In this document: piece after piece, positions 1-64,000 of the stretch
Layout: each line of letters opens with the position of its first letter
How positions within the stretch are numbered: position 1 is the first letter of the stretch
Notes under the pieces: model-generated
Told to the model about the DNA's origin: nothing
Databases searched by the model: none
Seen by the model: only the letters and a program-made list of their open reading frames with translations
Virus record (IMG/VR): IMGVR_UViG_3300042389_001739
Span: 1-64,000 of that record
Source: a virus
DNA: 64,000 nucleotides
Reading direction: 5' to 3' (one strand)
Made by a program: the position numbers and the translations under genes

Positions 1-191
1 ACAGCGAACAAACGTAATTCTTTAGCAGGCAGCACACCATCTCGGGTAGCTACCCAAATCAACCAGTCTCCAGGCAACTTCTCCCAGCAATCTTGCATAG
101 ACGAACAGTTAGCAAGTGCCCATTCCCTACCGTCTTCGCATGCTGAGTGCAACTCACAGAACTCTTCGATTGTTAGATCAGGTTCGCTCAT
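1..191 (-). CDS. Paralog-family hypothetical protein (partial, runs off window start)
   Basis: Manual translation from ATG at 191: MSEPDLTIEEFCELHSACEDGREWALANCSSMQDCWEKLPGDWLIWVATRDGVLPAKELRLFA, highly similar to 178..783, 5548..6075 and 6063..6620. Not in the ORF track. Confidence 0.85.
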   Translation of the reverse strand, partial: MSEPDLTIEEFCELHSACEDGREWALANCSSMQDCWEKLPGDWLIWVATRDGVLPAKELRLFA

Positions 192-783
192 GATTTACTT
201 TTCTAAAGTTTGGTTTTGTGTTGGCCCGCAACCAGGCTGCCTGGGTATTCTGTGCCGCAACCTGTGCTGCACGGTATTCCGCATTTCCTGCAACATCATC
301 TGCCGCATCCCTCGCCGCAGCCCCTGCCGCAGCCGCTGCCGCAGTACATGCCGCAGCCCACGCCACATTATACGTTGCAGCCCTTACCGCCCTTGCTGCA
401 TGCCATGCCGCAGCTTCTTCCGTATAAAGTACCACAGCGTCTGCCGCAGTCCATGCCGCATCTAATTCCTCATCAGTTGCTTGGCCGTTAGCGTGTTTTT
501 CCGCAACCTCTACCGCATTTCTACTTCTTTCGTCTGGCATCAAATGCCAGATTTGACGACAGCAAAATACGGCGAACAAACGCAGTTGTTTGTCGGGCAG
601 CACGCCATCTCGGGTAGCTACCCAGATTAACGAGTTTGCATGCAACTTCTCCCAGCACTCCTGCAGCGATTTACAGTTATCGAGTGCCCATTCTCGCCCA
701 TCCTCGCACGCTTCGTGTAACTTGCAAAACTCTTTAATAGTCAAGTCAGATGCAACTGCTTTAGTTTTTGTTTGTTTTTGCAT
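178..783 (-). CDS. Paralog-family hypothetical protein (DLTIxEFCxLHxAC...GRxWAL family), Ala-rich C-terminus
   Basis: ORF 178..819; start moved to MQKQ at 783 (GGGGAG RBS upstream); motifs shared with four other ORFs in the window. Confidence 0.85.
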   Translation of the reverse strand: MQKQTKTKAVASDLTIKEFCKLHEACEDGREWALDNCKSLQECWEKLHANSLIWVATRDGVLPDKQLRLFAVFCCRQIWHLMPDERSRNAVEVAEKHANGQATDEELDAAWTAADAVVLYTEEAAAWHAARAVRAATYNVAWAAACTAAAAAAGAAARDAADDVAGNAEYRAAQVAAQNTQAAWLRANTKPNFRKVNHERT

Positions 784-784
784 T

Positions 785-1198
785 TTACTCTCCCCACACC
801 GGCACCACTTTGTAGCCATCAGCTTTATGCTCTTCCGCGTCCTGCTTACTGAGAAACAAGTAATACCGCATATTCAGCGAAACCTGCTTAAAAGCCCCTC
901 TTTTTTGACGCCAACAATCATCATCCTCATCTGCTGGCACAGCCGCCCAAAGTGGCTTATAGAGCTGTGCAGACTCGTCAGTTGGCTTTTCCGGATCAGT
1001 AGACGTGTCAGTCTGCTTCGATGCGTCCGCCAGTTGATCCACAATTTCGCAGGCAAGCTGATTAATGGTCGAGTTAACAATCGTCATTGCCTGATTTATC
1101 GTGGTTTCCCCGTGCACGTTAGGGTAGAAAACGGCGATATTAGTTAAGACTTCGAAATCTCTTTTAGCTTCTTTGTAATCATCCATCAATTTTCCCAT
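785..1198 (-). CDS. Hypothetical protein
   Basis: ORF 785..1261; likely start MGKLM at 1198 with GGGAG RBS; tight packing. Confidence 0.7.
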   Translation of the reverse strand: MGKLMDDYKEAKRDFEVLTNIAVFYPNVHGETTINQAMTIVNSTINQLACEIVDQLADASKQTDTSTDPEKPTDESAQLYKPLWAAVPADEDDDCWRQKRGAFKQVSLNMRYYLFLSKQDAEEHKADGYKVVPVWGE

Positions 1199-1326
1199 TA
1201 GTTGTCTCCCACTTTTCGTTTTTGTTGGTTCTTTAAATATGGATAGCGTGCACCGGCACATACGTGCTCCAGCACGTGTAAGGCGAACTATTCAGCCGCA
1301 TTTTCCGTAACCATTTTTTTAGCACT

Positions 1327-1662
1327 TCAAGCGTCTATTTTTACGCAAAAAGTTTTATCGCATGATTCACACTTATACCCATCCCAACGCTCTATTGCCG
1401 TCGAGTAATTAGTAGTACTGATAAAACGGTCAACCGGCTGCCTATAACCACAACGCGGACAAAAGTATGTCGCAAATCGTCTATCCGCAGTTGCCTGAGC
1501 TACGATTACAGCATTTTTTTGAACATCTACGTCGATTCTTGCCGTTGGAAACTCCAACGTCATTCTCAAATCACCGCCTTCAGGCATGTTGCTGTCATCG
1601 ATATAACCGGTAAACGGTTGTCCGGTCCTTGCTTTTAGAAGCTCTTCAAAAGATTTAGCCAT
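1327..1662 (-). CDS. Zn-ribbon hypothetical protein
   Basis: CPRC...CESC pair; start MAKSF with AGGAG RBS. Confidence 0.7.
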   Translation of the reverse strand: MAKSFEELLKARTGQPFTGYIDDSNMPEGGDLRMTLEFPTARIDVDVQKNAVIVAQATADRRFATYFCPRCGYRQPVDRFISTTNYSTAIERWDGYKCESCDKTFCVKIDA

Positions 1663-1737
1663 AAATGTTCTCCTGTACAAAGTTGGTCTCAGCACACAAG
1701 CTTAAATTCCAGATTTAAAGCCCCGCGCACGTTTTGT

Positions 1738-2013
1738 TTAACAGTCTGTAACACACTGCACGCAGGTTCGAATAATTTGATAAATTTCATAGCCCACAAT
1801 GCAATTAGGTGTGGCATGATGGGTATTATAGATCGTCACCGCAGCTTTGGCCTCTTTAACAGCGCTATCAAAGCTGCTGGCAGGGTTAGACCGCCAGATA
1901 CCAGATTGCGCTGTAGTTTTATTTGCTACAACAATTCTCCACTCATATGTAATGTGCTCTGAATTAACCCCGAGCGGTGCCGAGAACAACGCATGATCTT
2001 TTTTCGATGACAC
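1738..2013 (-). CDS. Hypothetical protein
   Basis: ORF with GAGGAG RBS upstream, operon packing. Confidence 0.65.
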   Translation of the reverse strand: MSSKKDHALFSAPLGVNSEHITYEWRIVVANKTTAQSGIWRSNPASSFDSAVKEAKAAVTIYNTHHATPNCIVGYEIYQIIRTCVQCVTDC

Positions 2014-2037
2014 AGCTTAACTCCTCAAGTTTCCTGT

Positions 2038-2547
2038 TTACATGTTGTTGAGTGAGTCGAGCACCCGGTCGTAACCTGCCCTATCAACTGCCTGTTCCAA
2101 CGCATCCGCTAGGACACGTTCACGTTCTTCTTCCGCTTCGCGCTGCTTGCGGTCTGCAATAATCTTTTGCGCCCGCTTTGTTTTCGCAATCTCGAGTAAT
2201 TCCGGATAGTCTGGTGCACATTCCGGATTAATCATCAAGAACGGTAACGAACTGCCACTGCCACCCCCGCCAAATTCTAAAGGGTTTGAGTCTCTAGGCC
2301 GCATGCAGCATATATAATCGCCACTAGAATCTTTACAGTATTTATCAATAACTATTTGCTCGTGCTGTGTTTTATCCAAATACAGCAGCACACGTTTAGG
2401 GGAATTTTTGAGATAAAAATCACAATTGTGGGGGTAAGTCTCTTTGACCCGAATATCGTAAATTGTAAACACATCTGCAACGTCGTTCACGTCGATGTAC
2501 TGTAAATACCCAAAGTGCGGTATTCCGCGTATGGCAATTCGATACAT
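2038..2547 (-). CDS. Hypothetical protein
   Basis: 169-aa ORF in minus-strand operon. Confidence 0.7.
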   Translation of the reverse strand: MYRIAIRGIPHFGYLQYIDVNDVADVFTIYDIRVKETYPHNCDFYLKNSPKRVLLYLDKTQHEQIVIDKYCKDSSGDYICCMRPRDSNPLEFGGGGSGSSLPFLMINPECAPDYPELLEIAKTKRAQKIIADRKQREAEEERERVLADALEQAVDRAGYDRVLDSLNNM

Positions 2548-2550
2548 GAT

Positions 2551-3195
2551 TTACCCTGTAATTCCTGCTTGTGCGGCGTGTAAGTGAGCTAACCAGTAAG
2601 ATCGGGATTCTTTTTGTTTTTCTCGCCAGGCTGTTTGCTGCGCTTCCAGGTGGGAAATCAAAAAACTGATTTGATTGTGGTAGGAGACCCAGGCGTCCGC
2701 CTCATGAAAAAACAGATCCTCCACCTTGCAATAAACATTTTGGCTGTACTCTGTGAATTCTCCTCCCAACGTGGGGGCCAAAGCCACGACACGGGAACCA
2801 TTAATTGATTCAATTTTTACCTTGTAAGGTGTTACAGGTTCTATGTTATCCGCTACCGCGGCGTCGGTGGGGGCGACATGCGTCCAGGCCAGGGCACCGA
2901 GTGCCCACACCTGCAAAGGCTTTTCTGGCACACCTTCCATTACGCGCCCGATCAGCTGCTTGGTCTCGAAGTACAAACTGCCAAGCTGATCTGTGCGAGT
3001 GCAACTGTCATCATCCAAACAAGCAACAAACCACTGAAGTGTTTTCAACATTTCAGGAGCTTGAGCAATCAAGTGGGCCTTGGCTTTATCGTCAGACGCA
3101 CAGTAAATTCCGGCCACAGGCGTATTGCCGTCTACGACTTGCCAATGCCCTGGTAATGATTCACGGGCTGTCCAGCGTGATTCTGTAAGATCCAT
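2551..3195 (-). CDS. Phage hypothetical protein (N-terminal W...A.LIA.APEML-type domain)
   Basis: KAKAHLIAQAPEML resembles a motif widespread in phage early proteins. Confidence 0.7.
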   Translation of the reverse strand: MDLTESRWTARESLPGHWQVVDGNTPVAGIYCASDDKAKAHLIAQAPEMLKTLQWFVACLDDDSCTRTDQLGSLYFETKQLIGRVMEGVPEKPLQVWALGALAWTHVAPTDAAVADNIEPVTPYKVKIESINGSRVVALAPTLGGEFTEYSQNVYCKVEDLFFHEADAWVSYHNQISFLISHLEAQQTAWREKQKESRSYWLAHLHAAQAGITG

Positions 3196-3205
3196 TATGT
3201 TTACC

Positions 3206-3769
3206 TTAAATAGTTTCGTCAGAAAAATTCGATTCGCTGCGGATACCGCTCAACCAATCAGGATGATTAGCCCGGAGCCAGGCATACGCTTCCTTGATGT
3301 TGACGTACACTGCAAACCCGTTAGGGTCATCGCTGTGCGGTAGTTTTGGTATATGCTCCAGGTAGGCAAAGAAATCCAGGGCCATCGGATCTTTCACCAC
3401 ATAAGCCATGTAGTCCAAAACGCCGTCTGCAGCATAATCACCGCCCCAGTCCTCATCGGCCAATTCTACCAGCGTGGTGAATTCGGCGCCTTTAAAGTAT
3501 TCCGTGCAATCAAGTTCTACCGTTTTATTGCCGCAATCAGAGCGTACGGTACAAGTCACGCGAACGTCGTCCTCCAATTCCGGTTCGTCGTCATCCTCCG
3601 CCCGTTCAATCACCAGCTTGTAATGCAGCAACTCCAGCGCGTCGCCGTACATGACCAGCTTGTCCTGCGGCGTATTGCCGTCGTATTGTTGGAGTAATTC
3701 AGTGCGCTGGTTTTCATCCAGCGTGCTGACTAACACTGCGTTGTATTTTGGTTTGTTGTGCTGACTCAT
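3206..3769 (-). CDS. Acidic hypothetical protein
   Basis: 187-aa ORF with ATGA coupling to the upstream gene. Confidence 0.7.
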   Translation of the reverse strand: MSQHNKPKYNAVLVSTLDENQRTELLQQYDGNTPQDKLVMYGDALELLHYKLVIERAEDDDEPELEDDVRVTCTVRSDCGNKTVELDCTEYFKGAEFTTLVELADEDWGGDYAADGVLDYMAYVVKDPMALDFFAYLEHIPKLPHSDDPNGFAVYVNIKEAYAWLRANHPDWLSGIRSESNFSDETI

Positions 3770-4644
3770 CGTGATTGAACTTTCTTAAAGTTGGGTTTAA
3801 TGTGTTTTCGTAGCCAGGCGGCTTGTGCGGCCCTGGCTCGTGCGATGGCCGCAAGTTTATCTGCCTCAGTGTCAAAATTTAAGCTGGCGGCCTCTGCTGC
3901 GCGTGCGGCGATACAGGTAATATCGTTTTGTTTGCCAGAAGCGATACAAGCTGCATCTTTCGTATCAGTGCCTAGCTTACTCAACAAACGTTGCGCAATT
4001 TCGGTATCTTCTGTCTGCTCCAAAAAATGCCAGGTGATGTTTAAACAGTACACAGCAAAGCGAAATCGTTCTTTAATTGTCAGCACTTGCGGCTGTGTAG
4101 CAATCACGAGGAGTGCGTGAGGTTCTACCTTGTCCCAACACTCCTGCATTGTTTGGCCCTGCAGCGTCCACGGCATTCCCTGCAGAAAATGTTTGGCACA
4201 AAATTCATCGATTGACATATCACGGTCTTCAGCCGGATCACCGCACTTCGCCTGCAGCTTCCGCATAATTGTGTGCGCCACTCGATCTAACTTATCCACC
4301 AATGTCTGCCGCTGCGTTTTAAATTCTTGTCGCTTTTCCGCAGTGTTAGCGAAAATCTCAAAGTCAGCCGCGGTGTGAATTTTTTCCGAAATCTCCTGAT
4401 ACTCTGCCAACAGTTGACTGACGGCGCGCAACGGCCTTAACACAGCGGCCAGCTGCAGAATTTTGGCAGGGTCGGCAGTCGTAATATGGTTTACAATACG
4501 CGGGTCAAGCTGTTTTACTTCGAACAGTATGTCGTTCTCGTCATCAACTACATACCCTTGACGTGTCTCACGCCAGTTCTTGTTTTGGACGCGGACCGCG
4601 TGATATTGCAGACTTTCCAGCAATTCCTCGAGTTCTGTGATCAT
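3766..4644 (-). CDS. Fusion protein; C-terminal half is a paralog-family domain
   Basis: C-terminal DMSIDEFCAKH...MQECWDK...VLTIKERFRFAVYC...AQAAWLRKHIKPNFKK matches the family. Confidence 0.75.
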   Translation of the reverse strand: MITELEELLESLQYHAVRVQNKNWRETRQGYVVDDENDILFEVKQLDPRIVNHITTADPAKILQLAAVLRPLRAVSQLLAEYQEISEKIHTAADFEIFANTAEKRQEFKTQRQTLVDKLDRVAHTIMRKLQAKCGDPAEDRDMSIDEFCAKHFLQGMPWTLQGQTMQECWDKVEPHALLVIATQPQVLTIKERFRFAVYCLNITWHFLEQTEDTEIAQRLLSKLGTDTKDAACIASGKQNDITCIAARAAEAASLNFDTEADKLAAIARARAAQAAWLRKHIKPNFKKVQSR

Positions 4645-4877
4645 GGTTGGTTTTCCTTAAAACTGGATTTTAAACGATGCGTCCAAACCCCGGGTTTGTC
4701 CCAGAGCTTTAACAGTTTAGTAATATCGTCGCCGTATTTACAGTAAATTGTAAAATGCCGCAACATTTTTGTCCTGTTATGTGTTTTTTCTATCACAACC
4801 GGACGGTAATTTGCAGGCAATAGCGGCAAAGTCGGTCGCTCGTAAGCGGTATAAAAAACGATTCCAGCCTGTTTCAT
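4641..4877 (-). CDS. Hypothetical protein
   Basis: ATGA-coupled at both ends. Confidence 0.6.
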   Translation of the reverse strand: MKQAGIVFYTAYERPTLPLLPANYRPVVIEKTHNRTKMLRHFTIYCKYGDDITKLLKLWDKPGVWTHRLKSSFKENQP

Positions 4878-5134
4878 AATGACACCTTATCTTCAAACGA
4901 GGCTCCGCAGGCAATACGGTTACCCAGCGCATCCATCGCTTTGAGATCAGTATCTTTAGCCACGTCCGTCCATCGCTGTCGAATTTCCGCCACGTCTTCT
5001 TGCAGTTGTGGATCAAAGTATTCCAGAAAGAACTGTAGCGCGTTGACCAGCATGTACCGCTCAGTCTGTGTCACCCGCAGACTGGTGGAAAACTCTGGCA
5101 CTCGTCTTTGCGGTTTTGGTTCAGCTTCACTCAT
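4874..5134 (-). CDS. Hypothetical protein
   Basis: AGGAG RBS, operon packing. Confidence 0.65.
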   Translation of the reverse strand: MSEAEPKPQRRVPEFSTSLRVTQTERYMLVNALQFFLEYFDPQLQEDVAEIRQRWTDVAKDTDLKAMDALGNRIACGASFEDKVSL

Positions 5135-5277
5135 GCATCACTCCTAAACAAAACACCACAGCGACTGTGATGACGTTAAAACCCTCATAAACGGCCGTAA
5201 ATGGCCCTTGGTTGCGTTTACACGCTAAAGTAGATTAAAACCTCTACGTGTGCTGCTAAACGCTAAAAACGCAAATT

Positions 5278-5544
5278 TTATTGCAATACAGCCATGGACT
5301 TCACGTCCATCGTCATCAGCACGTCCATGACGTAGGTTTTGGCCAGCACGGTTTTCGGTCGTGGCTGCTTTGTTTTGTAAATCAGGTTGTAAGCCTTTTC
5401 GCGTGCCTCCAGGCGTGAACTGCTGGATTTCACCAGGATCAAGTGGTGTTTATTTTGCCGGGTTACGCCGATCATCACCGGCACTGTCGTGCGATGCAGC
5501 AATTCCTCAAGCAACTGATCGCGATTTCCAAGGCTTTTTGTCAT
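5278..5544 (-). CDS. Hypothetical protein
   Basis: 88-aa ORF in operon. Confidence 0.6.
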   Translation of the reverse strand: MTKSLGNRDQLLEELLHRTTVPVMIGVTRQNKHHLILVKSSSSRLEAREKAYNLIYKTKQPRPKTVLAKTYVMDVLMTMDVKSMAVLQ

Positions 5545-5547
5545 CGG

Positions 5548-6075
5548 TTAATCCTGTGCTTTTTTGAAATTAGGTTCGGTATTGGCACGCAGCCAGGCCA
5601 TCTGTTTAGTTTTCAGCTCATCCGATTGTAAACCGTTTTCTTTTGATGCCTCGCATGCGTAGGTGGACACCAGGAGCATTGCTTCCGCAGCATAGGAAAA
5701 CAAAGCACACCGAACCGTAGTACGCGCAGAAAATTGCGGCTTTTGTCTAACAGGTGTCTCAGCTACGGCTGTGTAAACGGCAGTCAACTCTTCGGGTTCG
5801 GCCTGTCCGTTGGCATAGCGTTCCAAAAATTCTACAGCATCACGGCATTCTCGGTTCGGTAAGAATTGCCAGATTTCACGACAGCAGAACGCAAAGTAAA
5901 GCCGTATTTCTTTTTCCGTTAAAACGCCATCCCGAGCTGCGACCCAGAGTAAATCGTCATAGGGCAACCGCTCCCAACATTCCTGCATGGAACTACAGTG
6001 CGTAAGCGCCCAGTCGCGACCGCTGGGGCAGGCATCGTGCAATTCACAGAACTCTTCGATGGTTAAGTCGGGCAT
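5548..6075 (-). CDS. Paralog-family hypothetical protein
   Basis: MPDLTIEEFCELHDAC...GRDWAL...QMAWLRANTEPNF. Confidence 0.85.
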   Translation of the reverse strand: MPDLTIEEFCELHDACPSGRDWALTHCSSMQECWERLPYDDLLWVAARDGVLTEKEIRLYFAFCCREIWQFLPNRECRDAVEFLERYANGQAEPEELTAVYTAVAETPVRQKPQFSARTTVRCALFSYAAEAMLLVSTYACEASKENGLQSDELKTKQMAWLRANTEPNFKKAQD

Positions 6076-6620
6076 AGGGCTTCTCGCGTAAAATTGGGTC
6101 TAGTGTTGGCACGCAGCCAGGTCATCTGTTTAAGCTTTAGCTCATTGGACGACAAACCGGCAGCCTCTAGTGCGGCACAAGCGTAACCCGCTGTTGCGTA
6201 TAAAGCGCCCACCGGGCGTGTCGCGCCTGCACAGATCGCTGCAAGTCTCGCGTTGTAGTATTGTTTCGGTAGATTATCCGTATACCGGATCACCGACAAA
6301 GATATAGGCGACACAGCATCAGCTGCTGAAATTAACTCATAAAAGTTCACCTGCTTGTTTGCGTAAAGTTCAGCCAAGTCTACAAGCCGCCGCCAATGTG
6401 GATCTGTCATGAACTGCCAGATTTCACGGCAGCAAAACACACAAAAGAGACGACATTCTACATCAGTTAATACGCCATTACGCACAGCGACCCAGCGTAA
6501 ATAATCATACGGCATTTTGTTCCAGCATTCCTGCATGGAACTACAGTGTGTAAGCGCCCAGTCGCGGCCATCTTCACAGGCATCGTGCAATTCACAAAAC
6601 TCTTCGATGGTTAAGTCCAT
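6063..6620 (-). CDS. Paralog-family hypothetical protein
   Basis: MDLTIEEFCELHDACEDGRDWAL...QMTWLRANTRPNF; nucleotide similarity to its neighbour is visible. Confidence 0.85.
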   Translation of the reverse strand: MDLTIEEFCELHDACEDGRDWALTHCSSMQECWNKMPYDYLRWVAVRNGVLTDVECRLFCVFCCREIWQFMTDPHWRRLVDLAELYANKQVNFYELISAADAVSPISLSVIRYTDNLPKQYYNARLAAICAGATRPVGALYATAGYACAALEAAGLSSNELKLKQMTWLRANTRPNFTREALCPT

Positions 6621-6622
6621 AT

Positions 6623-6901
6623 TTAGCGCTCATTTGCTTTAAAGGCTTTCCAGATCGGCAGCCACCAGTAATTGGATCCCGCCGCCACATAACCGATGAA
6701 ATACCACGTACTGGTATCACCTTCCTTAAAGGATGATTCAGGTCGCGCACAGTACGCCTGGGCCTTTTCCAGCGTATCTACACGTCCGACTACTTCTTCT
6801 TCTGCCGGGTTGTCCGGATGTGGGTACTTAATCAGCAGATAACCCTTAGCATGGTCAGTTTTTTTCCCGACCCCTAACTGATACAGCGGATTCATGGGCA
6901 T
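6623..6901 (-). CDS. Hypothetical protein
   Basis: 92-aa ORF with stop/start overlap. Confidence 0.65.
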   Translation of the reverse strand: MPMNPLYQLGVGKKTDHAKGYLLIKYPHPDNPAEEEVVGRVDTLEKAQAYCARPESSFKEGDTSTWYFIGYVAAGSNYWWLPIWKAFKANER

Positions 6902-7443
6902 TAGGGTGCTCCCCGGCGGCGTAAGCGCCGAAACGTTGGAGGTAAAAGCACAACAGGCGGTGCTTTTTTCGGTGGCAGGGGTGGAACAAAACTTGGATCG
7001 AAGCAGATAGGCTCTTCTTCAAATAGCTCCACATAAGCTTTTCGTGCAGGCACCCATTCGTCTTCATTATCCCAGCAACCATCGCTGCTGATTTTAATCG
7101 CATCGGGTGCGATTGCCAGCACTCGCAGCAGTGTAAGACAGACGGCCAAGTCGTATGGCTTTCGCGCTGTCTTGCAGTACAAATCTACTGGGGGCATCGA
7201 ACTAAGATAATCTTCAGGCCAGCGGAGCAATACAAAATCTTCGCAGCTTAATTTCTTTATTCCGTTAAAGCTGAGAATATCGAAGGCATATCTGGTCGGT
7301 TTATTAGAACCCCGGCTATCTCTCAGCTCAATTTCGTGCTTTTCGCGACAATATTTTTCAATTGCAAGTGTATTTAATTGGATAGCCGACCATTCTTTTG
7401 CCGTAAAATCTCTGGTTTGCGTGTAGTAATGTGTATACCCCAT
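6901..7443 (-). CDS. Conserved phage/MGE hypothetical protein (MGYTHY...CKTARKPYD...SSDG family)
   Basis: Recognisable motif set of a common uncharacterised family. Confidence 0.75.
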   Translation of the reverse strand: MGYTHYYTQTRDFTAKEWSAIQLNTLAIEKYCREKHEIELRDSRGSNKPTRYAFDILSFNGIKKLSCEDFVLLRWPEDYLSSMPPVDLYCKTARKPYDLAVCLTLLRVLAIAPDAIKISSDGCWDNEDEWVPARKAYVELFEEEPICFDPSFVPPLPPKKAPPVVLLPPTFRRLRRRGAP

Positions 7444-7616
7444 AGTTTACTCGCGTAAATGGTGTTATTCCTTTGATTTGAAAATCGTGTCCGTGAGCGT
7501 ATCCCGGGTGATACCCAGAAACCAGATCAGGGAATACGCCCCAACCACGGTAAAAGCCGTCAGCACAAACAGCAAAAACGCCCAGCAGAAGCGCCAGAAT
7601 TCCTGCAGCAATTCTA

Positions 7617-7868
7617 TTACTTTTCGCATGTCGATTCCTTTGCATCAATTCGAATTACCGCCGACAGTCTGCTGGTTCTGTAGTTTTGTGGTGGTACCTT
7701 GTCGTCCAGCACACGGTAACTGCTTTGATTGATTTTTTCACATTTCGTCGCTGTGTTTGGGAATTTGAACAATTCCTGGTCAGCCAGATAATCAAAAAGC
7801 GTAGCATCATCGCCATACAGGCTCTTAGCCCAAAGATAGGCTTCCACGGCTTTTGACTTAAAACTCAT
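7617..7868 (-). CDS. Hypothetical protein
   Basis: ORF in operon. Confidence 0.5.
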   Translation of the reverse strand: MSFKSKAVEAYLWAKSLYGDDATLFDYLADQELFKFPNTATKCEKINQSSYRVLDDKVPPQNYRTSRLSAVIRIDAKESTCEK

Positions 7869-7876
7869 CAGCTAAT

Positions 7877-8194
7877 TCAGACTCCAAAATGAATTTGTTT
7901 CTTGAAAGCCTTAGTTTCAGCGATCTCAGCATAATTTTCAGGGTAGGTGTAACAGAGAATCGCAGGGTAAAAATTTTTACCCTGCTTTTTGTACTGTTTT
8001 CCTACTGCAAAAAATTCGACGTCTTCCGATTCAAGTACTGTGAAGTAAATCCAGTGCTTGTTGTCTTTGGCGTAGCAGGCATCAATCGAAATGCGTGCGA
8101 CAATTTTTATATTTTTATGCCACTTTGGCTTGGTTCGAGATCCTGTGAAAACAGGAAAATTAGCCGTAAAAATCGTACCGAGCACGGCGTTCAT
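7877..8194 (-). CDS. Hypothetical protein
   Basis: 105-aa ORF, lower GC. Confidence 0.65.
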   Translation of the reverse strand: MNAVLGTIFTANFPVFTGSRTKPKWHKNIKIVARISIDACYAKDNKHWIYFTVLESEDVEFFAVGKQYKKQGKNFYPAILCYTYPENYAEIAETKAFKKQIHFGV

Positions 8195-8224
8195 ATGAGA
8201 TTCTTTGTGTTAAAATTCAGCGGA

Positions 8225-8605
8225 TTAAACAATTCTGCTGTATACTGCACCACTGCTTTCCAGCTGCTGTTGTGCGTATTCTGTAGCGAACTCACACACC
8301 AACAGACCTGGCCTAAAATCCGGATTTAGTGGCTTTGAGTTTGTCAGTTCATCCAGTGCAAGATGAGCGCGCTGCCACAATTTTAGAATGTTCAGCACGA
8401 CGATTAAACTTTCATGCGGCGCTGCGGTAACGACCAATGTAGCGCCTTGCTGTAAGTGCCTTGCGTGTGTTGTCAACCGAGTCAGCGTTTCAACCGCGTC
8501 TGCCAATTCTTCCTTACTTACCGGCTCACCGGTCACAGCCCGAAAGAAAACGAAACCAGCCGCGGAGGTTTTTGCGGTATCCCAATCTGTCAAATGCTCT
8601 GCCAT
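8225..8605 (-). CDS. Hypothetical protein
   Basis: AAGGA RBS, operon packing. Confidence 0.65.
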   Translation of the reverse strand: MAEHLTDWDTAKTSAAGFVFFRAVTGEPVSKEELADAVETLTRLTTHARHLQQGATLVVTAAPHESLIVVLNILKLWQRAHLALDELTNSKPLNPDFRPGLLVCEFATEYAQQQLESSGAVYSRIV

Positions 8606-8623
8606 TTTAACTTCCTTGTAAGC

Positions 8624-9376
8624 TTAACCTTCAATTTCCAGTTGTCTAAACACTTCGGGCTTACGCTGTACAACGGTTTCCCAGACTGTGCTGCTCGCAT
8701 ACTTCCGCTGTAAGTCATACACCACATCCTGCCCGTGGGGTCCGGCGTTACCGTCCTGTGGGCTAAAATGGGCGGCGACCATAATTCCCATAGGATAGGC
8801 CCTGGTCGCCCAGTCTTCGATTTTTTCTTCTAGTTCTGGCTTGGTTATTTCTGTTCCTATTTCGTCCTTAACCTGGATTAACCTTATCACGGTAGGCACA
8901 TCCGTGTTGTTGGTTAAGTTCAGTTCAATCCTGGCAATGTCTGCCGCAATTGCAGCGTTGTAGAGCGCAGCTGGTAACGGAACTGCGCCGCCAAGCACGC
9001 GTTCAATTGGGAGACTTGTCAGCTGTAGCTTGGACGCCACTTTTGGGCCGTAAAACCGCCTAGGCAGTTCCTGCCAATCCTGAATCGATTGAGTTTCTTG
9101 CGCGATATCATACGCAACAAGAACTCCTGCACGGACGCCAGGTTGTAAACTGTACCGATAGTTATGCGAAGCCCATTTATAGATTGCTTGTTCAACGGCT
9201 AACTGCCCCTGAAATTCCTGTTCAAATCCGTCTTGCTGACAGAGCAGCTGTAATTCTACCCTTGTGGAATTGCCTGCATTTTCGTGATCTGGTGTAGTAA
9301 TGCGTAAAACTACTTTACTAATTCCGGCTTTTCGGCAAAGAATATACAAATCAGCATCAAACGGCAAAAGTTCCAT
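8624..9376 (-). CDS. Hypothetical protein with internal tandem domain duplication
   Basis: Halves align: LYILCRKAGISKVVLRIT...IYKWA...VAYDI vs LYNAAIAADIARIELNLT...IEDWA...VVYDL. Confidence 0.7.
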   Translation of the reverse strand: MELLPFDADLYILCRKAGISKVVLRITTPDHENAGNSTRVELQLLCQQDGFEQEFQGQLAVEQAIYKWASHNYRYSLQPGVRAGVLVAYDIAQETQSIQDWQELPRRFYGPKVASKLQLTSLPIERVLGGAVPLPAALYNAAIAADIARIELNLTNNTDVPTVIRLIQVKDEIGTEITKPELEEKIEDWATRAYPMGIMVAAHFSPQDGNAGPHGQDVVYDLQRKYASSTVWETVVQRKPEVFRQLEIEG

Positions 9377-9377
9377 A

Positions 9378-9572
9378 TCATTTCATCTTTCGGGATTTAG
9401 AGTAATAGCGGTGAATCAACGCACTGGTTTCTGCTTTTCGCTTTGCCAGTGCACAGTCTGCGTGCGTTGTAAACAGGTTGCTGTAATAACTGGCCGAGTT
9501 TCCGTATTTACGTGCGCGTTCCTCGGCTGAAGGAACGAGTACAATCGGTTTATTGCAGACTGTACAGTTCAT
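9378..9572 (-). CDS. Small Cys/His protein
   Basis: CTVC...HADC, putative Zn finger. Confidence 0.65.
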   Translation of the reverse strand: MNCTVCNKPIVLVPSAEERARKYGNSASYYSNLFTTHADCALAKRKAETSALIHRYYSKSRKMK

Positions 9573-9784
9573 GCGTGTCCAGACCTTATTAAGTCAGTTA
9601 ATTTGAAAAAATTCACAATTTCCCAGCTGGGCATCGTTTTCGAATCGTCCAGCTGGATTAGCGCGTCACGTCTGCCGACGCGGCAATTCCGCACCGCCGC
9701 CGCACAGGGGAGAGCATAACGCGTATCCTTAGGCGGAAAGTGATTGAACTGCAAGTGCCAGTTAATAATGTTTTCCAACAACAT
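9569..9784 (-). CDS. Hypothetical protein
   Basis: ATGA coupling. Confidence 0.6.
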   Translation of the reverse strand: MLLENIINWHLQFNHFPPKDTRYALPCAAAVRNCRVGRRDALIQLDDSKTMPSWEIVNFFKLTDLIRSGHA

Positions 9785-9786
9785 GA

Positions 9787-10104
9787 TTATGATTCTTTCA
9801 CCTTAAATGTGAAATAAGCTACATTACCGCCCGTGTAGTCCAAATCATTGGACCAGGCAAACCACGTATCCTCGCTGATATCCAGCAAGCTGTCCAGTTT
9901 GTGCTTTTCTTTGAAAGCAAGTATTGCCTGCTTTTCAAACTCTTGTACCTCGTAGTCATCCCCGTAGGTAAGGTAATACCCATAAACTTCGGGCAACACA
10001 AAAGTTTCGGTACGCCACTTTTGTGCTGGTACCACGGCCGCAGGTGGCTTAGGGGCAAAAACCAACGCCGCTACTGTCTTGAACCAGCTACGTCGATGCA
10101 TCAT
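9787..10104 (-). CDS. Hypothetical protein with twin-arginine-like N-terminus
   Basis: MHRRSWFKTVAALVFAP resembles an RRxFLK Tat signal. Confidence 0.6.
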   Translation of the reverse strand: MMHRRSWFKTVAALVFAPKPPAAVVPAQKWRTETFVLPEVYGYYLTYGDDYEVQEFEKQAILAFKEKHKLDSLLDISEDTWFAWSNDLDYTGGNVAYFTFKVKES

Positions 10105-10323
10105 TTATCTCCCTTGAAAAAGTCGAGAATTAGTTTGCTTATAAACAACGTCATCCAGCGCGCGCTGCCAGCTTGACCAGCAATCCGGGTAACCTTTTTC
10201 TTCAAACACTTTCATCGCATGCCGACATTCCTGTTTGATTTTTGCTGAATCGCCGGTGTTAATTGCGCGAGTCAGCCTGGCTTTAAGTTGAGTAAGTTCT
10301 TGTTTTGGTAGCTTGTAACTCAC
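10105..10323 (-). CDS. Small phage hypothetical protein (GYPDxWxxWQRAxDD)
   Basis: 72-aa ORF, GGAG RBS. Confidence 0.65.
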   Translation of the reverse strand: MSYKLPKQELTQLKARLTRAINTGDSAKIKQECRHAMKVFEEKGYPDCWSSWQRALDDVVYKQTNSRLFQGR

Positions 10324-10381
10324 AGATTCTCCATCAAAGAATTAGAAAAATTCGGCCCAACCTATTGAGCCAAAAGGGGAA

Positions 10382-10625
10382 AAACCTGCACCACAGATAT
10401 CTCACTGTGATGCAGGTGACCCTGCCTTGCCCTGCCCTACCTTGCCCCGCCGCGCCTCGCCCCGCCAAGAGAAACCTGCACCACAGATATCTCACTGTGA
10501 TGCAGGTGACCCTGCCATGCCTGGCCCGGCCCCGCCACGCCTCGCCTTGCCCCGCCAGGAGAAACCTGCACCACAGGTATTTCACTGTGCTGCAGGTGAC
10601 CCTGCCATGCCTAGCCTTGCCATGC
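10382..10625 (-). ncRNA. Repeat array A: (GGY-NN)n tract + hairpin units, 90-nt period; putative guide-RNA array (VIPR-like)
   Basis: Constant AAACCTGCACCACAGATATCTCACTGTGATGCAGGTGACCCTGCC starts at 10382 and 10472; the copy at 10562 has three substitutions. Between them lie NN-RCC pentamer tracts (GGY-NN on minus): two full (10 GGY) and one partial (5 GGY). Confidence 0.85.
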
Positions 10626-10629
10626 TCTG

Positions 10630-11124
10630 TTAGTTTTTAGGTGGTTTAAAACATCCTACAGGTTTCAGTTTAGGCGGTGGTGCCAGATAGTCCGACTCTG
10701 TCGGATTCGAATGATGTTTAATTTCGCGTAACGATTTTTGCACCGCAACGAGCGACGCGCTGATTTTACGCGACTCAAGTTCATGTTGTCGCCGATCGAC
10801 TTCACCCAGCTGTGAAATGTCAACCTGATCCACGTGCCGTTTGCTGCGGCGGATCTTTTTTACACCCGTGCGAAATCTTTTAGCCTGGAATTCCACCGAT
10901 TCCGCGTCGGTCAAAACATAGACTGCACCTTTTACCGCACGTAAACTCCAACGCTTGCCTTGCGCCCAAAGTGCCTGCTCTAAAATTCCGGCTAACTGCA
11001 ACGCGACAAAATTCAAAGATTCAGGCGTAAAGTCTTCAACGCCAGCTATTTTGCTTACTTCGTCTGCAGGTATACAACTACCCTTTTCAAGGGTATCCAG
11101 AAATTTTAAATCGAAATTGGTCAT
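10630..11124 (-). CDS. Accessory protein of the RAMP/array locus (basic, helical; unknown function)
   Basis: ATGA-coupled (11121-11124) to the RAMP gene; stop codon abuts array A; basic stretch KRFRTGVKKIRRSKRH. Confidence 0.8.
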   Translation of the reverse strand: MTNFDLKFLDTLEKGSCIPADEVSKIAGVEDFTPESLNFVALQLAGILEQALWAQGKRWSLRAVKGAVYVLTDAESVEFQAKRFRTGVKKIRRSKRHVDQVDISQLGEVDRRQHELESRKISASLVAVQKSLREIKHHSNPTESDYLAPPPKLKPVGCFKPPKN

Positions 11125-11714
11125 GTAATCTCCTTAAAATCCGTAACCTCGAACAACCCAAATCGAGGGCGATAATCGCAAATGCCTACCGAACGGCCAG
11201 CAAGATGACAGATTCGTTCAAGATCGTCAACGTTGAAATCATAAAGATTAACTTCTATGTCTGCCGCCCACACATTAAAACGGGGACGATACCGCATAAT
11301 GCGCTTTGTCTGCACTCCAGCGCAGCGTAGATCCACGTATTTGTTGCCTGCATTCCAAAAGTCATCAATAGTTGCCTTCAAACCCACAGGGTGATCGTGA
11401 ATCAACAATGAGTCCTTTGTCACGATAACTCCAGCCAAGGCCTGCTTTTTCATCCGTAACTTAGTTGCCCCTGCGATTATCATTCCTTGTATGCAATCGG
11501 CAGTCAGTATTGGACGACGCTCCTTGTCATAGTAGAAGCCGTTGTACCAATCCAGTCTGGCAATCTCTATATAGTCTTCATCAGTCTTGTTTTTCTTTGA
11601 AGTGACTGCTTTTAACTGCTTACTTTCTTGGCTTAATGGATTAGCGGCACGTGAGGCGTGCATCAGTAGTGCACGCACCCCTTTAATAGAAAAACGAACG
11701 GAAGTTTCGGCCAT
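11121..11714 (-). CDS. Cas7/RAMP-fold RNA-binding protein (Vipr-like), 197 aa
   Basis: Start MAETSV at 11714 with AAGGA RBS. RAMP hallmarks: first strand VRFSIKGVRALLMH, ILTADCIQGMI (IPGSSLKG-equivalent), thumb IMRYRPRF, C-terminal Gly-rich loop AGRSVGICDYRPRFGLFEV. Confidence 0.8.
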   Translation of the reverse strand: MAETSVRFSIKGVRALLMHASRAANPLSQESKQLKAVTSKKNKTDEDYIEIARLDWYNGFYYDKERRPILTADCIQGMIIAGATKLRMKKQALAGVIVTKDSLLIHDHPVGLKATIDDFWNAGNKYVDLRCAGVQTKRIMRYRPRFNVWAADIEVNLYDFNVDDLERICHLAGRSVGICDYRPRFGLFEVTDFKEIT

Positions 11715-11843
11715 TAGCTGATTCCTTATTTTTGTTGCTTCCGCAGAAGCCGTTAAAATGTTTGTTTGTCCTGGCAGTAAAACTACTACCAGCACCTTAC
11801 ATTATCCGCCGCAACTGCATAGAAACCGCTGTTCTATTCAGTT

Positions 11844-12023
11844 AAACCTGCACCACAGATATCTCACTGTGATGCAGGTGACCCTGCCTTGCCCGGCCTT
11901 GCCATGCCGCGCCGTGCCTAGCCCCGCCAAGAGAAACCTGCACCACAGATATCTCACTGTGATGCAGGTGACCCTGCCCCGCCTGGCCCGACCTAGCCAT
12001 GCCTTACCATGCCCCGCCAAGCC
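11844..12023 (-). ncRNA. Repeat array B: two (GGY-NN)n tract + hairpin units, 90-nt period; putative guide-RNA array
   Basis: Same constant segment at 11844 and 11934; tracts at 11881-11928 (10 GGY) and 11971-12023 (11 GGY). Confidence 0.85.
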
Positions 12024-12034
12024 ATGTAATAAAC

Positions 12035-12063
12035 ATATTAACTCTTTAGTGGGACAAATACAA
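12035..12063 (-). promoter_or_regulatory. Sigma70-like promoter for array B and the RAMP operon
   Basis: Minus strand TTGTAT (12063-12058), 17-nt spacer, TAATAT (12040-12035); -10 ends 11 nt upstream of the first GGC. Confidence 0.6.
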
Positions 12064-12080
12064 ACACTTTTAAGTGCATT

Positions 12081-12440
12081 TTAAAGTTGACGGTTAGCCC
12101 CAAAATATTCCGTCGCGCGCGTCATTTCCGCGTCATAATCCTCATCTGGATCGTAATTAAATTTGACAGCCACAGGGTTTAACTGTTCAACGTCACGGCA
12201 ATGTCGGTAATGGCTGAGTTCCAAACTTGCGGAATGCAAATCCGATTCGTCTTCGTCACTTAATGTCTTTTCCGTGTTGAAATACAAAAACTGTAGCCAA
12301 TAGCTGGGAGTAAACTCGCAGACAGCAGTGCGTTTGTCGGCGTCATAAAGAAAAACTTGGGTAAGTTTGCCCGTTTTACGTCGCAGTGCTGGTGTCAGGT
12401 GCTGTGAATTGATGGGTATCTTTACCAGGTGTAGCTGCAT
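12081..12440 (-). CDS. Hypothetical protein
   Basis: Start MQLHL at 12440 with AAGGAG RBS. Confidence 0.7.
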   Translation of the reverse strand: MQLHLVKIPINSQHLTPALRRKTGKLTQVFLYDADKRTAVCEFTPSYWLQFLYFNTEKTLSDEDESDLHSASLELSHYRHCRDVEQLNPVAVKFNYDPDEDYDAEMTRATEYFGANRQL

Positions 12441-13170
12441 CGGAATTCTGCTCCTTTCGGCGTTTGACTCGGAATATTCTGTCCAGAATAGCTTTAGCTT
12501 TAAGCGCAGCAAGCGGTAGCTCGGGGATCCGATCATACGCCAGATATTGTTTTCTGATGACCTTAAATCCGGCGTATTTACGCATGTCGCCCCCAAACTT
12601 GTCCACCAGCTGCGCCCAAATTAGGGCTTTCTCGTTTGCGGTGCAATTATGTAGTTGAATCTTCCAGTAGCGCAAACAATAGAGAACAAAAGGTGATTCT
12701 TCCGGAATGGGCAAATACACAAGATTCTCGGCAATCTTCTGTATGCGGGTAGGCGTCAGAAGTCGATTGACAGCTTTGGGCCGTTTCGATAGTTTTCTTA
12801 AACTAAACGTTCCATCGTTGTGTACTGTTATTCCCGCAAGGCGGAACTGGCGGCGGCGAAAACCGCCTGAATCTACGTGCGAAAGTAATCGACCATACTT
12901 TTGCAGTAACTGCCTGACTTGATCGATATCAAATGTCACAATACCGGGAACAGTGTAAAATTCTACAGAAACATCGTTAACAATACACATGTAACCGTAA
13001 CCAGGCGCAATGTCAGGGTACGAGGCCTTTAAAATTTGTACCAGACATTCAACGTTGTCTACCAAAATTGCGCCGGGCTTGAGCAATTCTTCCCGTGCTT
13101 TTGTATGGACATATTTTACAAAATTAGAGTACTGTACAGGAACAAAACCTTGAAAATCCATCAGTGACAC
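12376..13170 (-). CDS. Hypothetical protein (basic)
   Basis: 264-aa ORF. Confidence 0.65.
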   Translation of the reverse strand: MSLMDFQGFVPVQYSNFVKYVHTKAREELLKPGAILVDNVECLVQILKASYPDIAPGYGYMCIVNDVSVEFYTVPGIVTFDIDQVRQLLQKYGRLLSHVDSGGFRRRQFRLAGITVHNDGTFSLRKLSKRPKAVNRLLTPTRIQKIAENLVYLPIPEESPFVLYCLRYWKIQLHNCTANEKALIWAQLVDKFGGDMRKYAGFKVIRKQYLAYDRIPELPLAALKAKAILDRIFRVKRRKEQNSDAATPGKDTHQFTAPDTSTAT

Positions 13171-13178
13171 TCCTGAAA

Positions 13179-13201
13179 GCTGGAGGGCAGTGCCCTCCAG
13201 C
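13179..13201 (-). terminator. Hairpin, possible terminator
   Basis: GCTGGAGGGCA-G-TGCCCTCCAGC with only a short T run on minus. Confidence 0.45.
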
Positions 13202-13218
13202 AGTAGTGATAAAGAAAT

Positions 13219-13866
13219 TTACTCAGGTAACGCCAGTACCTTTTGCACCAGACTCGACTTGATTGAGTCGAGGATTGCCACGCCTTGATCACCCATAGAC
13301 TGAAGCTTGGCTTCCGCCAACTGGGCGGTGGTGATTCGCTGTAGTGCCGGAATATCCGTGCGCTTGCGGCGCAGCGTCAATATTTCGTCTGTTAAATTTG
13401 AGATGGTTGATTCCACTCCTTGACATTTAATGTGCATTGCAGAGATATCAAGCTCAGCGAAACCTGCGAATACCTGTGTTAATATGTTAAACCCGTAAAT
13501 CGATTGCGTAGTTGGTTGAGTCACGCGCAAGCACACGCGATGTTTGTCGCGATCAACGATGTAATCCAGTTTCAGCGGCAGCCCCAAGGTGCGGCCGGTT
13601 TCGCAAAAAGATTCAGCGGCCGACCGCAGGTGTACGGGAAAATTACGCTCGGCCGTTTGACGCATTTCCAGCAGAATCTTCTCTTTCTTTTGTGTTGCTT
13701 CATTCATCTGGGTGGTTTTCCCCTGCTCCAGCTTTTTCAGATTTTCTTCAATGTGGGTTACACCAATTGCGACGATGTCGCTGATATTCAGCTCGGCCTG
13801 CAGGTTAATCGCAGGCATTGCAGCTTCAACGACACCAGTAACCTTGTTGTTCTTGCGCTTAGCCAT
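13219..13866 (-). CDS. Coiled-coil hypothetical protein
   Basis: 215-aa ORF, GAGG RBS. Confidence 0.7.
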   Translation of the reverse strand: MAKRKNNKVTGVVEAAMPAINLQAELNISDIVAIGVTHIEENLKKLEQGKTTQMNEATQKKEKILLEMRQTAERNFPVHLRSAAESFCETGRTLGLPLKLDYIVDRDKHRVCLRVTQPTTQSIYGFNILTQVFAGFAELDISAMHIKCQGVESTISNLTDEILTLRRKRTDIPALQRITTAQLAEAKLQSMGDQGVAILDSIKSSLVQKVLALPE

Positions 13867-13912
13867 CTTTTGTTCCTCACTCGAAAGGGATGAATTACCG
13901 ACCTGAATCGTC

Positions 13913-14179
13913 TCAAACCAGCGAGACGATTAACACGACTCCGACAAGGGCCGCAGCACCAAAAAGAATAAGCTGGATCAACCGAATATAACCACGCTCC
14001 AGCTCTTTTAAGCTTTGCTCACGTAACTCCTGCATTTCACGCTCGTGTCGGGCTTGTTCCGCCTGCATTTGCGCTAACGCCTTCGCTCGCTCTCGCTCAG
14101 TATCATAAACCAGTACATTGCGGGTGACCCGCACATCAGCGATGAAACCTTGCACTGGGTCTGTATTGTTTGCTGACAT
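13913..14179 (-). CDS. Small protein with C-terminal membrane anchor
   Basis: Coiled coil followed by hydrophobic LIQLILFGAAALVGVVLIVSLV. Confidence 0.65.
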   Translation of the reverse strand: MSANNTDPVQGFIADVRVTRNVLVYDTERERAKALAQMQAEQARHEREMQELREQSLKELERGYIRLIQLILFGAAALVGVVLIVSLV

Positions 14180-14497
14180 TTAGATCCTTTCCTGGGGTAG
14201 AGTGATCTGACCACGGTCGATTTTTCGCCAACACCGGTTTAAGATTCTTTGCTCTTCATCTGCCGTTGGCATGTAGGCACGCCACAAATTACACCGGTTT
14301 TGCTGCCTGGCTGCAATCAGGGCATAACCACTGACTGGTACCTCGGAAGCGTAGAATCTTGTTTTATTTTCCTGTTCAAACTCCTCCAGCCACGGTCCAG
14401 TCACCGGATTGCCGTAGCAAGTCACGTCGCTGAACCGGTAAATGCCTACGTTACCCGGTACCAGACACGCAAGCAGGTGCGGTACAGTCAGGATCAT
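14180..14497 (-). CDS. Hypothetical protein
   Basis: Operon packing. Confidence 0.6.
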   Translation of the reverse strand: MILTVPHLLACLVPGNVGIYRFSDVTCYGNPVTGPWLEEFEQENKTRFYASEVPVSGYALIAARQQNRCNLWRAYMPTADEEQRILNRCWRKIDRGQITLPQERI

Positions 14498-15048
14498 TTA
14501 GCTTCATCCTCCAGTTCAATTTGGGTTGCCACCTCAAGTAGTTGTGTCGCCAGCTGGAATAGCTCGGCTACTGACAAATCCAAGACACCGTCCGTAGACA
14601 TGACTTTTAAACTCCAGATTTCATTCACACCGCCGTCACCGGCGAGCTCAAGTAAACGATTACCGTCCTCCGCAGAATAAAAGCTGTAAGTCTTGCGTAC
14701 GGCATAAGCAACCAACTCTTCGTTTTGTGCGGGTTTAACGCTACTGGGTTTAATATCGTCTTTAAATTTATTAATAATCTCAGCATGTATGGCTGAGTTC
14801 AAATCAGCTGAAAGCGATTTTGTAGGCGGATGGAGTGGAGATACTTTCTCGCTATTTTCTGCAAATGGCGCATCAGTCTCAACTTCCAGTAATAATTGTA
14901 GTCCTGCTTTTAATTCCGCAATCTTAACGGAAAGCGGAGTACCTGCGATATCGGTTAAAAAGTAGGTGCAAACGGCTCGTATGACGTCCAGGTCCGCAAT
15001 GCACTTTTTAAGTTGTTGAATTTTTTCTGCATTTAACGATTCGGCCAC
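14494..15048 (-). CDS. Hypothetical protein
   Basis: AAGGAG RBS. Confidence 0.7.
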   Translation of the reverse strand: MAESLNAEKIQQLKKCIADLDVIRAVCTYFLTDIAGTPLSVKIAELKAGLQLLLEVETDAPFAENSEKVSPLHPPTKSLSADLNSAIHAEIINKFKDDIKPSSVKPAQNEELVAYAVRKTYSFYSAEDGNRLLELAGDGGVNEIWSLKVMSTDGVLDLSVAELFQLATQLLEVATQIELEDEAK

Positions 15049-15064
15049 AAGTTGCTCCTTGAAT

Positions 15065-15100
15065 AAAAAAGCCGGTTTAAATTCTGGAATTTAAACCGGC
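15065..15100 (-). terminator. Rho-independent terminator built on the dispersed palindrome
   Basis: GCCGGTTTAAATTC-TG-GAATTTAAACCGGC (14-bp arms) followed by T6 on minus. Confidence 0.7.
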
Positions 15101-15125
15101 CACACAAAGTTTCGTCACAACCCGC

Positions 15126-15455
15126 TCAAATCGAGATCGAGTTGTCCGGCCCAGCCATTGCGCCGGTACCGGTAGTTGTGCCCGGTACGTTCGGACACAA
15201 CTGCACACGTCTGCCGTTTGTCAGCTGGATGCCGTAGTTATTATCCACGGCAAACACCTCAACCGGACGATTGCTCGTCAATTGTTGGGTTGCCCAGCCA
15301 ATAAAGTGTTCTGCCGCTTTTAACTGATCTGCTGTAGCCACTGTGGCAAATTCTGCTGCCAGGTACTGAAGCAAATCCGGTAAGCTGCCTTGCGGTTCAA
15401 ACAACGTTCTCTCCTTTACTGAAGAACGGTGAATTTTTGAAATCGGGTTAGTCAT
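15126..15455 (-). CDS. Hypothetical protein downstream of tubulin
   Basis: Overlaps the tubulin stop codon. Confidence 0.65.
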   Translation of the reverse strand: MTNPISKIHRSSVKERTLFEPQGSLPDLLQYLAAEFATVATADQLKAAEHFIGWATQQLTSNRPVEVFAVDNNYGIQLTNGRRVQLCPNVPGTTTGTGAMAGPDNSISI

Positions 15456-16710
15456 TCACACCCAGAAACTGAGCCAATCCGCCGCCCAGTTGTTCGGAGG
15501 TGATGTTAGCGGCCTTGGCCAGCCGAGTCAACGTAGCTACCGGTGGTTTGAGATCACTGACCATGGCATAGACCTGCAAACCTTCCGAAGCGCCGATGTA
15601 CACGCCACGGTGGACCACCGACGTACCGCCCTTGAGCGTACGATTCATCTGGGTAAAGCCTGCATCGAAGAAATCCAGGCTCAAGTTATCAAGATGGTTC
15701 TGATCACCGACGAACAAACAGGCCCCCTTGGTGCCCTGCGTCAGATCCACCTCCGCCAGCACGTTGTTGGTCAGCTGGTCCCGAATCGCGGCGCTGATGT
15801 CCGCCGGACTGGTTACCGTCGAGATACTGGCGGCACCCATGACACAGATGCCGTTATCCAGCAGCTGCGCCAGCTCACTGCGGTCAAAGGTAATCAGCGG
15901 ACTATGTACGGCCGCCAATTGGTTGAACAGGTGAAACAGCAAGCTGATCGTGTTGTTGGCCACCGGATACAGCTGGGTCATACCAGGCTTGTACAGTGCG
16001 TTAATTCGCGCATTGTCAATCAGGATCAGCGGACTGACCTTGAGCTCCAGCAGTTTCTGGAAGGCCGTGACCGCATTGCGACAAACCTGCTGTCCTTCGT
16101 TTGGACTGGGAATCGAGGCGATCACACCTACCCGTGGTGGTTTACCTTTGGATTCCATGTATTGCCGGGCAATCTGCACCAGCTTAGCCGCCGTACCGGA
16201 ACCGGTGCCGCCGCCCAGCCCAACACAGATCAGACCGTAATCCATATTGTTACCCCAGGACCGCTGCAGCAAATCCCAGATTTCTTCTTCGTGTCCGCTC
16301 AGGCTCTGCTCGGCAAACCGGGCGTCCTTGGCAGCACCACCCAGCTGCAAGGTGTGCCGCTGAATTTCTTCCGGCAAACCTTGAAAATCACTTTCGGCGG
16401 TGTTGAATAAACCGACGCGGCGATACCCCAGCCGGTGAAAGCTGGCAGCCAGTCGTGCGCCTCCCTGGCCTGAACCCAAAAACGCCATATTAAATGCAAC
16501 GTCATAAGGGAACTGATCGTCCACGACAACCTGCGTCATGGCTTGCCGGTGTGACCCTGGATGCAGCGTCGCCGCCACATTACCGATCGGAACCACGCCT
16601 GGCGGTGGTGCGGCCACTGGAATTACATTCACTGCTTCTGGTTTCGGCTTTCGTTTACCGGACGCTTGATCCAGGGATTGAGCCAGGCGGGCATTCAGAT
16701 CGTCACTCAT
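15448..16710 (-). CDS. Tubulin/FtsZ-family GTPase (PhuZ/TubZ-like)
   Basis: GSGQGGARLA (T1), LGGAAKD (T3), signature GLGGGTGSG, LIDN, T7-like FDRSEL; start at 16710 by ATGA coupling. Confidence 0.9.
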   Translation of the reverse strand: MSDDLNARLAQSLDQASGKRKPKPEAVNVIPVAAPPPGVVPIGNVAATLHPGSHRQAMTQVVVDDQFPYDVAFNMAFLGSGQGGARLAASFHRLGYRRVGLFNTAESDFQGLPEEIQRHTLQLGGAAKDARFAEQSLSGHEEEIWDLLQRSWGNNMDYGLICVGLGGGTGSGTAAKLVQIARQYMESKGKPPRVGVIASIPSPNEGQQVCRNAVTAFQKLLELKVSPLILIDNARINALYKPGMTQLYPVANNTISLLFHLFNQLAAVHSPLITFDRSELAQLLDNGICVMGAASISTVTSPADISAAIRDQLTNNVLAEVDLTQGTKGACLFVGDQNHLDNLSLDFFDAGFTQMNRTLKGGTSVVHRGVYIGASEGLQVYAMVSDLKPPVATLTRLAKAANITSEQLGGGLAQFLGVND

Positions 16711-17297
16711 CGACTGTTCTCGCATAAAGACTTCAGGGCTTCAAACCGCAGATTCCTGACGTCCGTATTTGTCATTGGGAAAATCTGCGGAAACTGTTTA
16801 CGCTGTTCATTGTACCGTGCGATATAATGCTGCCGTATAGCTTTTAGCTGGTCCACCGTATAACTTCCTTTAGACCAGTGGGACAAAACCGTCAAGTCTT
16901 CCGCTTCCGTGGCTTGTATATCGACCACGATTGCGGCAACCGGGCGCCAAATCTCCAGAAACGGTGGCAAGGTCGGTGCGGAGATGACTACCTTGAGTGG
17001 AATCACGTCTGTAAACCGCCGAATAAACTCACTCGGCCCTGGGTACGGTATCTCGTAATAGACCGGCAACTGATCGGAGAGCGGATGCACGTTGGCTTGT
17101 ACGCAGATCGCTTCGTGAATCCGCTGTGCTTCAAAGTTTTGGTAATTTGTTTCATAAACGTGTCGCCCGTTGGCCACATCAATATCCTGACCAGGCCAAA
17201 GGACAGACCAACCCTGCTGCAAAAGATACTTTGAAACATAATGCGTGTAGGCTCCAGGCGTCCCGGCAATCAGCACATTGTCGGTATGATGCTTCAT
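16707..17297 (-). CDS. Hypothetical protein, possibly a degenerate sulfotransferase/P-loop fold
   Basis: N-terminal VLIAGTPGAYT; located in the glycosylation cluster. Confidence 0.5.
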   Translation of the reverse strand: MKHHTDNVLIAGTPGAYTHYVSKYLLQQGWSVLWPGQDIDVANGRHVYETNYQNFEAQRIHEAICVQANVHPLSDQLPVYYEIPYPGPSEFIRRFTDVIPLKVVISAPTLPPFLEIWRPVAAIVVDIQATEAEDLTVLSHWSKGSYTVDQLKAIRQHYIARYNEQRKQFPQIFPMTNTDVRNLRFEALKSLCENSR

Positions 17298-18358
17298 CGC
17301 ATAAATTCCTGCTGCAGAAATTCTGCAAACTTTTGTTGTCGCTGCCGCAGCACGATAACGGAAGCTGCTTGTAATTGTTGTAACCAGGTTTCAGATTTAG
17401 CCAATACCATATCTAGCGTGTCTCTGACATCCTGCTGCTGCAGTTCAGCCACAGGTAATGGCTGGTATAAAGTCTTACACGGTAAAAGCACGCCAGTCTT
17501 TGTTGCCATAATGTGTTCAGATGCCGGAGAAACGTTTGCTGTAATCACGGGGGTTGTGCCCGGGAGTAACGCGGCCAGCGTCGAACCATACGGATGACGA
17601 GTGCTGACCAGATAAGTCCAGTCGCAGTTTCGGGACAGCTGCGAGTATTTTGTGTAATCGGGTTTCAGGTGTAGCTGGGTGCGCGGGTGCTGTAACAAAG
17701 TCTTCAGCTGCTTGCGATACGTTTTAGATAGCGATCGTTCCATTAAAAACTGAAGATGCAATCCGGAATACTGCTGCAACAATTCATTAAATAACGGCAA
17801 AAAGTTGCGACCGAGATCCCGCTCAAGTTGTTGTGGCAGCACCACCAGCAGGCTGGTTTGATCCTGACGCAGTCGTCCGTAACGACCTTGCAACACTTCT
17901 ACCGGCGAAGTCAGCACACCCCAGGTTCGCTGCGTCGTGTTCAATCCGTACCGGTGATCGAGCCAATCCGCCATTTGACGCGAAAAGACGATGGTACGAT
18001 CCACCGCTTGCAGAAAATCTTCGTGTTGCGTCTGCCAGGAACCCCAGCGAGGGAAGAATAAATGGCGGGTACGCCGACGACGACTACTGGTGGTTACCAG
18101 CTGCGCCTCGGCAAAGGCAAAATGACTGGGCTCAAACCAGCACAAATGTGTACAACCATAGGCCCAGTTATAGACCTGCTCCGGTTTAAGCGCTCGCACC
18201 ACTTGCCGATCCCAATAAGGATGAATGTTGCGCGAAACCACACCATCCGACAAAAACCTGACTTTGACGCCCAGCCGCAGCAGCCAGTCCGCCAGCATCG
18301 TAGCGGCCAATGCGGCTTCGCCTCGAACATAGTTGACATAAATGCCTACTGTCAGCAC
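17294..18358 (-). CDS. GT-B (GT4-like) glycosyltransferase, divergent
   Basis: C-terminal CDWTYLVSTRHPYGSTLAALLPGTTPVIT...TGVLL resembles the GT4 ExFG...G.PVI region. Confidence 0.65.
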   Translation of the reverse strand: MLTVGIYVNYVRGEAALAATMLADWLLRLGVKVRFLSDGVVSRNIHPYWDRQVVRALKPEQVYNWAYGCTHLCWFEPSHFAFAEAQLVTTSSRRRRTRHLFFPRWGSWQTQHEDFLQAVDRTIVFSRQMADWLDHRYGLNTTQRTWGVLTSPVEVLQGRYGRLRQDQTSLLVVLPQQLERDLGRNFLPLFNELLQQYSGLHLQFLMERSLSKTYRKQLKTLLQHPRTQLHLKPDYTKYSQLSRNCDWTYLVSTRHPYGSTLAALLPGTTPVITANVSPASEHIMATKTGVLLPCKTLYQPLPVAELQQQDVRDTLDMVLAKSETWLQQLQAASVIVLRQRQQKFAEFLQQEFMR

Positions 18359-18376
18359 GCCCAGCCTCCGGAAAAT

Positions 18377-19081
18377 TCAGGCCGGATGCGGTACAAAATC
18401 ACAAAATCCAGATTTTGCGCGACAGCCCGGCATAGTATAGTACCGCTGTTTTAAGCGCCACGCGACATAATTAAAACTGAGTTGATCCCGATAACTGTGA
18501 TTTTCGATCTGCTGCCACCAGTATTGGTTAAAGGCTTGAATAAGTTCCGTCGATTTACGCACCAGACAAGCCGTCTCTACCAACCCGTGATACGTCGGGT
18601 AACCTTCTGCCTGGTAACGCTGCAGCTGCTGCCGCATCAGTTCCGCGTTATCTTTGCGAAGGCGGATACAAGCCTGCAGTTCCTGATACACACAAACCCG
18701 CTGCGGATGTTTAAACGTAGCCAAAGTGCACCTGGCCGGTAGCAGATCCAGCAGTGTCGCCCGCAAACTCACCGGTTTAAGCCGCTGCGAACCATCCAGC
18801 CAAACCGTAATGTCTGCCTGATCGGGTAATAAATGCGTATTGATTTTGTGCCAGCGGGCTGTGCGTCGACGGCACATCGGGTGCTGCCAGACGAGTGGCT
18901 TTAATTCCCAGTCCAGGTAACCCGTTGCCCGTCGCTGCGGAGTTGTCACCTGATCCGTATAGATCAGGTACCGGATATCTAATTCCGGGAGCATTTCCGA
19001 GGCCAGCAGCGAGCGTTCCAACTGATCATAGTGTCCGGTTACACAGCTATAGACTAAGACGCTGGGCATTGGCGATACCAC
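18377..19081 (-). CDS. GT-A glycosyltransferase-like protein (DUF616/TOD1-MUCI70 type)
   Basis: VYSCVTGHYD, WLDGS, FKHPQRVCVYQE, RDQLSFNY motifs. Confidence 0.8.
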   Translation of the reverse strand: MVSPMPSVLVYSCVTGHYDQLERSLLASEMLPELDIRYLIYTDQVTTPQRRATGYLDWELKPLVWQHPMCRRRTARWHKINTHLLPDQADITVWLDGSQRLKPVSLRATLLDLLPARCTLATFKHPQRVCVYQELQACIRLRKDNAELMRQQLQRYQAEGYPTYHGLVETACLVRKSTELIQAFNQYWWQQIENHSYRDQLSFNYVAWRLKQRYYTMPGCRAKSGFCDFVPHPA

Positions 19082-19863
19082 TTTCCTTTGTTATAGCGTG
19101 GCCCGCGCGACACCGAACGGTAGTGAAATATAAAACTGCCCGGGACCACCGCAGCCTTTTTACCTGCCGCCCGCCACCGTGCCTGCAATTCGTCTTCGTT
19201 CAGTGTCATCAGCGGCGTTGGATTACGCTTGCCCTTGGAAGTATGCGTATTGACCGGGCAGTAATAATGCGTGGCATCATACTTACCTTGCCGCCAGGCC
19301 GTCATGGTCGCCAGCTGAAAAAAGCCGTTAATCGGGCTTTCGATAAATCTACCGTTTTGGGTTTTTTGCAAGCGGGAAGCTACCTGATTGATCTGGCCGA
19401 TGTCGTCCGTCAGATAATAGTTTGGTAAGTACGTCGTAATATCCTGCTTGCCCTTGGCCGTTGATCCGGGGGCATTGGAGACCGGGCCCACTAAATCATA
19501 GCCGTGGTCCAACGCGGCCAGTAGTGCTTTATAATAACCGCTGGAAAACACAAGATCATTGTTCCCGGCAATGACATAAGCCAGGTCGAGGGCGTCCGCA
19601 ATGGCCAATCCCTGATTCCAACTGCGGGTCAACCCGCCGGTTGTCGGAAAATGATAAAGCTCCAGCCGCGCATCCATATGCATTTCCGCCAACTCAAAAA
19701 GCGACTGAACATAAGCGTCTGTCCAGCCCGTCGAGCCGTCATCCACGACGATGGCAACACCGTCAGGGGTGTAAGTAAAGAAGGTGTCTAACGCTTTACG
19801 GGTATAACCATCCAGCACAATAGCGTTATAGGTAGGACAAATGAAACCAATTTGTCCGCCCAT
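19054..19863 (-). CDS. GT2-family glycosyltransferase
   Basis: FICPTYN, IVVDDGS, GLTRSWNQG, NND, ED and IFHY motifs. Confidence 0.85.
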   Translation of the reverse strand: MGGQIGFICPTYNAIVLDGYTRKALDTFFTYTPDGVAIVVDDGSTGWTDAYVQSLFELAEMHMDARLELYHFPTTGGLTRSWNQGLAIADALDLAYVIAGNNDLVFSSGYYKALLAALDHGYDLVGPVSNAPGSTAKGKQDITTYLPNYYLTDDIGQINQVASRLQKTQNGRFIESPINGFFQLATMTAWRQGKYDATHYYCPVNTHTSKGKRNPTPLMTLNEDELQARWRAAGKKAAVVPGSFIFHYRSVSRGPRYNKGKWYRQCPAS

Positions 19864-19865
19864 GA

Positions 19866-21764
19866 TTACACTCCAAACTGCTGCTGCATCATCATCGCAC
19901 CTCCCTGGGTGCGCGCTGACTGACGAATCTCATCCATCTTTGCCCGCGTGATCGAGTGCAGCGTCGGGTTCCACTGGCGCAGTTGACGCAGCTGGGAATC
20001 CTTTACGGACTCAGGTAGGCCCAGCAGTTCGCTGGCCAGCTGCGAAGCGGCGGCTTGCAGATCGTTCGGTGTGACGGCGGCGTTAGGTCCCATGTTTTGA
20101 ATGTAATCGGATACCGGTGCCATCGTCGCACCACCCATACCGGGTTGCGGCGGCTGTCCGCCTGCCGGTGCCCCTCCCTGGTTAGGATCTGCCGGTGCAC
20201 CACCTCCGCCTGCAGGTGCCATTGGATTGACCCCCTTGGCGACCTGTGCGGCAAACCCGGACTGTTCCATCAACTCCTGGTTGCGTGCCTGCATTTCCTG
20301 CTGTTTACGCGCTTCGTCGGCAATCCGTTTCTGTTCGGTTTCCCAGTCGTAACCGATTGCGGCCAGGCCTGACGTACCGGAAAGCTGTTGCCCCATCATC
20401 AGCTGCAGCGCAGACATCTGTTTCTGGACATCGTCGGCAATTGTTACACGCTTGAGGCTGGCCTTTACCGGTTCCCAGCTCTTGATCCGGCTGATGCTGC
20501 TTACCATCCACTGCACAAACAAGTTAGCGTCGCTCACCAATGGGCGGTGAGTGCTTTCAAACAAGCGCAAACCGACCGGTGCGGCCTGCACTGCCATGCT
20601 GCCGTTATAAAAATCCACCGGCGTGCCTGCTTCATTGAGCAAGGTTTCGTAACCCTGCTGAATCAGCTCGGTCGGTGCCAGTTGTTTGGCGTCACCGCCC
20701 AGCACCTGATAGTTCACAGGAAAGGGTAGCATTTGCCAGCTGGCCGGATCACGTCGTCGGCGATTGATCATATTACGCACCTGGGCGCGAAAGTCCCCGG
20801 CGGCATAAATCGACATCGGGTCCTGGGTGGAGATACCCCCGGCAGCTGTTCCGTTACGACTCTCGGGTGTGATCAGTCGAAACGGAATCACGTAGTCCAT
20901 GGCGATGGCTTCATTGAACCGCCGCAACACCTGGACATACCAAATCTGGCGGTAGTTCACCAGGCTCCGGGGAATTCCCCAGCCCATATTGCGAATCCCA
21001 GCCAGGGTCGGCTCTTTCATATGAAAAATTGCGTCTTTGTTAAACCGAAACAGCTTGTTGTAGCGCACCGCTTCCAGCACCTGCTTACTGGCGCGTTCAA
21101 GATGGTAAAGATTACCTTCGCGCACCATGCGCTTGTAATACTCAGGAATACGCCAGAGATAAGCCACTTCGTCCGTGTACGGATCGTGCAGCAATTCCAT
21201 CTCGTGCGGATTCCATCGCTTTAAAATCAATTGATCTGATTCTTCTCGTGGTTTGTCTACGACCTGCCAGGCACCACGCCAGCCGGTTTGAGGACAACTG
21301 GCCACAAATTCAAAATCACCATTGAACTCAAAATTAAAGTTGTCGTAAACCACTTTAAGTGGATACATCGCGCCAGTCTTAGGGCACTGCAAATACCGCC
21401 GAAACGGCACCATCACACTGGCGAACCCGTTACCATAGCATAACCTGTCCCGCAGCAACTGCCCGAGAAACGTGGTGGCATGCAGCGTGTCGTCCAGAAA
21501 ATCTTTGTATTTTTTCTTCTCGTCATCGTTGGCATCACCGCCCAGCTCAATATCAGTCACGAAGTAACTGACCAGGCGTTCCATCGCCATCCGGTATGTA
21601 CCCTGTACCATCCAGATATATTCCGACCACCAAAGCGCTGAGCGCATCGTGGTCGGCATCTGCGTTGTGGCAATGTCGTTAAACGGATCAGCAAATCCTA
21701 CATCACCGGAAGCCGTGGCGGCTCCGCGGTTAAAAAACGGACTACTGGTACCGTACAGGGACAT
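19866..21764 (-). CDS. Phage portal protein
   Basis: 632 aa; WNPHEMELLHDP, IFHMKEPTLAG...WGIPRSL, Gly/Pro/Gln-rich tail typical of large-phage portals. Confidence 0.75.
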   Translation of the reverse strand: MSLYGTSSPFFNRGAATASGDVGFADPFNDIATTQMPTTMRSALWWSEYIWMVQGTYRMAMERLVSYFVTDIELGGDANDDEKKKYKDFLDDTLHATTFLGQLLRDRLCYGNGFASVMVPFRRYLQCPKTGAMYPLKVVYDNFNFEFNGDFEFVASCPQTGWRGAWQVVDKPREESDQLILKRWNPHEMELLHDPYTDEVAYLWRIPEYYKRMVREGNLYHLERASKQVLEAVRYNKLFRFNKDAIFHMKEPTLAGIRNMGWGIPRSLVNYRQIWYVQVLRRFNEAIAMDYVIPFRLITPESRNGTAAGGISTQDPMSIYAAGDFRAQVRNMINRRRRDPASWQMLPFPVNYQVLGGDAKQLAPTELIQQGYETLLNEAGTPVDFYNGSMAVQAAPVGLRLFESTHRPLVSDANLFVQWMVSSISRIKSWEPVKASLKRVTIADDVQKQMSALQLMMGQQLSGTSGLAAIGYDWETEQKRIADEARKQQEMQARNQELMEQSGFAAQVAKGVNPMAPAGGGGAPADPNQGGAPAGGQPPQPGMGGATMAPVSDYIQNMGPNAAVTPNDLQAAASQLASELLGLPESVKDSQLRQLRQWNPTLHSITRAKMDEIRQSARTQGGAMMMQQQFGV

Positions 21765-21784
21765 TGCAAATTCTCCGTGCTGGC

Positions 21785-21970
21785 TTATTTGATTTTACTG
21801 GCCTGCTTTACCCAGTCAGTGGCCTGTTTCAGCAGGTCGTTATCCATATCGTCAGCCTGACGTTCTGTTTCAGGATAAACAGCGTCTGCCTGTGCGGCTT
21901 TTTCTGCCTGGCATTTGCCGGTGCAGCGGTGCTTCGGCGTGCAGCTGCTAATAGCGCCATTTTTTTCCAT
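21785..21970 (-). CDS. Small hypothetical protein
   Basis: Stop/start overlap with upstream gene. Confidence 0.6.
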   Translation of the reverse strand: MEKNGAISSCTPKHRCTGKCQAEKAAQADAVYPETERQADDMDNDLLKQATDWVKQASKIK

Positions 21971-22875
21971 TATACCGGTTCTCCATTGTGCTTGAGTAAG
22001 ATCACAATATCCAATCGTCCCAGTGGTAGATGCAGATTGAGTGACGAGCAGGTAAAGCGAGTTTTCAGCTGAGGTACCGTGACACTGAGTTGTTCTTCGC
22101 CCAAGTATGGCGGCAAGTACTGAAACCCGTCTTCAAATCGTGTGTCATACACCAGCGCCAGACAGTCTTGCCCGACGACTACCGCATGATACCTTGCTGC
22201 TATTGTACCCAGCTGCCCGAGGGTAAAGTAGACTTCGTACTGTGGCTTTTGGGGCGATCCGATCAAAAAGGAAATACCCAGATCCAGGCTGGGTGGTGGT
22301 TCGGATGGCGCGCGAACGGCAACACGCTGATCCAGCCGATCGTGTAATTCCATGAGCAGCTGGGTCTGGTTTGTGAGCTGCTGCAGCAAAGCCTCGGACT
22401 GCACATTCGAGGTTTTCACGGGAGAACTCGGATTTACTTCGGCTTCTTGGGGTACCGGCGCAACCGCAGGCGGACGAGCAAAATACTGCTGATGCACTTC
22501 AGCGGCCTTTACCGCTTCCTGTTGCATCAAATCTGCGAGCTGTGTCGCAACTTTCTGCTGCCGCATCGGGCTAACCGGAGCCGCCAGCCGCGCGGTTGCC
22601 TGCTGCTGGATCTGGCGAAAAAATTCAGTGACATCGCCACCGTACTGCTTGGGCGACTGATTTTTAAACTCCGGTGAATCTCGAAGCTGTTCCAGGTCAA
22701 GTTCAAATCCGCCGCCTTCCACCCCCGGATCCACGATCACTTTTTGCGGGCGATTGGCATCAAACCCCAAAGACACACCTTCACTGTCCGAACGTGGTAG
22801 CATTGTGCCGGGACGAGGGCCGCCTTCCGGAAAATACTTGGTCGGGTCAGGCGTATCGGCTCGCACTTTATCCAT
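21970..22875 (-). CDS. Hypothetical protein
   Basis: 301-aa ORF. Confidence 0.75.
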   Translation of the reverse strand: MDKVRADTPDPTKYFPEGGPRPGTMLPRSDSEGVSLGFDANRPQKVIVDPGVEGGGFELDLEQLRDSPEFKNQSPKQYGGDVTEFFRQIQQQATARLAAPVSPMRQQKVATQLADLMQQEAVKAAEVHQQYFARPPAVAPVPQEAEVNPSSPVKTSNVQSEALLQQLTNQTQLLMELHDRLDQRVAVRAPSEPPPSLDLGISFLIGSPQKPQYEVYFTLGQLGTIAARYHAVVVGQDCLALVYDTRFEDGFQYLPPYLGEEQLSVTVPQLKTRFTCSSLNLHLPLGRLDIVILLKHNGEPV

Positions 22876-23449
22876 GAGAATCTCCGTTGGTGGATTCCGC
22901 GTCTACGTAATAGTCACTGCCCAGCTCTTCCGGATCACCCAACCAGTGGTGTGGCTGCAACAAGAGCGGTTCCGGCAAAAGACTCTGTTCAATCACCTGA
23001 AAGGGTTCGTCGACTCCCGCCAGTGTCGCGGTACTGTTCGGCAGCAGTACGTAACGAAACGATTTACCGTTGGGTTTCTGAATAGGCACGGAAAACGGAA
23101 TGATCGCACCGTAGGTGATGACGGCAGCGGTTTCCTGATTTTCTAATGCCGCCAGCGCCTGCAAGAGCTCCGGTAAAGTCTCAAAGTCGTGCACCAGAGG
23201 GTACTGCCCTGCGGGCATTTCGCACAGAATCCACCGATGCGGTAACCCGCGACTCCACTGTTTAGGATCCTGATCTCGCTGGGCTTCCGCCAGTTTTGCA
23301 CTGATGTCCGCAGGTAGTTGCTGCTTCAGCTCACTGAATTCTGCCGAATAGTCTGTAAAGATCTCGGGCGGCCCGGCCATGAATTCTTCCAGGCCCGGCA
23401 CAGTCTGGCAAAACTGCTGATAGCGCTCGCCTTTTTCAGCTACTGCCAT
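22868..23449 (-). CDS. Hypothetical protein
   Basis: 193-aa acidic ORF, GGAGG RBS. Confidence 0.75.
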   Translation of the reverse strand: MAVAEKGERYQQFCQTVPGLEEFMAGPPEIFTDYSAEFSELKQQLPADISAKLAEAQRDQDPKQWSRGLPHRWILCEMPAGQYPLVHDFETLPELLQALAALENQETAAVITYGAIIPFSVPIQKPNGKSFRYVLLPNSTATLAGVDEPFQVIEQSLLPEPLLLQPHHWLGDPEELGSDYYVDAESTNGDSHG

Positions 23450-23672
23450 GATTACCCTCCTCCACTGCCGGAACGTAGGTTAACGCCAGCGAAACCTCGT
23501 CCGACGTTTTAACAACACTGCCCACTACCGCAATAATTGCCTGCGTTGCCTGTACCCACTCGTTGATCGTCTGTTCCAGTTGCACCGAGTCCGGTGCGGT
23601 AAAGATGCGCAGCTTTACGGTCTGATCCGGTAAAAGAAACTGGCGAAGTGAAGGCAGGGGAAACTCGGACAC
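23436..23672 (-). CDS. Hypothetical protein
   Basis: KLRIF...LEQTINEW small alpha/beta domain. Confidence 0.6.
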   Translation of the reverse strand: MSEFPLPSLRQFLLPDQTVKLRIFTAPDSVQLEQTINEWVQATQAIIAVVGSVVKTSDEVSLALTYVPAVEEGNHGSS

Positions 23673-23678
23673 GGCAAT

Positions 23679-24368
23679 TCACTTTCGATATTGTTCAATG
23701 CGTTTTTGATGTTCCAGATCCTGTGCCCGCGTCATGATTTCCTTATACTGTGCAAACGCATTATCCTGCGTCAACCGGGGCAGCGAAAACAGAGAATTCG
23801 CGGCCTCCACGTGTAGCTTGCTGGGGCGAAAACTTACAATCGATGGCGTCGACTGCACCTGCTCCTGGCGGGTATCAAAGGCGTATTGCCGCTCGTTTGT
23901 CAGCACCGCAAATACATTTACTTCCACTAACGGCATTCCGGGTGTCAGCACTTTACGTGCGTCATGCACCAGGGGATCGTAAATGTTTAACTTCTGTAAG
24001 GCATACTGATACAGCCGTTTGTTCGGCAGATCAAACTGCACGGTCTCTAAAATCGCGTCCACCAGCTGATTCCACTGATCCTGCCGCGCCGCCCAGAGTG
24101 AATGATTCCAGGCCGGATCGTTCGGCAGTTGCAAGCCCTGAAACACGGGCTGCTCAAACTGATACCAGAAAATCTGCAGGTTGCAGCGCTGCACCAGATC
24201 CGCCAGATTGATTTCCGAAAACCGACCCCAGAGATAGATCGGTGCGGGGGTGTACCAGACATAACCAGCCACATCGGCCAGCTGGTGTGCGCGCTCAAAC
24301 TTGATCCGGTACTTGGGCACCGTAAATGGTTTGAACAGGTAATACTGATCTTCTGCAACTTGCGACAC
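23679..24368 (-). CDS. Hypothetical protein
   Basis: 229-aa ORF. Confidence 0.7.
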   Translation of the reverse strand: MSQVAEDQYYLFKPFTVPKYRIKFERAHQLADVAGYVWYTPAPIYLWGRFSEINLADLVQRCNLQIFWYQFEQPVFQGLQLPNDPAWNHSLWAARQDQWNQLVDAILETVQFDLPNKRLYQYALQKLNIYDPLVHDARKVLTPGMPLVEVNVFAVLTNERQYAFDTRQEQVQSTPSIVSFRPSKLHVEAANSLFSLPRLTQDNAFAQYKEIMTRAQDLEHQKRIEQYRK

Positions 24369-24378
24369 GTTCAGGACC

Positions 24379-24981
24379 TCAAGCGAAAAATCGCCAGGAA
24401 GCGGTGACCAGCACCGTACCGTCCAACTCAGCGCTGAGTCCAGGTTTCAACCATTGCTGGGACAACTGCTTGTACTGTTCGGCCGCCGGTCCGGTTGTCG
24501 TTTCGCTGCACGCTTGCAATAACGCGCGTAACAGTTCCGAGTTCGGCAGTATTTCGATTTGAGGTGAGTCACGCCAGAAATCAAACGGCAGCGGTTGCGC
24601 CAGTGCGGCACAGGCGCAGGCCCAGTACGGCAAAAAGTCGCGCAGGCCCGGTAACCCGTACAGCTCAATCGAGTTGGCTGGGCGCTTATCCGGTAACTTA
24701 CTGAGCAGATAATTGCGCGCTGCGACTGCCGGTAACAGCTGCTTGCTGCCAGGTAATCGCTTGGATAACCGAAAAGTTGCCGCTTCCTGCAGTTCAGGAA
24801 TCACCAGGCGCAGTGCCAGGATATTCGCGTTAATTACATCCAGATTCTTGACCGGCTTCTTGTCCGTCATTTCCCGGTACTCGAAAAGCTCCGGCAACAT
24901 TTCGGCTTTGGCGGCTTTACCCAGTTCACCTGCAGCGGCTTCGGCCAGGTCCCGGTAAGCCCAGCTGATATGGACTTTCAT
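24379..24981 (-). CDS. Hypothetical protein
   Basis: 200-aa ORF. Confidence 0.7.
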   Translation of the reverse strand: MKVHISWAYRDLAEAAAGELGKAAKAEMLPELFEYREMTDKKPVKNLDVINANILALRLVIPELQEAATFRLSKRLPGSKQLLPAVAARNYLLSKLPDKRPANSIELYGLPGLRDFLPYWACACAALAQPLPFDFWRDSPQIEILPNSELLRALLQACSETTTGPAAEQYKQLSQQWLKPGLSAELDGTVLVTASWRFFA

Positions 24982-24984
24982 GAA

Positions 24985-25986
24985 TCAGCTCCCGGTAATG
25001 ATCAACTTGTCTTTAAACGGGTTCAATGCGTCAGCAGGCACTTGCTTGACGCATTGACCACCCACGCGCACCTCAAACAGCGACGGATCGTCCGTTTTAC
25101 AAAACTCGACCAGCCGCAAAATGTTGAACTCATTCAAGGTTTGGTATTTCTCCTGCTCGAGTTCGTTTGCACTGGGCGGTGTGGTCAGCTGCAGCCCACT
25201 GATAAGCAGTGTGTTCTTCGTTTCAGCCCACTGCTGCAACAACATCTGCGCCCGGTCGGCCATGCTGGTTGGCATGAAACCACTGGTAGCATGGCAGATA
25301 TCCGAGACCAGCATCACATCCGGCGGCGCATACAACAGTGGTTGAATGGTTGTATCGTAAAGCTGGGCAAAGCTGTTTCGACTGCGTGCACAATTTTTCC
25401 AGGTTTGCCCTGGGAGATGCACCAGGTTAGTTGCCTGGATTTGCGGTGCCCGGTCTGCCAGGTGCAGCAGCTGTAAAGGCTTGTCTTGCAAAAATTCCAT
25501 GATATGGTTCAGCAACCAACGCACTACGGCTGCCTCCCCGACAAACATGACGCGATCCTGCCGATTAAGCGCAGTTGCGCCACCATCCAGCTGCAAGTCG
25601 AACCCCAGCTCAATTTGCGCGGCTGCCTGCTGTTGGGCTGTGTGGGTTTTCACCACCTCAAGCAGCCAGGGAAATACTGTTTCGGTTAACCCTTTAAACA
25701 GCACCAGATGTTCAAACGGCTTTTGACCTTCAGCGGCGATTGATCGTACCAACACCTCGGTGACGACCTTGCGCTGCTCGTCTGTCAACTCCGGGGCGGT
25801 CGGGTCGATTGTGTTTAACTCCCCAAGTTTCAGTCCCAGATCATACATCGCCACGTGATACAGCTGCCGTGCCGCCAGCATGGCCGCCATGATGCTGCGA
25901 AACTTTTCGTGGTTGGTCACCAGCGACTCAGCCAACTGTGCCAGTCGGAACAACTCGGCTTGCTGCTCATCCTGCTCGTCTGCCAT
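24985..25986 (-). CDS. Hypothetical protein (possibly a degenerate RecA-like fold in the C-terminal half)
   Basis: 333-aa ORF; PDVMLVSDI resembles Walker B, no intact Walker A. Confidence 0.6.
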   Translation of the reverse strand: MADEQDEQQAELFRLAQLAESLVTNHEKFRSIMAAMLAARQLYHVAMYDLGLKLGELNTIDPTAPELTDEQRKVVTEVLVRSIAAEGQKPFEHLVLFKGLTETVFPWLLEVVKTHTAQQQAAAQIELGFDLQLDGGATALNRQDRVMFVGEAAVVRWLLNHIMEFLQDKPLQLLHLADRAPQIQATNLVHLPGQTWKNCARSRNSFAQLYDTTIQPLLYAPPDVMLVSDICHATSGFMPTSMADRAQMLLQQWAETKNTLLISGLQLTTPPSANELEQEKYQTLNEFNILRLVEFCKTDDPSLFEVRVGGQCVKQVPADALNPFKDKLIITGS

Positions 25987-25999
25987 GATTGCTGCTTTC

Positions 26000-26015
26000 T
26001 AAATTCCGGAATTTA
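26000..26015. repeat. Perfect copy of dispersed palindrome TAAATTCCGGAATTTA
   Basis: Variants at 1702, 8314, 15076, 30953, 39102, 49667 and 55803. Confidence 0.7.
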
Positions 26016-26366
26016 AACTTCAACCTTCTCAGCCGCAGCTAACAGGTTTCCAAACCGGGCAACAAAAATCTCGACATCATCCAGCTCAAGGGTTACCAGC
26101 CAGTTTCGCCGGTTTTTGCGGTGAAACACGACCGGGATTTCACCTTCCTTGGCGTCGCGCTTGGCCTGTAGCACTGCGGTATCAATATTGAGCTTTTCCA
26201 CGCGCTTGCACTCTACGTGCACGCCCGGTAAGCCCACAACATCGTCACCTTCGATGCCGTTATACTGCTGCCCTCTGCGGGCATTGACGTTAAAAAGCCT
26301 GCGAAACTCGGCAGCCAGCTCGCGTTCGCCGACCTTACCTTTTCGATTACCGTTAATCCGTGCCAT
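26013..26366 (-). CDS. Holliday junction resolvase (PD-(D/E)XK, Hjc-like)
   Basis: NGNRKGKVGERELA, DVV, HVECKRVE motifs. Confidence 0.85.
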   Translation of the reverse strand: MARINGNRKGKVGERELAAEFRRLFNVNARRGQQYNGIEGDDVVGLPGVHVECKRVEKLNIDTAVLQAKRDAKEGEIPVVFHRKNRRNWLVTLELDDVEIFVARFGNLLAAAEKVEV

Positions 26367-26375
26367 GTTGATTCC

Positions 26376-27275
26376 TTAAATCAAACGTTGTTTCCGCCTC
26401 GGGTGGTGTGATTGTACGGAAGTTTCCAAGTTTACACCAGGCAATAGCTCAGGATCGAGTGCTTTTACCGGTTCCGTTGCGCTCGCTTGCGTTGTGCCTG
26501 CAATTTTTAACGGGTCAGTACACTGCAAAAGCTTATGATATTCAGCCATTACCCAGTGCAAACACAGCGAGTCATAACCGGCATTATGCATACTGTTGAC
26601 ATCCACATTATGCTGCTTGATCAGGTCATAGTGCTCCAGTATGTACTTCAAACCCCACTTGACGCCGCTGATCCTTAACTGGCAAACACGCTGAAAATAG
26701 GCTTTAAGCGTCTCGTTACGCTGCGGCAAGATTGACGAGCGGTAGGAGGCCAGCCGGGACTCGCGTGAATTCCAGATTTGATCTGCTTTGAAAATGGCGC
26801 CGGTGTCGAAATAATTGTCTTTCGGTAAATCGAAAGTTTTACGAAGGAACCTTGCAAAATTACCGCGAATTAAACGCTCGTCAGCCGCTTGACCGTTTTG
26901 TGCCACAAAGGGCAAATTACGTTGACGCCAGGTATCAAACAATGTGCTGTAGAACTTCAGTACGTGAACAGGGTCTTGACCTTCGGACTGCAACACGTGC
27001 GGTAATAACCGCCAGCTTGGTCCTACGATCGCGCGCATATTGTTTAACTTATAGTCTAACCAGTGGGACTGAACCTGCGGATGCTTGTACCAGTTAAGCA
27101 CCAGATTTAAACGATCCACCACAACTCCGTCTTCCACCAGTGTGTGGCCGATCTCAACAATCAAATCGTTACCAGCGTCGCTACCGGTAAATTCTGTATC
27201 GAAACAAAGGTAAGAAGGCGGAAATTGATGACCATACTGGGCTGTAAAGCTACGCTGCCATGCGCTGATGATCAT
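26376..27275 (-). CDS. DEDDh 3'-5' exonuclease (DnaQ-like)
   Basis: YLCFDTEFTG (ExoI), AQNGQAADE (ExoII), HNAGYD (ExoIII). Confidence 0.85.
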   Translation of the reverse strand: MIISAWQRSFTAQYGHQFPPSYLCFDTEFTGSDAGNDLIVEIGHTLVEDGVVVDRLNLVLNWYKHPQVQSHWLDYKLNNMRAIVGPSWRLLPHVLQSEGQDPVHVLKFYSTLFDTWRQRNLPFVAQNGQAADERLIRGNFARFLRKTFDLPKDNYFDTGAIFKADQIWNSRESRLASYRSSILPQRNETLKAYFQRVCQLRISGVKWGLKYILEHYDLIKQHNVDVNSMHNAGYDSLCLHWVMAEYHKLLQCTDPLKIAGTTQASATEPVKALDPELLPGVNLETSVQSHHPRRKQRLI

Positions 27276-27291
27276 ACAATTTCCCTGAATT

Positions 27292-27801
27292 TTAGCCTCG
27301 TAAAGTGCGCAACGCAGTGCGGAACTTTGACTTCAACCGCTCAAACCGGCGTCGGCGTCGTGACATACCAGCGTACCGCCGAAATTGCTCGGCGTAAACC
27401 AGCAACTGCTCAACAGTCAACAAAGGACCTTCACCGTTGACGGTGGCTTCGCGCACCCCGGCATACTGGATTCCGGCATAACACGCGCCAATGTGGGCCA
27501 GAACAGCCACCTGAGCTGCTGGTTTGCAATCCAGAAATCCCGATTTACGTAAGCTATCGAACAGGGTGATTTGTAGTTCGGTTGCAGCGGAAGCCAGGTA
27601 ACGACAATATGCCCCACAAGCCTCACCCAGCTCGTCCATCGTAATACGTTCTCGTTCCAGGATGCTATCCAATTCTGGCCAGGTATGATCTTCTAATCGA
27701 CCCGCCACGATTTCCATCACTTGTTGAAAGTTATGTGCGACATCCCGCGAAGGATTATACAGCCGATTATCACCGGCGCTCATGCGTGCCTGCATCGTCA
27801 T
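27292..27801 (-). CDS. Hypothetical protein
   Basis: Start at 27801 by ATGA coupling. Confidence 0.7.
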   Translation of the reverse strand: MTMQARMSAGDNRLYNPSRDVAHNFQQVMEIVAGRLEDHTWPELDSILERERITMDELGEACGAYCRYLASAATELQITLFDSLRKSGFLDCKPAAQVAVLAHIGACYAGIQYAGVREATVNGEGPLLTVEQLLVYAEQFRRYAGMSRRRRRFERLKSKFRTALRTLRG

Positions 27802-28700
27802 AGTTTCTTTAGCTCCATTGTGCACCGTAGACATTTTCCGGGATATTCCAGCTCAGCAGGATCTACGTATTCCGGCTGCTTGCATCGGGTACAGGACTGC
27901 TTTCGATAAGTTAATGCATGGGTGGCCAAAACACAGTCTTTTGCGCCAAACGGACAAACATAGCATTCCAGATCAAAGCCTTTAAGACAAGGATTTTGTG
28001 TTCGGTCCCGCAGGGTAATCAGTTCTTTGTTGTAAGCGGTCGTTGCTGCAGTGTGTCCCACCTCGATCGCAAACGGAACATTTTTGGAACGAGCCGGGTC
28101 CAGCAGCAACCAGCAACGCAAATTGTAAAATTGTCGGGAATCGAGGTAAAGTCCTTTACCAAGCTGCGTGCCCCGCCGATTCACGCGAGACCGGCCAAAC
28201 CCGAACCCAAAATTCTTTTCGGTGCGGTACTTGGCCAGGTAATTGGTCTTTTTTACAGACCAGCTTTGTACCAGCGTTTGCGGCACAACCGAACCGGCCA
28301 GCGCCTGGAACGTAAAAACATTTTGCAATTCTTTATCTTTGCGCTGTGTTTCCACGCCGCAAATCTGCACCGGAATCCATTCGTAAGCCTTCTGACGTTC
28401 CCAGGGTAATACCGGACGTACCGAACGCAACTCTTCCACATTGGCCACCAGCCGCCAGCAAATTTCAAAAAGTTGCCGAGACGAAAGCCGCTGCTTGAGC
28501 AGAAGCTGCACACTGTCATGAATCACACATCGCAGGATGCCGTCCGGCAACTCCTGATGCAAGCGGTCGACGAAGTCGTGATAGGTTTGCGCCACCAGTT
28601 CCTTACCGACAAAATCATTCAGGTTTTCAACCAGACTATCTCGCTGTTTAAACAACCGCGTGAGCGAAATGGAAGGTATAGGCGGATGTTCGTCCATCAC
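27798..28700 (-). CDS. Hypothetical protein with Cys-rich C-terminus
   Basis: CYVC, CTRC and CLRC motifs. Confidence 0.75.
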   Translation of the reverse strand: MMDEHPPIPSISLTRLFKQRDSLVENLNDFVGKELVAQTYHDFVDRLHQELPDGILRCVIHDSVQLLLKQRLSSRQLFEICWRLVANVEELRSVRPVLPWERQKAYEWIPVQICGVETQRKDKELQNVFTFQALAGSVVPQTLVQSWSVKKTNYLAKYRTEKNFGFGFGRSRVNRRGTQLGKGLYLDSRQFYNLRCWLLLDPARSKNVPFAIEVGHTAATTAYNKELITLRDRTQNPCLKGFDLECYVCPFGAKDCVLATHALTYRKQSCTRCKQPEYVDPAELEYPGKCLRCTMELKKL

Positions 28701-29158
28701 TCCTCCAGGATTTTGTCGGCGTTCAGACCTGTCAGGATGTATTCGTTTTGGACCCAGCGGACAAACCGGGTGTAATCAGGATTAGCAAACTCATGCACCG
28801 CGTTGCCGGTTTCAGACAGGCCGCAGTCAAAATAAGTCCAACCCGGAAACACCAGACCGCCGCTGACGTTACAGGCCTTCAACATTGCCTCGGCTTCAGC
28901 GGGTGAACCGCCTGCGTTGAGGTAGGCGGCAAAAGCGCGCAACAAACCGAGCAAGCGTTTCTGCGCCGCCACCTGTGCGGCCGTAGGTTCCTTGAGCTGC
29001 TGCAGTGTATCGTACTGAATCACCTGCGCATGCTCCGGTGCACGCAGGCCAAAGACGATACTGCTGTAAACATTATGCACGTCATGCTTGCGCTCGGCGT
29101 AATACCCAGCACGCGGCGTCATCTTATCCCAGTTAAACATCTGATACAGCTCCGCCAT
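28697..29158 (-). CDS. Hypothetical protein
   Basis: Coupled ORF. Confidence 0.7.
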   Translation of the reverse strand: MAELYQMFNWDKMTPRAGYYAERKHDVHNVYSSIVFGLRAPEHAQVIQYDTLQQLKEPTAAQVAAQKRLLGLLRAFAAYLNAGGSPAEAEAMLKACNVSGGLVFPGWTYFDCGLSETGNAVHEFANPDYTRFVRWVQNEYILTGLNADKILEE

Positions 29159-29996
29159 TACAAATTACCAGGGTGTCTCGTACACGCTTACTTATGAACT
29201 TGGTTATTTCCAGCTGAAAATTTCCATATTGACGCGTGATGTCACCGTCTTCCCAGATGTAGACTTCATTTTGTCTACCCAACCCGCGACGACCCTTGCG
29301 ACCGCCGACATTAATATGCACAACGGGAAAACGATAATCATACAGCTCTTTCTGGATATGCGCTTCACAATGACAACGCGCTCCTTCCGGAAAACTGTGT
29401 AAAGTACGGTTCTGCTGCCGGATTAATTCGCCCAGGATCGAGTCGCCCCCGTTGTGATGCAACCCTTTAAAAGGGTAATCCCACCGGCGTAAAAACGCAG
29501 CATCAGCTACCCACCAACCCCCGGTGATAAAACGATAGTGATGGGATTTACTTACAGGGTATTGATACCAGGGCTGCTGCCTAATTGCCGCATATTGTTC
29601 TCCGCGTTGCCGGATTGCATGCGGTATCCCAAGTTGCACGAAATCAGGACCGGCGGCACAAACTTTATCGGCAACCAATTGCCACCAAGACGCACCTGAA
29701 TCCAAAAAACTGTCGTCGTCAAACCACATGAGATGCGTGGCCGTTTTAGGCTGCAGCATCTGTCGCATCATGGGATACTTACCTGGATTTTGCTCGGTTT
29801 TAAACACTGTAACAGGCCAGTGTTCTGCTTGTCTGGCTGCCCAGCGCTGCACCAGTGTTTCGGTCGCAGTTGACACTGCGTTTAAACCGATTCGAAATTC
29901 TTCAATTACAGAACAATTCTGTTGTGGTAACGAAGACAGCAGCCGTTCAGCCAGTGCCGGGTAATCGCCGTAAAGCAAAGCACATACTGTAAACAT
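29133..29996 (-). CDS. GT2-like glycosyltransferase
   Basis: NPGKYPMMR, LMWFDDDS (DxD), FITGGWW, HHNGGD. Confidence 0.75.
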   Translation of the reverse strand: MFTVCALLYGDYPALAERLLSSLPQQNCSVIEEFRIGLNAVSTATETLVQRWAARQAEHWPVTVFKTEQNPGKYPMMRQMLQPKTATHLMWFDDDSFLDSGASWWQLVADKVCAAGPDFVQLGIPHAIRQRGEQYAAIRQQPWYQYPVSKSHHYRFITGGWWVADAAFLRRWDYPFKGLHHNGGDSILGELIRQQNRTLHSFPEGARCHCEAHIQKELYDYRFPVVHINVGGRKGRRGLGRQNEVYIWEDGDITRQYGNFQLEITKFISKRVRDTLVICNGGAVSDV

Positions 29997-30009
29997 AAAC
30001 GCTCCAATG

Positions 30010-30037
30010 AAAAAGCCCGCAAAACCAGTTTGCGGGC
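30010..30037 (-). terminator. Rho-independent terminator
   Basis: Minus strand GCCCGCAAA-CTGGT-TTTGCGGGC-TTTTT downstream of 30060..30941. Confidence 0.75.
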
Positions 30038-30059
30038 GGGTACCATATTAACGGCTAAA

Positions 30060-30941
30060 TCAGGCTTTGGACCGCCGCGGGAGCTGCCGCTTTTTGGCGG
30101 CCACCACGATATCCGGCTGAATTTGAGGTGGACCTTCATCAAACACGTCTTCTTCAAGGTCCGGCTGTACTGCGGGTTTGGCTTCTCCGCCCAACACCCG
30201 CTTAGCGCGGCTAATTGCCGCATCCAGTTTCGGCTGCATGCTGTTTAGATGTTCCTGCATCACCAGCATGCGTGCCCGGGTGTTTTCCAGATTCTCCAGG
30301 AATCTGTCATTAATCTTGGCCGGAGGCAAATCCGCCAGATCGGCTTCAAGCGGATCAGCTACCTGCAGGACATAGTTATCCACATGCTGGAGACTGGTGA
30401 ACAACTTGTACAACTTGGCATCGACCGACGAGGGAATCGTCGGCTTACGCCCACCTTCCCGGTGGATTACGGCATCCTTTTTGCCTTGCAGCTCAAGCGC
30501 CAATTCGTTGGCTGACCAGCTGTTTTGCCTGATCTTTTTAAGATAAGCCAGCTGCTTTTTCGACTCGACCTTCTGTAGCTGGACAAAATGCGTCCAGGTC
30601 AAATAGGTTCCGTTGGCCATCGGCTCGGTGGCCTGATCCTGCACAAACTGCCGATCAAAGGCAGTCGCAACATTGCGCATGTCGTACAGTGTCGTCAGAT
30701 TGATATTAGGCTGGCCCCAGTATGCCGCCAACTTTTTGACCTCGCTTTTACGCTGATGGTCGTTCAAGTCGTCGTTTTCCAGCACCTGATCGACCAACAA
30801 CCCCAGATCATAAAACACCGTCAAGGATATCTTGGCCGCTGCTTTGAGTTTTTCAACTCCAGCCAACGCCACCTGCCGAGTCACATCGGCCATGTCATCA
30901 AAAATTTCCTGTTGATGCGCTGTGCGCGCTAATTCACCCAT
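30060..30941 (-). CDS. Putative helical DNA-binding protein
   Basis: YDLG...TLYDMRNVA...LTWTHFVQL...WSANEL pattern reminiscent of DUF1016-N/ParB-like HTH proteins. Confidence 0.55.
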   Translation of the reverse strand: MGELARTAHQQEIFDDMADVTRQVALAGVEKLKAAAKISLTVFYDLGLLVDQVLENDDLNDHQRKSEVKKLAAYWGQPNINLTTLYDMRNVATAFDRQFVQDQATEPMANGTYLTWTHFVQLQKVESKKQLAYLKKIRQNSWSANELALELQGKKDAVIHREGGRKPTIPSSVDAKLYKLFTSLQHVDNYVLQVADPLEADLADLPPAKINDRFLENLENTRARMLVMQEHLNSMQPKLDAAISRAKRVLGGEAKPAVQPDLEEDVFDEGPPQIQPDIVVAAKKRQLPRRSKA

Positions 30942-30971
30942 TGTTGAATTCCTTTAAATCCAGAATTTAAA

Positions 30972-31532
30972 TCACAACCGCCAGGCCAGCCCTGTCTGGA
31001 TGTGGTCGATGAGCGCGGTGTACGGCTGCACAACCAGCTGCATCGCATGCTTTTTACCACCCTTATGTACATGGCAACTGGACTGCGGCGGCACAAACAT
31101 TTCCCAGTTACCGTTATGGATCACCATCCCCTGTGCGAACCCTCGCCGCGGAAAAATCATTGCCAGCGGACGATCCGGGTACCGCTTGTACAGCTCTTCA
31201 AACCGAGATTCATAGCGCTGCACTAGCGGCAAGCTGCGAAAGGTTTTAAACCAGAGCGGATGAATTGACCGCTGATCCTTATGAATCGGCGGTTCATCCG
31301 TCATGGCATCAGCAAACAGGTAAACCGGAAAAGTATTCACCACAGTATTGAAAGCTTCACAGGTGAAGTGGTCCGTAGTCGACAATTTCCTGATTTCCTG
31401 CTTGCAAGCCATGGACAGTTTCAGACGATTGGCTGTCCACTCAATACGAGCCGATTCCCACTGGCTGACCCGCCGTTCGGCCTGCTCGTAACGTGTAATT
31501 TTACTCAGTAATGGATGAAATGGATGATCCAT
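30972..31532 (-). CDS. Hypothetical protein
   Basis: 186-aa ORF next to recA. Confidence 0.7.
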   Translation of the reverse strand: MDHPFHPLLSKITRYEQAERRVSQWESARIEWTANRLKLSMACKQEIRKLSTTDHFTCEAFNTVVNTFPVYLFADAMTDEPPIHKDQRSIHPLWFKTFRSLPLVQRYESRFEELYKRYPDRPLAMIFPRRGFAQGMVIHNGNWEMFVPPQSSCHVHKGGKKHAMQLVVQPYTALIDHIQTGLAWRL

Positions 31533-31533
31533 G

Positions 31534-33066
31534 TCACTTCGACTTTTTACGAGTTTTATGCTCCAGCTGCATTGCCTCGTACGGTAAAGGCAATACCTTG
31601 CGCCGCTTGATATTCAGCGCATCGCGAATCCGATCACAGACCTCGGGATTATCCTGAATCATCTGGCCGACCTCAGAAAACGGCAGATATTCTTTACCCA
31701 TCCCCAGCGCCGGGAAATTTGCCAGGCACTCCAAATCCGCTTTTGGACTTTGACAATTGATGTGCAGATCGCGCGCTTTGAGTCGTTGCTGTCCTGTACC
31801 CTCCAGCTCGTGGAGCAAAGTTACCAGCGCCCAGTTCCAGTCCCACAAAAACACATCGCGAGGATCGCCTGTCTCGGGGTCGTCTTCGACCCACCAGATA
31901 AACCGGGTCTTAATTCGTCGCCCGGTAGGTCCGAACGAATTCTTGGAACACCGCAGTTCGATACCGATACCCTCAAATTGGGCATTCTTAATTTTTGAAC
32001 GCCAGACTCCGGTCTGGACCTCAAAACTTTCGTGGAAATTAAACGCCTGACCCCCCAGCGTATACCGATGCGCGTTACCCTGTTGATCAGTCTTTTCCTT
32101 GAGGTGATTAATCAGCAGCAATGTAAAAGGCCAGTCATCCAGCTCGCTTTTGATCGCAGGCAGATAGTTGGAATTCATCAGTGCGGTGATCGGGTGCACG
32201 CGTCCGGCGGTACCGTCCTTTTGTACCTTCTCCAGCACTTCCTGCGACTGGGTGCCACCGATCGAGTCGACACAGCAACAAACCGGAATTTTTTTCCCGG
32301 GGCCTACCTCGTTATCGGAAACACGCACCATATCGCGCTGAAGTTCGCGAACATAGTGCGTCAGCATCTGCTGCCAAACCTCCGTACTGTCGGCTTTATT
32401 CGATATGATTGGCATATGATTGCGCGCAACCCGCATGATGTCACACGCAAAATCCGCATCAAATTTGAACTCCGTATCAATATGTACGGAGATGCCCTGC
32501 CTTTCATAAAACCAGCGAAATATTTCGTACGACAGCGCGGACTTGCAGGTGCCCCAGGTACCCGCCAGCATCATCACACTGGATAAAGGGAAAACGTCGT
32601 TCGCCAATAAGTACTCAAATGCCAGCGAAGGCATGGGAATCCCGATGGCCAGCTGCTGGAGTTCTTCCCGCGAAGCAAACACATGGTTTTGCCCGAATTT
32701 ATCCCGTGCCCGGTTCAGCAGACTGGTCATCATTTCGGACCGCGTTGCTGCGGCGTTGACATCAGACCAACGCGTCACAAGTGCTTCCTGCTGCTTCTGA
32801 TTCAGTCGCCGCTTATCTGGCAAAATAATATGATTTTTGCGCGGAGTTGCGGCAACGGCGATCTGCTGCGGGAATTCTTCGCCTTCAGCTTCAAGTTGCA
32901 CTGTCGGCGGCGGAGGCTGAGCCGCGGATCGGCGTGGTAACTTCTTTGCCGGTTGAGCTTTTTTCTTGGTTTCCGCTTTTTTCACCCGCGGTGGGGCATC
33001 GCCTAACATATCTTCGTATTCGCTCATGAGATCCTCGATTGTGGTTGGGGAACCGACGTGAGGCAA
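31534..33066 (-). CDS. recA: RecA/UvsX-like recombinase
   Basis: Walker A variant AGTWGTCKS, HIDTE, CVDSIG, INHLK, GGQAFNFHES, KNSFGP. Confidence 0.85.
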   Translation of the reverse strand: MPHVGSPTTIEDLMSEYEDMLGDAPPRVKKAETKKKAQPAKKLPRRSAAQPPPPTVQLEAEGEEFPQQIAVAATPRKNHIILPDKRRLNQKQQEALVTRWSDVNAAATRSEMMTSLLNRARDKFGQNHVFASREELQQLAIGIPMPSLAFEYLLANDVFPLSSVMMLAGTWGTCKSALSYEIFRWFYERQGISVHIDTEFKFDADFACDIMRVARNHMPIISNKADSTEVWQQMLTHYVRELQRDMVRVSDNEVGPGKKIPVCCCVDSIGGTQSQEVLEKVQKDGTAGRVHPITALMNSNYLPAIKSELDDWPFTLLLINHLKEKTDQQGNAHRYTLGGQAFNFHESFEVQTGVWRSKIKNAQFEGIGIELRCSKNSFGPTGRRIKTRFIWWVEDDPETGDPRDVFLWDWNWALVTLLHELEGTGQQRLKARDLHINCQSPKADLECLANFPALGMGKEYLPFSEVGQMIQDNPEVCDRIRDALNIKRRKVLPLPYEAMQLEHKTRKKSK

Positions 33067-33093
33067 TTATACCTCACGTCGGCGTGAAAACAA

Positions 33094-34761
33094 TCAACTG
33101 GACCGTCTTGGCTTTTTACCGCTGGCCGGAGCTTGCGGCTTTTTGTCGCTGGGCGGTTCGCTTACTCGCTTATGCGAGCGTGCGATTGCCTTGGCTTTAG
33201 CCAGGCTATTCACCTGATTCTGATCGAACTCAGGCTCGTCATCAAAGTTGGCGAACTTGTCTTCTTCGTCAGGTAACGACTCTTCGTCAAACTCGTCGTC
33301 ATCCGGATTGACCTGCTGCTGCGTGGCCGCAGGCGGGAAATCATCCTCGAAGTCAACGTCTTCGAACTCGTCCGCAAGTTCTGCCGCAGTTTTCTTCGGT
33401 GCTGCTAGTGCGGTAGATTGACGACGTGGTGGCACTTCCGCTTCGTCCTCAAACTCATCTTCGGGTTGTGGCTGTGTAACCCGCGGTTTACGCGTCGGCG
33501 CTACACCCATATCCACGACCGTTCGCGCCTGTAAGATCGATTGCACACAGTCGTAATTGAGATATTCCGGATGGGACATCCAGGAAAATCGCAATAGATT
33601 TGGAATTTGCTGGAACCCGCGGGCGATCCATTCGCACCGCTGCTCGATAGATGGTTCGAACAGCAGAAAAGTGTTGGCCGGGTCCTGTGGGGACTCGCGC
33701 CAGAAGAATAGGTGCTTATCCAATATGTTCTGCACCTGCTCTGCGGACAAATCGGGTGTTAGCACACCGTTTGGTCCTTGAAACCGCGTGGAAATTGCCG
33801 CTTCATACTCGACAATTTCCGTACCGCGCGGTGTACCTGTAAACGTGGTATTTGTCGGTATTGTCAAATTTAGCGGGTTGTACAGCGTGAAGAACAAACC
33901 GCCCTTTACTGTCCCGGTGGTTGGGTTAAATCGACCACACGGATCGCCGAATTTGAACGGAGCGCTCGGATTGACCGACTCGTCCCCCGACCAATCCTGC
34001 TTTTCTTCGTTACACAGTTGCAGTATTCGTCTGCCTGCGGACTGACTCATCTCGAAGACATACAGCGGATCACCCGCCTTTTCACCGTAGGGAATACCCT
34101 CGCGCGGAATATCCTTGATTACGGTCTTTGACCCTTTGGTGTATTCGATGTGTTCGCGGGTCAAGTCAAAGTCCGGCCCGTTTTGCAGCATAGACGCTAC
34201 GACGAAGTAGCGGCTGTTAAAAGGCGGCAAAGCCTTGTATGACCCTGAAAAGAGTTTATTCCACTGATTGTCCCACTGTCGACCCTGCGAAAATTGGCCT
34301 GCATCGAAGGCCTTTTTTGCGCTCATGTAGAGCTTGACATAAGGCTCGTCCCAGAACGAAACACCTTCCACTGTGCTGATCTTGTTACGCCCGATGATAT
34401 ACGAGAACTGATTCGCGTCTTCACCTGCCAGCAACGGCTTACTGGCGTCAGTACCAAGACCAGCAAACGCGACAGTTGGTACTGGCTGGCTGATGGACAT
34501 ACCGCCCAGGCCTGCCGAACCTTCCGCATTTAAACGACCATTCAGCAGCTGCTCGTGTGGATTCTCAGGATCGAGCATATTCCAGATGCGCAGAACCGTT
34601 GAGCCTTTCTTGTAGCAGCGAAGTCGGTCAAGGCGCACATCCTTTACCTCAGGATTCAGGTAATGAACCCCCTTAGGACCGTTGTAGGTCCGTTCATCAT
34701 TAGATTCCATTTGACGGTTGATTGATTCACGAGTGCGGGGGATAAAACTTCTCTTAGCCAT
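33094..34761 (-). CDS. Putative single-stranded DNA-binding protein with acidic tail
   Basis: Lies between recA and the polymerase; long D/E-rich C-terminal region (inference from context). Confidence 0.5.
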   Translation of the reverse strand: MAKRSFIPRTRESINRQMESNDERTYNGPKGVHYLNPEVKDVRLDRLRCYKKGSTVLRIWNMLDPENPHEQLLNGRLNAEGSAGLGGMSISQPVPTVAFAGLGTDASKPLLAGEDANQFSYIIGRNKISTVEGVSFWDEPYVKLYMSAKKAFDAGQFSQGRQWDNQWNKLFSGSYKALPPFNSRYFVVASMLQNGPDFDLTREHIEYTKGSKTVIKDIPREGIPYGEKAGDPLYVFEMSQSAGRRILQLCNEEKQDWSGDESVNPSAPFKFGDPCGRFNPTTGTVKGGLFFTLYNPLNLTIPTNTTFTGTPRGTEIVEYEAAISTRFQGPNGVLTPDLSAEQVQNILDKHLFFWRESPQDPANTFLLFEPSIEQRCEWIARGFQQIPNLLRFSWMSHPEYLNYDCVQSILQARTVVDMGVAPTRKPRVTQPQPEDEFEDEAEVPPRRQSTALAAPKKTAAELADEFEDVDFEDDFPPAATQQQVNPDDDEFDEESLPDEEDKFANFDDEPEFDQNQVNSLAKAKAIARSHKRVSEPPSDKKPQAPASGKKPRRSS

Positions 34762-35413
34762 TGTTACTCCTAGTGGGAATATAGTTCACAATCTCATCTA
34801 CAATCCGCTCTGGTTCAACCAGCGCGTTGTCTTTAACGCAGCAAATTCGCACCGATTTTACGGTGGGTTGATATTCTATCAGACGATCCCGGTAAAAAGC
34901 ATTCACCTTTTCCAGAAGCGTCCGATCACGCTCATGCACGTCCAGTTTGCCGTCACGTTTTGCAACATTTTTTATTGCAAAATCCACCGGCATATCCAGG
35001 TAAACTAAAAGATCCGGTACGGGCAAACCAAACGTACCGTGTTCCAGTTTATCCAGGTATTTCAATAACCGATCCTGTTCTGCTCCTTCCGTTTTTGCGG
35101 CCAGATAGGCCAGGTTTGAGGCGACATACCGGTCCACAATCGCGATCGACTGTCCGTCTGCCGCCGCCTGCAGCTGATGCTGATCGGAATCAAATCGATT
35201 GATTGCCCACAGGGTACTACAAAACTCGGGAGTAATCGCCTGATGATACTTGTTATCCAAAATACGGCGAATCAACTGACCGCTGGCTGATTGATATTCC
35301 GGATACTTGACTACATACACCGGTAAACTCATTCGCTGGCGCAAACGCCACAATAAACGGTTAGCCGCGGTGGTTTTACCAGAACCGTCAATTCCCTCCA
35401 GATTAATGATCAC
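34754..35413 (-). CDS. tmk: Thymidylate kinase
   Basis: IINLEGIDGSGKTT, VDRYVASNLAY, PDLLVYLD. Confidence 0.93.
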   Translation of the reverse strand: MIINLEGIDGSGKTTAANRLLWRLRQRMSLPVYVVKYPEYQSASGQLIRRILDNKYHQAITPEFCSTLWAINRFDSDQHQLQAAADGQSIAIVDRYVASNLAYLAAKTEGAEQDRLLKYLDKLEHGTFGLPVPDLLVYLDMPVDFAIKNVAKRDGKLDVHERDRTLLEKVNAFYRDRLIEYQPTVKSVRICCVKDNALVEPERIVDEIVNYIPTRSNNG

Positions 35414-38400
35414 GCTTTGCCTTTCCGCTTACGCCATAGCTCATAGGACTTGTCCTCCAGGTTTCGTTGTGGTCTGACTTTGGTTGCCGCCACGATCGAT
35501 CGTTGCGGCTTTGTTGGGGCATCTTTGCTGTACGTTACCACACAACCCTCCGCCCCGCCGTGTCCGGTCGGCAGGCCGCGTTCTACCGCCTCGGCATAAA
35601 CTAGCTTTTCGCCCCAATAGTTCATCACCTCGGCTTCGATACCAAGATAATACGGACCGTCTCCTGTCGGAATCCCCTCCAAAGTACTGGGGTAAATCGG
35701 CACGGCCTTCCGCATGTAAGTCGGCAAAACATATTCGCAGACGTGTTTAACGTACCTGTCCGGCACTTCCAATAAAATGGCGTCATGAATCTGCAGCACG
35801 ACGTTAAAGAGATTATGCCCCTTTTTAGCCTGGCGTAGCTTGTAATCATAAAGATAAGCCAACGCACGCGACACCGCACTGGCGATCATGGACTGAATCG
35901 GGAAGTTCATGGCTTGGCGCCCAAACTCCGCCCGCAGAGCCTGATCCCGACTGGAATCCGGAAACCGCCGGAAGCGGCCGTAGCAGTTACAAAGCCAGCG
36001 ACTTTTAACTTGTTCCTGCGTGTTTTCGTCCGTGTAGGTACCTGCGGCCCGGTCCTGACACTCCTGAAAGAAAGGTCGCAGTTTAGGATACATTTCGAAA
36101 ATAGCGTTGATCACGGCTTGCGCTTCATCAACAGAAATGTCAATTTTCTGCTCCTTTGCGGCCACGGCAATCGCCTTAGCCCCTCGCCCGTAGGCGATTC
36201 CGAAAATCACGGACTTGGCCACAATCCGGATATGCTTTTTGCCAATGGCTTCCAGCCCACTTTTGGTGGGCGGACACTGCAGTTTAAAAGCAAAAACCGC
36301 CACATTGCTGTGGATGTCGTAGTAATCCGGATGATCTTCCGGCAACTGATTCCGCTGCGCGTGCGCAATCATATTCGGATCACCCGACATTACCGCCATC
36401 CCGAACAGTTCGGCGCCGACATAGTCGGCTTCCACCAGCACATGTCCCGGTGACGCTTTAAGCACGCTTCTCAGACTATATTTGTAATGCTCGCCAAGCA
36501 ACCGCTTGTAGTCCGGATCGCGTTGCTTGGAGATATTCTGCAGATTCGGTCGAGCACTGGACCAACGGCCAGTTTCCTTAGTCTGATAAATGTGGGTTCG
36601 TACTTTACCGTCATCGCAAACCAGTGAAGCCAACCCATCCTCGTATTCCATGTAACCGTCTTCGTTGTACTTTGCCTCCTCGGTCTTGTCGTCACGGCTG
36701 GGCGGACGCAGTACTGTCTTTAATACCTGATCAAGAAACCGATAATCCCGCAGCATGTCGATCAGACGCGCCTGATGCTCGTGTTCGGCGTCTTGTGCCA
36801 GTAGCGACAGCGCCTGTTTATTGGTAGAAGGCGAGTGGTTGTACTCCTGCTGCTGTCGCTTAATCTCCAGCCAGGGTCGCGGTGGTTTGGAGGTGTCAAA
36901 AACCGGGGTCAGTTTAAGCGAAGTTGCCCCTGGTGGTCGAATCTTGACCTCTTTCCCGGTTTCCTTGTTAATCCGGCCGTTGAGTTTTTCTCCGAATAAA
37001 AACTCCCGAACGTGCTGTGTCGAACGCACGTTGAACTCTGGCCAGTTAATTTCCGCTTTAAGTCGATTTTCCAGGTCTGCCCGTGCGTCCATAAACCGGG
37101 CCGTAAGAAAATCCACGCGGGAGCGGTCGACCATGATCCCGGTGCGGTGAATTTCCAACACCGCCGGGGTAGCAATCTGAGATTCCCAAAAGGCCTCCCG
37201 GCAGTTATTACCTTCGTAATCTTCATCCAGCAACAAGTCGAATTTGTAGAACAACCGCAAGGTTACGTCCGCGTCGTACATACCGTACGGCAGAAGAATT
37301 TCGTCAGGGCACATGCCGTACCCTTCGAGATCGCTGCTGCTCAGACCCTGCTGGCGACAGTAATCAATCTTCCACTTATCCAGCTCCCGGTCATAACGCG
37401 GTGCAGTGGTGTAACGCATGGCAAGCGTTTCCAGATTGTACTTGGCCGTCTCCTCGATAGCATGTGCCATCAAACCAGTGTCAGCACCGCCCTCGTATTT
37501 GGTGCGATACCAGGCGGGAACAACTTCACCCGCTTTGAAACCATCCTCCGCATACAACTTATGCAGCTTGGTGCCAGGCACCAGCGTGTAGTCGTAGAGC
37601 GGTGCCATGAAACATTCCTGCAGGTCGATGCCATAATCAACCAGCCACTCCAAGTCCGCGTTAAAGAAGTGCCCAATCACGCGTTTGCGGCGAAATTCAA
37701 CAGCACCGTTTGCATGCTCGTAACGGCCGCCCTTGAAAAAAACGTTAAGGAGTTTAATCGTTTCCTGCAAAATACCGCGTGCATTGGTTTCCTGCGGTGT
37801 GCCGCAAAAACCAAGCGTTACGTCACCCCCGGCGTCATGCAGTTTGATCCCGATCGCATGTTTTGGTCGCCAGGCAAACTGAATTGTGCGCATGTAGGTG
37901 TCGTGGTTGACCGGATGCTGACCGTGCCACTCCGCATCCACCGCAATCACATCGTCAGACTTTTCAGGATCCTGCTCGATGTTTACCAGCAGATCAAACA
38001 ACTGTGCGTGATTATCGACCACTACGTGATTGACCGTTTCGGTTTCGCCTAAATCTGCGCCTCGCAGCAAAGCCGCAAACCGGGCTAAACCACTTTCCAG
38101 CTGACGGAGTGCGGATTGATCACGGATGACCTGTTTGGGATGGACCACGGTAATGACTTTGGCTTCCTGCCAGCTGGTTTCAGCCAGTTCCGCAGTGTAC
38201 GCCGTGTTATACCGAAAAGTACCAACTTGACCCAGCATATCCGTAACGCTGGCTTGCGGACCAAGTATGGCTTTACTGGCATCTGTGCCCAGACAGAGAA
38301 TGTACTTGGGCTGTACGATTTTAATTTCCTGCATCAACAGGTGCATGCCGTCGTTGACCCAGGAAGCTTTTAACGTTGTCTTGAAGTTTGGGGGCTTAAA

Positions 38401-38976
38401 CTTGACCAGGTGTGTCAGGTAAAAGTCATCCAGCCGCTCAATCTTCAACCGCTGCATTAAATCGAACAGGAGCTCGCCGTCTGCGTCGCTGAGGCAGGCT
38501 TTATACTCCAGTTCCGTATCCCAGGGGTTTTTATTGATAATCATCACGCGTGCGGGGCGAGGTCCCGCGATGTCCAAGTGTTTAAGCGATTGCCCTCGCA
38601 AGTGACCCGGTAAAAACTTTGCGATTTTTTCCTGATGCGGTCCGACTTCCACCGGCATGGAAAAGTCGACCGTCCGCAATGCCCGCTGAATCAGGCGCTG
38701 CAAATCTTCGCTGTACTCCAGCTGCCGCACCTTTTTATCCTGCGCGTTTTTAACCTCTACAATTTTGCTCTTAGTGTCACCCAGCGCGTTGACGTGCGAA
38801 ACAAATGACGAATTGGGGGGCAGTACCGGCAGTCCAGGAGCATCCAGCGGAAAGATTGCGTCGCCCGTATGCATTGCCGCAATACGGGCCGCCTGGCGCT
38901 GCTCTAGCAGCAGCGTATTCTTTACAGGCGGTAAACTACCGTCCCGCATTCCTTTCAATTTACGTGGCGGAATCAT
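35410..38976 (-). CDS. polA: Family A DNA polymerase with N-terminal uracil-DNA-glycosylase-like domain and 3'-5' exonuclease
   Basis: UDG-like YLTHLVKFKPP...EIKIVQPKYILCLG...VVHP; exonuclease AVDAE, FNADL, YGMYD; polymerase TGRWSSARPNLQN, ADYVGAEL, AKSVIFGIAYG, NFPIQS, QIHDA. Confidence 0.95.
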   Translation of the reverse strand: MIPPRKLKGMRDGSLPPVKNTLLLEQRQAARIAAMHTGDAIFPLDAPGLPVLPPNSSFVSHVNALGDTKSKIVEVKNAQDKKVRQLEYSEDLQRLIQRALRTVDFSMPVEVGPHQEKIAKFLPGHLRGQSLKHLDIAGPRPARVMIINKNPWDTELEYKACLSDADGELLFDLMQRLKIERLDDFYLTHLVKFKPPNFKTTLKASWVNDGMHLLMQEIKIVQPKYILCLGTDASKAILGPQASVTDMLGQVGTFRYNTAYTAELAETSWQEAKVITVVHPKQVIRDQSALRQLESGLARFAALLRGADLGETETVNHVVVDNHAQLFDLLVNIEQDPEKSDDVIAVDAEWHGQHPVNHDTYMRTIQFAWRPKHAIGIKLHDAGGDVTLGFCGTPQETNARGILQETIKLLNVFFKGGRYEHANGAVEFRRKRVIGHFFNADLEWLVDYGIDLQECFMAPLYDYTLVPGTKLHKLYAEDGFKAGEVVPAWYRTKYEGGADTGLMAHAIEETAKYNLETLAMRYTTAPRYDRELDKWKIDYCRQQGLSSSDLEGYGMCPDEILLPYGMYDADVTLRLFYKFDLLLDEDYEGNNCREAFWESQIATPAVLEIHRTGIMVDRSRVDFLTARFMDARADLENRLKAEINWPEFNVRSTQHVREFLFGEKLNGRINKETGKEVKIRPPGATSLKLTPVFDTSKPPRPWLEIKRQQQEYNHSPSTNKQALSLLAQDAEHEHQARLIDMLRDYRFLDQVLKTVLRPPSRDDKTEEAKYNEDGYMEYEDGLASLVCDDGKVRTHIYQTKETGRWSSARPNLQNISKQRDPDYKRLLGEHYKYSLRSVLKASPGHVLVEADYVGAELFGMAVMSGDPNMIAHAQRNQLPEDHPDYYDIHSNVAVFAFKLQCPPTKSGLEAIGKKHIRIVAKSVIFGIAYGRGAKAIAVAAKEQKIDISVDEAQAVINAIFEMYPKLRPFFQECQDRAAGTYTDENTQEQVKSRWLCNCYGRFRRFPDSSRDQALRAEFGRQAMNFPIQSMIASAVSRALAYLYDYKLRQAKKGHNLFNVVLQIHDAILLEVPDRYVKHVCEYVLPTYMRKAVPIYPSTLEGIPTGDGPYYLGIEAEVMNYWGEKLVYAEAVERGLPTGHGGAEGCVVTYSKDAPTKPQRSIVAATKVRPQRNLEDKSYELWRKRKGKA

Positions 38977-38982
38977 TCAACG

Positions 38983-40071
38983 TTATCTCCTTTGTGCCGA
39001 AACTTGTACATTTTGCTCACGTGCCTGCTGCATAATGCACTGCCAGATGTGTGATCTTAACGACTCGCCTGGGTCACAATCACCTGGCAGCTGCACAATG
39101 CAAAATCCGGAATTTAAATCTGCGTTAAGCCTGGCGGCAATTTCTTTGAGGTTTTCTCCTTTTTGCGCATTATTGGGTTTGGCAAAGATATCCGGATCGT
39201 AAATCAACACCCCGGAATACTCGTTGAAATTTTGTTTGAACAAAGCTTGTTGTTGTGGTGTAAACGAAGCGCCCAAGGTGCAAACCGCTTGCGGACCCAC
39301 TCGCCACACGTCTGTTACGCCTTCAACGATTACACCGGTTCTGTACTGCCGAGCCTTGCCCAGATTGTACAAAAGCTGACGCCTCGGCGTACCAGGGGCT
39401 GTGTAATATTTCGGTTCGTTGGAAACTTTCCAGTCGATGTCGTAAGGCGGACGTGTCTGCCACCCTACCATTTTTTTCTGGCGGTAAATCGGGATGACCA
39501 TACGGTCTGCACAAAACGGTCGGGAACTTTCATGGCACCAGTGCACATTATAAAACCGCCCAATTTGTTCGGGATCAAACTGGCGGCTTTCTAAATAAAC
39601 TCGTGCCTTATGATCTGCCGGTAAACGATCCAGGCGAGTTACCTTGCCCGGCCAGTTCATCCGGATTGAATCCACATCGATAGTCTTACCCGGTTGAATA
39701 ACAGCCTTGTTGAGTTGAACAAGACTGTGTCCGCACAGCCATTCGTACAGCTGTTCATACGATTTGGAATCTTTGAGGTTGAGGGGACACCCGGCGTTGA
39801 AGCAGGTGGCCAGAAATTTCTGTGGTCGGCCGAATTCGTCGTCCGTACCGTAACGGTGGTTAATGTAGCAACGGTTACGCGTATCGTTGCAGAAGGGACA
39901 ACAAACCGCATAATACTCACCAGGGTGAGTGATCACGGGCACACGCCGCCCAGTAGCGATATCCAGCTGAAGTTTACGCTGCTGGTTTTCTCCTTCGTTC
40001 CGAATTTTAACGTGCTTGAACGTAGTGACGCACCGTCTGTACAGCAGAGAATTTAACGCCTTATTATTCAT
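38983..40071 (-). CDS. DNA primase (Zn finger + TOPRIM)
   Basis: CPFCND...CFNAGC, IVEGVTD, YDPD, DPG. Confidence 0.9.
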   Translation of the reverse strand: MNNKALNSLLYRRCVTTFKHVKIRNEGENQQRKLQLDIATGRRVPVITHPGEYYAVCCPFCNDTRNRCYINHRYGTDDEFGRPQKFLATCFNAGCPLNLKDSKSYEQLYEWLCGHSLVQLNKAVIQPGKTIDVDSIRMNWPGKVTRLDRLPADHKARVYLESRQFDPEQIGRFYNVHWCHESSRPFCADRMVIPIYRQKKMVGWQTRPPYDIDWKVSNEPKYYTAPGTPRRQLLYNLGKARQYRTGVIVEGVTDVWRVGPQAVCTLGASFTPQQQALFKQNFNEYSGVLIYDPDIFAKPNNAQKGENLKEIAARLNADLNSGFCIVQLPGDCDPGESLRSHIWQCIMQQAREQNVQVSAQRR

Positions 40072-41725
40072 GGAATTCTAGTTCTTCATCCGAATCCTCA
40101 TCAAACATACCGGTTTGATTAACATTTACTGCGATATTGGGCACTGCAGCGCCGACCAAGTTTGCGGTGGCTTTATCCACAATATTTCCACGGCTATCGA
40201 TGTGGTAATTATCGGGGGATAATACCAAGTTAAACTCACCGTCCACTTTGATAATCGTAGGCGGCAATCGGCGATAGCGACGATGCTTGGTACACATAAT
40301 CTGGCCCAAGCCTTCCAGGTTTAAGTTACCAACCACAAACGCAAAGCTAAGATTTTCAGCAAATGACTTGCTACCTTTCGCGTCGGTGTGATGGAGTTTG
40401 GCCGTCACGCTTTGTTGTGAATTGGCTTCACCGCTTAACTGATGCATCAGCCAGGCGTGACAGTTAAACGGTTTACAAATTTGTTTGACACACAGCTCGC
40501 CTGCCTGCTGGTAGGACCGATGTGTTTCCATGGGATTTTTTGTATTTTTAAGTTTTGAGTCGTTATCGATCATCAGGCCCAAGTAATCGATAATTACGTT
40601 CTTGATATAGTACTCCGGACCCCGTTGCTGTAGTTCTTGTTTAATCCGCTGGACGATCTCGGCCACGCCGCCGTTACCCGCCGTGGGATGTAGCGGATCG
40701 GCCCCAGAAAAATCCAAACAAAGTGTATGCGCGTTGACCCAGTGCTCGATTTCCGCGACTCGTACCCGTTCGGGTTTAAAAACCCCGTCACGAATTTCTG
40801 TGGTAAACAACCGCTGCTCGTAACTCAGCGGATCGTTTTCGTTATTGTTCAGGGCATCAATCCCGTCTAATCCCATTCGCTCCAGGCTGTAACGACTAAC
40901 TCGCGAAGAATACATGACCAACCGGTGTAGAATTTCTGGTGCCAGTGGTGCCTCGTACGTAACCAGTACGGACAACCCTTTGCGCTGATCCCAGTCCTCT
41001 GCCAGTGTGTCTTCGTAACATTGCTGTGCCGCAGTGGCCCAAAGCATTACCGCTACGGTAGTTTTACAGGTACCGTAAGGTGCCATGAAGCCGTAAGCCT
41101 CACCGGCTACCGTACCTCCACCCAAATAATTGTCCAGAAAACCCAATCCCGTGGAGCGAATCAGCATGGGATTGGTACGAGACCAATCCGGTTTCATCGT
41201 CAACGTTGGTCCGGTTTTCTCCTGCAGCAGGCCGACCAGATCCAACTTAACCTGATGTTGCTGCAACAGAAATGGCAAGTCGTCCAGCGAGGTCTGACGA
41301 ATATTCTGTTCAAGTGCCTGCCGCTCATGCTGCAGCATCAGCATGCGACCGACTTTTAGCCCAAACCGATGCATTTTTTGGCCGGTTGCCGGTGACGTAG
41401 CAAACAGCTCGGGGTCATAAGCATATTCAAAGAAGTCTTCCAGCTCTGCCCGATCCTCTACAGGAATCAGTTCAGGGTCGTCTTCAAAATAACTGGCGAT
41501 TTCCGTCCAGAGTTCAGGCTGTGCCGGTATGCTCTGATTCTCTTCGTACAAATTAATCAGTGCACGGAACAGCAATCGATTACTGTCCGTAGTGAAATGT
41601 TCAACTGTCAATTTTCCCCAGTATTCCTGGAAAAGTGCTTCATTGTGAAGCAGGATTGCCAGAAATAAACGTAAATGGGCAGTTGACAGTCTGGTTGCCG
41701 ACTGTCTCATACTAATTCCTTTCAC
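40064..41725 (-). CDS. dnaB: Replicative DNA helicase (DnaB/SF4)
   Basis: STGLGFLDNYLGGG, MAPYGTCKT, TYE, IIDYLGLM, HQL, KHR. Confidence 0.88.
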   Translation of the reverse strand: MKGISMRQSATRLSTAHLRLFLAILLHNEALFQEYWGKLTVEHFTTDSNRLLFRALINLYEENQSIPAQPELWTEIASYFEDDPELIPVEDRAELEDFFEYAYDPELFATSPATGQKMHRFGLKVGRMLMLQHERQALEQNIRQTSLDDLPFLLQQHQVKLDLVGLLQEKTGPTLTMKPDWSRTNPMLIRSTGLGFLDNYLGGGTVAGEAYGFMAPYGTCKTTVAVMLWATAAQQCYEDTLAEDWDQRKGLSVLVTYEAPLAPEILHRLVMYSSRVSRYSLERMGLDGIDALNNNENDPLSYEQRLFTTEIRDGVFKPERVRVAEIEHWVNAHTLCLDFSGADPLHPTAGNGGVAEIVQRIKQELQQRGPEYYIKNVIIDYLGLMIDNDSKLKNTKNPMETHRSYQQAGELCVKQICKPFNCHAWLMHQLSGEANSQQSVTAKLHHTDAKGSKSFAENLSFAFVVGNLNLEGLGQIMCTKHRRYRRLPPTIIKVDGEFNLVLSPDNYHIDSRGNIVDKATANLVGAAVPNIAVNVNQTGMFDEDSDEELEFHE

Positions 41726-42507
41726 ACGCCACTTACTGCAAGGATGGACTCCTCGAGAAGTCTGTTCGCCGCCGCACGAAACCCTGGTGGAATAACGCTA
41801 CCCCAGGCCTCGTCATAGAGATCCGGAAATAGTGTGTAATCCATCGCCGCCAGGAACTTGTACCGCTCGCCAAGCTTTTCCAGCTTGGCGCAGTGCAAAT
41901 CGTTTTTGTCGGTTGCCTGAATTTTCTCGCTTGTCGATATTGCCAGGCAATAGCGAAAAAGCGGTGATAACTCCAGTCGGTCATCCGCAATGGCGTAATA
42001 TACCGACAAAGAGAGCGTATGACCAGCCCCCTTTTGCAGCCGCACAACCGCCGAGCGCGCACGCTGGCTTTCGGCGATGTACTGCTGCCGCAATTCAGTT
42101 TTGCTCGCATTTACATGCTCACGCACCAGATCGAACCAGACCGAACTGGCTAACTGTTGCACCGTGGGTACGGTTAAAGCGGAACCGCGCAAAACTCGAA
42201 ACAGCAGCCGCAGGTAATACGCAGGCGCAATGGATTGCGCGCTTTGAATCTTGGCGTAAGCTTTGATCCAGGCGTTCTGCCGTTCCGGTTCTTCTGGCGT
42301 GTTAAATTGCTTTAATCCATCGAAATTGGGCGAAGGCGTGTAATGAGATACCCCGCCATGGCGAAACTGCTCTAAAACTCGCCTTTCTAAAATGTAGGTG
42401 TTTTTAAACCCTTGAATTTCCGGCGTCAGTTGGTGTGATCCGCGCAGCGATCGTTGGCCGGGCTTGGAATAAAGTCCCGGGATCGGTTGGCGTCTGAAGT
42501 TTCGCAT
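41722..42507 (-). CDS. Hypothetical protein in the replication module
   Basis: 261-aa ORF between the two helicases. Confidence 0.7.
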   Translation of the reverse strand: MRNFRRQPIPGLYSKPGQRSLRGSHQLTPEIQGFKNTYILERRVLEQFRHGGVSHYTPSPNFDGLKQFNTPEEPERQNAWIKAYAKIQSAQSIAPAYYLRLLFRVLRGSALTVPTVQQLASSVWFDLVREHVNASKTELRQQYIAESQRARSAVVRLQKGAGHTLSLSVYYAIADDRLELSPLFRYCLAISTSEKIQATDKNDLHCAKLEKLGERYKFLAAMDYTLFPDLYDEAWGSVIPPGFRAAANRLLEESILAVSGV

Positions 42508-42514
42508 AAGTCCC

Positions 42515-44011
42515 TCACATCAATTGACTATCCAGTGCGGTTGTCGGCGGCTTGATCTGCTCAAACCCCATGGCAACATAAGTCGATTCACGACCTTTTG
42601 CCTGACTGGCCATTTTTGGATTGAATTGATCCCGATAGTCATGGACGATGCCGTATTCTTTCCCTTCCGCCACGCGAGAAACCCGGCCAGGAATTTGGAT
42701 ATCACCAATAACGCTTGAACCTCCGGCGGCCCTGATCAACACAGTCAGTTGGTTAAAACTGACACCCACATTCCAAACTGTCGTACAGATTACTTTTTTC
42801 AATCTACCTTTTTCAAAATCTTGAGTCAGCTGAATTCGCCGATCGACATCCATCAGCGGTTCATCCTGACTGCAACAACCACGATTTACATAGTCTTGAC
42901 GAGTCTTTGGTGTCAGCCCGCTTTCCCTATATACAAGTGTAAACTCTGGAAGCCGCTTTTTTAACTGCATTGCGTGCTCCAGCGTATCGACAGTAATCAA
43001 CACTTGTGTATTTCGATCATAAAGCCGCGCATCCCGTGCAATCGTGTCGTTACGGAAATCATTACACCAGATACCGTAGCGTTTCTTTTCAATGTCTTCC
43101 CGTGACTCGCACGGATCGTAATCGCTTCGCACGTTGGACCAGATGACGTGTATGGGTACCACCAACTTGGCCTGCTGTGCCTGTTGATAACTCACCGAAA
43201 AAATAATCGGACCAAAGATTCCGTGCATACGGAGATCTCTGCCGTCAAACCGCTTGTCGTGACTGGCTGACAACCCAAAGTTTCGACTGTTCTGCCACCG
43301 TACCAGCTGCGCGGCAGTCCGATCGGTAGCCAATTCCTGTATTTCGTCGCCAATCATGATGTCGGCAGTAGCCGGAGAGTGGTGGGCAGAATCTGCCGTG
43401 TAACACATCACTCGCCTGTTTAATTCTTTTTTAGATCCGCCCACGATTCCAACATCACCTACCATCTGCACTAACTCCGGATAAATCCGATCTCGCAGCA
43501 CAGACACCCGGCGAGTAATCACATCAATCTTGGCACGCGGAAACAACGAAGCAATCAAGCCGATCATAAAAGATTTGCCAAAACCAGGCGCGCAATCAAA
43601 ACGGCCGCAGCGATGCGTCAACACTTTCTGCAAAAATTCAGGCTGACCTTCTCGCAGCTGGTAACCTTGAATGTTCTCCCAATGTGGTTCAAATTTTTTA
43701 GCGTCCCCTGGCATCTGATCTTTCAGGCGGACTTCGTAACCATGCTGCCGCAGCTCGTCGCGAATCAGCTTCCAAAAGCCAAACGTAGTCGTCAACCGCT
43801 GATGGCGGTCTGCCTCAAATAACACATGGTTGATGAACTCGATCGGAGACAAATTCAGCCGTTTTCGCTGTTTGGCTTCATACCCGTAGAAAATCTTCTT
43901 TTCTTGAAATGTTAAAACCGGCTGCAGAATCCGAACTATGCGGTCTGTCGTGGGTTCCAGGCAAAGCATGTTGCCATGCTTCAGCATTGTTACAACAGGC
44001 TTTGTGCTCAT
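42515..44011 (-). CDS. SF2 DExD/H helicase (UvsW-like)
   Basis: LREGQ, CAPGFGKS, GDEIQE, GLSAS, QIPGRVSR. Confidence 0.9.
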   Translation of the reverse strand: MSTKPVVTMLKHGNMLCLEPTTDRIVRILQPVLTFQEKKIFYGYEAKQRKRLNLSPIEFINHVLFEADRHQRLTTTFGFWKLIRDELRQHGYEVRLKDQMPGDAKKFEPHWENIQGYQLREGQPEFLQKVLTHRCGRFDCAPGFGKSFMIGLIASLFPRAKIDVITRRVSVLRDRIYPELVQMVGDVGIVGGSKKELNRRVMCYTADSAHHSPATADIMIGDEIQELATDRTAAQLVRWQNSRNFGLSASHDKRFDGRDLRMHGIFGPIIFSVSYQQAQQAKLVVPIHVIWSNVRSDYDPCESREDIEKKRYGIWCNDFRNDTIARDARLYDRNTQVLITVDTLEHAMQLKKRLPEFTLVYRESGLTPKTRQDYVNRGCCSQDEPLMDVDRRIQLTQDFEKGRLKKVICTTVWNVGVSFNQLTVLIRAAGGSSVIGDIQIPGRVSRVAEGKEYGIVHDYRDQFNPKMASQAKGRESTYVAMGFEQIKPPTTALDSQLM

Positions 44012-44121
44012 TTTTACCTTCCAATTGCTTTATTTTAGATGTTGAGTTACAATATGCATCGGTTGAGCGAAACGCCCTACCGCTGCACGATTATACCGTC
44101 CAGGTTTCGCCGCCTGGACGG

Positions 44122-44601
44122 CTATTCTTTAAATTTTTGACGGCGCAAATGAAATTCAACTACCTGATAATGCCCGTACTGCCCCGGCTGCCAGGGTGAT
44201 AATCCTTTGTATTTTCCTGCAATCTGTAATAACGACCAAAAATCAGCATCGTCAATTTCACTGGGCACAATGCAATTCAGCCCAATGGTTTGCCCGGTTT
44301 TAAGTGATTCATGCACACTCCACCGTTCTTTACCGTTATTGGTTTTCGGATAATAATGGCGGGCGAAGCAGTTTGGATGCAACTTGGCATCAATCTCGAT
44401 ATCCCAGCAAATTTTTTTAACTGTTTCCTGATGTCTGCCCAGCATATCCGCAGCAAGCACCATGTTGCTGTAGTGCCACGTAGGTAAAAACAAAATCTTG
44501 TTATCCAGGCTGCGCTGAAACGTATATCGGCCGTTTGGACCTTTTTGATTGCCCAGACTCGGATTTGTAAACTGGATTTTTACCGTCAGCTCACGCATCA
44601 T
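44122..44601 (-). CDS. Second small RAMP/Cas7-like protein
   Basis: ELTVKIQFTNPSLG first strand; HESLKTGQTI; Gly-rich loop AGKYKGLSPWQPGQYGHYQV. Confidence 0.6.
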   Translation of the reverse strand: MMRELTVKIQFTNPSLGNQKGPNGRYTFQRSLDNKILFLPTWHYSNMVLAADMLGRHQETVKKICWDIEIDAKLHPNCFARHYYPKTNNGKERWSVHESLKTGQTIGLNCIVPSEIDDADFWSLLQIAGKYKGLSPWQPGQYGHYQVVEFHLRRQKFKE

Positions 44602-45404
44602 CAGCTCCTGAATAACTCGGCATAGCGTTGCCTGACTTTGCGGCTCTGAAAAAACAGCGCCGGATCAAACTGAACGCTCTGGTTGTTCAGTTGTTGTAAC
44701 CAATTATAGGCCAGAAAATTTAATAATTTCCTGCACGCCTGCAGCGCATACCGAGAATTTGGCTTAGACCTGCCAAGCTCTTCCATCAACCAAGTCGTGG
44801 GTTCCATCTCCGAAAGAATGTTCATCAGCAACCGGTTACGTTTATGCTGTCCATCCGTGATGGATTTCAGTTGATTCGGTAAAACTTTGAAATAGCTGTG
44901 CAGCCGGTTGACGCGATCCGGCCGTTCCGGGTTGATATACCAGCGCGGATCACCAATTTCTGCCAGTAACTCAATCCCCAGCTCAATGGAGCGAATTCCA
45001 CTGAATTTCAGGTAACGATGCAGACAATGTTGACTGTAAAGTGCATGCAGATTATCGGTATAGCCCTTTGTTTTAAACGTATGTAACAAAAGAAAATGGT
45101 TATACACCTGACTGTCCATTCGATGCCAACACTGGGGCAAGTTGTCCTGCACCTGCAACAAAGTCAGCCGCTGTAAAATTGCGGCAGGATCGGCTTCGTT
45201 CAGCGGTTTACCAACTAATACCTGGGCCTGAATATCGTGTTGCTTGATGGCTGAATACAGGTCAAGCAACAAACGGTAGTTACAAGGTGTGCCTAACACG
45301 CGGTAAATTCCAGGCGAAAACGACGACGTAATCGCCCGAGTCAAGCCCTGCGAAGAATAGCTGTAAACTGAATCATTTGCAGCGTGCAGGCAAATTTGCA
45401 TCAT
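44601..45404 (-). CDS. IS110/Nop-domain-like protein (degenerate)
   Basis: FSGIRSIELGIELLAEIGDPRW...RLHSYF and ACRKLLNFLAYNW resemble the IS110 (Transposase_20)/Nop C-terminal region. Confidence 0.55.
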   Translation of the reverse strand: MMQICLHAANDSVYSYSSQGLTRAITSSFSPGIYRVLGTPCNYRLLLDLYSAIKQHDIQAQVLVGKPLNEADPAAILQRLTLLQVQDNLPQCWHRMDSQVYNHFLLLHTFKTKGYTDNLHALYSQHCLHRYLKFSGIRSIELGIELLAEIGDPRWYINPERPDRVNRLHSYFKVLPNQLKSITDGQHKRNRLLMNILSEMEPTTWLMEELGRSKPNSRYALQACRKLLNFLAYNWLQQLNNQSVQFDPALFFQSRKVRQRYAELFRS

Positions 45405-47500
45405 TTGCGGATTTCTATGCTTTGTTCGAACACCTCTTGAAGATCATGCACATGCGTGATGATCACCATCTGTTGCTGTGTTCCCATTTTACTGGCCAAC
45501 TGCTGCAACGCGCTATGGAAGTATGTCACGTTATCGGCATCCAGGCCACTGGCGGGCTCGTCCAGGAACAGCATGCCGACGTCATGCCCGAACACACGAC
45601 CTAACGCGGTACGGAAAGCAACCGCCAGGATAACCTTCTGTCCACCTGAGAGTTGACTGGCCTTAACGGAGTATTGCCCGGGAAATGTGACCTGGAAAGT
45701 CAAATCCTGGTCTGCCTGCACGGTGAAGGGAGTACCGAACAATTCCAGATTCTCATTAACCCCTTGTACCAACAAGCCAAGATTAGCCTGGGCTACGGCT
45801 TTTGGTAAATTGCTCCAGTGAAATAAATTACCGGCTTCTTCCACAATTTTAAGCAACTCCTGAGTTTTTCTGTGTTTCTCCAGTCGCTTGCGCAACGTGT
45901 GCAAGTTGGCTTCAATACGCTGTTTTGTCTGCTCCAGTACCCGCAGTGCACCATCCAGCTGGTTAACGGCCGCCACGGCATCGTAATGAAGCTTTAAGCT
46001 GGAGGTGGCGCTTTCCAGCTCTCTTTTTGTCGGTCGCTGTTTAATTTTCTCCTGCTGTTTCTCTAGTTCAACGGTATTGTGCTGCAGGTCACTGGTGGTT
46101 TTGGCTTTTGTTTTTTCCAGCTGTGCAATTTCCGTGTTCACGGTGGCCAGCTCTTGTGTCAACTGCTGACGATTGTTTAGAAATTCTCGGGCTTTTGTGT
46201 CGGCACCAGGATCTTCTGCACCAACCAACACATCCAGCTGCGCCCGTATTTCGTTAATCCCGGCAGTCATACGATTGACTTGCGTGTCGTAAGCCGCCTT
46301 TTCTTTGTCGTAGCTTTGCGAAAATTGCACTCGCTGCTTCAGTGCATCGAACTCCTGCTGGGTGGTTTCAATTTCCTTGAGCAGTTTCTTTCTGTGTTTT
46401 TCCGAAATTTCCTGCTGACAATACCGGCAAACCGAATCAGCCAGACTTTCGGGCTCGGCAGCTTCCAGGATAGCGCGTAGTTCGCTTAACCGCTGTGCCG
46501 CGGTCTCCCGCTCATCAGCTTTAAGATAAAGTTGCGAATCCATTGCAGGCGGGAGTAACGACTGAACGCAGTCCATCTTTTTCTGCATACTGTCAGTCAG
46601 TTCATTGATCTGGGCCTTGGCTCTACGGTAAGCCGCCACGGCATTGATCTTGGCATGCGCCAGTTCAACCTTGGGTAAAGTGCGTTCTAGTTGTGCCTGG
46701 ATCTGCCCGCAACGCCCGTACAAACTTAACCCGGAAGTTTCAAGCTGATCCGCCTGAGACTTTAACAACTTAACCTTGGTTTGCTGTGCTTCAATCCCCT
46801 GCTCGGCGTCGCAGGCGACTTCTTCACGGCGGACAATCTTTTGTAAATTTACTACCGTATCGGGTGTTAAAATCTGCTTTTTAGACTCTTCTGCCTGCTC
46901 GCTTGTTTGCCGTATTTCTGTGTTAGTCTTTTCCAGGTCGTCGGTTAACTCAAGCGAGTTATCAACGATTTCAACGCCTTTTTGCTTGTTGACGTAATCG
47001 TTGCACACTTTATGGATTTGAGCCGCAATCTCTACACCACACAAATATTGGAACGTCTTCGCTCGTTCACTATCCCGTGCGTCGATAAAGTCAAACATTT
47101 TCCACTGGTCGACAAAGACGTATTTATCGATTACGGTTTTTGAAATGTTCAGCTCGGCGACAACGGCATCGTTAACGTCGTTTGCCTTTTCATAAGTTTT
47201 TCCTCCAATCTTGAACTCGTTGCGGTTCGGTCTTAACCAGCGTGTGAGTGTAAACTCCTGGTTACGATGTATGCCCGTTAGACGGATATAACTTTCACCG
47301 CTCGAGCCGTTGGTGATGATATCGGCTTTCGTGCCGCTAAACCGCCCGAAGTCGTTTGTGAGTGCCGCGTAAATACTGTTGACTAGCGTTGACTTACCGG
47401 CACCATTCGCGCCCGTCAAACCAATAAGCCCGCTCGCCAGTTCGACTACGAGTTGTCTATGGGGACCGATATTTTGAAGTTCGACTGTTCTGATTTGCAT
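45401..47500 (-). CDS. sbcC: SbcC/Rad50-like ATPase
   Basis: GANGAGKST, CRYC zinc hook, LSGGQ, FLDEP, IITH. Confidence 0.93.
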   Translation of the reverse strand: MQIRTVELQNIGPHRQLVVELASGLIGLTGANGAGKSTLVNSIYAALTNDFGRFSGTKADIITNGSSGESYIRLTGIHRNQEFTLTRWLRPNRNEFKIGGKTYEKANDVNDAVVAELNISKTVIDKYVFVDQWKMFDFIDARDSERAKTFQYLCGVEIAAQIHKVCNDYVNKQKGVEIVDNSLELTDDLEKTNTEIRQTSEQAEESKKQILTPDTVVNLQKIVRREEVACDAEQGIEAQQTKVKLLKSQADQLETSGLSLYGRCGQIQAQLERTLPKVELAHAKINAVAAYRRAKAQINELTDSMQKKMDCVQSLLPPAMDSQLYLKADERETAAQRLSELRAILEAAEPESLADSVCRYCQQEISEKHRKKLLKEIETTQQEFDALKQRVQFSQSYDKEKAAYDTQVNRMTAGINEIRAQLDVLVGAEDPGADTKAREFLNNRQQLTQELATVNTEIAQLEKTKAKTTSDLQHNTVELEKQQEKIKQRPTKRELESATSSLKLHYDAVAAVNQLDGALRVLEQTKQRIEANLHTLRKRLEKHRKTQELLKIVEEAGNLFHWSNLPKAVAQANLGLLVQGVNENLELFGTPFTVQADQDLTFQVTFPGQYSVKASQLSGGQKVILAVAFRTALGRVFGHDVGMLFLDEPASGLDADNVTYFHSALQQLASKMGTQQQMVIITHVHDLQEVFEQSIEIRK

Positions 47501-48213
47501 TTTTTATACCTTAGAATGACTTCCCACTCCGCAACAATCGGGCGGGGAAATGAAAAGTTTGTAGGTTTTTTGCCCAGACTGGGATGATACTTTACAGTAT
47601 CCACCGGAGCATCAATTGGCACGATACGCGGATCTTCGATCGATACCATCTGCTGACCCGGCCGTACTATCAATTCGTAGGGCCGATCTTGGTTTTGCTT
47701 GGTCCAGCTCGAAATAGCCCGCCTGGCATCTTCCAGCAACCAACGCGTCGGATGCCCGGTCCAGTTTGTCCAGGTAAACCGACAACCCTGCCGAAGTAAC
47801 ACGCCTTCCCCGCAAATATCGTCTGGCTCAAAGCTGGGTAGCCGAAACCAGACGAGCTCTGTAGCGTTGGTCAGTGCCGTGTGGGTTACCATGTAAGCGT
47901 GATTTTTACTGGGCAGATGCTCCAGAAAGTGCCACGATAAGTAAACATTGCCGGGCGGTAGCTGTTTAAGCTGGCGTTCATCACTGCAGTCGATAAGTTC
48001 AAAGCAGTACCCTTTATCCGTCACGATGCGTCGATAATTTTCTGCTTGGGGTCTTTCAACCCCCAGGCAGCGGTGCGGTAACCAAAGATCGTTTGACCGC
48101 TCCGGCAAGGTCAGGGCGAGACCGCGTTTACGAAACTCGTCGATGGCGTTGCCGTGTTTTGTGCCTAAGTCCACGACGTCATAGGTTACGGTTTTGCGTT
48201 TTCCTCTACCCAT
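47446..48213 (-). CDS. Class I SAM-dependent methyltransferase-like protein
   Basis: VVDLGTKHG, SWHFLEHLP. Confidence 0.65.
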   Translation of the reverse strand: MGRGKRKTVTYDVVDLGTKHGNAIDEFRKRGLALTLPERSNDLWLPHRCLGVERPQAENYRRIVTDKGYCFELIDCSDERQLKQLPPGNVYLSWHFLEHLPSKNHAYMVTHTALTNATELVWFRLPSFEPDDICGEGVLLRQGCRFTWTNWTGHPTRWLLEDARRAISSWTKQNQDRPYELIVRPGQQMVSIEDPRIVPIDAPVDTVKYHPSLGKKPTNFSFPRPIVAEWEVILRYKKCKSEQSNFKISVPIDNS

Positions 48214-49370
48214 CGTCTCAGCGTTTGCTCCGGATCCGGGTTTTGCAAAAAAGCTACTGCCAATTTATTTGTAGCAGGTTGTACCACAAACGAATCAAGA
48301 CAGTCGAGTAGACCAACACGTTGATCGGTATCATAGCTTCCTTCCTCGGATAATTCATCCACCTGTTTTGCGCGTTTACACTTAAAGAACAGATGAGCCT
48401 GCTCGTGAAAAGTACGTTTCCAGTCTTCTACGATACTTTCTTCACCTTCCCGGTAAGTCAACTCAATTAAGGGCATGTGGAGTTCGGGAGGTAAATTCAC
48501 AGAATACGCGGAGGCTTTCTGTAACTCCGCTTCCGTGTTTGTCCGCAGCCGAAGCTGTTTTTGTAAATCCAGCTCATCAAGGGCGGCAAAATCCAGTTCA
48601 GCAACCGTAGGCACAGTTAACCGAATACATTGCCGCGAAAATAACTGATGGCTTCTCACGGTAAACTCGTGGTTATCCCCCAGAGTCAGCAACAAACAAA
48701 AATGGTTTTCAGGTTCGGCGATTGATCGCATATGTGTGCTGCCGGGAGACAACACCATAAAAGGAATTTCGTCTGTTGCCTGCAACACTTTCGATTCGTG
48801 AAAATCACCAGTAATCAAAATTTTTACATTATCCGGTACGTCGGAAAACGCGGCCTGTGGTCGAGCAAGCTCGCCCATAAAGTCCTGCCACACCTGATGG
48901 CAAACTAAAACATCAGCTGACTTGGCCAAGTCAGACTGTAAGAATACCTGAAAATTTTCCTGATTTTGATAATCACAGCCTACCAGATTCCAGCCGTTGG
49001 CTGTGGTATGTCGGCTTTCGTGCAGCCAGTGAGTCTCAGGCACCAGCTGCATCCAGGGCACGTTTTGATATTCGTGCTGACCTTGGTTGTATAGCACATC
49101 GATGCCGTGCTGCTGCAGCTGCTGGACTCCTTCCACCAGTTTCTGCACCGGCAACGACACATTACTCTGCTTGTCCAGAATATCGCCAGCCAGGATCACA
49201 CCGTGTGCCTTAGCCGCGATGGCCGCCGCCACAATCTGCTGCCAGGCAAAAAAAGAATCGCCCTCTATCGGTCGATGCCGCCAAACCCGCGTGGATAAAT
49301 GCAAGTCGCTGGCTACAATGTAGCGGCGACGATTTTCCGGAGAAACAAAAGAACCAGTCTTTATAGCCAT
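48186..49370 (-). CDS. sbcD: SbcD/Mre11-like metallophosphoesterase nuclease
   Basis: SDLH, AGDILD, GQHE, CHQ, GDFH, PGS. Confidence 0.9.
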   Translation of the reverse strand: MAIKTGSFVSPENRRRYIVASDLHLSTRVWRHRPIEGDSFFAWQQIVAAAIAAKAHGVILAGDILDKQSNVSLPVQKLVEGVQQLQQHGIDVLYNQGQHEYQNVPWMQLVPETHWLHESRHTTANGWNLVGCDYQNQENFQVFLQSDLAKSADVLVCHQVWQDFMGELARPQAAFSDVPDNVKILITGDFHESKVLQATDEIPFMVLSPGSTHMRSIAEPENHFCLLLTLGDNHEFTVRSHQLFSRQCIRLTVPTVAELDFAALDELDLQKQLRLRTNTEAELQKASAYSVNLPPELHMPLIELTYREGEESIVEDWKRTFHEQAHLFFKCKRAKQVDELSEEGSYDTDQRVGLLDCLDSFVVQPATNKLAVAFLQNPDPEQTLRRWVEENAKP

Positions 49371-49392
49371 ATCTACCTTTCAGGGGTTTCGC

Positions 49393-49794
49393 ATGCAGCC
49401 TATCCACATGCCAATTTGCGAAGTTTGTGATCGCTATACAATCGCGCTGCTAAAGCACGAACGCCTGGCCGATACCGAAATTGACAAAACTCAGCTGTTG
49501 CGTCAAATCACATACTACCGGGCAGGCATTAATTTGGAGTGCGCTAAATTACAACAACTGGTCGAAAATTTAAAGCACATCAATGGTGAAATCTGGGACG
49601 CGGAAAGTGCTATTCGGCAGGGACAGGATGCCAGACTAGGACTGGAAGAGATTGGCCGACGCGCACTAAAAATCCGGAATTTAAACCGCATTCGCGTGCA
49701 GGTTAAAAACCAGATCACCCGGCTCGTCGGCCAACCAGAATTTACAGACTGCAAGATGAATCACGCATCCGCAGACTTTGCTCCGGACGCTTGA
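49393..49794 (+). CDS. Helical hypothetical protein (DUF6165-like), lone plus-strand gene
   Basis: CDRYTIALLK...LKHINGEIWDAESAIR...NRIRVQVKNQI. Confidence 0.75.
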   Translation: MQPIHMPICEVCDRYTIALLKHERLADTEIDKTQLLRQITYYRAGINLECAKLQQLVENLKHINGEIWDAESAIRQGQDARLGLEEIGRRALKIRNLNRIRVQVKNQITRLVGQPEFTDCKMNHASADFAPDA

Positions 49795-50025
49795 TCAGCA
49801 ATACGACGACGTGTCGATCGGCGTATCCATGTTGATGATATTCAGAGGCGGATCAAGCAGAAAGTCGTAAATAGGCGTCTGTTGCAGTGGGCCTGGGTCA
49901 GGTTCGCGTTCGCCCTTCGGATCGAAAACAACAACCGAAGGGGCGTAAGGGTAAGTGATAATCGCCGGAACCGCACGATTGTCTAAATTCTCTACAGTTG
50001 GCTGGATGTTGCGAGACTTGCGCAT
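49795..50025 (-). CDS. Small protein with LEPRxLL/Planctomycete-extracellular-like N-terminal motif
   Basis: MRKSRNIQPTVENLDNRAVPA; start at 50025 with GGAG RBS. Confidence 0.6.
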   Translation of the reverse strand: MRKSRNIQPTVENLDNRAVPAIITYPYAPSVVVFDPKGEREPDPGPLQQTPIYDFLLDPPLNIINMDTPIDTSSYC

Positions 50026-50044
50026 ATCAAACTCCACGTGTGGA

Positions 50045-50076
50045 AAAAGAAAACTCAAACCACAGTGGTTTGAGTT
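50045..50076 (-). terminator. Rho-independent terminator
   Basis: AACTCAAACCAC-A-GTGGTTTGAGTT with T-rich tail on minus. Confidence 0.55.
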
Positions 50077-50088
50077 GTTAAAATCTAC

Positions 50089-50337
50089 TTAATTTGGCGT
50101 ATTAGCTTTTTCAAGGTCTTCGCTAATTTGCGCCAAATTAAGAACAGATACGCCTAGATTACGCCATTCGCTTGCCTTGGGAAGTTGGGGGAACTTGGGG
50201 CGAAGAATGGTAGCCTGTGTCTCTCTTCGACGACAGACCTCGGCAATTTGTTCCAAGACAGTTGTAATGCCCTGGTGCTCAATAATTTTTGTCAGCTGCT
50301 CGGTTGTGATTTCCGGAAGTTTTTCAGCGTAATGCAT
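50089..50337 (-). CDS. Hypothetical protein
   Basis: Stop/start overlap. Confidence 0.65.
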   Translation of the reverse strand: MHYAEKLPEITTEQLTKIIEHQGITTVLEQIAEVCRRRETQATILRPKFPQLPKASEWRNLGVSVLNLAQISEDLEKANTPN

Positions 50338-50894
50338 TATTTGTCCTCGTCAACGTCGTCAGGGGGTTCAAAATGAAAGTCAAAAGCATCCAACTCTTCG
50401 GCATCTACTATTTTAATATTTTCCGCCCCAAACATTTTCTGAAAGAACGAGATGATCTCTTTCTTTTTCGACTTTATCTGTTTCTCCGCGCGAGCTTCGC
50501 GTGTCTCGTGCGGCAGGAACGCCTGTGACAGTAGTGCCTCTCCGGCGTGGACCAGGTTAATTCGATGAAAAATAGCGGCATCAGAGCTCCACTCGTCCTG
50601 AGTTTCATAGTTACGAACGACCTCGTCGTGTCGTTCCCGAATGGCTCGCAAAATCGTATAGGACAAAAACATGTCCGGAACAGACAGGTTTAGGTAACGT
50701 TCCACGCTGTTAGGCCGCGGAACAAGTAGTGGAACAAACGGCGTATCCGGCGCGCCCAGACGTTCCGCTTCAATGTTTGCCCAGTCTCGCTGGTCTGCCA
50801 CCCAGTCATACAGCTCCAGCAGGCTGTTAAACAGCAGCGAAGGACTGGTGTTCTTACGGGGAAAGGGAGGGGAATAGATCGAATTGTCGTTCAA
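50337..50894 (-). CDS. Hypothetical protein
   Basis: AGGAG RBS, TTG start. Confidence 0.7.
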   Translation of the reverse strand: MNDNSIYSPPFPRKNTSPSLLFNSLLELYDWVADQRDWANIEAERLGAPDTPFVPLLVPRPNSVERYLNLSVPDMFLSYTILRAIRERHDEVVRNYETQDEWSSDAAIFHRINLVHAGEALLSQAFLPHETREARAEKQIKSKKKEIISFFQKMFGAENIKIVDAEELDAFDFHFEPPDDVDEDK

Positions 50895-50895
50895 G

Positions 50896-51684
50896 TTAAT
50901 CTCCTTTGTACTTGTTTACCCGGTACATCCGGGTTTTTTCTGTGAAATGGACCATTTGCTGGTAATGAATCAGACAATCCTGGTTAAGAATCACCAGCCA
51001 GTCCAGCTTACCAAGGTCAGTCAAGGCATCCAGTAGTGTCGTATCGCTTGCGTCCGAAAATATCTTGCTGGCCAGCGGCGGATAGAACTCAAAAGTATGA
51101 AAAACCTTCTGATCCGTTTTCGGTATAAGCTGCAAGCCACAATGTTGCAGCACCAACTCGCCTTTAAGATTAATCACCGGCGTCGCAAATTGCACCGTTA
51201 CGTGTGCCTTCAGCAAAACATGAGGACCTCTGCGAGAATCGAAAAAAGGCAACGATGCCCCAAGCGGCCAATGCCTCTTCCAGATCGCTATGCAACTGGC
51301 GTCACGCACATCAGCTGGAACCTGCATGATCGCATCATACATGGGCCTGATACGGCTGCGTACGTAACACCATGGGCACGTAAGAGGGCGATTGCACACC
51401 CGCGAGCGTGGTCTCATGTAAAAACCAAGCGGCGGACAGTGCATGCGGTACGTGTACTCCAGCCGCTTTTCCGGACTGCACTCTATCAACCGGTAATACT
51501 GCTGGCGTAAACGCTTCTGCAAGTGTGCTGCCTTGGTCAGGTCAGTCTTCTGGTGCGATTCATAATTCGCTGGCAGCACACATCGACGTACCAGGTCAAG
51601 GTCTAAGGATTCCTTTACTTTTAACAGCTTCGGCACGGTTTTAAGTGTCGGGTAGCTTGTGTCGAAATCAGGGGTTTTACCCAT
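50896..51684 (-). CDS. Zn-binding protein resembling the N-terminus of HUH Rep/IS91-type initiators
   Basis: HCPPLG...RVCNRPLTCPWCYVR; AAGGAG RBS; adjacent to the giant inverted repeat. Confidence 0.5.
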   Translation of the reverse strand: MGKTPDFDTSYPTLKTVPKLLKVKESLDLDLVRRCVLPANYESHQKTDLTKAAHLQKRLRQQYYRLIECSPEKRLEYTYRMHCPPLGFYMRPRSRVCNRPLTCPWCYVRSRIRPMYDAIMQVPADVRDASCIAIWKRHWPLGASLPFFDSRRGPHVLLKAHVTVQFATPVINLKGELVLQHCGLQLIPKTDQKVFHTFEFYPPLASKIFSDASDTTLLDALTDLGKLDWLVILNQDCLIHYQQMVHFTEKTRMYRVNKYKGD

Positions 51685-51781
51685 TGAAATCTCCTTCGGT
51701 TATAACGGGGGTGCTAAACCGCAAAATCGTAGCAAAATTAACTGTTGTTTAAAATAGTTGGTAACTTTATCAAACATAAGC

Positions 51782-52137
51782 GTTTATAAAAAATATCAAT
51801 TTTGTTGAGATAAAGTTACGTTACTGCTGTCTTTTTCCTACGGAAAAGACAGAATGTAAGGCTTTTAAGAGCCTTACATATGTTCAGTATAAAAAGATAA
51901 ATTAAAATAGATTATTAACTATTCACGGCGGCCCTACTGGGCTAGTCGCAGCTAACTTGGTTGTTTGCTCTGATTAACCCCACAGGGCACGCCGTAAATA
52001 GATGGTTCTTTATTTGTTTTTATTTTTATTAAAACATAACAAGCGTTTCTATCAAACGCTTGTATTCTATCTTTTCCGTAGGAAAAAGATAGCAGTAACG
52101 TAACTTTATCTCAACAAAATTGATATTTTCTATAAAC
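51782..52137. repeat. Giant AT-rich inverted repeat with nested hairpins (candidate replication origin)
   Basis: 74-bp arms at 51782-51855 and 52064-52137 with 3 mismatches, in the largest non-coding gap of the window. Confidence 0.85.
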
Positions 52138-52215
52138 TTTTTTGATTATGTAATTTAGCCGCTGTTTATCGCAACAGGTAAATTACAGAGCCTATCAGCT
52201 TAATTATGCGCGATG

Positions 52216-52497
52216 CTAGGTAGCATCAGGTGTACTTTGGCTGATCGCAGCTATCACCTGTTCTGGTAGTATGCTTTGAACTGTCACGTGCTTTTCTTCA
52301 TCTGCTATCTTGCCTTGCCCTGCAGCCTGGAGCGTATAGATCAAGGCTGCGCCCAGTAGTGCTAACGCCTTGATGTGCGACGGGTCAGGCACAGCACCAC
52401 CGTAGAGGTCCAGGTTGCACAGGCACCTGGTTTCGTCATCAACGTCGCTGAACTTGGCAAATACGTTCTCTGCCAGCTGGTAGTATTCACAACTCAT
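52216..52497 (-). CDS. Hypothetical protein
   Basis: 93-aa ORF. Confidence 0.6.
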   Translation of the reverse strand: MSCEYYQLAENVFAKFSDVDDETRCLCNLDLYGGAVPDPSHIKALALLGAALIYTLQAAGQGKIADEEKHVTVQSILPEQVIAAISQSTPDAT

Positions 52498-52537
52498 TCT
52501 TGCCCTGCTTTCTTTTAATTTTCTTTATCAGGCGTAA

Positions 52538-52900
52538 TCACGTTTCTAAATCTACCAAGCAATCAGGGCCTAACCCGTTTAATCTATCAATTACAGTCTG
52601 CATTTGTCTTTTTGTTTCTTCACGTTTTCTTTCTAACTGAACACTGGATAAAATTTGCAAGATGAACGCGGCTTTGACAAGAGAATGTTCGTTGTCACCC
52701 CAAGCCTCTAATTGTAGTTGAGCGTCAAAAATCTTAAACGCTTTGTCGCAACTTTTGAATAGTTCAGAACGTTTAATAAAGACTTTCTTTTCAAGCTTTA
52801 AGAGTTCTAGTTCACCTCTTACCCAAACCGTAGTGAAGTGCTTAAAGTCAAATACAGCGGAGTCAGGTTTTAATGCGTTTTCTTTTTTCTGTTTGTCCAT
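52538..52900 (-). CDS. Hypothetical protein
   Basis: 120-aa ORF. Confidence 0.6.
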   Translation of the reverse strand: MDKQKKENALKPDSAVFDFKHFTTVWVRGELELLKLEKKVFIKRSELFKSCDKAFKIFDAQLQLEAWGDNEHSLVKAAFILQILSSVQLERKREETKRQMQTVIDRLNGLGPDCLVDLET

Positions 52901-52946
52901 CGTGCAGACCTTTCATTAGCTATGGTCAGGTTTAATTTTCGATGCC

Positions 52947-53270
52947 TCAACGATAAAACGTTGCGTTAGGTAGTAGTTTTCTTATTTCGCTTTTCGCTTC
53001 GGCACGGTTATGCACCCGTACAAAAACGCGTATTGTCTGGTCGGCGTTTGCAGCAACGTATACGGTTGGTGTACTTACCCAATTTCTTGCGCTATTAAAT
53101 CCCCAAATTGGTCCACCCCAGTAAGCGCCGCCTTCGTCGTAGTCATGGTCATACCACCGAATCTTTTGTAAATAAAGCTTTACTGCTTTATTTGAGTCTT
53201 CAGGTAATTTACTTGGTCGCCCCATGGGCGCGCCAAGTTTAGAATCTACCTTCTCAAGAATTATTTTCAT
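52947..53270 (-). CDS. Conserved phage hypothetical protein (GAPMGR...YDxGGAYWG family)
   Basis: Recognisable motifs. Confidence 0.75.
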   Translation of the reverse strand: MKIILEKVDSKLGAPMGRPSKLPEDSNKAVKLYLQKIRWYDHDYDEGGAYWGGPIWGFNSARNWVSTPTVYVAANADQTIRVFVRVHNRAEAKSEIRKLLPNATFYR

Positions 53271-53286
53271 CTCGTTTGCCTGGTCT

Positions 53287-53514
53287 TCAATAGCTAATGT
53301 TAACTACCTGTTCGTACACTATTTCAGTATCAGGAGTTTTTTCAAAAAGCACTTCTTTCCATACGTCGTCGTTTTCTTTGTAGCGATACGCTTCTATTAC
53401 TTCAATTTTCCCTGCAGTCTTTCCGTTGGCTAACTCGTTATATCCCATGTTGACTACTACTCGCAACTTAGGGTCAAGCTTTGCCAAAGTGGCCATTACG
53501 CCTTCAACCGTCAT
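53287..53514 (-). CDS. Small phage hypothetical protein
   Basis: MTVEGVMATLAKLDPKLRVVV, a common phage N-terminal pattern. Confidence 0.65.
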   Translation of the reverse strand: MTVEGVMATLAKLDPKLRVVVNMGYNELANGKTAGKIEVIEAYRYKENDDVWKEVLFEKTPDTEIVYEQVVNISY

Positions 53515-53545
53515 ATTTTTTCTCTATTAACTAAGAGTGTGTATA

Positions 53546-53953
53546 TTACTGATCAGCCCAACAGCCGTTTTGTCTGCAAAAATTGGCAATTTCCTCTGGC
53601 CAAGGGCACCGAAAGTTCAAGCTTTTCACCCATGCTGCAAATTTTTCCATGTCCTCCCTTGCTGCATCAATTTTTTCCCTTGGTGGGTAATGAAAAACGA
53701 TATAATCGTCATCGATGCTGTTGATGGCCGCCCGTAGCCAATATTTTTTAGCTTCAAGATCTTCCTCAATGCCTCCGTGCACAAGCAATGCTGGACGCCC
53801 ATAGCTGAATATTAGACTCTGCGAATCGGGACGCAGCAGTCCGGAAAAGCGGTCTCCTGATATTTTTAACTGAAACAGTTCTGTGGCTGTTTCAATTCCG
53901 GTCGGCCAACTCAGTAAATTGTCTTCTGGTTTTGCCAGTATGATTTGGCTCAT
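53546..53953 (-). CDS. Hypothetical protein
   Basis: AAGGA RBS. Confidence 0.65.
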   Translation of the reverse strand: MSQIILAKPEDNLLSWPTGIETATELFQLKISGDRFSGLLRPDSQSLIFSYGRPALLVHGGIEEDLEAKKYWLRAAINSIDDDYIVFHYPPREKIDAAREDMEKFAAWVKSLNFRCPWPEEIANFCRQNGCWADQ

Positions 53954-54384
53954 GTTTTTCCTTTTTAACTAAACTCTGTCCAACCACAGGCTCAAACGCG
54001 ATCCTCGTTCGATCCCTTGGGTACTTGCGGTTACAAGATTTATCCTGGCCTGGGATGTTGTACCAGGTCAGGATGCACGCTGAAGCAGAGAGACTTCAGG
54101 CACCTGGGCTACCACCATACTTAACGTCTTTTGACTATATGGTGGATGGACAAGAGTGTTGTCTGCTTAACTGGTTAAAAGTTTACCAAGCTGATTCAGC
54201 GTTTCCACTGGTAAATTTAATTTTGCTATATTTTGCTTCAGCCACACTATTGTTTCTGGCTTGCTCGCGTCACAGCGTTCCCTCGGTATCTGTGGTAACG
54301 AGATTAACAACGATTGCAGTGCTGCCTGGTGGCGATGTTTTGCATTTTGCCTTTTATAGAAAACTGTTTCTTTTTCTTTTATAT

Positions 54385-54696
54385 TCATATTTCTTCTTTA
54401 ATTGGCAGTTTTAGCTCTACAAGGAGTTGTCTGCATTTTTTCATGGTAATTTCTCCCAGGTTAGGGATTTCCGCCAATTCGTTTAACGATACTTTGGTTA
54501 AATCACCAACCGTCAAAATTCCGTACTGTTCCAAGTTATTTGCTAACCGCACTGGAATACCGACGTCCGTTAACGAAACCGTGTGCCAGTATGCGATCCG
54601 CTGGTTTTCCCGGTCTGTTGCTGTGTAATACTTAGCCCAATAAGGCTCCGGTTTGCAACGCCTCTTGCGTTTGGCAGGGCCTCCATGCTCTTCCAT
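54385..54696 (-). CDS. Stand-alone RNA polymerase alpha-subunit C-terminal-domain-like protein
   Basis: SLTDVGIPVRLANNLEQYGILTVGDL...ELAEIPNLGEITM matches the alpha-CTD consensus (LSVRxxNxL...I.T.GDL...L..PN.G). Confidence 0.85.
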   Translation of the reverse strand: MEEHGGPAKRKRRCKPEPYWAKYYTATDRENQRIAYWHTVSLTDVGIPVRLANNLEQYGILTVGDLTKVSLNELAEIPNLGEITMKKCRQLLVELKLPIKEEI

Positions 54697-54791
54697 TTTT
54701 GTGTAATCTCGCAGTTAAAGCCTGCCCGGTTAGCGCTATGATACCAGGCTTGGGCCATAACGCCAGACCGGGTAGAGCTCGACCACAAGAT

Positions 54792-55340
54792 TTATGTATG
54801 CAGCTGCCAGAATTTTGGCTTGGTGAGCGACGTCGTAAACGTCTCACCGGCGCCTGGCCCATGGTAGATCAGGCCGCCGTTGTATCCAAATTTGTACCCG
54901 ATGCTGTCGGTAGCATTTTCTTCGGTTAAAAATCTTTCAATAGGGTCGTCTATGCGCAGCCGTATTTGAAAAACCGCTTTCTTTGTTGGTTTTTCCGGGT
55001 AATAAAACGATACGGCAAAGCCATGTAGCGTGCCATCATCGTTTAATATGACTTTTCTTAGCGGTACTTTGAATGTCTGTCCAGTACTGTCCGTAATCTC
55101 TTTATCGGACTCGTCTACAATCCATTTTAGCTGTTCTTCTAAATCCGCGAGCATTGCTCGCGCTTGCTCCACCTTTCCTGCATGCGACAGTCCAAGTATA
55201 TAACCCAGGATAGAAGACATTCGCAGGGTAGCTGGTTGTGTCAGCAACAAGCGATTAACCCAGTGCGCTGGAATAAGCGAATTGTTTGCAGCACTACCGT
55301 ACATTTGATCGGTCACCGCTTCCAGTTTTGATTCACTCAT
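54792..55340 (-). CDS. Hypothetical protein (YNGGLIYHG...WQLHT family)
   Basis: C-terminal motif common in phage/MGE proteins. Confidence 0.7.
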   Translation of the reverse strand: MSESKLEAVTDQMYGSAANNSLIPAHWVNRLLLTQPATLRMSSILGYILGLSHAGKVEQARAMLADLEEQLKWIVDESDKEITDSTGQTFKVPLRKVILNDDGTLHGFAVSFYYPEKPTKKAVFQIRLRIDDPIERFLTEENATDSIGYKFGYNGGLIYHGPGAGETFTTSLTKPKFWQLHT

Positions 55341-55444
55341 TTAATTTTCCTTGTAGTTGTTTTTCAAACCGTGCTGATTCCTGGCAAGACTCCAGACACA
55401 GCACACAAAACGCCAATAAACAGAACCAGAACACAACTGCCGAT

Positions 55445-55774
55445 TCACTGTTTTGATTTTTTGACATACTTGCCTACTTTACGACATAGCCGGTTCATTG
55501 ACTTTGTAAACTTGGGGGCATAGCCCTTTTCTAATGCAATTGTGTACGACAACGTACTCGTAAGCTGTAGCACTTGCACCGCCGCCCACGCGATATAGAA
55601 GTCCGCAGAGTTGGGTTTACCTGCGCGTATCCAGGCTTCTCTGCCTGTATATCCCTTGGCCCACCCGTCTGGCCCAACGCAAAGTACAATAAAACCTGGG
55701 TGTATTTGTCCTTCTTTTATCATAGATGGCGTGATTTGAGCTAACTCTGATTTTTTATAAAGTTTTTCGGTCAT
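55445..55774 (-). CDS. Hypothetical protein
   Basis: 109-aa ORF, AGGA RBS. Confidence 0.65.
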   Translation of the reverse strand: MTEKLYKKSELAQITPSMIKEGQIHPGFIVLCVGPDGWAKGYTGREAWIRAGKPNSADFYIAWAAVQVLQLTSTLSYTIALEKGYAPKFTKSMNRLCRKVGKYVKKSKQ

Positions 55775-55816
55775 GCTATTTCCTGTTTACACGACCAACT
55801 GCTTTAAATCTGGAAT

Positions 55817-56353
55817 TTAACGCAACCACTCGTCACGTTCATTCCAAATTCGGCTTGGTCGTGGTCGTTGTTGTCCTGTGTACTTACCTTTATAAAGATC
55901 TTCCGGTTTAACGTCAGAGCAGGTTTCAAAGAAAATCTGGCATATTCGCATGTTGGCGTAGATTCGCAGCGGCTTGATTACCGTCACTTCCAGCGTCCAG
56001 GTGCCATCAAATCCGATGTCGCCGAACCCTGCTGTAACATGCACACTCAGCCCCAATCGTCCGGTGGACGAGCGACCTTCCACGCCCGGTACGTACTTAC
56101 TGGTGCTTGTACGTTCCTTGGTTGCCATGAGATACAGTTGATGTGGTTGCAGTACTAATCCGCCAGGCGGAATCTCATAGCTGATCGTTGGATTTTCAAT
56201 TGCTGCATCCAGGATCTCTGCGGTGTACTGCGTAACGTGACTGGCCAGGCGCAAATCGTAACTATTCGGGTTAATCTGTGCCGGATCAAACGGGTCAATC
56301 AGAATATCTCCGTTTTCCACTGACTGCCGGATTGCGCTGCCTGTCAGGATCAT
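55817..56353 (-). CDS. dcd: dCTP deaminase
   Basis: INPNSYDLRL, EGRSSTGRLGL, AGFGDIGFDGTWTLE, RICQI. Confidence 0.95.
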   Translation of the reverse strand: MILTGSAIRQSVENGDILIDPFDPAQINPNSYDLRLASHVTQYTAEILDAAIENPTISYEIPPGGLVLQPHQLYLMATKERTSTSKYVPGVEGRSSTGRLGLSVHVTAGFGDIGFDGTWTLEVTVIKPLRIYANMRICQIFFETCSDVKPEDLYKGKYTGQQRPRPSRIWNERDEWLR

Positions 56354-56370
56354 TGCTTTGACTTTCTGGC

Positions 56371-56583
56371 TTAACCGTGAATTTGACTCAGGGTTTTTAT
56401 TTTGGGATCTTCGAAGGCCGCAATCAAGCCCTGTTTAACGGCCTCCGCCATTTCTTCCGTTGTTTTACAAAAAACCGGCTGCGCGCAGCCGCGGATGACA
56501 AATCCATTGGCAATCTGCTGCACGCGTATTTGCGCGCCAATATCGTTCTGCTCTTCACGGACAATGAACTTTGGTACTATCAT
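56371..56583 (-). CDS. Small hypothetical protein
   Basis: IRVQQIANGFVI motif. Confidence 0.6.
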   Translation of the reverse strand: MIVPKFIVREEQNDIGAQIRVQQIANGFVIRGCAQPVFCKTTEEMAEAVKQGLIAAFEDPKIKTLSQIHG

Positions 56584-56814
56584 TTTTTTCCTTTAGGCGG
56601 GTAGAGCCCGCAACATGTTTGCATGCAGCGACAACAAAACCACACACGAGAGGTAGCGTCGCTGTAATACCAGGCAAGACTACCTGGTTGAATTCTATTG
56701 TTACAAGTACCGCAACTCACCGGTTTGGCCGGTGTGCGGTACTTCATGTCAGTTTTAACACTTACAGTTCTTTGCGGTATTGCTTGCACAAACTGGGATA
56801 CAAGCGACTCCAGA

Positions 56815-57393
56815 TCATCGGAAATAGGGTCCCTCCATCCAGCTTACCAGCGAATAACGTAATCCAGCGGTTACCGGAGTTACGCGGTGCCTTAGAAAAG
56901 ACGGAAACACGATAACCGTTCCCTGTTGTTTCAGCTCGGTCGGATTCGGCAGATGCGTGCAATCCGCTTCCGCCAGTTCCAGCTCCCCGCCTTCGTAGTT
57001 GGCAGGATCGCTCAGCTGGATCACCATCGACAACTTGCGGCGAAAAAGCTGACTACTGACCCAGGTGGTGTCGTGGTGCCAGTCGTAGTGCCCGGCTGTC
57101 GTTGCGGGGTATTCTGTGAATTGGATTTCGTGAAACTCAGTCACATCGAAACCAAAGGCATTCCGGTTGGCTTCTGCAAACAAAGTAGCCATACGGCCAA
57201 ACAAGTTTGCAAACCGCTGGTCAAACCGCGGGATCCAGCGGATCTGACTGCGACGTACCGTCGGGTTATAAACAGTCACCCCACCATGACCGACTTGCCC
57301 TTCCACCGGTGGATATTTTTTACACGCCTCGACAATATCAGCACAATCTTGCGCAGATAAATGTCCTTTCCAGTATTGCCACCACTGGTTCAT
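56815..57393 (-). CDS. 2OG-Fe(II) oxygenase (PKHD/P4H-like)
   Basis: YDWHHD, RKLSMVIQL, YEGGEL, FPSFLRHRVTPV, RYSLVSW. Confidence 0.92.
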   Translation of the reverse strand: MNQWWQYWKGHLSAQDCADIVEACKKYPPVEGQVGHGGVTVYNPTVRRSQIRWIPRFDQRFANLFGRMATLFAEANRNAFGFDVTEFHEIQFTEYPATTAGHYDWHHDTTWVSSQLFRRKLSMVIQLSDPANYEGGELELAEADCTHLPNPTELKQQGTVIVFPSFLRHRVTPVTAGLRYSLVSWMEGPYFR

Positions 57394-57394
57394 C

Positions 57395-57730
57395 TTAGTT
57401 TCCCTGTGCCAAGGCGGTACGAGCCGCCAATAATTTTTTACTGGTCTCAGTTAACTCGGTTTGCATGTTGGCATGATGCGCAAAAAGCACATCCAGAATC
57501 TCTGCGGCTGTCTGCAGGACCATGCCGTAACTACCCATAGCCACGTCCACGGGTTTTATTTGATTCTCGGTGCTGTTGTTGGACCACAACCCGTGGCTGA
57601 TGTCCGGTGTATCGTTTAACGCACCGTGGTAATCGTAAATTACCAGGACGCTTCTTAGTTCCGGTACGGCATTTAATGCGTGCTGACAAACCGGTTGAAA
57701 TATGTCATCAAGTTTTTGATCAAACCTCAT
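57395..57730 (-). CDS. Hypothetical protein
   Basis: Coupled ORF. Confidence 0.65.
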   Translation of the reverse strand: MRFDQKLDDIFQPVCQHALNAVPELRSVLVIYDYHGALNDTPDISHGLWSNNSTENQIKPVDVAMGSYGMVLQTAAEILDVLFAHHANMQTELTETSKKLLAARTALAQGN

Positions 57731-58052
57731 TATCCGCTACCTCTTCTAGTTTGAACCGCGGGGTGCGACAAGCAGAATAGCACAAGTCATTACCAAGGTT
57801 GGCCAGTCGGGCGCAGGCGAAACCGAACAGTATCGCCTGCAGCACGGAACTGACTTGCCACGTGGGCGGAAGCTGAAAGATTCCGCTGCAACCGAATCCC
57901 ACCCAGACAGACAAGCAAAACGGGCAACACAACAGCTCCCCCAGCTTATTTGTCCAAAGCTCAACTCGGCTGCGCCATGCAGCAAATAATGACGAATGGT
58001 GCCAGATCTCAACAATTTGCCACGTTGCAAGACCGGCAATAAGCAAATTCAT
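57720..58052 (-). CDS. Membrane protein (DUF1360-like)
   Basis: GELLCCPFCLSVWVG plus hydrophobic helices. Confidence 0.7.
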   Translation of the reverse strand: MNLLIAGLATWQIVEIWHHSSLFAAWRSRVELWTNKLGELLCCPFCLSVWVGFGCSGIFQLPPTWQVSSVLQAILFGFACARLANLGNDLCYSACRTPRFKLEEVADNEV

Positions 58053-58061
58053 GGGACAGTG

Positions 58062-58196
58062 TTAACCTCCACCGATTTTTAGTATGGCAAAAAGAAATAC
58101 CAGACTGAACATGCCAAGTCCAATATGTCCTTCCATAAATAGTAAAATCGTTGAGATCAGAAAACACAACGCCCATGTTGCTATTGCTTTATCCAC
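58062..58196 (-). CDS. Small 44-aa membrane protein (not in ORF track)
   Basis: GTG start with GGAGGA RBS: MDKAIATWALCFLISTILLFMEGHIGLGMFSLVFLFAILKIGGG. Confidence 0.55.
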   Translation of the reverse strand: MDKAIATWALCFLISTILLFMEGHIGLGMFSLVFLFAILKIGGG

Positions 58197-58410
58197 CTGT
58201 TTCCTCCTGGGGTGGAGGAGACCAATCGTTTAACATTACACGATCGGGAGGGGGTGCCCCTTCACCGACAACCAGTTCCGCTATCGGTTTCCCTGTCGGG
58301 TCCGGATATTGATGAACTAAAAGTTGTCCTGGCGCAAACGTCGGCGATGGCCAATGCAGCGATCGTAATTGTTTGCGCCGCTCGTAGGCGAACGGACTCC
58401 TGGACGGCAT
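58189..58410 (-). CDS. Hypothetical protein
   Basis: GGAGG RBS; first gene of the leftward operon. Confidence 0.6.
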   Translation of the reverse strand: MPSRSPFAYERRKQLRSLHWPSPTFAPGQLLVHQYPDPTGKPIAELVVGEGAPPPDRVMLNDWSPPPQEETGG

Positions 58411-58577
58411 GTTGGCCTCCCTCCTGTAATCTTGTTATCTTAATCTAGTTACGCGTGTAACCAGATTTCTACACCCGACGTACGCCAGTCGCGCTGGAGT
58501 GACAATCACCAGCATTACAACTGTTCCCAGTATACCTAGTACTATATCGCTAGGCTTGTCCAAGTTACTGCTCTCCT

Positions 58578-60542
58578 ATGGATTATCTTGAACTACAAAA
58601 TTCCCGTAAAACAACAAGCCAACGGTTGGCCGAAAACATGGCCAACGTCAGCCAGTTCGACATCGAACTGGCGGATTTATTAAAGTCGCCACTGCTTGAA
58701 GGCTTTAAAATGCCACTCACCGATGATCCGGTGATTCAGCGGCTGCACGTTGTGAACCATGTCATGAAGCAGTCCGGCAGTCTTACGCTTAAACCGTTAC
58801 TGCCACTACTGCTTTCGATTCGAGGAAAACCTTACCATCTTGCTGACCATTTTCCGTTTGCTCCTTTCTTTCGCACACGGATGCCGACCAAAACTGTCTT
58901 GAAAACCGGTCGGCAGGTTTCCAAGTCAACGTCCCTGGCCGCCCAGGGTGTATTGTTTTCTAATTGTATTCCGTATTTCTCCACGCTGTATCTGACCCCG
59001 CTTTTTGAAATGATCCGGCGGTTCTCCCAGAACTATGTGGCGCCGTTTATTGAAACCAGTCCGGTTGCTCGCCTCTTCAGCGGGACAAACACAACAAACA
59101 ACGTACTGCAGCGCAGCTTCAAAAATCGCTCGCAGATGATTTTTAGTTTTGCCTATCTGGATGCAGAACGTACACGCGGTATCAGCGCAGATAAGAACGT
59201 TATCGACGAAATCCAGGACATGGATATTTCGTTTTTGCCAATCATCCATGAAACCATATCGGCATCGCGTGACTGGGGAATCATCCAGTATGCCGGGACG
59301 CCCAAGTCACTGGACAACACCATTGAGCGACTGTGGATCGACTCTTCCATGGCCGAGTGGGTGATTCGCTGTCCACACATGGGCTGTAATTACTGGAACA
59401 TACCAGCCCTGGAACACGACCTGCTCAAGATGATCGGACCGGTGCATAACGACATCAGCAACGAGTGCCCGGGTGTCATTTGTGCCAAGTGCGCCAAACC
59501 AATAAACCCACGACCACCATCCCAGGGTGGAACCGGCCGCTGGGTTCACCGTCACCCGGATCGTCGCTGGGCATTTGCCGGATATCACGTGCCGCAGATC
59601 ATCATGCCGATGCATTACGCCAGCATCGAAAAATGGCAAAAGCTAGTGGATAAAATGAACGGCAAAGGCAACACGCCGGTGCACGTTTTCTACAACGAAG
59701 TTTGCGGCGAAAGTTGGGATTCCGGTTCCAAGCTGGTATCCGTTACCGACCTGAAACGGGCGGCCTGTCTGCCCTGGCAAAACCGACTGGAAGACGCCAA
59801 GCCGCACATCAATCAGTACATTTACCGGTTTGTGGCGGTGGACTGGGGCGGTGGTGGGGTCAGCAAGGGCCGCAGTGATCTGGCGTTACAGTCCTACACC
59901 TCGATCGCCGTGTGCGGGTTACTGCCGAACGGCCAGGTTGACGTGATGTATGGTTTTCGCAGTTTGACGCCGCACGAGCATGTGCGGGAAGCGCAGATTA
60001 TCCTGGGGCTGATGAGCACGTTTCGCTGCAGTCATGTGGTGCACGACTATACGGGTGCCGGTACGGTGCGTGAGACCATTCTGGTTCAGTCGGGTCTGCA
60101 TCCGAACAACATTCTTCCGGTGGCTTATGTCGGGCCGGTAAAAGGCAGTTTGATTAATTTTAAACCCGCCACCCGGATACACCCGCGTAACCACTACACG
60201 ATGGATCGTAACCGAGCTTTGTCTTACTGCTGCCAGTTTATCAAATCCGGTATTCTGCGTTTCTTCCAGTACGACTACAAGGGATCAGAAGACCCGGGAT
60301 TGCTGCACGACTTTTTGCACCTGATTGAAGACAAGAAAGAAACCGGATTTGCCAAGGATAAATACAAGATCCTGCGAGACCCGGCCGGTCCTGACGACTT
60401 TGCGCAGGCGGTGACGATCGGCACCATGATGTTATTTCAAATGCACGGCGCCTGGCCAAATATGGCAGCGTACGAGGACGTGGAGATTGACGAAGATGCC
60501 GTCATTTCTGCAAGGGGCGTTAACCCGATTGACTGGATTTAG
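58578..60542 (+). CDS. terL: Terminase large subunit (lambda GpA-like)
   Basis: LKTGRQVSKST (Walker A), RGISAD...IDEIQD (Walker B), AGTPK, CxxxxC/CxxC insert, NEVCGE, nuclease VAVDWG and DDFAQA. Confidence 0.9.
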   Translation: MDYLELQNSRKTTSQRLAENMANVSQFDIELADLLKSPLLEGFKMPLTDDPVIQRLHVVNHVMKQSGSLTLKPLLPLLLSIRGKPYHLADHFPFAPFFRTRMPTKTVLKTGRQVSKSTSLAAQGVLFSNCIPYFSTLYLTPLFEMIRRFSQNYVAPFIETSPVARLFSGTNTTNNVLQRSFKNRSQMIFSFAYLDAERTRGISADKNVIDEIQDMDISFLPIIHETISASRDWGIIQYAGTPKSLDNTIERLWIDSSMAEWVIRCPHMGCNYWNIPALEHDLLKMIGPVHNDISNECPGVICAKCAKPINPRPPSQGGTGRWVHRHPDRRWAFAGYHVPQIIMPMHYASIEKWQKLVDKMNGKGNTPVHVFYNEVCGESWDSGSKLVSVTDLKRAACLPWQNRLEDAKPHINQYIYRFVAVDWGGGGVSKGRSDLALQSYTSIAVCGLLPNGQVDVMYGFRSLTPHEHVREAQIILGLMSTFRCSHVVHDYTGAGTVRETILVQSGLHPNNILPVAYVGPVKGSLINFKPATRIHPRNHYTMDRNRALSYCCQFIKSGILRFFQYDYKGSEDPGLLHDFLHLIEDKKETGFAKDKYKILRDPAGPDDFAQAVTIGTMMLFQMHGAWPNMAAYEDVEIDEDAVISARGVNPIDWI

Positions 60543-62775
60543 CGATAGACACCCGCTTTTGCGCGGCTTGCATCATCTTTTTCGGGACAAATGGAAACAG
60601 GGACTGCATTCGCACCGCCGTCTGTTCCAGCCAGGCCGTCCAGTTGACTTCGGTTTTCGGTAAGTCTTGACTAAACCCGCGTAAATAGTGCATTACGGCT
60701 TTATCCGCACTGTGCGTCAATGCCCGTGGAGATAGCTCCTCTTTTCCGCCATCCACCACAATAGTGCCGTATTTCTCTGGCTGGGAGTCAAGGGCCAGAC
60801 GGGCTACGAAAAAGCCTGTATCGTCCACGCGTACAGCCCTGGCGTAAGAATCAATCCAGCGTGGCCAGCGGTGCGGCCAATGTTCTGTGTCGCGTCCGGT
60901 AATGTTAAAGCGGGTGTACAGGACCGGCAGAAACGCATCGCCGTGCGGTCGTTTGACGCCGATGCAGTAGGGCTCCAGCTCCAGCACCGGCGCCGTAATT
61001 TGTGCGCACAGCGCAATAGCGAATGCCCACATCACTTCCATTTCCTGTGTGTCTTTTTGCAGGGCTTCCTGGACTTCCTCTTTCAACTGCGCGAAATGCT
61101 GCTTTGGTCCCGGCGCGTCGTCCGGCATCGTAAAATCCGGATTTTGCCGAAAGACCCCGTCTTGCAGATAAGCATTTCGAAACTGAAAACCGCTGCCGTC
61201 CCAACCGATGCGTTCTTTCCCCACCACCATTGTTGGGTATTCCAACCGACAGGCTGCATCAAACGGGCAGAAGCTGTCACGTGTGGTATCTTGCTGGTAA
61301 GTAATCTGATCTGTCTGCATAAAAACGCCGCTGTTGACTGCGAACTCTCGCAACCAGTGCCAATTGGCCTTATCTTTATCGACTCGAAATTCATGACGCA
61401 CACCGTCGGATTCCAGAAAACCAATATATTCTTTCTGCCCATTAGGCCGGACCACGATATGCGTGATACGCAGAACGGCCGGTAACCGAATCTGTCCGCT
61501 GGTGTTATACCACTTACCTTCACGTTCGATGACTGTGCTGTATCCGCCGATAACACCGTTCTTGTCATACCTTGCCGCGCGTACCCGCATGCCGACCGTA
61601 GCTTTGAGCTTAGGATCTACGACCTCACGCACTAGCTCTGCTGCTCTTGCGGAATACTGCTCAGCATCCTGCAACAATTTGGCTTTGTCTGCCGGAGCCG
61701 CTGTCTCGGCCCAGTTTCGCAAGGCCTGTTCGTACGGACGCGATGCTCGAATTACGCGATTAATTACTTCCGGTGCGGGATGATTGTGAATCCAGGCACG
61801 CCACCGCGGTCCGCTAACTTCTTGCGGTTGCTGGTGATCTGTTTCCGGACCGACAAACGACAGGTTAGCACTCATCAGACTGGCATGATGCAGAATTGCT
61901 GCCGTGGGGGCGCGTTCCCACAATACCAGCCGCCGTCCCCCCAGAATCGACCACTGCCGATCGACACCTGCGGCTTGGTGCTGTCGCCAGGCCAACAACG
62001 GCAACGGCGAATTATCGTAACTGAAGTTATGCGCATGCATCTGCAGCATGACATGCAGCATTGAAGTCACAACCAGCGAGTTGGATTGCATTGAGGTAAG
62101 AAACGGCAAACCGGCAAATCCATACTCTCCAACGGCAAAGGCATTCATGCCCGAATGGGGTGGAGCAAAAAAGTATTCCTGCTTGTCGGTATAGCAGTTA
62201 AACGCACCAACCTGTGCCAGTGATTTGAAGAAAGGCACTACAGCCGTCAGCTTATTTTTACCAGCCGCATGCCGGTTTAGATTTTGCTTGAGATGAATAA
62301 ACGGCAGGATGCCGTAGAGTTGTCCCAGCCCTGCCTGGAATCGTTCGCTACTCATTTGCACCGAAGGTTGCCAACCCAGCTGACTGATCAGCTGATGTTC
62401 TTCACGGCTGAGTTTGGTTTTCTGCGCGGTTTGCCATATCTCCTGATACCGGCGGGCGTAATCGATACTTTTGTGATAAACTTTAATATGATCAAACGTC
62501 AGACTCATGTTGAGTCTGTCGGCCAAATACTTTACGGTGTCCTCCAGGGACATCTCCAGCCGTTCAGCTGCCATTGCCAAAATACTGCCAGCCGCTTTAC
62601 ACTGAGAGCAATAATGCCATTCTTCAAGGTTTCTGCTATCTTGGTGGATGGTCCACGCATGTGCGGTACAGTACGGACAACGATTAAGTACCGCGTATTT
62701 CGTAACCGGCTCCAAACCCAGAATTGGAGCAATTGCCGCATACGTCAAACCTGCATGGATGTCTAGGAGACTCAC
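60520..62775 (-). CDS. Large protein with N-terminal primase-type Zn finger (second, divergent primase/helicase-associated protein)
   Basis: CPYC...WHYCSQCKAAGSIL...VKYL resembles a CHC2 Zn finger; no intact TOPRIM acidic motifs seen. Confidence 0.6.
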   Translation of the reverse strand: MSLLDIHAGLTYAAIAPILGLEPVTKYAVLNRCPYCTAHAWTIHQDSRNLEEWHYCSQCKAAGSILAMAAERLEMSLEDTVKYLADRLNMSLTFDHIKVYHKSIDYARRYQEIWQTAQKTKLSREEHQLISQLGWQPSVQMSSERFQAGLGQLYGILPFIHLKQNLNRHAAGKNKLTAVVPFFKSLAQVGAFNCYTDKQEYFFAPPHSGMNAFAVGEYGFAGLPFLTSMQSNSLVVTSMLHVMLQMHAHNFSYDNSPLPLLAWRQHQAAGVDRQWSILGGRRLVLWERAPTAAILHHASLMSANLSFVGPETDHQQPQEVSGPRWRAWIHNHPAPEVINRVIRASRPYEQALRNWAETAAPADKAKLLQDAEQYSARAAELVREVVDPKLKATVGMRVRAARYDKNGVIGGYSTVIEREGKWYNTSGQIRLPAVLRITHIVVRPNGQKEYIGFLESDGVRHEFRVDKDKANWHWLREFAVNSGVFMQTDQITYQQDTTRDSFCPFDAACRLEYPTMVVGKERIGWDGSGFQFRNAYLQDGVFRQNPDFTMPDDAPGPKQHFAQLKEEVQEALQKDTQEMEVMWAFAIALCAQITAPVLELEPYCIGVKRPHGDAFLPVLYTRFNITGRDTEHWPHRWPRWIDSYARAVRVDDTGFFVARLALDSQPEKYGTIVVDGGKEELSPRALTHSADKAVMHYLRGFSQDLPKTEVNWTAWLEQTAVRMQSLFPFVPKKMMQAAQKRVSIAKSSQSG

Positions 62776-62776
62776 A

Positions 62777-63946
62777 ATGCCAAATCCTTCCGTTATCGTT
62801 GATCCAACTCAAGACCGGGCGCAGACGGAACTGGTAAAGATCGCCAGCCGCTATTCTTTCCCGGATTTCGTACGCTCGGCTGATTTGCACGATACGATGA
62901 ACCCGGCGGATATCGCCATTACAGCTTACGCTGACCCGGTGCAGAAGAAATACGCCTGCCACAACGCCGCCGCAACGTGGTTGTCTGCTGTTTATTTCCA
63001 CGAAAAAGCGGCAGAATACCATCCTAAACAGCAAGCACGGATTTGTGAACGCCTTACCCGCTTTGCGGATTATTTTGGGATTCGTCCGGAATATGACAAA
63101 ATCGTCAAGCGAGCTGAAGACTTGCGCGGCTCAGACCAGTTACCGGACAGTAGTTATGCCTACGTATGGCAGGGTAAAGACGGGAGCAAGGAACGCTATT
63201 ACCCGCTAACCAATTCCGTACAGGTTAAAGCCGCAGCTGAGTGGCTATTTGCAAATCGCGACCGAATTCCTTTTGCAGACCGCAACGTAATTGCAACTAA
63301 AATCCTGGAAAAGGCTGCCGCGTTTAACGCAAACCCCGGCGAAGAGCTGATTACTTTTATTGAGCGACAAGTCGGCCGCGGTTGGCCCGACAAGGCTGAA
63401 TTACAGTCCGCGCTGGACTATCGGGTCAAGCTGGCCCGAACCGAAGAACAACGTACGGCGATTACTAAACTGGCGCAGGCGCTGCAAAACACACCACCGC
63501 TGGCGTTACAGCAGCCCGAACTAGTTAAGCTGGCAACAACGCTGGACATGGTGGATTACTCAATCGGCTTGAAAGGCAAATACACCGAGCTGCTGCAACG
63601 ACCGGAGGATGTAATTTTCCGGCAGACGTACACGAAGACGGCGGCAGAGCACAGTCGTTTGTGTAACCTTACAACCGGTAATGTCTACAGCAAAACCCAG
63701 CTGGCCAAGCTGGCCCGGGAAGATATGGTCAATCTGTTCGGGCCAGACTTTGCCAGCGAAGTTTGTACCGGATTTGAAATTAATCCGGAGAAGCTTGCCG
63801 CTGTGGCACACACCCTGCCTCGACCTGATGCCGAATTACTCGAGCAGCTGTTAGCCGAAGCAGGGCAGTATCCGCAACAAAAAACCGCCTCAGCGCTTGA
63901 GCTTGACCCTCAAGCACTGGAAGAACTTGCTGCGGCCTACGCTTAA
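62777..63946 (+). CDS. Hypothetical protein, possibly virion/head morphogenesis
   Basis: Start MPNPSV at 62777 with AGGAG RBS; internal repeat KYACHNAAATWLSAVYF / RYYPLTNSVQVKAAAEW; same strand as terL. Confidence 0.65.
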   Translation: MPNPSVIVDPTQDRAQTELVKIASRYSFPDFVRSADLHDTMNPADIAITAYADPVQKKYACHNAAATWLSAVYFHEKAAEYHPKQQARICERLTRFADYFGIRPEYDKIVKRAEDLRGSDQLPDSSYAYVWQGKDGSKERYYPLTNSVQVKAAAEWLFANRDRIPFADRNVIATKILEKAAAFNANPGEELITFIERQVGRGWPDKAELQSALDYRVKLARTEEQRTAITKLAQALQNTPPLALQQPELVKLATTLDMVDYSIGLKGKYTELLQRPEDVIFRQTYTKTAAEHSRLCNLTTGNVYSKTQLAKLAREDMVNLFGPDFASEVCTGFEINPEKLAAVAHTLPRPDAELLEQLLAEAGQYPQQKTASALELDPQALEELAAAYA

Positions 63947-64000
63947 AAAATTTTATTGGCATTTTCTGAAAGAAATTGCACAGAGAACACCGGAACTCCA

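Follow-up and report, generated by a model that had tools for sequence, protein, structure and literature searches.

Genomic setting of the locus

The window analysed here comprises the first 64 kb of the 79,722-bp virus record IMGVR_UViG_3300042389_001739, in a stretch that is present in 21 DNA runs and whose source is lake water. The record is ~38% complete according to CheckV and, since related records of 157-179 kb are themselves only 76-84% complete, it represents a fragment of a phage of ~200 kb. Almost all of its genes lie on the - strand, among them a gene for a tubulin/FtsZ-family protein (15448-16725, - strand; Pfam Tubulin, E = 8e-10), which fits a jumbo phage. DNA searches of the annotated phage collection gave no match to the stretch, and no cultured relative was found, the best polymerase match being ~25% identical; strains with 95% identity are represented in the protein clusters.

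A fold-back of ~450 bp precedes the replication genes of this phage. Upstream of it are small ORFs without assigned function and a gene for a stand-alone RNA-polymerase alpha-CTD-like protein of 103 aa (54385-54696, - strand; Pfam RNA_pol_A_CTD, E = 1e-9). Downstream, the gene order runs from a conserved four-cysteine protein (p262) and a helical-bundle protein (p185) through small ORFs to an SbcD-like nuclease and SbcC, and then through two small genes to an SF2 helicase, a DnaB-like helicase, a primase, a PolA-type polymerase of 1188 aa and a UvsX-like recombinase. Therefore, the element heads a block of replication and recombination genes, whose predicted products make up a T4-like toolkit.

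Anatomy of the fold-back element

The two inverted arms of the fold-back (Table 1) are 74 nt long and 95.9% complementary, with three differences, exactly as a previous reading of the sequence alone had described them, and a weaker symmetry reaches 51735-51865 and 52054-52184 (131 nt, 80%). That sequence-only reading had also noticed compensatory changes in a hairpin nested in each arm. Indeed, two of the three arm differences form a single base pair of this hairpin (P2), which reads CTGTCTTTTTCC-TAC-GGAAAAGACAG in the antisense-direction arm and CTATCTTTTCC-GTA-GGAAAAAGATAG in the sense-direction arm. The 10-bp hairpins of unrelated sequence (P3) are exactly at the mirror positions that it gave, the imperfect pairing of the core is borne out for 51919-52001, and the element does occupy the most AT-rich non-coding gap, the lowest-GC 200-nt window of the 79.7-kb record being 51724-51923 (25.5% against 50.3%). 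The folding prediction proposed as a check also agrees, with -123 kcal/mol for 51730-52195 as single-stranded DNA compared with -41 +/- 4 for shuffles (z = -20).

Table 1. Coordinates of the fold-back element, its parts and the two genes that follow it
Feature	Position	Strand	Remarks
Whole imperfect palindrome (fold-back)	51735-52184		centre near 51960; GC 31% against 50% for the genome
Sense-direction arm	52064-52137	-	same direction as all neighbouring genes
Antisense-direction arm, identical cassette type	51782-51855	+	-10-like hexamer TGTCTT at 51828-51833
P2 hairpin, sense arm	52067-52092		stem of 11/12 bp, 3-nt loop, TAC on the - strand
P2 hairpin, antisense arm	51827-51852		loop TAC on the + strand; G:C pair where the sense arm P2 has A:T, pairing kept
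P3 hairpin inside the sense arm	52039-52063		10-bp stem; terminator-like on both strands
P3 hairpin, mirror position	51854-51879		10-bp stem, sequence unrelated to 52039-52063
A+T-rich tract downstream of the sense cassette	52002-52038		13.5% GC; candidate unwinding element
Mirror A+T-rich tract	51880-51918		12.8% GC
GC-rich imperfectly palindromic core	51919-52001		54% GC; phage-specific, not kept in most relatives
Flanking hairpin and second promoter-like site	52145-52187	-	hairpin with 16-nt arms, 52149-52187; TTGCGA-18-CATAAT, 52174-52145
GTAACTTTATC repeat	51761-51771		exact copies at 51761 and 52100, inverted copy at 51809
p262, conserved four-cysteine (probable zinc) protein	50896-51684	-	97 nt downstream of the element; constant neighbour in relatives
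p185, conserved helical-bundle protein	50337-50894	-	gene start 2 nt past the end of the p262 gene

Each arm carries a promoter-like cassette that reads towards the centre. In the sense arm (- strand), an A/T-rich upstream tract is followed by a -35-like TTGAGA (52114-52109), a 17-bp spacer, TGC and a -10-like TATCTT (52091-52086), a pattern that has 9/12 matches and a TG in the consensus scan and that occurs otherwise solely in the other arm. There, G replaces A at position 2 of the -10-like hexamer, and this G is half of the compensatory pair. Based on the usual promoter spacing, transcription from the sense cassette might start at the A of the TAC loop of P2, at about 52079. Beyond the three copies listed in Table 1, the GTAACTTTATC repeat has only one match with one mismatch in the record, at 46525.

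The search of the element for tRNA and tmRNA genes and against Rfam 15 found no tRNA, and the best Rfam scores were far below the gathering scores. In one arm of this phage (51851-51856), ATG-TAA, a start codon and then a stop codon, comes after the 3' half of P2, which is purine-rich and Shine-Dalgarno-like. The same arrangement is present in both arms of one relative (L002) and in the left arm of another (L003), whose right arm has ATG-TAG; this juxtaposition may be due to chance.

Conservation of the mirrored cassettes in lake and marine phages

An alignment of SbcD was used to retrieve 74 IMG/VR loci, of which the closest are syntenic and share the order alpha-CTD-like gene, element, p262, p185 and SbcD. 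In the self-comparison of ~1.1 Mb of related DNA, nine of the 11 long inverted pairs fell in this slot, and a finer search located an inverted pair in 12/15 IMG/VR loci, with the alpha-CTD-like gene on one side and the p262 gene on the other. The alpha-CTD-like gene is itself conserved and is the usual gene immediately upstream of the pair in relatives. A profile of p262 recovered 17 further metagenome loci, Tara and other marine loci among them; 13 of these possess the pair, which precedes the p262 homologue by 100-700 bp, and most of the others are too short upstream. In total, 25/32 related lake and marine loci carry an inverted pair just upstream of p262, so that the search for the same architecture in related phages, suggested by the sequence-only reading, found it in the same slot. 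The element is a conserved single-copy pair of mirror-image promoter-like and hairpin cassettes in an uncultured lake and marine phage clade.

The arms share almost no sequence across groups and are 85-100% alike within each phage, while the neighbouring proteins are only 25-50% identical across the phages that have the element. Two relatives (L078 and L082) are whole-element palindromes like this phage. Read inward, an arm consists of a dyad of 21-38 nt (P1), a -10-like hexamer TAT(C/T)(T/C)T, often after TGn, and then P2, a hairpin with a 5-12-bp stem, a pyrimidine-rich 5' side and a loop of 3-4 nt that is usually TAC. This loop occurs in five unrelated groups, and TGnTAnnnT is present at the P1/P2 junction in 14/22 elements, belonging to at least four sequence-unrelated groups. 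In this phage, P1 is absent and TTGAGA at 17 bp, with the A/T-rich upstream tract, is present instead.

The stems covary both between phages and between the arms of one phage. In P1, 6/15 pairs change on both sides, and one pair is found with all four Watson-Crick types; compensatory changes between arms affect P2 in this phage, L013 and L081, and P1 in L002. These observations, together with the maintenance of the mirror pair in its slot although the arms share almost no sequence, support the earlier proposal that structure rather than sequence appears selected, and do so more strongly than the one sequence could. In quasi-palindromes, compensatory changes can also come from template switching without selection.

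Terminator-like hairpins of the P3 type were considered as a general feature and rejected, being found in 9/38 inward flanks and 5/38 outward flanks; downstream of the cassettes, this phage, L002, L078 and L082 have P3 hairpins that end in T-rich tails. A strong sigma-70-like promoter is located ahead of the left arm in L004, L006 and L013.

Two further repeat arrangements were observed in relatives. A second inverted-repeat cassette in L003 (positions 1-945) has 171-nt arms, 90% alike and without P1/P2 motifs, around two paralogous forward ORFs. In the marine loci L083, L084 and L089, short direct repeats (TGTCCCAG, ATTTGAC) that look iteron-like occur within the spacer and ~50 nt ahead of the left arm.

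Authenticity, copy number and inversion of the spacer

An assembly artefact, for which a check had been proposed, is excluded by an independent lake contig and by the 24 related loci of the same architecture. The contig, from a 2020 lake sample, spans 51563-52081, and thus the left arm, the full spacer and the start of the right arm, with one change relative to the record, outside the element. Assembler contigs end at the arms, as inverted repeats would predict. In one run (X3), a contig joins 51789 to 52129 on opposite strands, which reflects a flipped isomer or else a switch of path within the 39 nt common to both arms. In two river metatranscriptome runs, the assembled contigs, which derive from a strain 95-99% identical, cover flanking genes only (50875-51641 and 52402-52491) and are uninformative for the element.

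The arm and P1 half-sites are confined to the element, in the 157-kb and 173-kb genomes as well as in this record. Because of this uniqueness in the genome, a general promoter/terminator cassette and the site of a global activator are both ruled out, and a mobile element is ruled out because of the fixed synteny.

The spacer ranges in length from 150 to 1200 bp. It is devoid of genes in this phage, L003, L014, L017/18 and L019, and contains one or two forward ORFs in five distinct relatives (L002, L004/6, L009 and L013), where it reaches 1.2 kb. The centre is the least conserved part of the element. In this phage, the spacer folds strongly on either strand (z = -7, and about -10 in the comparison with relatives), and a strongly palindromic spacer is found only here and in L078 and L082; the spacers of relatives have z between 0 and -3, most folding no better than shuffles, with -4.9 in L002, whose spacer, like that of L013, contains ORFs.

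Comparison of L078 with L082 gave 76% identity between the spacer of one and the reversed spacer of the other, against 64.5% in the forward orientation, which corresponds to the background of a self-palindrome. As the flanks are collinear, the spacer has inverted between these relatives. In addition, L002, L013, L081 and L088 have P1 loops whose orientation is reversed from one arm to the other. Serine (PF00239) and tyrosine (PF00589) recombinases were absent from the five records searched, which are only 37-84% complete, as was protelomerase (PF16684). Therefore, general recombination between the arms is the likely cause of the inversion. For the same reason, and with the centre being the least conserved part, the earlier suggestion of a resolution site was not sustained.

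The p262 and p185 proteins

The p262 family counts 255 clusters in public data at E <= 0.001. Comparison of 54 family members shows four cysteines (NCPPxG...C-x5-CPWCxVR) and one arginine to be invariant, and there is no conserved HUH motif, His pair or Tyr. The p262 protein belongs to a far larger unnamed family of ~280-340 aa, with NCPPxGV...C-x5-CP(F/W)C(W/Y/F)AR, whose matches cover the knuckle region only.

The C-x5-CPxCxxR knuckle is also found in the Rep proteins of pC194 and pUB110. The model of p262 is confident (pLDDT 85), and its C-terminal domain is structurally closest to Rep nuclease or origin-binding domains (9pqf, Z 6.7; 2x3g, 6.5; 6h8o, 5.6), although these values are in the noise range and the matches are mixed with GGDEF, ACT and other ferredoxin-like folds. 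The ESM Atlas provided weak Rep_1 leads, and 3/43 distant relatives of p262 have weak Rep_1 matches (E = 0.0015). In contrast, Pfam Rep_1 (PF01446) has no match in the record at E <= 10, hhalign of the p262 profile with the Rep of pC194 and pUB110 gave a 4% probability, and Foldseek against the PDB returned nothing below E = 0.05. Profile searches of PDB sequences, Pfam and PHROGs were also without a match, as were the protein searches for p262 in phages and for a distant p262 relative in plasmids. With Rep links this weak, no HUH motif or Tyr and no Rep_1 match, p262 is not a demonstrable Rep or HUH protein, and its sequence and model point to a nucleic-acid-binding candidate. The four-helix bundle of p185 gave no informative structural match.

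Comparison with known systems

In phage T4, an origin combines an A+T-rich unwinding element with a promoter whose -10 is of the sigma-70 type and whose activator site lies at -30 (PMC3016281). In the element described here, a sigma-70-type -10 with an upstream -35 or factor site is recognised by sequence match, and tracts of 13% GC lie ~40 nt downstream of each cassette, an arrangement that is not general in relatives. Like T4 oriF (uvsY) and oriG (34), the element is intergenic and close to replication and recombination genes, and both phages possess a UvsX, gp46-47-like and SF2-helicase toolkit. In contrast, T4 has one promoter where this phage has two facing cassettes, the MotA box of T4 recurs at many middle promoters whereas the dyad here is unique in the genome, and the hairpins at the presumed start sites have no T4 counterpart.

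The PeSL (promoter-early stem-loop) motifs of T4-type phages, which are compared here by their short descriptions, form series of early promoters and stem-loops scattered through hyperplastic regions (PMC4122927, PMC2839356). As far as these descriptions go, what PeSLs share with the element is that a promoter and a stem-loop are combined in motifs on either side of small, variable genes, within a plastic region prone to recombination (PMC4122927, PMC2839356). The element differs in being a single inverted pair of unique sequence, with two copies only, both inside it, instead of a dispersal through the genome.

The element also resembles plasmid systems in having a cis site with dyads or hairpins directly upstream of the gene of a dedicated protein. 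In plasmid basic replicons, origin repeats and an inverted-repeat operator stand before the rep gene, and rolling-circle plasmids of the pC194/pUB110 type have hairpin origins; their Rep shares the cysteine knuckle with p262. Nevertheless, p262 has no HUH motif, catalytic Tyr or Rep_1 profile similarity and, unlike these plasmids, the phage encodes its own polymerase, helicase and primase.

Mirror-symmetric sites around an A+T-rich centre are likewise a feature of the palindromic origins oriL and oriS of herpes simplex virus, where they are binding sites. Chloroplast genomes and the 2-micron plasmid have flip-flop inverted repeats whose intervening segment inverts, as the spacer has done between L078 and L082. 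The proteins and hosts of these systems are unrelated to those considered here, and the spacer of the phage element is variable and can hold genes. Regarding invertible segments of the Hin/Gin type, both orientations were seen (L078 against L082, and possibly the flipped contig of X3), with no recombinase found.

A candidate replication origin and its alternatives

We favour a role in DNA replication over a purely local transcriptional switch and propose, tentatively and with less than even confidence, that the element is a mirrored T4-oriF-like replication origin or an origin-control region of the replication module. In this proposal, the two near-identical cassettes point at each other from either side of a variable, usually A+T-rich spacer, each consisting of an upstream recognition part (P1, or here TTGAGA with the A/T-rich tract), a sigma-70-type -10, often extended by TGn, and P2. 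Host RNA polymerase would initiate at the cassettes, and the transcripts would invade the adjacent A+T-rich DNA, forming an R-loop that primes the leading strand as in T4 oriF and oriG, so that the mirror layout would supply one primer per direction. The p262 protein could bind the unique dyads or hairpins, licensing the origin or regulating its own expression.

Several features of the sequence would support this proposal, namely the single copy in a conserved slot at the head of a replication block with a T4-like toolkit, the location where the record is richest in A+T, each cassette being followed by a tract of 13% GC, and the combination of a promoter-like core, covarying stems and arm identity within each phage. 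The p262 knuckle and the Rep-type structural matches (Z 5.6-6.7) may point in the same direction. On the other hand, the one or two genes held by spacers of up to 1.2 kb in five relatives are unusual for an origin. Cumulative GC skew, which had been proposed as a check centred on the element, shows no extremum or inflection there and is monotonic in this record and in two relatives (157 and 173 kb), in what is a weak test, since nearly all genes are on one strand and the record covers ~38% of the genome. Two-way priming may moreover fail in this phage, because a G replaces the critical -10 A in the antisense cassette. The bidirectional origin of the sequence-only reading is plausible as regards a single-copy, AT-rich site that heads the replication block beside a conserved zinc protein, but is weakened by the missing skew signal and by the genes in the spacers. 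A bolder version, which we consider rather unlikely, would make this an undescribed type of origin, in which mirrored priming cassettes driven by RNA polymerase, each with a unique dyad, an extended -10 and a start-site hairpin, converge on an unwinding zone and p262, acting as licensor, is a nuclease-dead derivative of a rolling-circle Rep.

The most serious competitor, which we nevertheless regard as somewhat unlikely, is a purely local transcriptional switch between the early and the replication genes, with no role in DNA replication. Face-to-face promoters and a local regulator bound to the P1 dyads, either p262 or a different protein, would gate the operon of p262 and the replication genes by autoregulation, DNA looping or transcriptional interference, maybe with short RNAs that stop at the P3 hairpins. 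In favour of this reading, no part of the element is better conserved than its promoter-like features, and the good -10 has been kept in the sense arm and lost in the antisense arm of this phage. The genes in the spacers of relatives are all forward, as cargo driven by the sense cassette would be, and the sigma-70-like promoters before some left arms, the T-tailed P3 hairpins of four phages, the alpha-CTD-like gene as usual upstream neighbour and the absent skew signal are also in line with such a switch. Against it, the same promoter would serve no evident purpose when aimed at its own operon from the opposite side, although the whole clade retains the mirror copy, and terminators of the P3 type are present in no more than 9/38 inward flanks. 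The dyad has no further copy in 157-173 kb, so that the only control that it could exert is strictly local. We consider it improbable that the element is a recombination or break site, where the arms serve to flip the spacer or the palindrome is the programmed target of the phage SbcCD-like nuclease, a break here starting UvsX-dependent, recombination-driven replication. The reversed spacer of L078 and L082 between collinear flanks, the flipped P1 loops and the X3 contig, which resembles a flip isomer, are consistent with recombination, and SbcC, SbcD and the UvsX-like recombinase are encoded 2-20 kb downstream. However, no site-specific recombinase was found in the five records, and the X3 joint lies in a 39-nt stretch common to both arms which exceeds the assembler word size, so that it may be a graph artefact. 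Inversion would in any case be expected as a by-product of any long inverted repeats in a recombination-proficient phage, and the -10-like element and the TAC loops would be left unexplained. Spacers of 150-1200 bp are also poor hairpin substrates for SbcCD, which counts against a break site.

Still less probable, in our view, is an element acting at the RNA level, either through pairing of its two arms within a single transcript, the long stem being cleaved, for instance by RNase III, so as to excise or insulate the spacer RNA, or through a core that is a structured non-coding RNA, as the sequence-only reading had also envisaged. Complementary arms do flank a variable segment, rRNAs are similarly flanked by long stems, and both strands of the spacer fold strongly in this phage. 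Nevertheless, the differences between arms preserve the local hairpins but break the pairing of one arm with the other, and long-range pairing in RNA is disfavoured because the compensatory changes are local. In L003, the sole wobble pair is a G:T on the inward-reading strand of both arms, and would thus be C:A in the sense transcript of the right arm. With no Rfam family or tRNA matched, and strong folding peculiar to this phage and two relatives while most other spacers fold like shuffles, the suggestion of a structured RNA found no support. A MITE-like miniature transposable element, a telomere-resolution site or an assembly chimera is scarcely credible. Long terminal inverted repeats around a short segment would suit the first two, but a MITE is at odds with one copy per genome in a fixed slot between proteins that have diverged so far across phages. 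For telomere resolution, there is no protelomerase in the records searched, the centre is not a conserved perfect dyad and some relatives have genes there. The reproduction of the architecture in independent samples and in 24 related loci contradicts a chimera.

To our knowledge, hardly any uncultured phage has a known replication origin or early-to-middle control region. The element is a sharply defined, single-copy and easily recognised landmark, paired with the conserved p262 family, and its spacer has inverted in nature between related phages. If it is an origin, it would offer a handle for replication-based estimates of the activity of these phages in lakes and oceans, a basis for building replicons for them and an insight into the re-use of a Rep-like fold. 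If it is only a switch, it would represent an unusual design of face-to-face promoters in which structure rather than sequence is maintained.

Other observations

Two further candidates were discarded. Hairpin promoters of the N4 type, brought to mind by the 3-nt loops, were rejected given that PHROGs and Pfam scans of the larger ORFs found no phage RNA polymerase and that the largest ORF seen in the record is the 1188-aa polymerase. A tubulin-type partition site was dropped because the tubulin-like gene is 36 kb away.

At the end of the contig, beyond the window (79514-79722), there is a tandem repeat of ~108 bp, the last 100 bases recurring 108 bases upstream, and no terminal overlap was found between the end and the start of the contig. 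Finally, positions 15071-15100 form a 30-nt near-perfect palindrome, GCCGGTTTAAATT-CTGG-AATTTAAACCGGC, the second-longest of the record.
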